DNA from: a bacterium
GTDB taxonomy: Bacteria > Cyanobacteriota > Sericytochromatia > S15B-MN24 > VGJW01
Assembly (NCBI GenBank): GCA_021781555.1
Contig: JAJXWQ010000012.1
Span: forward strand, 27,956 to 59,955
Direction: 5' to 3'
Length of the DNA: 32,000 bases
How positions within the stretch are numbered: position 1 is the first letter of the stretch; each line of letters opens with the position of its first letter. Position numbers and translations under genes: made by a program. This document shows, piece by piece, positions 1-32,000 of the stretch. The notes below the pieces were generated by a model. The model made no database searches, had not been told where the DNA came from, and was given only the letters and a program-made list of their open reading frames with translations.

Positions 1-2
1 AC

Positions 3-1247
3 GTGATCGGCCTCAACTGCTCGGTGGGCCCGGCCAAGCTGCTCGAGGCGATCGAGCGCATCGAGGGCCGCACCGATCGCCCCCTCTCGGTGCAGCCCAA
101 CGCCGGCCTGCCCCGCGAGGTGGACGGCCGCAAGATCTACCTGTCGTCGCCAGACTACTTCGGCACCTACGCCCGCCGCCTGGCGCAGGCGGGGGTGCGC
201 TTCATCGGCGGCTGCTGCGGCTCGACGCCCGAGCACATCGCCAAGATGCACGACGCCCTGCGCGCCACCGCCCCCGGCCGCGCGGTGGTGGTGCAACGCG
301 CCCCCGAGCAGGCGCCGCCCGACGTCGCGGTGGTGCCGCTGGCCGAGCGCTCCCGGCTGGCCGCCCGGATCGCCGCGGGGCAGTTCGTGACCAGCGTCGA
401 GATCGTGCCGCCCAGGGGCTGCGATCCGGCCCGGATGCTCGAGGGCGTGCGGATCCTGCGCGATGCCGGAGTCGACGCGGTCAACGTCCCGGACGGTCCC
501 CGGGCGCAGTCGCGCATGGGCGCCATTGCCACGGCGCTGCTGATCGAGCGCGAGGGGATCGAGGCGGTGGTCCACTACACCTGCCGCGATCGCAACCTGC
601 TCGGGATGATGAGCGATCTGCTGGGCGCGGCGGCGCTGGGTCTGCACAACCTGCTCCTGGTGACCGGCGATCCGCCCAAGATGGGGCCGTACCCGAGCGC
701 GACCGCGGTCTTCGACATCGATTCCATCGGCCTGACCAACATGGTCACTCGGCTCAACATGGGCCTCGATATCGGCGGCAACCCGATCGGGCCGCCGACG
801 AGCTTCCTGGTGGGCGTGGGCGTCAACCCCGGCGCGGTCGACCTCGACCAGGAGCTGAGGCGCCTGGAGTGGAAGGTCGAGGCCGGGGCGCAGTTCGCCA
901 TCACCCAGCCGGTGTTCGACCCCGGGCAGCTCGAGAGCTTCCTCGAGCGGATCGAGGGCCTCAGGATTCCGGTCGTGGCCGGCATTTGGCCGCTGGTGAG
1001 CCTGCGCAACGCCGAGTTCATGGCCAACGAGGTGCCGGGCGTGATCGTGCCGCCGGGCCTCATCGAGCGGATGAAGCAGGACGGCCGCGAGGCGCAGTTA
1101 CACGAGGGGCTGGCGATCGCCCGCGAGATGCTCGAGCGCGTGGGCCCCTACGTGCAAGGGGTGCAGGTCAGCGCGCCGTTCGGCCGGGTGGAGCTGGCGC
1201 TCGAGGTGCTGGCGGCGCGGCCGGCGGCCAGGCCTTTTTCGGCCTGA
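3..1247 (+). CDS. Bifunctional homocysteine S-methyltransferase / 5,10-methylenetetrahydrofolate reductase, 5' end cut by window edge
   Basis: The ORF is open at the window start. It shows the end of a Hcy-binding domain with the zinc-ligand motif GGCCGSTPEHI, followed by an MTHFR-type domain (FVTSVEIVPPRG, LLLVTGDPPK, FAITQPVFD). Confidence 0.88.
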   Translation: MIGLNCSVGPAKLLEAIERIEGRTDRPLSVQPNAGLPREVDGRKIYLSSPDYFGTYARRLAQAGVRFIGGCCGSTPEHIAKMHDALRATAPGRAVVVQRAPEQAPPDVAVVPLAERSRLAARIAAGQFVTSVEIVPPRGCDPARMLEGVRILRDAGVDAVNVPDGPRAQSRMGAIATALLIEREGIEAVVHYTCRDRNLLGMMSDLLGAAALGLHNLLLVTGDPPKMGPYPSATAVFDIDSIGLTNMVTRLNMGLDIGGNPIGPPTSFLVGVGVNPGAVDLDQELRRLEWKVEAGAQFAITQPVFDPGQLESFLERIEGLRIPVVAGIWPLVSLRNAEFMANEVPGVIVPPGLIERMKQDGREAQLHEGLAIAREMLERVGPYVQGVQVSAPFGRVELALEVLAARPAARPFSA

Positions 1248-1253
1248 ATCGCT

Positions 1254-2388
1254 CTAGCGGGGCCACGGCAGGCGATCGAGGTGGGCCCTGACGTAGGCGG
1301 GGGTCATGCGATCGAGGAAGTCCGCGACGCTGGGTCCCGGCGTGATGCGCTGGGCCGCCTGGTAGGCGGTGGCGGCGTACTGGGTCTGGAAGCGGCCGAA
1401 GGGGATGACCCGGAAGGTGCTCGGCGCGGGCCGGGGATCGGGCCCGTAGTCGATGCTGAAGGTGGCCCGGAACTGCAGGCCGTAGCCCGAGTCGAAGGCG
1501 CCCACCTGGAACGCGCTGCGCGGGAAGGTGCGGGTCAGGGTCGCGAAGGGCCCGAAGTCGCCGAGCTCGTAGGTTCCCCAGCCACCCGCCAGGCTAAGGT
1601 CCCACCAGGGGAGGTTGGCCGCGGCGGTGGCGATGAGCTCGGGGAAGCGGTTCTGCGCCAGGCCGCCGCGCAGCTCCAGCATGCCGAGGCCACCGGCGAT
1701 CTCGTAGGCCGCCTCGCCGCCGACCTGGGCGCTGGAGCCGTTGAACCCGACATCGAACTGCGCCGGCACGTCCGGCGCCAGCCAGCCGCTCGAGTAGATC
1801 GCACCGATGGCGGGATCCACGCCGAGCTTGGGGTAGACCGGCGCCTGGACCTGGGCGAAAACGCGCAGGCCCGATGAGATGGGCGCGTTGGCGTAGGCCC
1901 GGGCCAGCAGCGCGTAGCTGGTCTGGTTGAAGCGATACGCCGGCTGGATGGTGATGTCGGTGGTCTCGGCGGTCGAGGCCAGGGCCCGGCGCGGAGGCAT
2001 GATCGGCGGGCCGATCGTGGCGACCAGCGGCTCCCGGTGGCCGGTCCCGGGCGCCGGCTCGCCCGGCTCCAGGGTGGCACTGGCCGCGGGGGTCACGAGC
2101 TGGCCCTCGGCCCGCAGGATGGCCGCAGCGGTGGTCTCGACGTCGAGCAGGGGCTGGTCGTCCGACAGCGGGATGACGCTGACGGTGGCGTCGGGGGGAG
2201 CCAGCGGGGCGACCGCCGCCAGGACCTCGGCCAGCGCCGCCATGGGGTCGGGCCGGCGGCGGTTCTCGTACCACACCCGCACCTGCTGCGCGGAGGTGAC
2301 CGCGCGGATGTTCTCGTAGCCCAGGTCCACGAGCCGCCGGGCGACGACCGAGACGGTCGCCGCCGCGAGGGGAGTCAGGAGGTCCACG
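1254..2388 (-). CDS. YjbH-family-like exopolysaccharide-associated outer-membrane protein, corresponding to the central and C-terminal part of the family
   Basis: This is the 3' part of track ORF 1254..2951. The upstream part of that ORF overlaps the Wza-like gene in another frame, so I rejected it. I propose a GTG start at 2388, 27 nt after the Wza-like stop. VWYENRRRPDPMAALAEVL...LLDVETTAAAIL and the Gly/aromatic-rich beta-strand-like C-terminus resemble my recollection of E. coli YjbH residues ~320-698. No signal peptide is visible and the start is uncertain. Confidence 0.45.
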
Positions 2389-2415
2389 GCGGGCCTACCC
2401 GGCGGCGCGGAGGGA

Positions 2416-4101
2416 TCACTTGAAGGTCCTGGCCACGGTCCAGACCGCCAGGCCCGCCGACAGGAGCGTGCCGACGGTCGTGATGATCCCCGCCAGGTCG
2501 CTGAAGTTGGCGATGTAGAAGAAGTCCTGGGGGACCTCCACGACGTCGCCAGGCTGCAGGACAGGATCCTTGCGGAAGTCGCCCTGGCGCATGATGCTCC
2601 AGGCGTCGACGGTGAAGGTCTGGTCGGTCGAGCCCCGGGTAACCGTGACGCGGTGGAGGTCGGCCTGCTGCAAGGTGCCGCCGGCCGCGTTGAGGTAGTC
2701 CGAGAGACGGTAGCCGGCGCGGTAGACCTCCTTGCCCGGGTGTCCGACCTGCCCGTACACGTAGACCGCCGAATCGCTGGCCAGGTCCTTGCTGGCCGGC
2801 ACCAGCACGAGATCGCCGTCGTGGAGCTTGAGGTCCTGCGACTCGTCGCGCTCGTAAAGGAGCTTGTAGGCGTCCTCGATGATGGGATGGCTGAACTTGG
2901 CGCCGCCGGCGGGGACCTTGTGGTAGATGCGGACCTCGCGCAGGCCGGCACCCGGCTGCACGCCCCCGACCAGGTTGAGGGCGTCGCGCAGGCGCGTGCC
3001 GATGGCCAGCGTGTAGGTGCCGGGGTGGGCGACCGCGCCGACGATCGTCACCCGGGTGCGGGGCAGGCCGACCGAGGCCATGGTGTCGGTCGGGATGTCG
3101 AAGACGTCGTCGTCCTTGAGGGGGCGGTCGAGGCCCGCGGCCTGCGTGAGGTTGATCGCCGAGGCCACGCGATCGGCCCGAATGGAGCTCTTGACGTTGA
3201 CCACGCTGGCCTGCGACAAGGCGGCGTTGGGCTCGGCGCCGTGCGCCAGGGTGAGCAGGTCCTTGACGGTCTCGCCGGGCAGGAACTCGTACGTCCCGGG
3301 GCTGAAGACATCGCCCTCGATCGTGGCGCGGTGCGTGATGGGGCCGATGTTGATGACGTCGCCGGATTTGAGCAGGGGGTCGGCGTTGACGTCGCCCAGG
3401 AGCGTGAACTTGGTCAGGTCGACGATGATGGGCTTGCTCCGGCCCACGCGGTGGATGACGACGTGGCGGATCGAGCCTTCGGGCAGCACCCCGCCCATGG
3501 CCGCCGAGACGCGCGAGAGCGCGGGCAGCGTGACGATGCCGGGATGCTTGACCAGGCCCGTGATGAAGACCGCGATCGGCCGCGGGCCGATCAGCAGCAC
3601 GGAGACGTGCAAGCCAGGATGGCGCGTGGCCAGGACCTGAGCGATCTTGGCCTTGACCTGCTCGGTGGTCAGGCCGACGACCGGGATGTCGCCCACCTGC
3701 GGCAGGTAGATCCGGCCCTCGAAGGGGATGGTGTAGACCTGCGCGAGCCGCAGGTCGCTGCCCCAGATGTTGACCGTGAACTGGTCGCCGACGCTGAGCT
3801 TGAAGTTCTTGATGGCGTCGGGGGTGTCGAAGGCGTACGTGGCCAGGATGGCGGACGGCGGGGCCGCGGCCGCGGTCTGCCCGTGGGTCTTCGGGGCCGC
3901 CGTCTCGGGGACCGCCCCCTGCGGGCCCAGGATGTAGCCCGACGAGGAGTCGTAGGGCGACACGGGAGCAGCAAGCGGACCTGCGGTGGTCCCCGAGTCG
4001 GGCACCTCGTACTGGGCCAGGGCGGGCGCGGCCGTGAGCCCGAAGGTGATCGCGGCCACGAGCGCACGGCGTAACCAGCGCGTAAAACTGAACGGCATCA
4101 T
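2416..4101 (-). CDS. Polysaccharide biosynthesis/export protein (Wza/GfcE-like, Poly_export plus repeated SLBB domains)
   Basis: I trimmed the start to the ATG-ATG at 4101 (MMPFSFTRWLRRALVAAITFGLTAAPALA, a signal peptide). Poly_export-like stretch: KLSVGDQFTVNIW...FEGRIYLPQVGDIPVVGLTTEQVKAKI. Repeated SLBB-like units: VTIVGAVAHPGTYTL and VYVYGQVGHPGKEVY. The C-terminal segment is hydrophobic. Confidence 0.85.
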   Translation of the reverse strand: MMPFSFTRWLRRALVAAITFGLTAAPALAQYEVPDSGTTAGPLAAPVSPYDSSSGYILGPQGAVPETAAPKTHGQTAAAAPPSAILATYAFDTPDAIKNFKLSVGDQFTVNIWGSDLRLAQVYTIPFEGRIYLPQVGDIPVVGLTTEQVKAKIAQVLATRHPGLHVSVLLIGPRPIAVFITGLVKHPGIVTLPALSRVSAAMGGVLPEGSIRHVVIHRVGRSKPIIVDLTKFTLLGDVNADPLLKSGDVINIGPITHRATIEGDVFSPGTYEFLPGETVKDLLTLAHGAEPNAALSQASVVNVKSSIRADRVASAINLTQAAGLDRPLKDDDVFDIPTDTMASVGLPRTRVTIVGAVAHPGTYTLAIGTRLRDALNLVGGVQPGAGLREVRIYHKVPAGGAKFSHPIIEDAYKLLYERDESQDLKLHDGDLVLVPASKDLASDSAVYVYGQVGHPGKEVYRAGYRLSDYLNAAGGTLQQADLHRVTVTRGSTDQTFTVDAWSIMRQGDFRKDPVLQPGDVVEVPQDFFYIANFSDLAGIITTVGTLLSAGLAVWTVARTFK

Positions 4102-4345
4102 CTTGGGAAGAATCTTCTGGTAAGGGGGCCTGAGAAGGCAGGCTTGCGCCTGGCAACAGGCCACGGCGAGACGTTGAAGTTTAGGCGGTTCCTGCAATCG
4201 AGGTCAAGCCATCGTCACTGTGGGTACCCGGCGCAGGGCACCCGGCCGGACGGGGCCCTTCGGCCAGAAGGGCTCTCCGGGAGCCATGCGAGCGTGAGCC
4301 TGCCGTCGTGGTAGGATTCCGCGTGCGCCCCCCGAGGACACCCCT

Positions 4346-4708
4346 TTGCCGCGCCGAGTCCTGATCGTCGACGATGCCGAGGCCATGCGCGCTGTCCTTC
4401 GTTCCATCCTGTCACGCAATGGCTACGAGGTGATCGGCGAGGCGGAGGACGGTGAGGAGGCCGCCCGGATGTTCGCGGAGCAGCGGCCGGACATCGTCCT
4501 GCTCGACGTGATGATGCCCAAGATGGATGGCCTCGAGACCCTCAAGACGATCCTCGCCTCGGACGCCCGGGCCAAGGTCATCATGTGCACGGCCGATGCG
4601 TCCCGCGAGGCCGTCGTCGACTCGCTCCAGGCCGGAGCCGTCGACTTCGTGATAAAACCCTTCAGTACCGAGCGCCTTCTCCAGGCCATCCGCAAGGCCC
4701 ACTGGTGA
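4346..4708 (+). CDS. Single-domain CheY-like response regulator receiver
   Basis: VLIVDDAEAMR...DIVLLDVMMPKMDG...VIMCTA...GAVDFVIKPF carries the canonical receiver Asp pocket, phospho-Asp and conserved Lys. The start is TTG with GAGGA 7 nt upstream. There is no output domain. Confidence 0.9.
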   Translation: MPRRVLIVDDAEAMRAVLRSILSRNGYEVIGEAEDGEEAARMFAEQRPDIVLLDVMMPKMDGLETLKTILASDARAKVIMCTADASREAVVDSLQAGAVDFVIKPFSTERLLQAIRKAHW

Positions 4709-4760
4709 AGGTCCCACCGGAATGCACATCGAGCTGGGGTTGATCTGAAATGGCGAGTGA

Positions 4761-4880
4761 GTCAAGCGGGACCCGGTTGCAAAGCGGTGCCGCCCGCCCA
4801 GGAACGCGGCACGGCCGCTTCCCTATAGACACGGGCGGCGGCACGCCGCGCAGAGGGACCCCCTCAAATTGAAAAGGGAC
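4761..4880 (+). repeat. Long variant of the dispersed intergenic repeat family (copy a)
   Basis: The 5' half is gtcaagcGGGACCCGGTTGCaaAGCG and the 3' half is CGCGCAGAGGGACCCcCTCAAAtTGAaAA. They are separated by about 60 nt containing its own inverted repeat, gtgccgcccgccc...gggcggcggcac. The copy ends 5 nt before the ilvC start. Confidence 0.75.
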
Positions 4881-4885
4881 TAGCC

Positions 4886-5881
4886 TTGGGACTTCGCTAC
4901 GATCTGGACCCCGCCCCCATCGTCGGGACCCGGGTGGCCGTCCTGGGCTACGGGGCGCAGGGCCACGCCCACGCCCTCAACCTGCGGGACTCGGGGGCCG
5001 AGGTCGTGATCGGACTCCCGCCCACGGCCCGCAGACGCCCCGATGCCGTCGCATCCGGGTTCGAAGTGCGGCCGGCCAGCGCGGCCGTCCGGGGCGCGGC
5101 GATCGTCGCCATGCTGGTCCCCGACGAGGCCATGGCACAGGTCTACCAGGAGATCGAGCCCGCGCTCGCGCCGGGCGCGGCCCTGGTGTTCGCGCACGGT
5201 TTCGCGCTGCACTACCGGGTCATCGTGCCGCGGGCGGATCTCGACGCGGTGCTGGTGGCCCCCAACGGCCAGGGCCAGGCCGTGCGCTCGGCCTTCGTGG
5301 CCGGCGGCGGGGTGCCCGGGGCGGTGTCGGCGTTCCAGGACGCCACCGGCCGGGCCCGGGACCTCGCCCTGGCCTACGCGGCCGGGCTCGGTTGCGGACG
5401 TGCCGGCGTGCTCGATGCCAGCGTCCAGCAGGAGACCGAGGCGGACCTCTTCTGCGAGCAGGCGGTCCTGTGCGGGGGAGTCACCCAACTGGTCAAGACG
5501 GGCTTCGAGGTCCTGGTCGCGGCGGGATTCCCGCCGGAGCTGGCCTACTTCGGCTGCCTGCACGAGCTCAAGCTCGTGGTGGACGTGCTGCATGCGGGCG
5601 GGCTCTCGGGGATGCACGCGGGCATCAGCAACACGGCCGAGTTCGGCGATCGCCGGGTCGGCCCGCTGTTCCAGCGCATGCCCATGCGCGAGGCCATGCA
5701 GGAGATCCTGGCCGGCGTGCAGAGCGGGGCCTTCGCCCGCGACTGGCTGCAAGAGGCCGCGGCCGGCGCCCCCGCGCTGCGGTCCGAGCGGGCCGCCGAG
5801 CGGGAGCATCCCATCGAGAAGGTCGGCGCGATGCTGCGCGACCGGATGCGGGTCGACCGATCCGCAGAGAGCAAGCCATGA
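4886..5881 (+). CDS. ilvC: Ketol-acid reductoisomerase (class I)
   Basis: VAVLGYGAQGHAHALNLRDSG is the Rossmann/NADPH motif. The length of 331 aa and the C-terminal knotted-domain pattern (CEQAVLCGG, LAYFGCLHELK) fit. The start is TTG. Confidence 0.93.
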   Translation: MGLRYDLDPAPIVGTRVAVLGYGAQGHAHALNLRDSGAEVVIGLPPTARRRPDAVASGFEVRPASAAVRGAAIVAMLVPDEAMAQVYQEIEPALAPGAALVFAHGFALHYRVIVPRADLDAVLVAPNGQGQAVRSAFVAGGGVPGAVSAFQDATGRARDLALAYAAGLGCGRAGVLDASVQQETEADLFCEQAVLCGGVTQLVKTGFEVLVAAGFPPELAYFGCLHELKLVVDVLHAGGLSGMHAGISNTAEFGDRRVGPLFQRMPMREAMQEILAGVQSGAFARDWLQEAAAGAPALRSERAAEREHPIEKVGAMLRDRMRVDRSAESKP

Positions 5882-6501
5882 AGAAACCCTTCCCCCAGCT
5901 CGCCGCGAGCCTGTTTCTGGCGGGCTGCAGCTTCGGGCTGGTCTACCACGTACACCAACCCGCCGAGCGGCTGGTCTTCGCCCCCGGCCGCGCCACCGCC
6001 CGCGTGCTCGGCGTGGACGCCACGGCGAGCTACCTGGGACCGGGCGAGCGCATTGCCACCTCGCGCACCCTGCTGGGCAACATCACCCGCGAGGTGGACC
6101 CCTACGGCGAGGATCAGATCGTTTTCGCCGTGGACGTCTGTAACTCCAGCGATTCGGTGGCCGTGGTGGAGCCGACCGCGGCCCGGCTCGTGGTTCCGCA
6201 CCAGGTGGAGACCGCCCGCACGCTGGACGACTACAAGAAGGCCTGGCCGACCTATCCCATCGAAAGCGAGAGCATGGCCACGGACCAGGCCGAGGCCTTC
6301 GCTTATGTGCTCAGGACGCTGCTGCTCGAGCAGCAGATCGTGCAGGGCGACTCCGCCGCGGGGCGCCTGGCCTTTCCGGCTCCCGGCGGGGCCGAGGGTA
6401 CCGCGTCGATCGACCTGCCGGTGAAGGTGGGCCGGGCATCCGGCACCCTGCACTTCGCCTTCAGCGTGGCGCCGCCGCCCGCGCCGGGCAGGCCGTCGTG
6501 A
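5878..6501 (+). CDS. Hypothetical lipoprotein
   Basis: An internal ATG of track ORF 5392..6501 overlaps the ilvC stop (ATGA). The N-terminus MKKPFPQLAASLFLAGCS has a lipobox (LAGC). I recognised no family. Confidence 0.6.
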   Translation: MKKPFPQLAASLFLAGCSFGLVYHVHQPAERLVFAPGRATARVLGVDATASYLGPGERIATSRTLLGNITREVDPYGEDQIVFAVDVCNSSDSVAVVEPTAARLVVPHQVETARTLDDYKKAWPTYPIESESMATDQAEAFAYVLRTLLLEQQIVQGDSAAGRLAFPAPGGAEGTASIDLPVKVGRASGTLHFAFSVAPPPAPGRPS

Positions 6502-7286
6502 GTCGCGCCCTGTCGCCGACCGGCCCGCAGGAAGGGCCGCCGCAGGCGCCGCGCAGCAGGGCGGCTCGCCTGCAGCGGGGGGGACTCGCGATCGCCGGCC
6601 TGCTCTGGTTCTTCGCGGGAACGGCGCTGGCCATCCCGGGCTGCATCCCGTCCGAACTCGTCCTGCGGGATCCGGTCGTCAACTGGCAGCGGCTCGGCAT
6701 CACGCGCGTGGCCGTGGTGACGATCCCGGCGACCTACGCCCCGGCGCACGCGGTCCAATCGCTCGCGACCCCGGTGGCGACGGGGGATCCGGCGCTCCTG
6801 TCGCGGGAGTCCGCCCGGGCGGCCGAGCTGCTGCGCTTCGCCCTGATGCAGTCGGCCTTCGACGTCGGCAGGCCGGGGCCCGGGACCGCCCGGCTCGAGA
6901 TCGCGGTGACCCGGGTCTCGCTCGGGCGGGTGACGGCGGACGCGCCAGGCGATGTCGACCTGCCCCCCGGCCGGCCCCTGACGCTCGACCCGAACCCGCA
7001 GTCCGCCGGGACGCCGGGCTCGCCGCGTTCGGTCCGGCCTGGCGACATCGCGGCCAGCGCGGTCCTGGCGGTGCGGCTGGTCGAAGCTGGACAGACCCGG
7101 CCGATCTGGTCCAAGGTGGCACGGGGCCACGTGGACTACCGGCCGCCCCAGTCGCTCTTCGGCGCCGGGCCAGACCGGCTCGACGCCAGGACCGCAGAAC
7201 TCCTGCGCGGCATCGCGGTGCGGCGGGCCTTGCTGCAGGTGGTCCGGGAGCTCTTGCCCAGCTACAGATACCAGGACGTCGAGTGA
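6498..7286 (+). CDS. Hypothetical lipoprotein / secreted protein
   Basis: The GTG start overlaps the upstream stop (GTGA). A hydrophobic stretch, LAIAGLLWFFAGTALAIPGC, ends in a lipobox-like IPGC. I recognised no family. Confidence 0.5.
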   Translation: MSRALSPTGPQEGPPQAPRSRAARLQRGGLAIAGLLWFFAGTALAIPGCIPSELVLRDPVVNWQRLGITRVAVVTIPATYAPAHAVQSLATPVATGDPALLSRESARAAELLRFALMQSAFDVGRPGPGTARLEIAVTRVSLGRVTADAPGDVDLPPGRPLTLDPNPQSAGTPGSPRSVRPGDIAASAVLAVRLVEAGQTRPIWSKVARGHVDYRPPQSLFGAGPDRLDARTAELLRGIAVRRALLQVVRELLPSYRYQDVE

Positions 7287-8005
7287 GCGCCTTTTCCCTC
7301 CTTTCTGCCTTCCTGTCGGCCACCGCCAGCGCCCAGCCCTCGCTGCTGGGCTACACGGGGCTGATCAACGTGCCCACGGCGGCGATCCGCACGGACCTGG
7401 CGCTGGCCTTCCGGTGGGAATCCGGGCCCAACCCGGTCATGCACGTGCCGGGCACGGCCCCGGTCGATCGTTCCTACCTCGTGGCCCTGCCGCTGCTGCC
7501 CGGGACCGAGGTGTCGCTGAGCGGCTTGCAGGAGATCGGCTGGCACGATCCGCAGGTCCCGGTGCTGCCCGATGCCGTACACCGCGCCCTGGGCGTCAAG
7601 GCCGGCGGGCCGCTCCCCTTCGTGCCGGGGCTGCGGCTGGCCGTCGGGATGGTGGATCCGGTGTCGGTCAACTTCCTGTACCGGGGCCCGGTGGGCAAGA
7701 CCCACTACGGCCTGACGTCGGGCTTCGCGGTGGCCACCGAGACCCTGGGCCCGCTCTCGCTCACGCTGGGCTACGGGCTGGGCGATCGCACGACCGACAA
7801 GACCGCTCGCTCCACGCCCTTTCTCGATGGCACGCTCGGTGGCCTGGACTGGGCGCTGCCCCTTGGTTTCGAGGCCCTGGGCGAATGGGACGGCGAAAAT
7901 GTCAACGGCGCCCTGCGCTGGAACGGGCCCTGGGGCCTGGGCCTGATGGGCGGCCGCGCCGGGGGCGGCTGGACGGCCGGCGCCTCCTGGGCCATCCGCC
8001 TGTAG
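7283..8005 (+). CDS. Secreted YjbH-family N-terminal-domain-like protein
   Basis: The GTG start overlaps the upstream stop (GTGA). The signal peptide is MSAFSLLSAFLSATASA. GYTGLINVPTAAIR matches the remembered YjbH N-terminal motif GGVGLLQTPTARM. LSLTLGYGLG and EALGEWDGENVNG resemble FDFTLGLGWG and LKLEYEGNN of E. coli YjbH. Confidence 0.5.
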   Translation: MSAFSLLSAFLSATASAQPSLLGYTGLINVPTAAIRTDLALAFRWESGPNPVMHVPGTAPVDRSYLVALPLLPGTEVSLSGLQEIGWHDPQVPVLPDAVHRALGVKAGGPLPFVPGLRLAVGMVDPVSVNFLYRGPVGKTHYGLTSGFAVATETLGPLSLTLGYGLGDRTTDKTARSTPFLDGTLGGLDWALPLGFEALGEWDGENVNGALRWNGPWGLGLMGGRAGGGWTAGASWAIRL

Positions 8006-8056
8006 GGACCGGCCAAAGCCCACATGGGTTAAGCTGGCCAGCGCGGGGGGAAGGAG

Positions 8057-8140
8057 ATGGGCGGGAGGGCTCCGTGGGTCCTGGTCATCGACAACGACGC
8101 TTCGTTCACCGGCGAGCCGGGGGCCGAGGTGCGAGCCTGA
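8057..8140 (+). pseudogene. 27-codon remnant resembling the N-terminus of a TrpG/PabA-type glutamine amidotransferase
   Basis: The ORF is too short for the track and follows GGAAGGAG. It encodes MGGRAPWVLVIDNDASFTGEPGAEVRA*. For comparison, the family N-terminus is typically (I/V)L(L/V)IDNYDSFTYNL....LGAEV. The rest of the enzyme is absent. Confidence 0.3.
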
Positions 8141-8189
8141 CCGCGCCCGGGCGGCAGCTCCGGTCCGGCTTTCTCGAGCAGGTGGCTTG

Positions 8190-9158
8190 ATGGACTCGCT
8201 GGCAGGGCATTCGCAGGCCGTCGCGGGCGAGGGGTCGCCGGGATCCACGCCGGCAGCCGTGGTCGCCAACATGCAAGAGGCGATCGTCGGCAAGGAGGAT
8301 GCGCTCCGCCTGGTCGTCTGCGCGCTCCTGGCGGGCGGCCATATCCTGCTCGACGACGTGCCGGGCGTGGGCAAGACGCTGATGGCCAAGACGCTGGCGC
8401 AGAGCGTGTCGGGGATCTTCAAGCGGGTGCAGTTCAGCCCGGACCTGATGCCGAGCGACGTCACGGGCATCAACGTATACCAGCAGGGCGATGGCCAGTT
8501 CCGCTTCGTGCCGGGCCCGATCTTCGCCAACGTGCTGCTGGCCGACGAGATCAACCGCGCCTCGCCACGCACGCAGTCGTGCCTGCTCGAGGCGATGGAG
8601 GAAGGCTACGTGACGGTGGATGGCGTCGGCTATCCCCTGCCGCGCCCGTTCCTGGTGGTGGCCACCCAGAACCCCGTCGAGTTCCACGGCACCTTCCCGC
8701 TGCCCGAGGCGCAGATCGATCGCTTCGCGGTGAGCCTGACGCTCGGCTATCCCCAGCCCGATCAGGAGGCCCGCCTGCTTTCGGGGCACTGGGCGCGGCT
8801 CGACGGCGCGCCGGTCGAGCCGGTGATCGAGCTGTCGCAGCTGGCCGCCTGGCAGGAAGAGGTGCGAGGCGTGAGCGTGGCTGCCGAGCTGCAGCAGTAC
8901 ATCGTGCGCGTGCTGACGGCCACGCGCACCCACCCGAGGATCGCGCTCGGGGTGAGTCCACGCGGCGGCCTGATCTGGCAGCGACTGGCCCAGGCCTGGG
9001 CGTTCCTGGCCGGGCGGGACTTCGTCGTGCCCGACGACCTCAAGGCCGTGGCGATGTCCTGCCTCAACCATCGCCTGGTCCTGGCGGGAAAATCGACGCG
9101 CGCCCTGCGGAGCCAGGTTCTCCTGGACGTCCTCGAGGGCGTGCCTGTGCCGATCTAG
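8190..9158 (+). CDS. MoxR-family AAA+ ATPase
   Basis: Walker A is DDVPGVGKT and Walker B is VLLADEINR. The sensor region FLVVATQNPVE...PEAQIDRF is present. The size of ~322 aa is typical of MoxR. I chose the ATG at 8190, one codon after the track's TTG. Confidence 0.9.
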   Translation: MDSLAGHSQAVAGEGSPGSTPAAVVANMQEAIVGKEDALRLVVCALLAGGHILLDDVPGVGKTLMAKTLAQSVSGIFKRVQFSPDLMPSDVTGINVYQQGDGQFRFVPGPIFANVLLADEINRASPRTQSCLLEAMEEGYVTVDGVGYPLPRPFLVVATQNPVEFHGTFPLPEAQIDRFAVSLTLGYPQPDQEARLLSGHWARLDGAPVEPVIELSQLAAWQEEVRGVSVAAELQQYIVRVLTATRTHPRIALGVSPRGGLIWQRLAQAWAFLAGRDFVVPDDLKAVAMSCLNHRLVLAGKSTRALRSQVLLDVLEGVPVPI

Positions 9159-9163
9159 GGCCG

Positions 9164-10273
9164 ATGTTCATGCGGGTCGGCGTCCTGCTGCTCATCGCCG
9201 CGGCCACGCTCTTTGCCGCCGTCAACGTGCAGATCGGGTGGCTCTATGCGCTCGGGGCGCTGTTCGTGGGTCTGCTGGCGGCATCGCCGGCACTTGGCGC
9301 CTGGCGCCTGCGAGCCGTGTCGGCCAGCGCGCGGGCCGAGCCCGAGACCGCCTGCCCCGAGCCGCTCTCGGTGGGCGTCGAGCTCGTCAACTATGGCCTG
9401 CTGGGCCGATCCTTCCTGGCCGTGATGGCGCCGCCACTGGGCGAGCGCTGGCCCGCCCGGTCACTGCTGCGCCAGCGGCCGCCCGAGCACTGGGCGATGG
9501 CCTTCGTGGAAGAGCTGCCCCCCGGGGGGCCGCGCACCGTGCAGCTGGCGGTTCCGGCTCCGCAGCGGGGCGCGTTCACCGATCCCGAGGTCTTCCTCCT
9601 GTGCGCGCCGCTGGGCCTGTTTTCGTGGTGGAAGCGGGTACGCATCCCCGGGGAGGTCATCGTGACGCCCCGGGTCGTGCCGCTCGACGGGATCGCCGGC
9701 TTCGACCCGGCCGAGGGCGGCGGCGAGGACCACCCCATGGCGCGGACGGTCCCCGAAGGCGAGATGCTGCGCTCGACGCGGGCTTACCGCCCGGGCGACC
9801 CGCTCCGGATGGTCCACTGGCGCACGAGTGCCCGCGCCGGCCACCTCGTCGTCAAGGAGACCGAGGGAACGGCCCTGGCTGGCGGGGCCACGGTGCTCCT
9901 GGACCTCGCAGGCCACTCGGCCGAGGGCCTGGAGCACGCGATCTGCGTCGCGGCATCGCTCCTTTCGTACCTGGCCGAAGGGGGCTTCCGGGTGCGGCTC
10001 ATCAGCCAGGCCGGCGTCGTCGAGGGCTCGCTGCAGTCCCAGCTCGAGGCCCTGGCGCGGGCCGGGGCCAGCAAGGATGGCCTGGCCCCGCTCATGGCCG
10101 ATCTCGAGCCCGCCGAGCTGGTCGTGATTTCCGCACGCGACGTCGGCTGGCGGTCGGTGGCGAGCTGCTGGATCCAGGTCGCCGAGCCCGGAACCCGGCC
10201 CACCGAGGGGACGCGCTTTTGCCCGGTGGGATGCGACGTGGCGGCGGCCTTGCGCGCGGACCGGCGCTCGTGA
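9164..10273 (+). CDS. DUF58-domain protein (MoxR partner)
   Basis: This is an internal ATG of track ORF 8579..10273. The N-terminus has two hydrophobic segments (MFMRVGVLLLIAAATLFAAV..LYALGALFVGLLAA). The hallmark STRAYRPGDPLRMVHWRTSARAGHLVVKE is present. Confidence 0.85.
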   Translation: MFMRVGVLLLIAAATLFAAVNVQIGWLYALGALFVGLLAASPALGAWRLRAVSASARAEPETACPEPLSVGVELVNYGLLGRSFLAVMAPPLGERWPARSLLRQRPPEHWAMAFVEELPPGGPRTVQLAVPAPQRGAFTDPEVFLLCAPLGLFSWWKRVRIPGEVIVTPRVVPLDGIAGFDPAEGGGEDHPMARTVPEGEMLRSTRAYRPGDPLRMVHWRTSARAGHLVVKETEGTALAGGATVLLDLAGHSAEGLEHAICVAASLLSYLAEGGFRVRLISQAGVVEGSLQSQLEALARAGASKDGLAPLMADLEPAELVVISARDVGWRSVASCWIQVAEPGTRPTEGTRFCPVGCDVAAALRADRRS

Positions 10274-12408
10274 GGGCCGACCGGAGCCCGCGCCTGTTCC
10301 GCCTGCAGGGCCGCGAGGAGGAAGAAGGGCCGCGCGGGGAGACCTTCTTCCTCGGCCTGCTGCGGCGGGACGATCCCCTGGGGCCGCTGCGACTGGCCAC
10401 GCTGGCCATCGTGATCATCGCCAGCCTGGGGCTCTTCTCGATCGATCCGCGCCCCGCCTACCTCGTGGCGATCGCGATCGCCGCCATCGGGAGCTGGTTC
10501 AGCCACTGGTTCAAGCGCCGGAGCTGGCTGGTCATCCTCCTCCTGGCGATCGGGATGGTCTACCTGCTGATCCAGCACCTGTCCAACGTGATCGCCCACA
10601 GCCAGGACACCCGGCTCCCGCTGGCCCAGATGCTGCTCTGGCTCTCGGTGCTCAACTCCTTCGACATGCCGCGCCGGCACAACCTGTTCATCGCCCAGAT
10701 CGTCGGCACGATCCTGGTGATCGTCACGGCAACCCTGTCGCGGGACCTGGCGTTCGGCTTCGTGCTGATCCCCTACTTCGTCGCACTGCTGATCTGGTCC
10801 CACCTGGATTCCCTGGCCGCCTTCGGCGTGCGGCCGCAAGCGCGGTCCGTGGCCCGCGAGCTGGTGCTGGCGGGGGGCGGGGCCGTGGCGATCGCGGCGC
10901 TCGTCTTCCTGGGGCTGCCGCGCGGCGGGGCGCCGATGCTACACCGGCTGCCGATGAGCGGCGAGCTGCAGCTGCCCTTCCACCAGGACACCCAGGTCCA
11001 GAATCCGGCCTATCCGGCGGGCCGCGACGATAGCGGGCCGCATCAGGCCAATCCCGACGCGTATTACGGGTTCACCGACGCGCTCGACCTCGATTACCGG
11101 GGGAAACTGAGCGATCAGGTCGCCTTGCGGATCCGGGCCAGCCGCCCCGAATACTGGCGCGGCATGGCCTTCGACCACTTCGACGGCCGGGTCTGGACGA
11201 TGACACGTCCCGACAAGGTCCACCGGCTCGAAAGCGGGACGCTCGATTACCAGTTGCCGCAAGAAACCCTGGCCATCTTCGGTTCGCCTCGGGTCGAGAC
11301 CCTCTACGTCGAGCAGAACCAGAGCAACCTCGTGCTCTTGCCCGGCGGGGCTCGCGAGCTGTTCTTCCCGTCGAGCCTGCTCTACCGGGATGCCTACGGG
11401 AGCCTCCGCAGTCCGGTCACCCTGGATCGTGGCCTGTACTACTCGGTCGAGTCACAGCCGCTGTACTGGGATCGCCGGATCCTGGACGCGGCGGGCGAAC
11501 CCCGCGGCCCGATCGCCAGCCGCATGGCGGCCTATCTCGAGGTGCCGGCAGACCTCCCCGCCCGCGACGTGGCCCTGGCGCACCGGCTCGTCCGCGGGGC
11601 GAAGGGGCCCTACGAGCGGGTCCGGGCGATCCTGAACTACCTGCGTCGGACCTATCCCTACGACCTGTCGATCCCGCACTTCCCGCCCCATGTCGACCAG
11701 GTCGACTACTTCCTGTTCGACCAGCGCCGGGGCTACTGCGAGCACTTCGCCTCGGCTCTCGCCGTGCTGGCCCGGACGGTCGGGGTCCCGACCCGTCTGG
11801 TGACGGGCTATGCCCCCGGAAGCTACGACATGTTCACCGGGTACTGGGATATCCGCACCGCGGATGCCCATGCCTGGGTCGAGGCCTACTTCGCGGGCAT
11901 CGGCTGGGTGCCCTTCGACCCCACGCCAGGCTTCGCTCCCCCCGCCCAGATGGCGCGCAGCGGGCCCACGGTGCCGGGACTGATGTTCCTGGGTTACGCG
12001 CAGGATCGCCTCGGGCCGATGTTCTGGGCCGTGCTGGCCGCGCTGGTCGCGCTCGCGATCGGCCTGGCCTGGGCCTTGCGCGGCGAGGCCGTGCAGCTGC
12101 GGGCCCTGCGCCGCCGCTCCCCCTCGCCCGAAGCCTTTGCCGCCAGCCGGGCCTACGTGCGCCTGCTGGCCGTGCTCGCGCGAAGAGGCATGCCGCGTCG
12201 GCCGGGCTGGAGCGCCCGCGAGCACGCTCGGGCCGCGGTCGAGCTCGCGGCGATCGCCCCGGCGGCTCTTGAACTCGAGGAATTTGCCTCCCTCTACCAG
12301 CAAGCGCGATTCGGTCCGCGGCCCACAAGCGCGCAGATCAGCCAGCTCGAGGGCCTGCTGGCACGGGTACGACGCCGGCTGGCCGCCACTCCCGCACGGC
12401 GGAGCTGA
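10270..12408 (+). CDS. Transglutaminase-like membrane protein (multi-TM N-terminus plus transglutaminase core)
   Basis: The GTG start overlaps the DUF58 stop (GTGA). The earlier part of track ORF 9238..12408 overlaps DUF58 in another frame and I rejected it. Several TM helices are present (LATLAIVIIASLGLF etc.). The Cys-His-Asp core is RRGYCEHFASALAVLAR...DAHAWVEAYFAGIGWVPFDPT. Confidence 0.85.
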   Translation: MRADRSPRLFRLQGREEEEGPRGETFFLGLLRRDDPLGPLRLATLAIVIIASLGLFSIDPRPAYLVAIAIAAIGSWFSHWFKRRSWLVILLLAIGMVYLLIQHLSNVIAHSQDTRLPLAQMLLWLSVLNSFDMPRRHNLFIAQIVGTILVIVTATLSRDLAFGFVLIPYFVALLIWSHLDSLAAFGVRPQARSVARELVLAGGGAVAIAALVFLGLPRGGAPMLHRLPMSGELQLPFHQDTQVQNPAYPAGRDDSGPHQANPDAYYGFTDALDLDYRGKLSDQVALRIRASRPEYWRGMAFDHFDGRVWTMTRPDKVHRLESGTLDYQLPQETLAIFGSPRVETLYVEQNQSNLVLLPGGARELFFPSSLLYRDAYGSLRSPVTLDRGLYYSVESQPLYWDRRILDAAGEPRGPIASRMAAYLEVPADLPARDVALAHRLVRGAKGPYERVRAILNYLRRTYPYDLSIPHFPPHVDQVDYFLFDQRRGYCEHFASALAVLARTVGVPTRLVTGYAPGSYDMFTGYWDIRTADAHAWVEAYFAGIGWVPFDPTPGFAPPAQMARSGPTVPGLMFLGYAQDRLGPMFWAVLAALVALAIGLAWALRGEAVQLRALRRRSPSPEAFAASRAYVRLLAVLARRGMPRRPGWSAREHARAAVELAAIAPAALELEEFASLYQQARFGPRPTSAQISQLEGLLARVRRRLAATPARRS

Positions 12409-12649
12409 GCCCGCTCGCCCCCACCTCCGGCGCCAAGCCGGTAAAATGGAGCGGTCCGGTCATTCCACCGAAGATTCTTGGTCCGATCCCCCGGCCATCT
12501 CCCCCGATTCTCCACAGGTTCGTCCCCTGTTCGCTGCCCGGCTCGCGCCATCCTGTGCTTCTGATGTCTGGATCGTAGGGATCCCGCCCGGACCGGCAAC
12601 ACACGTCTCAGGTGGCGATCGAGGCCCAAGGAGATCGAACAGGTACGCG

Positions 12650-14470
12650 ATGGACGACAAGGAACGGGTACGCGAGCGCGCCGACATCTATTCGGTGGTG
12701 AGCGCTTACGTGCGGCTCAAGAAGAGCGGCCGGGGCTACACCGGCCTGTGCCCGTTCCACGATGAGCGCAACCCCAGCTTCAGCGTCCTGCCCGAGCGCG
12801 GAACCTTCAAGTGCTTCACCTGCGACAAGAAGGGTGACGTCTTCAAGTTCATCGAGCTCAAAGAGGGCGTCGACTTCCGGCGGGCGCTCGAGCTCCTCGC
12901 CGAGCGTTTCGGGGTGGAGCTCACCCGCCAGAGCGGGCCGGAGCGCGACGAGCGCCGGCAGCTTCGCGAAGCCCTGGACGAGGCAGCCCGCTTCTACCGC
13001 CAGACCCTGACCGCGGGCGAGGCCGGCGCGGAGGCTCGCCGGTACGCCGAGCACCGGGGCCTCTCGCCAGAGAGTCAGGAGCGCTTCGGCATCGGCGCGG
13101 CGCCCAGGGCCTGGGACTCGCTGTACCGGCATCTGTCCGGGCTTGGTTTCGCACCCGAGACGCTGGAGGCCGCGGGCCTGATCCTCCCTGGAACCCAGGG
13201 CTGGCGCGACATGTTCCGCGGGAGGCTGATCTTCCCCATCTGTTCGGACGTGGGCGCGGTCATCGCCTTCGGCGGCCGGGCGCTGTCCGACGAGGACCGC
13301 CCCAAGTACCTCAACTCCCCCGAGACCTTGCTCTACCAGAAGTCCCAGCAGCTCTTCGGGCTGCACCTGGCCAAGGCCACGATCAAGCAGAACGACCGGG
13401 CGATCCTGGTCGAGGGCTACATGGACGTCGTGGCGCTGCACCAGGCCGGGTTCACCGAGGCCATAGGGGCGCTCGGCACGGCGCTGACGGCGCCGCAGGC
13501 CCGCGCCATCCTGCGCTACACCGAATCCGGCCGCGTCGTGGTCTGCTTCGACTCCGATCGCGCCGGGCAGGAGGCTGCCGCTCGCGGCGTCTCGACGCTC
13601 GAGGAGGTGGCCAGGGCCACGCGACTGGCGCTCTCGGTGCTGTCCGTGCCCGACGGCAAGGATCCCGACGCCTTCATCCGGGCCCACGGCGCCGAGCGCT
13701 TCGCCGAGCTTCTGGCCGCCGCCCCGTCGATGGTGGATTTCATGATCGACCGCGTGCTGGCCCAGCAGGCCGACCTCTCGACCCCCGAGGGCCGCAATGC
13801 GGCCGTGCGCAAGTTGATCCCCATCTTCGCCGGGCTCGAGACCCAGTCCCAGGTAGAGCCGCACCTGCACCGGGTGGCGTCCCGTCTGGGTCTCAACGAC
13901 CTGGGCCTGTGGCTGGATATTGCGCCGCACCTCCGCTATAGTAGAACGCCTCGTCACGCGACGAGGGCGCCCAGAGCCAGCAACGACAACGCCATTGGGC
14001 AACAAGGCACGACGGAGGCTGAGCGTGGCCTCATCTACCTCATGGTCGAGCATGCAGAAGTCCGCCGGCTTGTGGCCGAGCGCCTGGGTGGTGTCGCGCT
14101 GCCCCAGGCGATCGTCGAGCGCATCCGCCTGCGCCTGTGCGCCGAGATCGACGGCCCGGTCGGCTGGGAGCACTGGCTGGCCGCGCTCGAAGGCACGCCC
14201 GAGTACGAGGTCCTCGTCGACGTCCAGTTCGAGGATCCCGAGGCGTTCGCCATCAAGCCGCACGAGCAGGCTGAAGACTTCATCCGTACCGTCCTGGCAG
14301 CCCACTGGGAGGCCGAGGTGGCACGCTTGAGGACCTCCCTTGGACAGGCCGGTCTGCCAGCCGAGGACCTGGCCCGGATCTCCAGGGACCTGGCCGATGC
14401 CATCGCCAGGTCGCGCCAGTACAAGGCTGAACGCTCGAGCCGGGGGATACCGGCTGCATCCGGGAGCTAG
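12650..14470 (+). CDS. dnaG: DNA primase
   Basis: This is an internal ATG of track ORF 12137..14470. The zinc-ribbon motif is GLCPFHDERNPSFSV...FKCFTCDKKGDVFKF. The TOPRIM region is ILVEGYMDVVALHQAG...VVCFDSDRAGQEAA. It sits immediately upstream of rpoD. Confidence 0.93.
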   Translation: MDDKERVRERADIYSVVSAYVRLKKSGRGYTGLCPFHDERNPSFSVLPERGTFKCFTCDKKGDVFKFIELKEGVDFRRALELLAERFGVELTRQSGPERDERRQLREALDEAARFYRQTLTAGEAGAEARRYAEHRGLSPESQERFGIGAAPRAWDSLYRHLSGLGFAPETLEAAGLILPGTQGWRDMFRGRLIFPICSDVGAVIAFGGRALSDEDRPKYLNSPETLLYQKSQQLFGLHLAKATIKQNDRAILVEGYMDVVALHQAGFTEAIGALGTALTAPQARAILRYTESGRVVVCFDSDRAGQEAAARGVSTLEEVARATRLALSVLSVPDGKDPDAFIRAHGAERFAELLAAAPSMVDFMIDRVLAQQADLSTPEGRNAAVRKLIPIFAGLETQSQVEPHLHRVASRLGLNDLGLWLDIAPHLRYSRTPRHATRAPRASNDNAIGQQGTTEAERGLIYLMVEHAEVRRLVAERLGGVALPQAIVERIRLRLCAEIDGPVGWEHWLAALEGTPEYEVLVDVQFEDPEAFAIKPHEQAEDFIRTVLAAHWEAEVARLRTSLGQAGLPAEDLARISRDLADAIARSRQYKAERSSRGIPAASGS

Positions 14471-14473
14471 ACG

Positions 14474-15496
<1,023 letters not shown>

Positions 15497-15720
15497 CGCC
15501 GGCCGGGTCCGGCGAGCATGCGTCGGTTCGGGATCATTTCTGGGTGAAACTGCCCTAGCCTGGCGGCCCGCCTTGGACCTAGGATGCCAAGGGTTCGGGG
15601 AGGTGGAGGAGCGAAACGAGGCAGGTCGCGAGATCGGGGCTTTCGCCATCCTTGCGGCGAGCGCGGGAGATCTTGCGACCTCCGGAGCCCTCCCTCCCCG
15701 GACCTTTGTCCGCGCCGGAG

Positions 15721-16578
15721 TCAGCGCGCCTGGGTATCGATCTGCTTCGCCATCGCATCCTCGTAGCGCCGACGAGCGAGATCGAGGAATTCGGGTTCGA
15801 GGTCGATTCCGACGAACCGGCGGCCGTGGTGGGCTGCCGCCAGCCCGGTCGTACCGCTGCCGACGAAGGGATCGAGGATCAGATCGTCGGGGCGCGAAGA
15901 GGCCAGGATGATCCGCTCCAGGAGCGCGTAAGGCTTCTGCGTGGGATGGTGGCCGAGGCGCTTCTCGGCCTGCGAGGGAGCCAGGAGTCTCCAGACCGAC
16001 TTCATCTGCCGGCCACCGGCAAGCTCCCGCATGGCCGCGTAGTTGAAGGTGTGGCGGCTCTTGGCACCCCGAGCCGCCCACAGGATCGTCTCGGTCGCAT
16101 GCGTGAAGTAGCGGCACGAGAGATTCGGGGGCGGGTTGGGCTTTTCCCAGGTGATGTCGTTGAGCAGCTTGAAGCCGAGCTGCTGCATGGCGAAACCGAC
16201 CGAGAAGATCACGTGCCGGGTCCCCGAGACCCAGACCGTGCCGTCGGGCGCCAGGCCTTGCTGCACCGCCGCGAGCCAGGCGCGGTTGAAGCGGTGCATC
16301 TCGTCGAGCGACTCCAGGCGATCCCAGCTCCCCTTGTCGACCTTCACCATCCGGCCGGCCTGGCAGGTGATGCCGCCGTTGGACAGGAAGTAGGGAGGAT
16401 CGGCGAAGGCCATGGCGATCTTACCGCCGAGGTCGAGGCGATCGAGCACGTCGAGAACGTCGCCCTGATACAGGCGGAACCGCCCGTCGGGCGACGAATA
16501 GAAGGGAGTGATCTCGTCCACTTGATCCAAATCTCCTGGATCCACTGCAGTTAATCCCGAAAACTTGTCGTCGAACAA
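15721..16578 (-). CDS. Beta-class (circularly permuted) DNA methyltransferase, probably N6-adenine (CcrM/HinfI-like architecture)
   Basis: Motif IV (FADPPYFLSNGG) lies near the N-terminus and motif I (LDPFVGSGTTG) near the C-terminus. The start is TTG. The gene is convergent with rpoD and no nuclease gene is adjacent. Confidence 0.85.
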   Translation of the reverse strand: MFDDKFSGLTAVDPGDLDQVDEITPFYSSPDGRFRLYQGDVLDVLDRLDLGGKIAMAFADPPYFLSNGGITCQAGRMVKVDKGSWDRLESLDEMHRFNRAWLAAVQQGLAPDGTVWVSGTRHVIFSVGFAMQQLGFKLLNDITWEKPNPPPNLSCRYFTHATETILWAARGAKSRHTFNYAAMRELAGGRQMKSVWRLLAPSQAEKRLGHHPTQKPYALLERIILASSRPDDLILDPFVGSGTTGLAAAHHGRRFVGIDLEPEFLDLARRRYEDAMAKQIDTQAR

Positions 16579-16678
16579 TTGTCTCCGTGGATAACTGGCT
16601 AAATTCCTTTAGTTTTATCAATTACATGCGATATCTCCTGAAGTCGGGTACAATGATCACAAGATCTCGTTAGATACG
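16579..16678. promoter_or_regulatory. AT-rich divergent intergenic region (presumed promoters for the methyltransferase and the zinc-ribbon gene)
   Basis: My hand count gives 39 G+C in these 100 nt, within a window that is otherwise strongly GC-rich. It contains a TACAAT box (gggTACAATga) oriented toward the + strand gene. I found no convincing -35. Confidence 0.35.
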
Positions 16679-16879
16679 ATGTCCCAAACGAAGGGAAGGA
16701 CAGCAATGGCCAAGATCAAGCGGACCGACGAGCAGAAGGGTCTCCAGACCTGCAAGTACTGCGTGCAGTGCGGGCTATGGATGCCGCTGGCCAACTTCTA
16801 CACGGATCGGGCAAAGGGCGATGGCCTCCGCCCCTACTGCAAGCCCTGCGACATCGCCAAGGCCAAGCGCGCCGTCTAG
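16679..16879 (+). CDS. Small zinc-ribbon protein (CxxC...CxxC), of a type common at the N-termini of phage or mobile-element proteins
   Basis: The sequence is CKYCVQCGLWMPLANFYTDRAKGDGLRPYCKPCDIAKAKR. The likelier start is the ATG at 16706 (MAKIKR...), which is preceded by GAAGGGAAGGA. The gene looks less GC-rich than its neighbours by eye. Confidence 0.55.
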   Translation: MSQTKGRTAMAKIKRTDEQKGLQTCKYCVQCGLWMPLANFYTDRAKGDGLRPYCKPCDIAKAKRAV

Positions 16880-16962
16880 GTCGGTCAGATCGCGGGAGCC
16901 CGACGCGGCTCCCTGCCGAACTTGCGGAGCCATTCCCAGCCCGGACGCAGCCCGTTCGCATT

Positions 16963-17092
16963 CCAGTCGCAGCCCCCCTGCGCTCCCCATGTAGCCCGGC
17001 TTCCGCAAGCCGTTCGCCGTCGACGCCCCCACCCGCCGAGTGGGGGCGTCAATGGCGTCAACTTCGCTGGGCAACCGGCCCCGTTTGACTCC
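16963..17092 (-). repeat. Long variant of the dispersed repeat family (copy e) with a nested 10-bp hairpin
   Basis: On the minus strand, ggaGTCAAACGGGGCCGGTTGCcCAGCGAAG (17092..17062) matches the 5' half of the family. A weaker 3'-half match (GCGCAGgGGGgC..GACTGga) lies at 16986..16963. Between them is a perfect hairpin, GACGCCCCCA-N9-TGGGGGCGTC, at 17022..17050. Confidence 0.55.
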
Positions 17093-17259
17093 ACGGGCCC
17101 AGGTCCCTCTTGCCTGGGTCGGCACCGGATCTCATGACCCCTCCTTTATCCGTGACTAGTTGACATTAAACTGGTCTCCATGTCATTGTCGATCGCAAGA
17201 GCGTAGCCGCCTCCCGGCCAGAGGGCTCCCGAGGCGCGAGTCGACAGGAGAGTGCGTCC

Positions 17260-17688
17260 ATGCGGCCAAAGATCAGCCTGTTCCGGGCATCCGACCGTGC
17301 CACCTACCCCCACAACGTCCACCTGGCCATCCTCACCCGCGGCCGGCGCCAGGTCCTCGAGCCGGTCGCCGAGGCGCTGATCGACCTGTTCCGCGAGGTC
17401 GACAACTACGGCCTCGACAAGATCCGCGCCGTCCTCGTCGGCGCCGACCAGCTCCACGTCGTCGTGGCCATCCCACCCAACCGCTCCATCGCGCAGGTTG
17501 CCAGCCGCCTGAAGAGCCACGCCAACCTGCGCCTGACCAAAGATAACCCCGACCTCACGGCCAGCCTCGGGGGCCGGGCCCTGTGGCAGCGCGGCTACGC
17601 CTGCAAGGTTCTGGGTCCCCGGACGATGGCCGATATCAAGACCTACCTCTCGCACCAGCGGGAGTCCGGCACCGCGGAGCTGGCCTGA
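17260..17688 (+). CDS. tnpA: IS200/IS605-family Y1 (HUH-type) transposase homologue, TnpA-like, with no tnpB
   Basis: It aligns by eye to Salmonella IS200 TnpA: ADQLHVVVAIPP against ADHIHMLLEIPP, LWQRGYACKVLG against FWCRGYYVDTVG, and IKTYLSHQ against IQDYIKHQ (the catalytic Tyr and Gln are kept). AGGAGA lies 8 nt upstream of the ATG. Confidence 0.8.
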   Translation: MRPKISLFRASDRATYPHNVHLAILTRGRRQVLEPVAEALIDLFREVDNYGLDKIRAVLVGADQLHVVVAIPPNRSIAQVASRLKSHANLRLTKDNPDLTASLGGRALWQRGYACKVLGPRTMADIKTYLSHQRESGTAELA

Positions 17689-17725
17689 TCTTCGCGCCCG
17701 TGGCCGTTGCCGGACCCCAAATCGC

Positions 17726-18664
17726 TCAGGCGGGCGGAGCCCATGACCCGATCGCGTGGTGAACCGTGCTGGAAATCCCCTCGGCAAAGGGAACCCGCGC
17801 CTGCCAGCCCAGACGTTCCCGGGCGGCGTCCACCCGGGCGTGCGAGTGCCGGATGTCGCCGGGCCGGGCCGAGTCGAAACGCACCGCAGCGGCATCCCTC
17901 CCCACGGCGGCCAGGATGGCGGCGTGGGCTTCGCGGATGGAAATCGGTCGCCCGGTGCCGACATTGAAAACCTCGCCCGCAAAGGGCCCCGGGACCGTCA
18001 GGGCTGCCAGATTGGCGCGAGCGACGTCGGCGACGAAGACGAAATCGCGGGTCTGCTCGCCATCGCCGAAGATCACGGTGGGCTCGCCGCGTGCCAGGGC
18101 AGCGGCAAAGCGCGACAGTACCCCGGAGTAGGGCGAACGTGGATCCTGCCTCGGGCCATAGACGTTGAAGTAGCGCAGCGAAATGACCTCGAGCCCATGG
18201 TGAAGGCCATGGAGCCGACCGTATTCCTCGGCCATGCGCTTTTGCAGGCCGTAGGGCGATAGCGGGACCAGCGGGGCAAACTCGGCGATAGGGGGCGCGG
18301 ACTCGCCGTAGACGGCCGCCGAGCTGGCCTGCACCACCCGCCGGACACCTGCCCGGCGCGCTGCGTCAAGGACCTGGAGGCTGCCGGTGGCATTGACCGC
18401 GTGGCAGTCGAGGGGGCGCTCGAGCGACAGGGGCACCGACACGATCGCCGCCAGGTGCAGCACGGCCTCGCAGCCGACGATGGCCGTCGCGAGCGCCTCG
18501 GCATCGAGGATGCTGGCCTGGACCCGGCGCACCCCCGGGGGCAGGTTGCGAGCGTGCCCGCTCGAGAGGTCGTCGATGACCATGGGCTCGTGCCCCGCAG
18601 CAAGCAGGGCCTCGACCGAATGGCTCCCGATGAACCCGGCGCCGCCGGTGACCAGAACACGCAT
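17726..18664 (-). CDS. NAD-dependent epimerase/dehydratase (UDP-glucose 4-epimerase-like SDR)
   Basis: MRVLVTGGAGFIGSH is the Rossmann motif. The extended-SDR catalytic YxxxK is in SPYGLQKRMAEEY. The length is 312 aa. Confidence 0.9.
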   Translation of the reverse strand: MRVLVTGGAGFIGSHSVEALLAAGHEPMVIDDLSSGHARNLPPGVRRVQASILDAEALATAIVGCEAVLHLAAIVSVPLSLERPLDCHAVNATGSLQVLDAARRAGVRRVVQASSAAVYGESAPPIAEFAPLVPLSPYGLQKRMAEEYGRLHGLHHGLEVISLRYFNVYGPRQDPRSPYSGVLSRFAAALARGEPTVIFGDGEQTRDFVFVADVARANLAALTVPGPFAGEVFNVGTGRPISIREAHAAILAAVGRDAAAVRFDSARPGDIRHSHARVDAARERLGWQARVPFAEGISSTVHHAIGSWAPPA

Positions 18665-18715
18665 GATGCCGCCATTCTACGGCATCGCGGGAGACGCGAG
18701 GTGGGGGCGTGGTTC

Positions 18716-19036
18716 CTAGGCTGAGGCCTGGAACAGCGGCATGGTAAGAAGCTCCAAGCGCGTGCCAGCGCCGAACACGCCCTCGACCGCGTCGGCGATT
18801 GCAGACTCGGCCCGGCACAAGGCACCCGCGTGCTCGGGGCGGCACTCGATCGCGACCGCCGAAGTCGATCGGGAGATGCGCGAGACCATGAGGATCCCGG
18901 CAACGCGATTGGAGGTGCGGCGGCCGACTGCGGCCAACAGGCGAAATGCCTCGGTACGGGCAAGGCGGCAGCTCGAGCGCCGGTCCCAGAGCACTTCCTC
19001 GGGTACGGCCATGCGATCTGACAAGGTTTTCGTCAT
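18716..19036 (-). CDS. Hypothetical 106-aa protein (weak LuxR-like helix-turn-helix pattern)
   Basis: GC-rich third positions mark the coding frame, and GGAGGA precedes the ATG. LARTEAFRLLAAVGRRTSNRVAGILMVSRISRST loosely follows the LuxR-type HTH pattern. I am not confident in this. Confidence 0.45.
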   Translation of the reverse strand: MTKTLSDRMAVPEEVLWDRRSSCRLARTEAFRLLAAVGRRTSNRVAGILMVSRISRSTSAVAIECRPEHAGALCRAESAIADAVEGVFGAGTRLELLTMPLFQASA

Positions 19037-19104
19037 CGATCCATCCTCCGCATCATCGAATACTCCACGGCAGACTTCCGCTCTGCGCCGAGCGCGCCCC
19101 GCCG

Positions 19105-19404
19105 CTAGGCCGAGGCAGCCTCGACGGGAGCCAGCACGAAGCAGCGCGAGCGCTCCGAACCGCGATAGGCCAGCATCTCAGGGGATAGCGCGAGGCCCCG
19201 GCGCCCGATCAGCCGATGCACATCGACGGCCACGTCCACGGCCTCCCGCTCGCCGACCGCGCCGCGGCGCTGGACCTCGAGGATGTATCCACCCGCCAGC
19301 GCGGGCCCGATCGTTACCTGCAGACCGTCCTGGACGACATGGAATACCCCGTCCATCGCGCCAAGGGCCTTGTCCACCAGGGCTTGGAGCAGCGTCTCCG
19401 ACAT
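19105..19404 (-). CDS. Hypothetical 99-aa protein
   Basis: I trimmed the start to the ATG at 19404 (MSETLLQALV...), which is preceded by AAGGAGG. Third positions are strongly GC-biased. I recognised no family. Confidence 0.55.
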   Translation of the reverse strand: MSETLLQALVDKALGAMDGVFHVVQDGLQVTIGPALAGGYILEVQRRGAVGEREAVDVAVDVHRLIGRRGLALSPEMLAYRGSERSRCFVLAPVEAASA

Positions 19405-19423
19405 CCCGACCTCCTTTTCGATC

Positions 19424-19439
19424 ATTCTTTCGATAGAAT
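19424..19439. promoter_or_regulatory. AT-rich 16-nt palindrome (possible operator) in the leader/promoter region of the small-protein genes
   Basis: ATTCTTTCGATAGAAT is a near-perfect palindrome (ATTCT arms perfectly complementary; the central 6 nt TTCGAT are not self-complementary). On the minus strand a candidate promoter, TTGACG-N18-TATTCT, overlaps it. Flanking TTCGAT/ATCGAA motifs are repeated. Confidence 0.3.
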
Positions 19440-19564
19440 AGGCGATCGAACACCCGTTCGTCAACCAGGAAAGGCCCGATCGCTAGAAACTTTTTTCTAT
19501 GCGGGCGCTGCGCCGTCTCGGACCGCAAAAAGACGCAGAGGCGCGGGGAGCGATGCCAGGAGCC

Positions 19565-20248
19565 TCAGGCGTCTTTGCGGTCAGCCCGCTCGAGGAGCCA
19601 CAGGGGCAGGGGTTTGATGGCACCGGCGCCGTTGAGCCGGCGGACCTGGCGATCGAAGGGCTCGAAGTTGGGCAGCGGCGCGTGCTCCAGACCCTGCTCG
19701 GTGAGCGAGTCGAGGAAGGCGCGGCCCAGGTCCTTGCAGATCATCAAGGTGTCCTTGTCCCGGACCTTGACCGCGAAATAGCCATAAGCCCGGCAGATGA
19801 GCGGCCGAGCTCCGTAGATCGTGCACCGGTCGCCGATCAGCGCCGGGCAAACCGGCGGAAGACCCTCGAGGTGCGGGTTGATCGCCGAAAGCGAAGGCTC
19901 GCCCTGCCAGCTCCGTGCGACCTGGCCCAGCTGCTCGCGATAGGGCCCATAGGTCGCCTGGTTGCGCTCCAGCAGGTCCGCCGTCCAGGCCGCATCTTGC
20001 TCGTCGAGAAAAGCCGAGATCGCGCTCCACTCGAGTTCGGTCACGCGAAAGATGGAGTACTCCCGGCAGCAGAGGCTGCAGCCATCCCGGCAAGGCTGAC
20101 TCTCGTAGGCGCGATCCAGGGCAAACGCCAGGTAATCGATCAGGTAGTAAAGGTCGCTCCAGTCTTCCGTGCCCCCCACGCTGCGCGTGCGCGGCAGCTT
20201 GCGCCCGCAATCACGCAGGGTGGCCGAAAGAAGAGGTAGATCGAGCAT
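19565..20248 (-). CDS. YkgJ/UPF0153-type cysteine-cluster (Zn/Fe-S) protein
   Basis: The N-terminal Cys cluster is PCRDGCSLCC. The second cluster, VCPALIGDRCTIYGARPLICRAYG, is typical of the YkgJ family. I chose the ATG at 20248. The track's GTG at 20284 is an alternative. Confidence 0.7.
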   Translation of the reverse strand: MLDLPLLSATLRDCGRKLPRTRSVGGTEDWSDLYYLIDYLAFALDRAYESQPCRDGCSLCCREYSIFRVTELEWSAISAFLDEQDAAWTADLLERNQATYGPYREQLGQVARSWQGEPSLSAINPHLEGLPPVCPALIGDRCTIYGARPLICRAYGYFAVKVRDKDTLMICKDLGRAFLDSLTEQGLEHAPLPNFEPFDRQVRRLNGAGAIKPLPLWLLERADRKDA

Positions 20249-20297
20249 GACTTCACTGTAGGAGCCGGTCCGGAGCCTGTCCACCGGCTACGCCACC

Positions 20298-20323
20298 AGG
20301 GCCCGGTTGCGCAGCGCAGCGCC
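20298..20323 (+). repeat. Partial copy (5' half only) of the dispersed repeat family (copy b)
   Basis: AGGGCCCGGTTGCGCAGCGCAGCGCC matches the 5' half plus centre of the tandem copies at 31.9 kb. The 3' half is not present. Confidence 0.6.
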
Positions 20324-20376
20324 ACGGCAAGGCTGCTCACGGGCGCCGCCCCCGGCCCTCGCCCGGCCGGCCCGGC

Positions 20377-20405
20377 TTGACCGCACCCGGCGCCGGCCCT
20401 ACGCT
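20377..20405 (+). promoter_or_regulatory. Candidate sigma-70 promoter for the STAND gene, implying a near-leaderless mRNA
   Basis: The sequence is TTGACC (20377-82), N17, TACGCT (20400-05). The ATG at 20413 lies only 7 nt after the -10 box and has no Shine-Dalgarno sequence. Confidence 0.3.
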
Positions 20406-20412
20406 AGCTTCC

Positions 20413-22641
20413 ATGGGCATCTTCATCGGGCGAACGGGCGCCCTGGAGACCTTGCTCTCCGACCTCCTCGGCCCGACGAGCCGGACGATCGCCAGCATCC
20501 ACGGCATGGGCGGCGTCGGCAAGACGACGCTGAAGGCCGAGGTCCTGATGCGCCTGGAATCCGCGGGCGCCCGCGTGCCTTACTTCCACGTCGACGAGAA
20601 TGCTGCGCGGGGCGACCTGGCCGATTTCATCTGCACTTTGGCCGACAGCCTCCATCAGGCCTGGGAGGGACCGGCTGCCGAGTTCGGCCGCCTGCGCCGG
20701 CACCGCAACCGGCTTCGCGACCTCAAGGGGCGGTTCGCCGACTCGCCCGGCACCGTGATCCTGGAGCGAGGCCTGCAAGCAGCCCTGGCCGGTCTGGCCC
20801 GCCGGGTCTCGCCGGGGGTCACCTTCCACGCCGACCCGCAGCCCCTCGCCTCCGTCTGGAGTCGCTCGGACCAGTCGGATTTCGAGACCGCCGTCTCGTC
20901 CTGGACCCGCGATCGCGAGGATCGCGAGCTCCTGCTCGATCCCCTGGCCGTCCTCACGCGCGACTTCCTCGACGACCTGGCCGATGACCTCGTCCCCCCG
21001 GCCCCCGGGCTGGGCGGTCTGCTGGGCGGCCGGCGCCAGGTGCCGACGAACCCGATCCGGGCGCTCCTCGTGATCGACTCCTACGAGGCCCTCGATCAAG
21101 GGGTCCAGGAATGGCTCCTGGTCCACCTCCTGCCGACCTTCGAACGCCACCGCTTCGAGGGCGAGCCCCTGGACCGGGTGCTGGACCTCCGGCTGCTCCT
21201 GTGCGGTCGCCCGGCCTTGCGGGACGCCGATCCCCTGCGCCGCTGGGACGTGCTGGCCGACAAGATCCGCGAGATCGACCTGGACCGCTTCGACGAGCCC
21301 GAGATCGCCGCTTACCTCGAGGCCCGCGGCCTGCCCGCCCACCGGGCGCCGGAAGCGCAGCAACAGACGCAGGGCCTGCCCTACCTGCTGGCCCTGTGGT
21401 GCGACTCGGAGGGACGCGATCCGGCGCTGGCGGTCGAGCGCGCCGCACGCCGGATCTACTGGTGGAAGACCCCCGAGCAGATCCGCTGGCTGAAGACCGC
21501 GGCCTTTCTCGACGCGGTCGATCGCGACGCCCTGGCGATCGCCCTGGCCGACGGCAGCGAGGAGCCAGCCTACGCCTGGCTGGCCGCCAACAGCGAGCTC
21601 TGCGTGAGCGACGGGCAGACCCTCGCCATCCACCCCGTCATCGCGAGCCTGGTTCGCGAGGCGCTCGCCCGGGAGTCCGCGGCGGAAGCTGCCGAGCTGA
21701 CGAGCCGCTCGGGGCTGGCAAACCGGATCGCCGCGCTGCGCAGGCGCGCCCCCGGAGCCGTTGCGGGTACGTTCCCGGACGGCTTGAACCTGCCGTTCGG
21801 CACCCTTGTCGAGCTCGCGCCGCTGCGCTGGTTCGACGCGGAGATCCTGCGGGAGCTCGGCCTGGTCGAAGCCGGCCATCGGGTTGCCACCCTGGCGCCC
21901 GCAGCCGCGGAGGATCCGCTGCCCGAGCCCTACCCGGGAACCATTCTCCGACCCGGCCCGCACCCAGGCTCCCTGGCCCTGGCCGAGCCGCTGCGCCAGG
22001 ATCTCGTCGCCTACCTCGAGCTGGTGCGACCGCAGCATGGCCGCGAGGCGATCGCCCGGATCGCCGAGCTCGATCGCAGGCGCCGCCAGGACCGCGAAGC
22101 CGCACGCCGCGAATCCGAGACCGCCGCGCAGAGCCTGGCACGCGACGCCGCCGTCGCCCGCAAGCGGGCCCTATCCCTCGATGCCCGGATGCTGGCGCTC
22201 GAGGCCCAGGAGCAGGCGGTCGGCGAAGCACGCCAGCGCGCCGAGGCCGCGGCCGAGCAACTCGCCAGGCTGCCGGCCCGCACCTCGTGGTGGGGCGCGG
22301 TGGCCGCGGCAGCCTTCGCCATGGTGACAAGCCTGGCCGCCCGGCCGCTCCTGCCCGCCGCGGCCCGCCCCTGGGACAGTCTCCTGGCCACGCTGCTGGC
22401 AACCGCAGGCTTCCTGCTGGCGATCCGCGCCCTGGCCCTGCCTCGCGCCGCCCGGCCCGCCGATCACGCCGCCCTGCGCCACGATCTCGATGCCGCCGCC
22501 ACCCGCCTGGCCGAGCTCCGGGCCGACCTCTCGCAGACCCTGATCGAGGCCAGCGAAGCCGCCCGCGAGGCCGACGCCCTCGAGGCCCGGGCCGCCACGT
22601 CCGAGTTCGAGGCCGGGCAGCCCTTCTTCGCGCTGCTCTGA
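20413..22641 (+). CDS. NB-ARC/STAND-like P-loop NTPase with a C-terminal coiled-coil / putative TM hairpin / coiled-coil module
   Basis: The Walker A motif GMGGVGKTTL (about 20503) is the classic NB-ARC form. Walker B is ALLVIDSYE (about 21064). A GLPYLLALW motif (about 21373) resembles NB-ARC GLPLAL. Downstream there is a winged-helix-like region, then Ala/Arg/Glu-rich heptad-like stretches that flank two hydrophobic segments: WWGAVAAAAFAMVTSLAA (about 22286-22350) and LLATLLATAGFLLAI (about 22372-22440). Confidence 0.8.
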   Translation: MGIFIGRTGALETLLSDLLGPTSRTIASIHGMGGVGKTTLKAEVLMRLESAGARVPYFHVDENAARGDLADFICTLADSLHQAWEGPAAEFGRLRRHRNRLRDLKGRFADSPGTVILERGLQAALAGLARRVSPGVTFHADPQPLASVWSRSDQSDFETAVSSWTRDREDRELLLDPLAVLTRDFLDDLADDLVPPAPGLGGLLGGRRQVPTNPIRALLVIDSYEALDQGVQEWLLVHLLPTFERHRFEGEPLDRVLDLRLLLCGRPALRDADPLRRWDVLADKIREIDLDRFDEPEIAAYLEARGLPAHRAPEAQQQTQGLPYLLALWCDSEGRDPALAVERAARRIYWWKTPEQIRWLKTAAFLDAVDRDALAIALADGSEEPAYAWLAANSELCVSDGQTLAIHPVIASLVREALARESAAEAAELTSRSGLANRIAALRRRAPGAVAGTFPDGLNLPFGTLVELAPLRWFDAEILRELGLVEAGHRVATLAPAAAEDPLPEPYPGTILRPGPHPGSLALAEPLRQDLVAYLELVRPQHGREAIARIAELDRRRRQDREAARRESETAAQSLARDAAVARKRALSLDARMLALEAQEQAVGEARQRAEAAAEQLARLPARTSWWGAVAAAAFAMVTSLAARPLLPAAARPWDSLLATLLATAGFLLAIRALALPRAARPADHAALRHDLDAAATRLAELRADLSQTLIEASEAAREADALEARAATSEFEAGQPFFALL

Positions 22642-22680
22642 CCGGCCCCCCCGGCAGGTCGCGAACGGGCCTGGCCTAGA

Positions 22681-22748
22681 TCGTTTTCAGCTTGAAATGG
22701 TCCCTCTGCGCGGTCGCTTCGCTGCGCAACCGGTCCCATTTTGACCCC
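22681..22748 (-). repeat. Full short copy of the dispersed repeat family (copy c) between convergent genes
   Basis: The minus strand reads GTCAAAatGGGACCGGTTGCGCAGCGaAGCGACCGCGCAGAGGGACCatTTCAAgCTGAaAAcGA. The 33-nt core differs at one position from the tandem copies. Confidence 0.8.
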
Positions 22749-22778
22749 TTTGCCATATCAACTCAACCGAAAATCGCT

Positions 22779-23915
22779 CTACCCTTGCCGGAAGACGCCC
22801 TTGAGGAAGCCCTTGAGCCCGTGTCCACCGCCGTGCTTGCGGTGCAGGTCGTCGAACTGCCGCAGGAGATCCTTCTCTTCCTCGGACAGCTCCGTGGGCA
22901 CCACGATCCGGGCGACCACGTGGAGATCGCCCTTGCGACCGCGGGGATCCGCCAGCACCGGGAAGCCAAAGCCCTTCATCACGAACTCGGTTCCCGACTG
23001 CGTGCCCGCGGGGATCTTGAGGGGGTGGGGGCCTTCCATCGTCGGGATCTCGACCTCGTCGCCGAGGGCGAGCTGCGCGAAGGACAGCGGGGCCTCCGTC
23101 AGGAGCTCGGTCTCATGCCGCTCGAAGCGCTCGTCCGGACGCACCGCGAGGAACAGGTACAGGTCGCCCGCCGCTCCGCCTCGCGGCCCGACATCGCCCT
23201 CGCCCGAGACCTTGAGGCGCACGCCGTCATCGATCCCCGCCGGGACATGGACGCTGATCTTCTTGGGCTTGCGCGCCCTGCCGGCCCCGCGGCAATCACC
23301 GCAGGGATTGTCGATCGACCGGCCCTCGCCGTTGCACTTGGGACATACCGACACGTGGGAGAACTGGCCGAACAGGGTCCGCTGGACCTGCGAGATCTGG
23401 CCGCCCCCCTTGCACAGCGAGCACGTGGAGACGCTGGTGCCGGCCTTGGCTCCCGTCCCGCCGCAGGTCGAGCAGGCCTCCATGTGGCGGATCTCGACGG
23501 TCTTGTCGACACCGCCGTAGGCCTCCTCGAAGCTGACCTCGAGGTCGAGCTTGAGGTCCGAGCCACGCTCGGGCCCCCGGCGACGCTGGCGCTGACCGCC
23601 AGCCCCGCCGAAGAAGGCCTCGAAGATGTCGGAAAAACCGCCGAACCCCGAGAAGGGGTCGCCCTCGGCCCCAGACGCGCCCGCCCCGACGCCGGCATGC
23701 CCGAAACGGTCGTAGCGCTCGCGCTTTTCCGGATCCCGCAGGACCTCGTAGGCCTCGTTGATCTCCTTGAAGCGCGGCTCGGCCTCGGCCGATTTGTTGA
23801 CGTCCGGGTGGTATTGCCGGGCGAGCTTCCGGAAGGCCTTGCGAAGGTCGTCTTCGGAAGCCTCCCGGTTCACACCCAGGACGTCGTAGAAATCGCGTTT
23901 TTCCACCGTGGCCAT
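22779..23915 (-). CDS. dnaJ: Molecular chaperone DnaJ
   Basis: The J domain is DFYDVLGV...YHPDVNK. A G/F-rich region follows. There are four CxxCxGxG zinc-finger repeats ([32 protein letters not shown]). Confidence 0.96.
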
Positions 23916-23959
23916 GTCCGACCTGTGCTAGTCCAGGACCCTGTACGAAGGTGCCATGC

Positions 23960-25850
<1,891 letters not shown>

Positions 25851-25858
<8 letters not shown>

Positions 25859-26498
25859 GCGATTCCTCCTTCGATGCGGAAGTGCCGTCTGTCGTAGCTT
25901 GTGGTGGGGCGCTCGGGTTGTCGGCGACCTGCACCATGGCATGCCGCAAGACCCGGCCGTTCAGGAAGTAGCCCTTCTGGGCGATCGCCAGCACCGTGTG
26001 ATCCGGATGCTCGTCCGTCGTGATAGAGGCGATCGCCTCGTGCAAGTTCGGATCGAACGGCTGGCCGACCGACTCCATCGGCGCCACCCCGTGGCGAGCC
26101 AGGAACTCGCCGATCTGCTTGTAGATGAGCTCGACGCCCTGGACGATGCTTGCGGGCTCGCCGGCCTGAGCGTGCGCCAAGGCGCGCTCGAGATTGTCGA
26201 CGATCCCCAGGAAGCTCTCCAGCACGCGACCGGCGGCGAAGCCGACGAGCTCTTCCTTCTCGGCGGCCGCCCGCCGCCGAAAATTATCAAAATCCGCGGC
26301 CAGCCGGTGAAGCTGCCGATCGCGATCGACCAGCCGAGCCTCGAGCTCGGAAAACCGCTGCGCGGCGGGCTCGGTGGAACCTCCGCCAGATTCTCTTTCA
26401 GGAGCCGCCGGCTCGGCCGCCGCCGCAGGGCCCGCGGCTGGCTCCGGGAGGTCTTGCGGCTCCACGGGCTCGTCTCGAGTCAATTCTTCCTCGTTCAA
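25851..26498 (-). CDS. grpE: Nucleotide exchange factor GrpE
   Basis: [21 protein letters not shown]...IVDNLERAL...VLRHAMV is typical of GrpE. The start is TTG. The 3' end overlaps the dnaK start by 8 nt. Confidence 0.9.
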
Positions 26499-26607
26499 GG
26501 CTACATCCTCACGATCCAGGCCGTGCCCGCCAGGCCAGACCAGGCCGCGAACCGGTCTCCCCGACCATGCCGGGGTCGTTGCTCCATGCGCAAAGGCATC
26601 CTCATCA

Positions 26608-27660
26608 TCACAAAGAAAAACGCTCGGTCAAAATACTCGAGAGCCGCTGGGAGACCGAGCGGACCACAGAAACCGCGCCCGAATAATCCAGCCGCGTGGG
26701 GCCCAGAACGGCGATCTCGCCGAGGGTCTGACCGCGCAAGCCGTACGTCGCCGACACCAGAGAGCATTCGGCCAGGTCGACGAGCGCATTCTCCGAGCCG
26801 ATGCGAACCTGGACCGTACCAGGTTCACTGGTTTCGTCAACCGTGGAGTCCATGAGCTTGACCACCGCGCCCCCGCTCTCGAGAAATGCCAGCAGGTGGC
26901 CAACCTTGGAGCTCTCCTGGAACTCGGGCTGGCGAGCCAGGTGCGAAGTGTGGGCCACGATCACCTCGTCCTGGGAGTGCAGGGCGTCGATGAGGCGATC
27001 CCCCAGATCCGCCAGGCAGGCCTGGTAGCGCTCCATCCGGGCGCTGATCGCGCGCAAGACCTTGTAGGTGAGCGAGTCGAGGGGGCGATCGCGGAGCTGC
27101 GCGTTGAGGAAGGAAGACAAAAGCTGCAGCTCGGAATCGGCGATCGGAGCGGAGAGCGGCACCAGCCGGTTGGTCACGGCCCCGGTGGATGTGACCAGCA
27201 CGAGCAGGGCCTCGCGGTCCGAGACCCGGACCAGCGACAGCGTCCGGATGCGGCTGCCCCGCGGACGCGGCACGCGCACCAGAGCCGTGCAGCCGGCCAG
27301 CACCGCGGTCAGCCGGGCGGTCTGGTGCAGGAGTTCCTGGAGACCCTCGACCTGGTAGGCCATGTGATCGACCTGGTCCTGCTTGTCCTGGGGCAGCAGG
27401 GGCGGATCCATCAGGTCGTTGACGAAGACGCGATAACCGCGATCCGACGGCACGCGCCCCGCCGAGGTATGCGGCTGGCGCAGCAGGCCATCCTCCTCGA
27501 GATCCGAGAGCTCGTTGCGGATCGTGGCGGCCGAAAGCCCGAGCTCGTACTTGCGCGACAGCGTCCGCGACCCGACCGGCTCGGCGGTCAGGACGTAGTC
27601 GTGCACGACGGCGCGGAGAATGTCGCGCTTGCGGGGGGTAAGAGAAGGACCGGCCATCAT
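26608..27660 (-). CDS. hrcA: Heat-inducible transcription repressor HrcA
   Basis: I trimmed the start to the ATG-ATG at 27660. The winged-helix N-terminus is LTPRKRDILRAVVHDYVLTAEPVGSRTLSRKY...SAATIRNELSDLEEDGLLRQPHTSAGRVPS. A CIRCE element lies 39 nt upstream. Confidence 0.92.
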   Translation of the reverse strand: MMAGPSLTPRKRDILRAVVHDYVLTAEPVGSRTLSRKYELGLSAATIRNELSDLEEDGLLRQPHTSAGRVPSDRGYRVFVNDLMDPPLLPQDKQDQVDHMAYQVEGLQELLHQTARLTAVLAGCTALVRVPRPRGSRIRTLSLVRVSDREALLVLVTSTGAVTNRLVPLSAPIADSELQLLSSFLNAQLRDRPLDSLTYKVLRAISARMERYQACLADLGDRLIDALHSQDEVIVAHTSHLARQPEFQESSKVGHLLAFLESGGAVVKLMDSTVDETSEPGTVQVRIGSENALVDLAECSLVSATYGLRGQTLGEIAVLGPTRLDYSGAVSVVRSVSQRLSSILTERFSL

Positions 27661-27698
27661 CAAAAAGGGCCCATGCCCGCATCCATGAATCGGGATTG

Positions 27699-27725
27699 TT
27701 AGCACTCCCGACCGGAGAGTGCTAA
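27699..27725. promoter_or_regulatory. CIRCE operator (HrcA binding site)
   Basis: TTAGCACTC-N9-GAGTGCTAA is a perfect match to the consensus inverted repeat. It sits in the hrcA leader. Confidence 0.92.
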
Positions 27726-27881
27726 GGTCTTTGTAGCACGCCAGCCGGGACCTTGTCAAAGCCGGCCGACCCGCGAGAGACCTCCCCCGAAGGGGCATGA
27801 ATCAGTCATCATGAGAGCGATCGCGCAGCTCGCTGCCGGAGCCGAGACGCCCGGCGGCAGGTCTGGCACCACGGAGGATTC

Positions 27882-30182
27882 TTGACGAAGGTCCGGTTCG
27901 ACCACGACCGCATCTGGATGGCCGACAAGCCCCAGCTGCTCCTGGGCGGAGAGTTCCAGTACTTCCGGATCCGCCGCGAGCTCTGGGAGCAAGGCCTGAT
28001 CGCGCTCAAAGAGGCGGGCATCAACGCGCTGTCGACCTACATCCCGTGGGTCTGGCACGAGATCGCCGAGGGGGAGGTGGACTTCGACGGGCGCACCGCT
28101 CCCGAGCGGGACCTGCGCGGTTTCCTGTACCTCTGCCGGCGCCACGAGATGCCGCTCATCGCCAAGCCCGGTCCTTATATCTACGCCGAGTACCAGGGCT
28201 TTGGCATCCCGCTGTGGCTCCGGACCCACTATCCGGACACCAAGATGGTGCTCCCGCAGACCCCGGGCTACCAGGAGATCGCCCTCAACCATCCCAAGTT
28301 CCTGGAGCTCGTGAACCGCTGGTTCAAGGCGGTCGCCTCGACCCTGAAGCCCCTGGTCGATTCGGGCGAGGTCGTGGCCCTCCAGCTCGACAACGAGACC
28401 GGGATGCCGCAGTTCGGCGCCGGGCCGCACCTGTCCGATCACAACCCGCACACGGTGCAGCGGTTGCGGGCCTGGCTGGAAGAACGCTACGGGGAGATCG
28501 CGCCGCTCAATGACGCCTGGAAGACCGCTTTCCCGACTTTCGACGCGATCTTTCCGCCCGCCCGGCCGGCCACCCGGCACGCGGTCGGCGACCTGGCCGC
28601 CTTCGTCGAGGACTACATCGTCGACTACCTTGGCACGCTCAAGGCCATGTGGCGGGAGCTGGGCGTGGACACCCACTTCTACTGCAACGACATCTGGATG
28701 GCCGCCTGGCCGAATCACTGGCCCAAGAAGAACCAGGTGGCGCCGCTGGGCTTCGACATGTACCCCAAGTTCATGCGCGTGCCCACCGTGCTCGACCAGC
28801 CGTTCACGCTCACCTTCGTGCCCAAGGTCTTCGACGCGATGCGGCGCGAAGGGCCGCTGCTGGGCCCCGAGATCGGCGGCGGCTGGCTCGACCACCAGGT
28901 CCGGGTGTCCGAGATCGCGACCTGGCAAAAGATGATGGTGAGCTACCTGCGCGGCGCGCAGGGGAACATCCTCTACCCCATCCAGGACGGCGTCGATCCC
29001 GACGCGCTGCAATACCTCTTCGGAGCCGCCATCGACACCGAGGGACGCCAGAGCCCGCGCATGAAGGTCGTCCGGGCGCTCGGACGCTTCGTCGAGGAGT
29101 TCGGCCCGCACCTGGCCCGGAGCACGCCGGTGCTGTCGCCCGTGGCCGTGCTGCATTACCACGATGCAGTCCATGACCCCCTCCAGTTCACGGCCGATCC
29201 CTTGAAGACCGCCCGCGAGAACCTCGACCTGGCGATCGACGTAAGTGTCACCGTATCGTCCGGCGCCTCGGGAATGGTGGGAGCCCTGGTCGAGGCCGGC
29301 TACGATCCAGAGGTCCTGGAGCTCGGCTCGGCCCGGCTCGAGGATCTGGAACGCCACCGGGTGTGCTTCTTCGCGTCCACGGGCACGGTGTCGGCGGAGG
29401 TCCGCGACAAGCTGGCCAGCTACGTGCAGGGCGGCGGCACCCTGGTTGTCACGGGCACCCCCTTCGCCGATCCCGACGCGGTGTTCCCCTTCAAGACCAG
29501 GCGCACCTGGCGCCCGCGCTCGCTGGCCGTGGTGACGGGCGGATTCCTGGACGTCGCGTTCTTCAACCTGCTCGAGGCGGCCAAGATCCGCCATCCGCTG
29601 GTCCGCTTCACGGTCGAGAAGCTGCAGCCGGTCATGGGGCTGATCAAGCACGCCACGCGAGCGGGGGTCTGGCTGAACGCGACGCAAACCGGCGACCGGG
29701 TGTGGGCGTCGCGGTTCGTGAGCTACTGCCAGGTCCCGCCAGGGGCCGAAGAGCTGCTCAACTTCTCGGGAGCGCCGGTCGGCTTCGCGATGCCGATGGG
29801 GCAGGGCCGCGTGGCCTTCATCGGGACCCTCCTCGGCCTGCACATCGATTCCCCCGGCTACTACCTGGACGATCCCAAAAAGGTGAGCTCGGTGGCTACC
29901 TTCGTGTCTCGCTTGCTCGAGGGCTGGGCGGTGCCGGCGCGGACGCCGGCGATCGCCGGCGTCGAGGTGGTCGAGCGGACGGTGCCGGGCGGGACTCTGG
30001 TCGGCCTGATCAACCGCCGCCAGGATCAGGAGATCTGCCTCCCCCTGCCGCAGTCCGACCGCCACGTGCTCGAGCGCCAGTTCAGCTACCTGGGCTCCAC
30101 GGCCGAGTGGGACGGCCAGCTCCGGGCCCGCCTGCTGGCTGGCGACGTCCTGGTCGTGCAGCTGGCCCGGCGCCCGGGTTGA
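27882..30182 (+). CDS. Glycoside hydrolase family 35-like beta-galactosidase
   Basis: The N-terminal TIM-barrel pattern is LLLGGEFQYFRI, GINALSTYIPWVWHE, and IAKPGPYIYAEYQGFGIPLWL. LQLDNETG contains the NE acid/base pair. The start is TTG with GGAGGA just upstream. Confidence 0.78.
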   Translation: MTKVRFDHDRIWMADKPQLLLGGEFQYFRIRRELWEQGLIALKEAGINALSTYIPWVWHEIAEGEVDFDGRTAPERDLRGFLYLCRRHEMPLIAKPGPYIYAEYQGFGIPLWLRTHYPDTKMVLPQTPGYQEIALNHPKFLELVNRWFKAVASTLKPLVDSGEVVALQLDNETGMPQFGAGPHLSDHNPHTVQRLRAWLEERYGEIAPLNDAWKTAFPTFDAIFPPARPATRHAVGDLAAFVEDYIVDYLGTLKAMWRELGVDTHFYCNDIWMAAWPNHWPKKNQVAPLGFDMYPKFMRVPTVLDQPFTLTFVPKVFDAMRREGPLLGPEIGGGWLDHQVRVSEIATWQKMMVSYLRGAQGNILYPIQDGVDPDALQYLFGAAIDTEGRQSPRMKVVRALGRFVEEFGPHLARSTPVLSPVAVLHYHDAVHDPLQFTADPLKTARENLDLAIDVSVTVSSGASGMVGALVEAGYDPEVLELGSARLEDLERHRVCFFASTGTVSAEVRDKLASYVQGGGTLVVTGTPFADPDAVFPFKTRRTWRPRSLAVVTGGFLDVAFFNLLEAAKIRHPLVRFTVEKLQPVMGLIKHATRAGVWLNATQTGDRVWASRFVSYCQVPPGAEELLNFSGAPVGFAMPMGQGRVAFIGTLLGLHIDSPGYYLDDPKKVSSVATFVSRLLEGWAVPARTPAIAGVEVVERTVPGGTLVGLINRRQDQEICLPLPQSDRHVLERQFSYLGSTAEWDGQLRARLLAGDVLVVQLARRPG

Positions 30183-30226
30183 CCGAGCCGGGATCCTGGC
30201 TCCCGGCCACCGAGCGTAGCGTGAAA

Positions 30227-31837
30227 ATGCCATCCCCCGGCGGCACGGCCGAGAATCCGGACCGGCAAGCCCTGCTGGCCGAGATCGCCGGTTGCCTCCA
30301 GGTCAGCGGCGGCCCGGGCCCCGCGCGCAAGAGCCAGGGGGCCGTCTACACACCTGCGGTTCTCGCGGCCTTCGTGGTGGAGCGGGCACTTGCCTTCCTG
30401 GGCGACGGCCCTGGGGCCCGAAGCACCGGCCACCGCCTGCCCCGGGTGCTCGACCCGGCCTGCGGAAGCGGGCACTTCCTGGTGGCCGCCTGGAGCGCCA
30501 TCCGTGGTCGCTGGAGCGGGGGCCCGGCCCCGGTCGCGATGCTGGCGGGCCTGGACAGCGACCCGGTGGCGGTGGCCCGCTGCGCCCGGGTCCTCGAGCT
30601 CTGCGCCCGCCTGGACGAGATCGATTTCGGCTGTCCCCCGACGGTCCCCGCGCTCGGGGTCGGCGATGCCCTCCTCGACGATCCCCCGCAGGCTGCCTGT
30701 GACCTGGTCGTAGGGAATCCGCCGTACGTCCGGGTCGATCGCCTCGCGCCCGCTTACCGCCAGCGTCTGCGGGCAAAGTACGGGGACGTGCTCCAGGGCA
30801 AGTGGGACCTGTACCTGTGTTTTCTGGCCAGCTGGGAGCGCTGGCTGGCGCCCGACGGGATCCTCGCCTTCGTCACCCCCAACCAGTACCTGCTCGGGAA
30901 CAGCGCCGCGAAGTTGCGCCGCGAGCTCTCGCAGCGGCTCAGGATCCGCCTGCTGCTGGATTGCTGCGGCCTGGCGTCGTTTTCCGGAGCCATACCGCCG
31001 GCGGCGATCACGATCTTCGAGAACGTCGTCCCCCGAGCGGACGACCGGATCCAGGCGGGCATCGGCCTGCCCGGATCGCCCGGCCCGTCCAGCCTCGCCT
31101 CGCTCCGGTGCGATGCGGAGTGGGGCGAGGTACGTCAGGATCTCTGGCAAAAGGGCCGCTGGTCGGTCTTCGCCCCCGAGCCTTTCATGGCGTGGCTCGG
31201 CGGGCTCGACGCCCCGACGCTCGGCGACCTGTGCGACAAGATCGGCGAGGGCGACACGCAGCGGCGCGAGGAAGCGCTCATCGCGCCGGTCGAGCGCGCC
31301 CCCTCCGACTGGCAACCAGCCATCCGCGGGCGCAACATCGCGGCCGGACGGATCCTCGCTTCCGGCGATCGCTTGCCGCCGGTACCGACGGCGACCCCGG
31401 GTCGGGTGCTGATCCGCGACGTCGCGGCCCGGCTGGTCGCAGCGCCCGAACTTGCGCCCGTGCGCTGTCTACGTACCGTCTACTGCGCCTACCCGCGCGA
31501 TCGAACGCTCGCCGGGCCCATCGCCGCGCTCCTCAACACGGATCTCTTGACCTGGATCTATTTGCGGCTCTTCTACTCGTCCAAGATGTCGCCGCAGGCA
31601 GCCAACTTCCGGTTCCAGGCGCAGTTTCTCCGCCACCTCCCCGTCGTTTTTCCCGCCGGGCCGCCAGACCCCGACCGGCTCGGTGACCGCGCCCTCGAAG
31701 CCTACCGCGTGCCGCGGTGCTACCGCGACGAGATCCCGGCCCTCCTGGCACGCCTGGGGGCCGGTCCGTCACAGGGTCGCCAGACGGCCCTCGGACCGCT
31801 CGAATCGGCCCCGGGCAGGATCACCAGGGCACCGTGA
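30227..31837 (+). CDS. Gamma-class N6-adenine DNA methyltransferase (Eco57I/TaqI-like) with a long C-terminal putative target-recognition region
   Basis: This is an internal start of track ORF 29363..31837, either the ATG at 30227 or the GTG at 30221. The upstream part of that ORF overlaps the GH35 gene in another frame. Motif I is RVLDPACGSGHFLVAAW and motif IV is LVVGNPPYVRV. I recognised no nuclease motif. Confidence 0.8.
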   Translation: MPSPGGTAENPDRQALLAEIAGCLQVSGGPGPARKSQGAVYTPAVLAAFVVERALAFLGDGPGARSTGHRLPRVLDPACGSGHFLVAAWSAIRGRWSGGPAPVAMLAGLDSDPVAVARCARVLELCARLDEIDFGCPPTVPALGVGDALLDDPPQAACDLVVGNPPYVRVDRLAPAYRQRLRAKYGDVLQGKWDLYLCFLASWERWLAPDGILAFVTPNQYLLGNSAAKLRRELSQRLRIRLLLDCCGLASFSGAIPPAAITIFENVVPRADDRIQAGIGLPGSPGPSSLASLRCDAEWGEVRQDLWQKGRWSVFAPEPFMAWLGGLDAPTLGDLCDKIGEGDTQRREEALIAPVERAPSDWQPAIRGRNIAAGRILASGDRLPPVPTATPGRVLIRDVAARLVAAPELAPVRCLRTVYCAYPRDRTLAGPIAALLNTDLLTWIYLRLFYSSKMSPQAANFRFQAQFLRHLPVVFPAGPPDPDRLGDRALEAYRVPRCYRDEIPALLARLGAGPSQGRQTALGPLESAPGRITRAP

Positions 31838-31880
31838 TGGAGCCACCTTGCTTGAAGGGCTCGGGCCCGAGGAGTCAAAC

Positions 31881-32000
31881 GGGGCCCGGTTGCGCAGCGC
31901 AGCGACCGCGCAGAGGGCCCCGTCAAACTGAGAAAGATACCGGGGCCCGGTTGCGCAGCGCAGCGACCGCGCAGAGGGCCCCGTCAAACTGAGAAAGATA
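31881..32000 (+). repeat. Tandem array of the dispersed repeat family (copies d1 and d2; 61-bp period), running off the window edge
   Basis: The 59-nt unit GGGGCCCGGTTGCGCAGCGCAGCGACCGCGCAGAGGGCCCCGTCAAACTGAGAAAGATA occurs identically at 31881-31939 and 31942-32000, separated by CC. A degenerate partial unit (gggctcgggcccgaggaGTCAAAC) precedes it from about 31857. Confidence 0.9.

Follow-up and report, generated by a model that had tools for sequence, protein, structure and literature searches.

A predicted STAND-class NTPase with a putative C-terminal membrane hairpin, stably inherited in Sericytochromatia and related to proteins encoded in defence islands

The window considered in this work, i.e., the whole stretch of 32,000 nucleotides that was analysed, carries a genuine gene whose product, judging by its motifs, its predicted fold and its homologues, is a STAND-class (NLR-like) P-loop NTPase, and whose relatives appear to form an unnamed and rare family of such NTPases. 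The copy in the window is a stably, vertically inherited gene of its lineage, and not an accessory gene of an island. Our reading of the whole is that of a STAND ATPase equipped with a membrane hairpin, in which triggered oligomerization would lead to membrane damage, and which is resident in this lineage, perhaps with a shifted role here; we give this reading a probability of about 0.5.

The reading frame extends from 20251 to 22641, and its GC content by codon position (0.79/0.55/0.88) is the coding signature of a 70% GC genome, with the third-position value of 0.88 confined to the gene's own frame. Because the homologues all begin with MGIFIGR or MRIFIGR, the ATG at 20413, along with the resulting 742-aa product, is preferred over the TTG at 20377. 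The gene has a dN/dS of 0.205, which denotes purifying selection comparable to that of the neighbour genes, and for this reason it is regarded as functional in its lineage. The coordinates of the gene, of the segments of its product and of the flanking elements are collected in Table 1.

Table 1. The NTPase gene, its predicted protein segments and its flanking elements, in window coordinates.
Feature	Position	Strand	Basis or remark
YkgJ-family CxxCxxCC cysteine-cluster gene, divergent	19565..20284	-	Pfam PF03692; clade-wide conserved upstream neighbour
REP-like repeat, partial copy (5' half), upstream intergenic	20299..20321	+	Does not form a hairpin
Promoter-like TTGACC (20377-20382), 17-nt spacer, TACGCT (20400-20405)	20377..20405	+	Sequence reading
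CDS, 742-aa predicted STAND-class NTPase with putative C-terminal membrane module	20413..22641	+	Stop codon 22639-22641
Walker A / P-loop GMGGVGKTT, residues 31-39	20503..20529	+	G31, G34, G36, K37 invariant in 30 family members
Helical insertion of ~140 residues (62-205), from strand b2 to the Walker B strand	20596..21027	+	AlphaFold secondary structure, pLDDT
Walker B strand LLVIDSYE, residues 218-225 (D222, E225)	21064..21087	+	D222 nearly invariant; aligns with IIIIDDFHKF of PH0952
Sensor-1 strand LLLCGR, residues 261-266 (R266)	21193..21210	+	R266 invariant in 30-member alignment
GxP motif of helical domain, GLPYLLALW, residues 321-329	21373..21399	+	G321 nearly invariant; aligns with GHPLML of PH0952
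Winged-helix domain, residues 354-421	21472..21675	+	AlphaFold: helices and beta-hairpin 397-406
Post-WHD linker domain, residues 423-538	21679..22026	+	Least conserved folded part, with indels; homologue alignments and AlphaFold
Coiled-coil helix 1, residues 540-619	22030..22269	+	Single 80-residue helix, pLDDT ~90
Hydrophobic helix 1 of putative membrane hairpin, residues 623-642, WWGAVAAAAFAMVTSLA	22279..22338	+	Kyte-Doolittle, AlphaFold
Hydrophobic helix 2 of putative membrane hairpin, residues 649-675, LLATLLATAGFLLAIRALA	22357..22437	+	Kyte-Doolittle, AlphaFold, relatives
Coiled-coil helix 2, residues 682-734	22456..22614	+	Single long AlphaFold helix, composition, heptad bias
C-terminal tail GQPFFALL	22615..22638	+	Homologue alignments
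Full REP-like palindromic repeat, between the convergent stops of the NTPase gene and dnaJ	22692..22744	-	

The predicted layout of the protein goes from a split NBD, through a GxP helical domain, a winged helix and a linker of ~115 residues, to an antiparallel stalk with the hairpin at its tip and an aromatic tail at its end. Conservation along this layout was read from an alignment of 30 family members, which are 14–82% identical to the window protein. With the P-loop beginning at residue 31, and with homologues that begin alike, a fused N-terminal effector is absent. From K37 of the P-loop to D222 of Walker B there are 185 residues, and this unusually long spacing is due to the helical insert, which contains a disordered loop (132–146) whose length varies among homologues. 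The family consensus of Walker B is hhhhD[ST]YE, in which the second acidic residue is shifted by two positions with respect to the classic DD/DE. In the AlphaFold model, R266 (LRLLLCGR) sits at the end of strand 257–265, helices 295–349 make up the helical domain region, and the WHD covers residues 354–421. Here, an IHP motif at 406 occupies the place of the STAND "MHD" histidine, and the WHD aligns with KYFVHDMVREF of PH0952. The linker that follows bears a LAYF..FD-like motif with an invariant F474, and it is a candidate sensor surface. TPR, WD40 and LRR repeats were all without a match in the window protein in a Pfam domain search, and the model has a small linker domain followed by coiled coils. 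The earlier note had described this part of the protein in similar terms, namely an NB-ARC/STAND-like NTPase devoid of an N-terminal effector and of TPR, WD40 or LRR repeats, with Walker A and B some 185 residues apart and GLPYLLALW ahead of a winged-helix-like region, and its description stands on all these counts.

The AlphaFold model (pLDDT 85.4) places the protein near known STAND structures. Its top Foldseek matches are NRC2/NRC4/NRC3, Roq1, Avs4, NLRP2, Dark and Orc/Cdc6 (E = 4e-5 to 1e-2, probability 0.99–1.0), with alignments of ~450–500 columns onto the nucleotide-binding modules of the NLRs, Avs4 and Orc/Cdc6; the latter, from a sister AAA+ clade, scores close to the STAND structures. 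The insert and the C-terminal module keep the TM-scores low (0.2–0.28 per query length). HslU is also among the matches; its large helical I-domain interrupts the P-loop fold at the topologically same site, separating Walker A from Walker B, but HslU belongs to another AAA+ clade, has the HslV protease as a partner, and lacks both a WHD and a membrane module.

At the sequence level, the best match of the family profile in the PDB is PH0952 of Pyrococcus horikoshii (6mfv; E = 4e-6), a STAND protein with a TPR sensor in which the P-loop, Walker B, GxP and WHD histidine are colinear with those of the family. PH0952 differs from the window protein in having a C-terminal TPR array, no membrane segment, and Walker A and B only ~70 residues apart rather than 185, and the same differences apply to the next relatives found in the exhaustive search (P0028, P0036 and P0162), whose C-terminal TPR arrays represent the canonical STAND layout. 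Compared with Avs/bNACHT proteins and with plant and animal NLRs, the NBD-HD-WHD arrangement is shared, along with Walker A/B, the sensor-1 Arg, the GxP motif and the WHD histidine; with Avs/bNACHT there is the further likeness of a single-gene unit, and of some relatives of the window protein lying in defence islands. In contrast to all of these, the window protein has neither an N-terminal effector nor a TPR/WD40/LRR sensor, and it carries instead the ~140-residue insert between Walker A and B and a C-terminal coiled coil/putative 2TM hairpin/coiled coil; unlike Avs/bNACHT, it has no PADLOC match above noise, and its copy is syntenic and vertically inherited.

No model of Pfam, NCBIfam or PADLOC claims the window protein, in agreement with the novelty proposed earlier, i.e., a place outside the characterised families. 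In Pfam, only weak matches to AAA_16, NB-ARC, NACHT and nSTAND6 were obtained, and no curated STAND model passes its threshold (NB-ARC 23.0 vs 23.5 bits, AAA_16 28 vs 32.6, nSTAND6 18.8 vs 27.7); these matches are confined to the P-loop region, with the same pattern across the 30 members. A search of PADLOC-DB v2 with 30 members gave weak P-loop matches only, such as mad8 (best E 1.2e-6), and no relevant match for the window protein, and no family members were found in IMG/VR, in GenBank phages or in PLSDB plasmids. The exhaustive profile search points to a rare family present in several phyla. Among the 150 best representative clusters, at least 35 have the full architecture and the conserved C-terminal tail; this figure comprises 26 clusters that show two hydrophobic peaks, together with others in which a single peak exceeds the threshold. 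The sequences come almost wholly from metagenomes of uncultured lineages.

Regarding the C-terminal module, its coiled-coil helices are rich in Ala, Arg and Glu and have hydrophobic residues at the a/d heptad positions with frequencies of 0.61 and 0.80, versus 0.42 and 0.47 overall. The Kyte-Doolittle maxima of the two hairpin helices over 19 residues are 1.65 and 2.02, the sole peaks ≥1.3 in the window protein; the hairpin is thus moderately hydrophobic, with Arg residues flanking it and within or beside both helices. The equivalent helices of the relatives are clearly TM-like, with values of 2.2–2.7 even in a 67% GC relative. The tail GQPFFALL is the clade version (P-[AF]-F-[IVM]) of a terminus found family-wide, E-[PSN]-[FYW]-[IV]-COOH. 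The C-terminal coiled coil/putative TM hairpin/coiled coil proposed by the earlier note is reproduced by the model, and distant relatives keep the module, with a much higher hydrophobicity. The further suggestion that the hairpin is the effector is weakened for the Sericytochromatia clade, both by this moderate hydrophobicity and by the deletion of the hairpin in P0003 and in the Tanganyikabacteria-type proteins, two sister lineages that retain the rest of the gene.

A C-terminal membrane module on an NTPase has a counterpart in the SLATT domains, predicted pore-forming 2TM domains of which some are fused C-terminally to GAP1-type GTPases (PMC7159879), the idea in common being that an NTPase of a conflict system carries at its C-terminus two TM segments that are proposed to make the membrane permeable. 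The window protein departs from this scheme in that two long coiled-coil helices enclose its hairpin and its NTPase is of the STAND type, not a GTPase. The C-terminal modules of 10 members matched none of the Pfam SLATT models, even at E ≤ 0.1, and a weak PADLOC match to RT-SLATT (E = 7.5e-4) was given by a single member, P0012. ClyA-family toxins (MakA, Nhe L1, YaxAB/XaxAB, AhlB, SmhB) are similar in having a long antiparallel stalk of helices tipped by a hydrophobic hairpin "head", but they are secreted and possess no NTPase, and homology to the window module is not established. The family profile weakly matches MakA, VCA0883 and Nhe L1 (E ~3e-4), with the GABA-B receptor and other membrane proteins scoring equally; these matches are at noise level and driven by coiled-coil and hydrophobic composition. 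Foldseek matches of the first model to this family were weak (E = 0.08–0.7), and a search with the window protein sequence alone returned nothing.

The genomic position of the gene was compared in nine related Sericytochromatia/Tanganyikabacteria loci, retrieved with the window gene itself as query. In eight of them the same slot is kept, with the ykgJ-like gene pointing away on one side and dnaJ, dnaK, grpE and hrcA running toward the gene on the other, and in the ninth (L005) the contig ends inside the gene, while the upstream side that can be checked agrees. The gene is convergent with and adjacent to dnaJ in the window and in L001, L002, L004 and L006–L009, and four unrelated genes separate the two in L003. 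A more distant ykgJ-like homologue (P0177) sits elsewhere, without the NTPase gene. Identity across the nine loci is 73–80% for DnaK and 41–82% for the NTPase, and the sampled homologue clusters number 9 for the NTPase gene and 13 for the adjacent ykgJ-like gene. Insertions in the region occur in L001, L003 and L004, and include a lipoprotein gene, Uma2, sugar-nucleotide genes and toxin-antitoxin pairs. The whole window is a housekeeping context, and the gene lies outside any defence island. Both the fixed slot and a purifying selection like that of the neighbours speak against the "accessory-like" context of the earlier note, and the conserved position across the clade, with the ninth contig ending in the gene, is the pattern that the note itself had set against its defence idea.

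The earlier note had also remarked on repeats that bracket the gene, and copies are indeed present on both sides, but they are of a dispersed REP-like kind and not the ends of a mobile element. The motif CCGGTTGCGCAGCG[AC]AGCG occurs at 20303 (+) and 22715 (-), and the additional copies at 17060, 31886 and 31947 indicate that it does not mark a gene boundary; in all, there are five copies against 0.16 expected. The full copy downstream of the gene folds into a hairpin of -21.9 kcal/mol (z = -3.4), and may act as a terminator in both directions or as a stabiliser.

The transcript of the gene is probably leaderless, as suggested by the promoter-like element upstream, whose TACGCT ends 7 nt before the ATG, a spacing that would yield such a transcript. 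The arrangement TTGACC-N17/18-TAnnnT-N7-ATG is conserved in the window, L005, L006, L007 and L009. The possibly leaderless start noted earlier is favoured by the spacing kept in five loci, although a stricter sigma-70 consensus scan did not call the element.

An indirect link with defence comes from group A, whose members have the best scores against the Sericytochromatia clade profile. Four of the five group A loci examined lie in or adjoin known defence systems: P0013 is directly upstream of BrxA-BrxB-BrxC-PglX (BREX), P0016 is flanked by hsdS/McrBC and hsdR of type I restriction-modification and has a CBASS cyclase together with a 4TM effector 3 kb off, the L022 homologue has hsdS and an AriA/PtuA-like ATPase on one side and hsdR on the other, and P0022 is 0.7 kb from a HamB-like (Hachiman-like) helicase. 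Counted over about 10 independent contexts, these 4 give a binomial P of 1e-5 versus a background of 0.0153 (PMC13581612). Such surroundings speak for a function of group A in defence. The Kapabacteria homologues are syntenic too, among ddl, udg and pfkB, and other relatives adjoin nuoJK/der or recG, in both cases with no defence island. In a published survey, 391 of 589 STAND clades are not defence-associated, and the two kinds of clades are interspersed (PMC13581612). The defence role first suggested for the window gene is supported indirectly by the group A loci and opposed by the housekeeping synteny of its own clade, and a defence mechanism for the window protein is plausible but unproven.

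If the protein acts as proposed, the hairpin would tether it to the inner membrane, and the Arg residues found at either end of the hairpin suggest that the N-terminal ATPase and both coiled coils would be cytoplasmic. If the protein behaves like characterised STAND/NLR proteins, it would be autoinhibited as an ADP-bound monomer, and a trigger sensed via the variable linker domain, the NBD insert, or both, would lead to nucleotide exchange and oligomerization. The C-terminal stalks and hairpins would then cluster, the membrane would be perturbed or permeabilised by them, and the outcome would be a defence of the abortive-infection type. Some branches have a weakened hairpin or none, so the present role in the lineage may have moved away from killing.

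An alternative that we hold to be possible, if tentative, is that the protein is a membrane-anchored STAND NTPase acting as a non-defence switch of its lineage, e.g., in organising the inner membrane or envelope or in signalling, and that the relatives in defence islands are an offshoot with a separate function. The syntenic position kept in nine loci as far as the contigs reach, the selection equal to that of the neighbours, the promoter-like element conserved across the clade, the housekeeping surroundings, the similar synteny in Kapabacteria, the survival of the gene after hairpin loss, the close cluster counts (9 vs 13) and the interspersed STAND clades (PMC13581612) are all consistent with it. 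Nevertheless, a functional partner conserved from one phylum to another is lacking, and with it a pathway to which the protein could be attached; moreover, the best-scoring group A is in defence islands at 4/5 loci, the loci were sampled with the gene itself as query, and the region tolerates insertions (L001, L003 and L004).

A more specific version of the preferred mechanism, which we regard as unlikely in its full detail, is an "inverted resistosome", formed by a membrane-resident bacterial NLR devoid of sensor repeats, in which ATP-driven NBD oligomers would bundle the C-terminal stalks so that the 2TM hairpins form a pore or channel, the gene having been domesticated in Sericytochromatia as a core gene beside, and possibly guarding, DnaJ/DnaK. 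In the plant CC-NLR resistosome it is the N-terminal helices that play the membrane part, i.e., the opposite end of the protein.

A guard linked to the chaperones, monitoring or using the adjacent DnaJ/DnaK, would explain the fixed tail-to-tail position next to dnaJ seen in the window and seven other loci, and it has a precedent in bNACHT25, a bacterial NLR-related protein that senses phage through DnaJ (PMC12169576); STANDs are also able to sense perturbation of host chaperones (PMC13581612). We consider it quite improbable, as convergent orientation means that the two genes are not co-transcribed, four unrelated genes intervene in L003, and the family members of other phyla are away from chaperone genes.

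Mitofusin, atlastin and bacterial dynamin-like proteins have the topology NTPase, helical stalk, TM hairpin, helical stalk. The domain order of the window protein and the in/in topology of its hairpin, with both ends cytoplasmic, resemble mitofusin and atlastin, and could suggest an akin NTPase that remodels membranes. The chances of this are slim: the NBD is STAND/AAA+-like and not of the dynamin GTPase type, the sensor-1 Arg, GxP and WHD His are STAND motifs, and the 50 listed Foldseek matches are dominated by NLR and Orc/Cdc6, with no dynamin, atlastin or mitofusin among them. Finally, although long false ORFs are common in high-GC DNA and several overlap the region on both strands, a chance ORF or a decaying pseudogene is refuted by the high GC3 in one frame only, the full-length homologues with conserved catalytic motifs, the dN/dS of 0.2 and the confident AlphaFold model.

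If the preferred reading of a STAND ATPase with a membrane hairpin is true, the protein would be an NLR-like ATPase with a built-in C-terminal hairpin effector on a coiled-coil stalk, no repeat sensor and an HslU-like insertion in its NBD, a layout for which Pfam, NCBIfam and PADLOC have no curated model. It would be a compact single-gene system, and would widen the known couplings of STAND oligomerization to membrane damage. In addition, the family is a useful case for the domestication of immune NTPases, with members in BREX and restriction-modification islands on one side and, on the other, members that hold one slot across a class-level clade, some branches of which have lost the hairpin.

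Because the window has a GC content of ~70%, long open reading frames occur on all its strands; the frame 20251-22641 (+) is the only one with GC by codon position of 0.79/0.55/0.88, which is the coding signature of the genome. The homologues begin with MGIFIGR or MRIFIGR, and therefore the start of the STAND (NLR-like) NTPase gene is placed at the ATG at 20413, giving a product of 742 aa to which a recorded protein (P0001) is identical. The gene is thus real, on the grounds of its coding-type composition and of homologues with a matching start, and its motifs, including the P-loop and Walker B, lie where the earlier note had placed them (Table). The long Walker A-Walker B spacing described there amounts to 185 residues (K37 to D222), no repeat family is matched by the protein, in agreement with the reported absence of TPR, WD40 or LRR-type repeats, and both composition and Kyte-Doolittle profiles bear out the Ala/Arg/Glu-rich last 200 residues with two hydrophobic stretches. 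The suggested leaderless start has also gained support from a conserved TTGACC-N17/18-TAnnnT element, which ends 7 nt 5' of the ATG and is present upstream of the gene in the window and in the related loci L005, L006, L007 and L009; a scan with a stricter promoter consensus did not call this element upstream of the window gene. No Rfam family or tRNA was found in the window.

Table. Coordinates and gene content of the window and of the NTPase encoded in it
Feature	Position	Strand	Basis or remark
Strand b1, into P-loop	residues 26-31		AlphaFold
Helical insert	residues 62-205		AlphaFold; disordered 132-146
Walker B strand	residues 215-221		AlphaFold
Sensor-1 strand	residues 257-265		AlphaFold
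Helical domain	residues 295-349		AlphaFold
Winged helix	residues 354-421		AlphaFold
Linker domain	residues 423-538		AlphaFold
Coiled coil 1, long helix	residues 540-619		AlphaFold
Hairpin helices	residues 623-642 and 649-675		AlphaFold
Coiled coil 2, long helix	residues 682-734		AlphaFold
GMGGVGKTT	begins residue 31		window protein
LLVIDSYE	begins residue 218		window protein
LLLCGR	begins residue 261		window protein
GLPYLLALW	begins residue 321		window protein
IHP	begins residue 406		window protein
MoxR-type AAA ATPase gene (AAA_3)	window 8187-9158	+
TgpA-like transglutaminase membrane protein gene	window 9238-12408	+	1056-aa ORF
REP-like copy	window 17060-17078	-	just upstream of Y1 transposase-like gene
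REP-like copy	window 20303-20321	+	partial, upstream of NTPase gene
REP-like copy	window 22715-22733	-
REP-like copy	window 31886-31904	+
REP-like copy	window 31947-31965	+
MTHFR/homocysteine S-methyltransferase gene			housekeeping
Polysaccharide export			housekeeping
Response regulator			housekeeping
ilvC			housekeeping
dnaG, rpoD			housekeeping
GH35 glycosidase			housekeeping

Regarding family membership, searches of the whole protein against Pfam, NCBIfam and PADLOC returned only sub-threshold matches confined to the P-loop (for NB-ARC, 23.0 bits against a cut-off of 23.5 bits), so that no threshold of a curated domain model is passed. A word-indexed search found nine relatives, all unnamed and one of them labelled Candidatus Sericytochromatia, and the same type of search with a 30-sequence alignment recovered the close clade only, while an exhaustive profile search reached 574 representative clusters at E < 1e-3, of which 175 also passed E < 1e-10. 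Among the 150 best clusters, at least 35 have the full-length layout of the window protein (~650-790 aa), and ~80 are shorter than 560 aa (mostly 440-480 aa) and end after the winged helix, without coiled coil or hairpin; these short relatives, such as P0031, P0038 and P0050, might be split versions of the system. Another 22 exceed 830 aa, and both of those scanned (P0028 and P0036) carry the C-terminal TPR arrays of the canonical STAND architecture.

The 30 aligned sequences are 14-82% identical to the window protein. G31, G34, G36, K37, R266 and F474 are invariant among them, D222, W234, D258, R260, G321, W359, F365, L374 and S422 are near-invariant, and the C-terminal succession of coiled coil, two hydrophobic helices and coiled coil is conserved throughout. 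An AlphaFold model built from this alignment is confident (pLDDT 85.4, pTM 0.63) and supersedes a first one from nine sequences (pLDDT 70.8), in which the P-loop was poorly modelled and Foldseek matches were weak. Foldseek aligned the newer model over ~450-500 columns with the plant helper NLRs NRC2/4/3, Roq1, Avs4, NLRP2, Dark and Orc/Cdc6 of the PDB (E = 4e-5 to ~1e-2, probability 0.99-1.0); HslU, also among the matches, shares with the window protein an inserted domain that separates Walker A from Walker B. The best PDB sequence match of the family profile is the TPR-STAND protein PH0952 (6mfv, E = 4e-6), which is colinear with the family over the P-loop, Walker B, the GxP motif and the winged-helix histidine; a search of the PDB with the nine-sequence profile had given P-loop matches only.

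The motifs, the Foldseek matches and the match to PH0952 therefore identify the window protein as a STAND-class NTPase, a member of this superfamily by both motifs and fold. Of the three canonical NLR parts it has only one, since both the N-terminal effector and the repeat sensor are missing; the insert that interrupts its nucleotide-binding domain and the membrane module at its C-terminus are unusual additions. It belongs to none of the named Avs and bNACHT families or those of PADLOC-DB, and the separateness of the family is judged against these named and curated families; a 2026 STAND survey (PMC13581612) distinguishes 589 clades. In a neighbour-joining tree of the NTPase region, calculated without support values, the Sericytochromatia clade and a subgroup termed group A (P0012-P0016, P0022 and the protein of locus L022) form separate clades; no sister relationship is claimed, because support values are lacking and differences in GC content may distort the deep branching.

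The only hydrophobic peaks of at least 1.3 in the window protein are the two in its last 200 residues, with Kyte-Doolittle maxima of 1.65 and 2.02. The two helices are clearly membrane-like (2.2-2.7) in the low-GC relatives and in one of 67% GC; the window clade has a hairpin that is rich in Ala and only of moderate hydrophobicity, and Arg residues lie within or next to each of its two helices. One homologue (P0003) has lost the hairpin by an in-frame deletion, and the Tanganyikabacteria-type proteins (590-596 aa) have a short remnant instead of it, the remainder of the gene being retained in both cases. Since Arg residues flank the hairpin at both ends, the sequence points to a topology in which the ATPase and both coiled coils would lie in the cytoplasm. 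At the extreme C-terminus (window 22615-22638; C-termini of P0012-P0042) there is a tail, L-x-E-[PSN]-[FYW]-[IV]-COOH, which is conserved across phyla, reads P-[AF]-F-[IVM] in Sericytochromatia, has been lost by the Tanganyikabacteria-type proteins, and could be a docking or autoinhibitory peptide.

Ten C-terminal modules compared with Pfam at E <= 0.1 gave scattered, inconsistent and sub-threshold matches and no family; SLATT was not among them, and membership of that family was rejected. The ClyA-family pore-forming toxins likewise have a helical stalk that is tipped by a hydrophobic hairpin; of these toxins, MakA, VCA0883 and Nhe L1 are matched weakly by the family profile (E ~3e-4), and YaxAB, MakA, SmhB and AhlB by Foldseek with the superseded model (E = 0.08-0.7). 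Because unrelated membrane and coiled-coil proteins score as well, and because the C-terminal 213 residues of the window protein alone match no sequence in the PDB, this likeness is treated as a resemblance, and homology to these toxins was set aside as unproven.

The earlier note regarded the context of the gene as accessory-like, a view that does not hold for the clade: in eight of nine related loci, taken from Sericytochromatia and Candidatus Tanganyikabacteria MAGs and metagenome contigs and collected with the NTPase gene itself as the query, the gene occupies the same syntenic slot between a divergent YkgJ-family CxxCxxCC gene and a convergent dnaJ-dnaK-grpE-hrcA operon. The ninth, L005, agrees on the upstream side, the only one that can be checked because its contig ends inside the gene. 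Identity between the loci is 73-80% for DnaK and 41-82% for the NTPase, and the window gene is under purifying selection, with a dN/dS of 0.205 against the 82% identical copy of L005 (0.14-0.25 for the neighbours). The nine homologue clusters sampled for the NTPase gene are close in number to the 13 of the adjacent ykgJ-like gene; a more distant homologue of the latter is located elsewhere and has no NTPase gene beside it. In L001, L003 and L004 the synteny extends further upstream, to scpA-scpB, a Y1 transposase-like gene and an epimerase gene.

The slot tolerates insertions of several kinds. A gene of ~200 aa, whose product looks lipoprotein-like from a Cys near its N-terminus, lies between the ykgJ-like and NTPase genes in L001 (9270-9863 (-)) and L003 (9352-9975 (-)); a Uma2 endonuclease gene and three sugar-nucleotide genes separate the NTPase gene from dnaJ in L003 (12403-15617); and toxin-antitoxin genes (PIN/MazE and HicB) are found nearby in L003 and L004. 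A 119-aa protein encoded near the ykgJ-like gene (window 19105-19464 (-)) is conserved in L001 and L003-L005 (52-86% identity) and has no Pfam match. The listed dnaK ORF (23960-25942 (-)) has an N-terminal extension of ~28 codons ahead of the conserved start, which overlaps the grpE ORF (25851-26498 (-), confirmed as PF01025), and dnaK probably begins near 25858. Housekeeping genes make up the rest of the window; the succession of the MoxR-type ATPase and TgpA-like genes is a pairing unrelated to the NTPase.

The earlier note also described the gene as bracketed by repeats. Repeats do exist on both sides: they belong to a palindromic REP-like element of ~40 nt, GGGCCCGGTTGCGCAGCGCAGCGACCGCGCAGAGGGCCCC, of which the window holds five copies (0.16 expected), all intergenic, the full ones folding as stable hairpins (z ~ -3.4 to -3.5). 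Because these copies are dispersed over the 32 kb, the upstream one is partial, and none of the 28 loci compared, from relatives and other family members and with L005 included, contains the element, the repeats carry no information on the mobility of the NTPase gene, and a repeat-bracketed mobile element was rejected. An IS200-like Y1 transposase gene (PF01797, window 17170-17688 (+)), with a 21-nt palindrome (17015-17057) and a REP-like copy just upstream, has homologues at the same position, after scpB and before the epimerase gene, in L001, L003 and L004, and looks like a domesticated REP-associated tyrosine transposase (RAYT), not an active IS. Between rpoD and this gene, where the GC content of the window is lowest (0.62 at 16001-17000), lies an N6/N4 DNA methylase gene (PF01555, 15721-16578 (-)) common to the window and L005 only.

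Among the wider relatives, group A scores best against the profile of the clade (E = 1e-83 to 1e-51), and four of its five examined loci are in or adjoin defence systems. P0013 is encoded directly upstream of BrxA-BrxB-BrxC-PglX. The gene of P0016 is flanked by hsdS/McrB/McrC on one side and hsdR on the other; an integrase is in the vicinity, and a CBASS cyclase and a 4TM effector follow 3 kb downstream. The gene of the L022 protein has hsdR on one side and, on the other, hsdS together with an AriA/PtuA/GajA-like ATPase, and P0022 is encoded 0.7 kb from a HamB-like helicase. A random gene has a defence system within 5 kb at a frequency of 0.0153 (PMC13581612), and against this background defence neighbours in four of ~10 independent family contexts correspond to P ~1e-5; defence and non-defence clades of STANDs are known to be interspersed (PMC13581612). 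The contexts of other subgroups are ordinary: the Kapabacteria copies share a syntenic position next to hexapeptide-transferase, udg, ddl and pfkB genes, and further relatives lie beside nuoJK/der/uvrA or recG. In a 67% GC organism (L018 1258-7022; L019 1427-6753), the family gene is preceded by an OmpA-family gene (489 aa) and an uncharacterised gene of 542 aa; all are on one strand, separated by 8-29 nt, and the three may form an operon. A metagenome scan yielded six loci; an IMG/VR scan, a GenBank phage search and PLSDB plasmid searches found no family member.

We give a defence-type mechanism for the window gene a probability of about 0.5. The hairpin would tether the NTPase to the inner membrane, and a trigger, for which the variable linker domain and/or the variable insert are the only candidate sensor surfaces, would convert the closed, ADP-bound protein into an oligomer with bound ATP, as in other STANDs. 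Oligomerisation would then cluster the stalks and hairpins and disturb the membrane, with abortive infection as the outcome; the GAP1-SLATT fusions (PMC7159879), in which a 2TM pore-forming effector is joined to the C-terminus of an NTPase, offer a precedent. The evidence against defence as the current role in the clade is real, because its hairpin is weakened and has been lost in P0003 and the Tanganyikabacteria-type proteins with the gene kept, and for this reason a resident membrane switch with a role other than defence is a serious, if less probable, alternative to the defence-type mechanism. Far less weight is given to a guard linked to DnaJ/DnaK, for which bNACHT25 offers a precedent (PMC12169576), and little to a mitofusin-like role in membrane remodelling, which the fold contradicts.

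The window copy lies outside a defence context, and new STAND clades are common. What the family offers is an architecture that is both unusual and testable.
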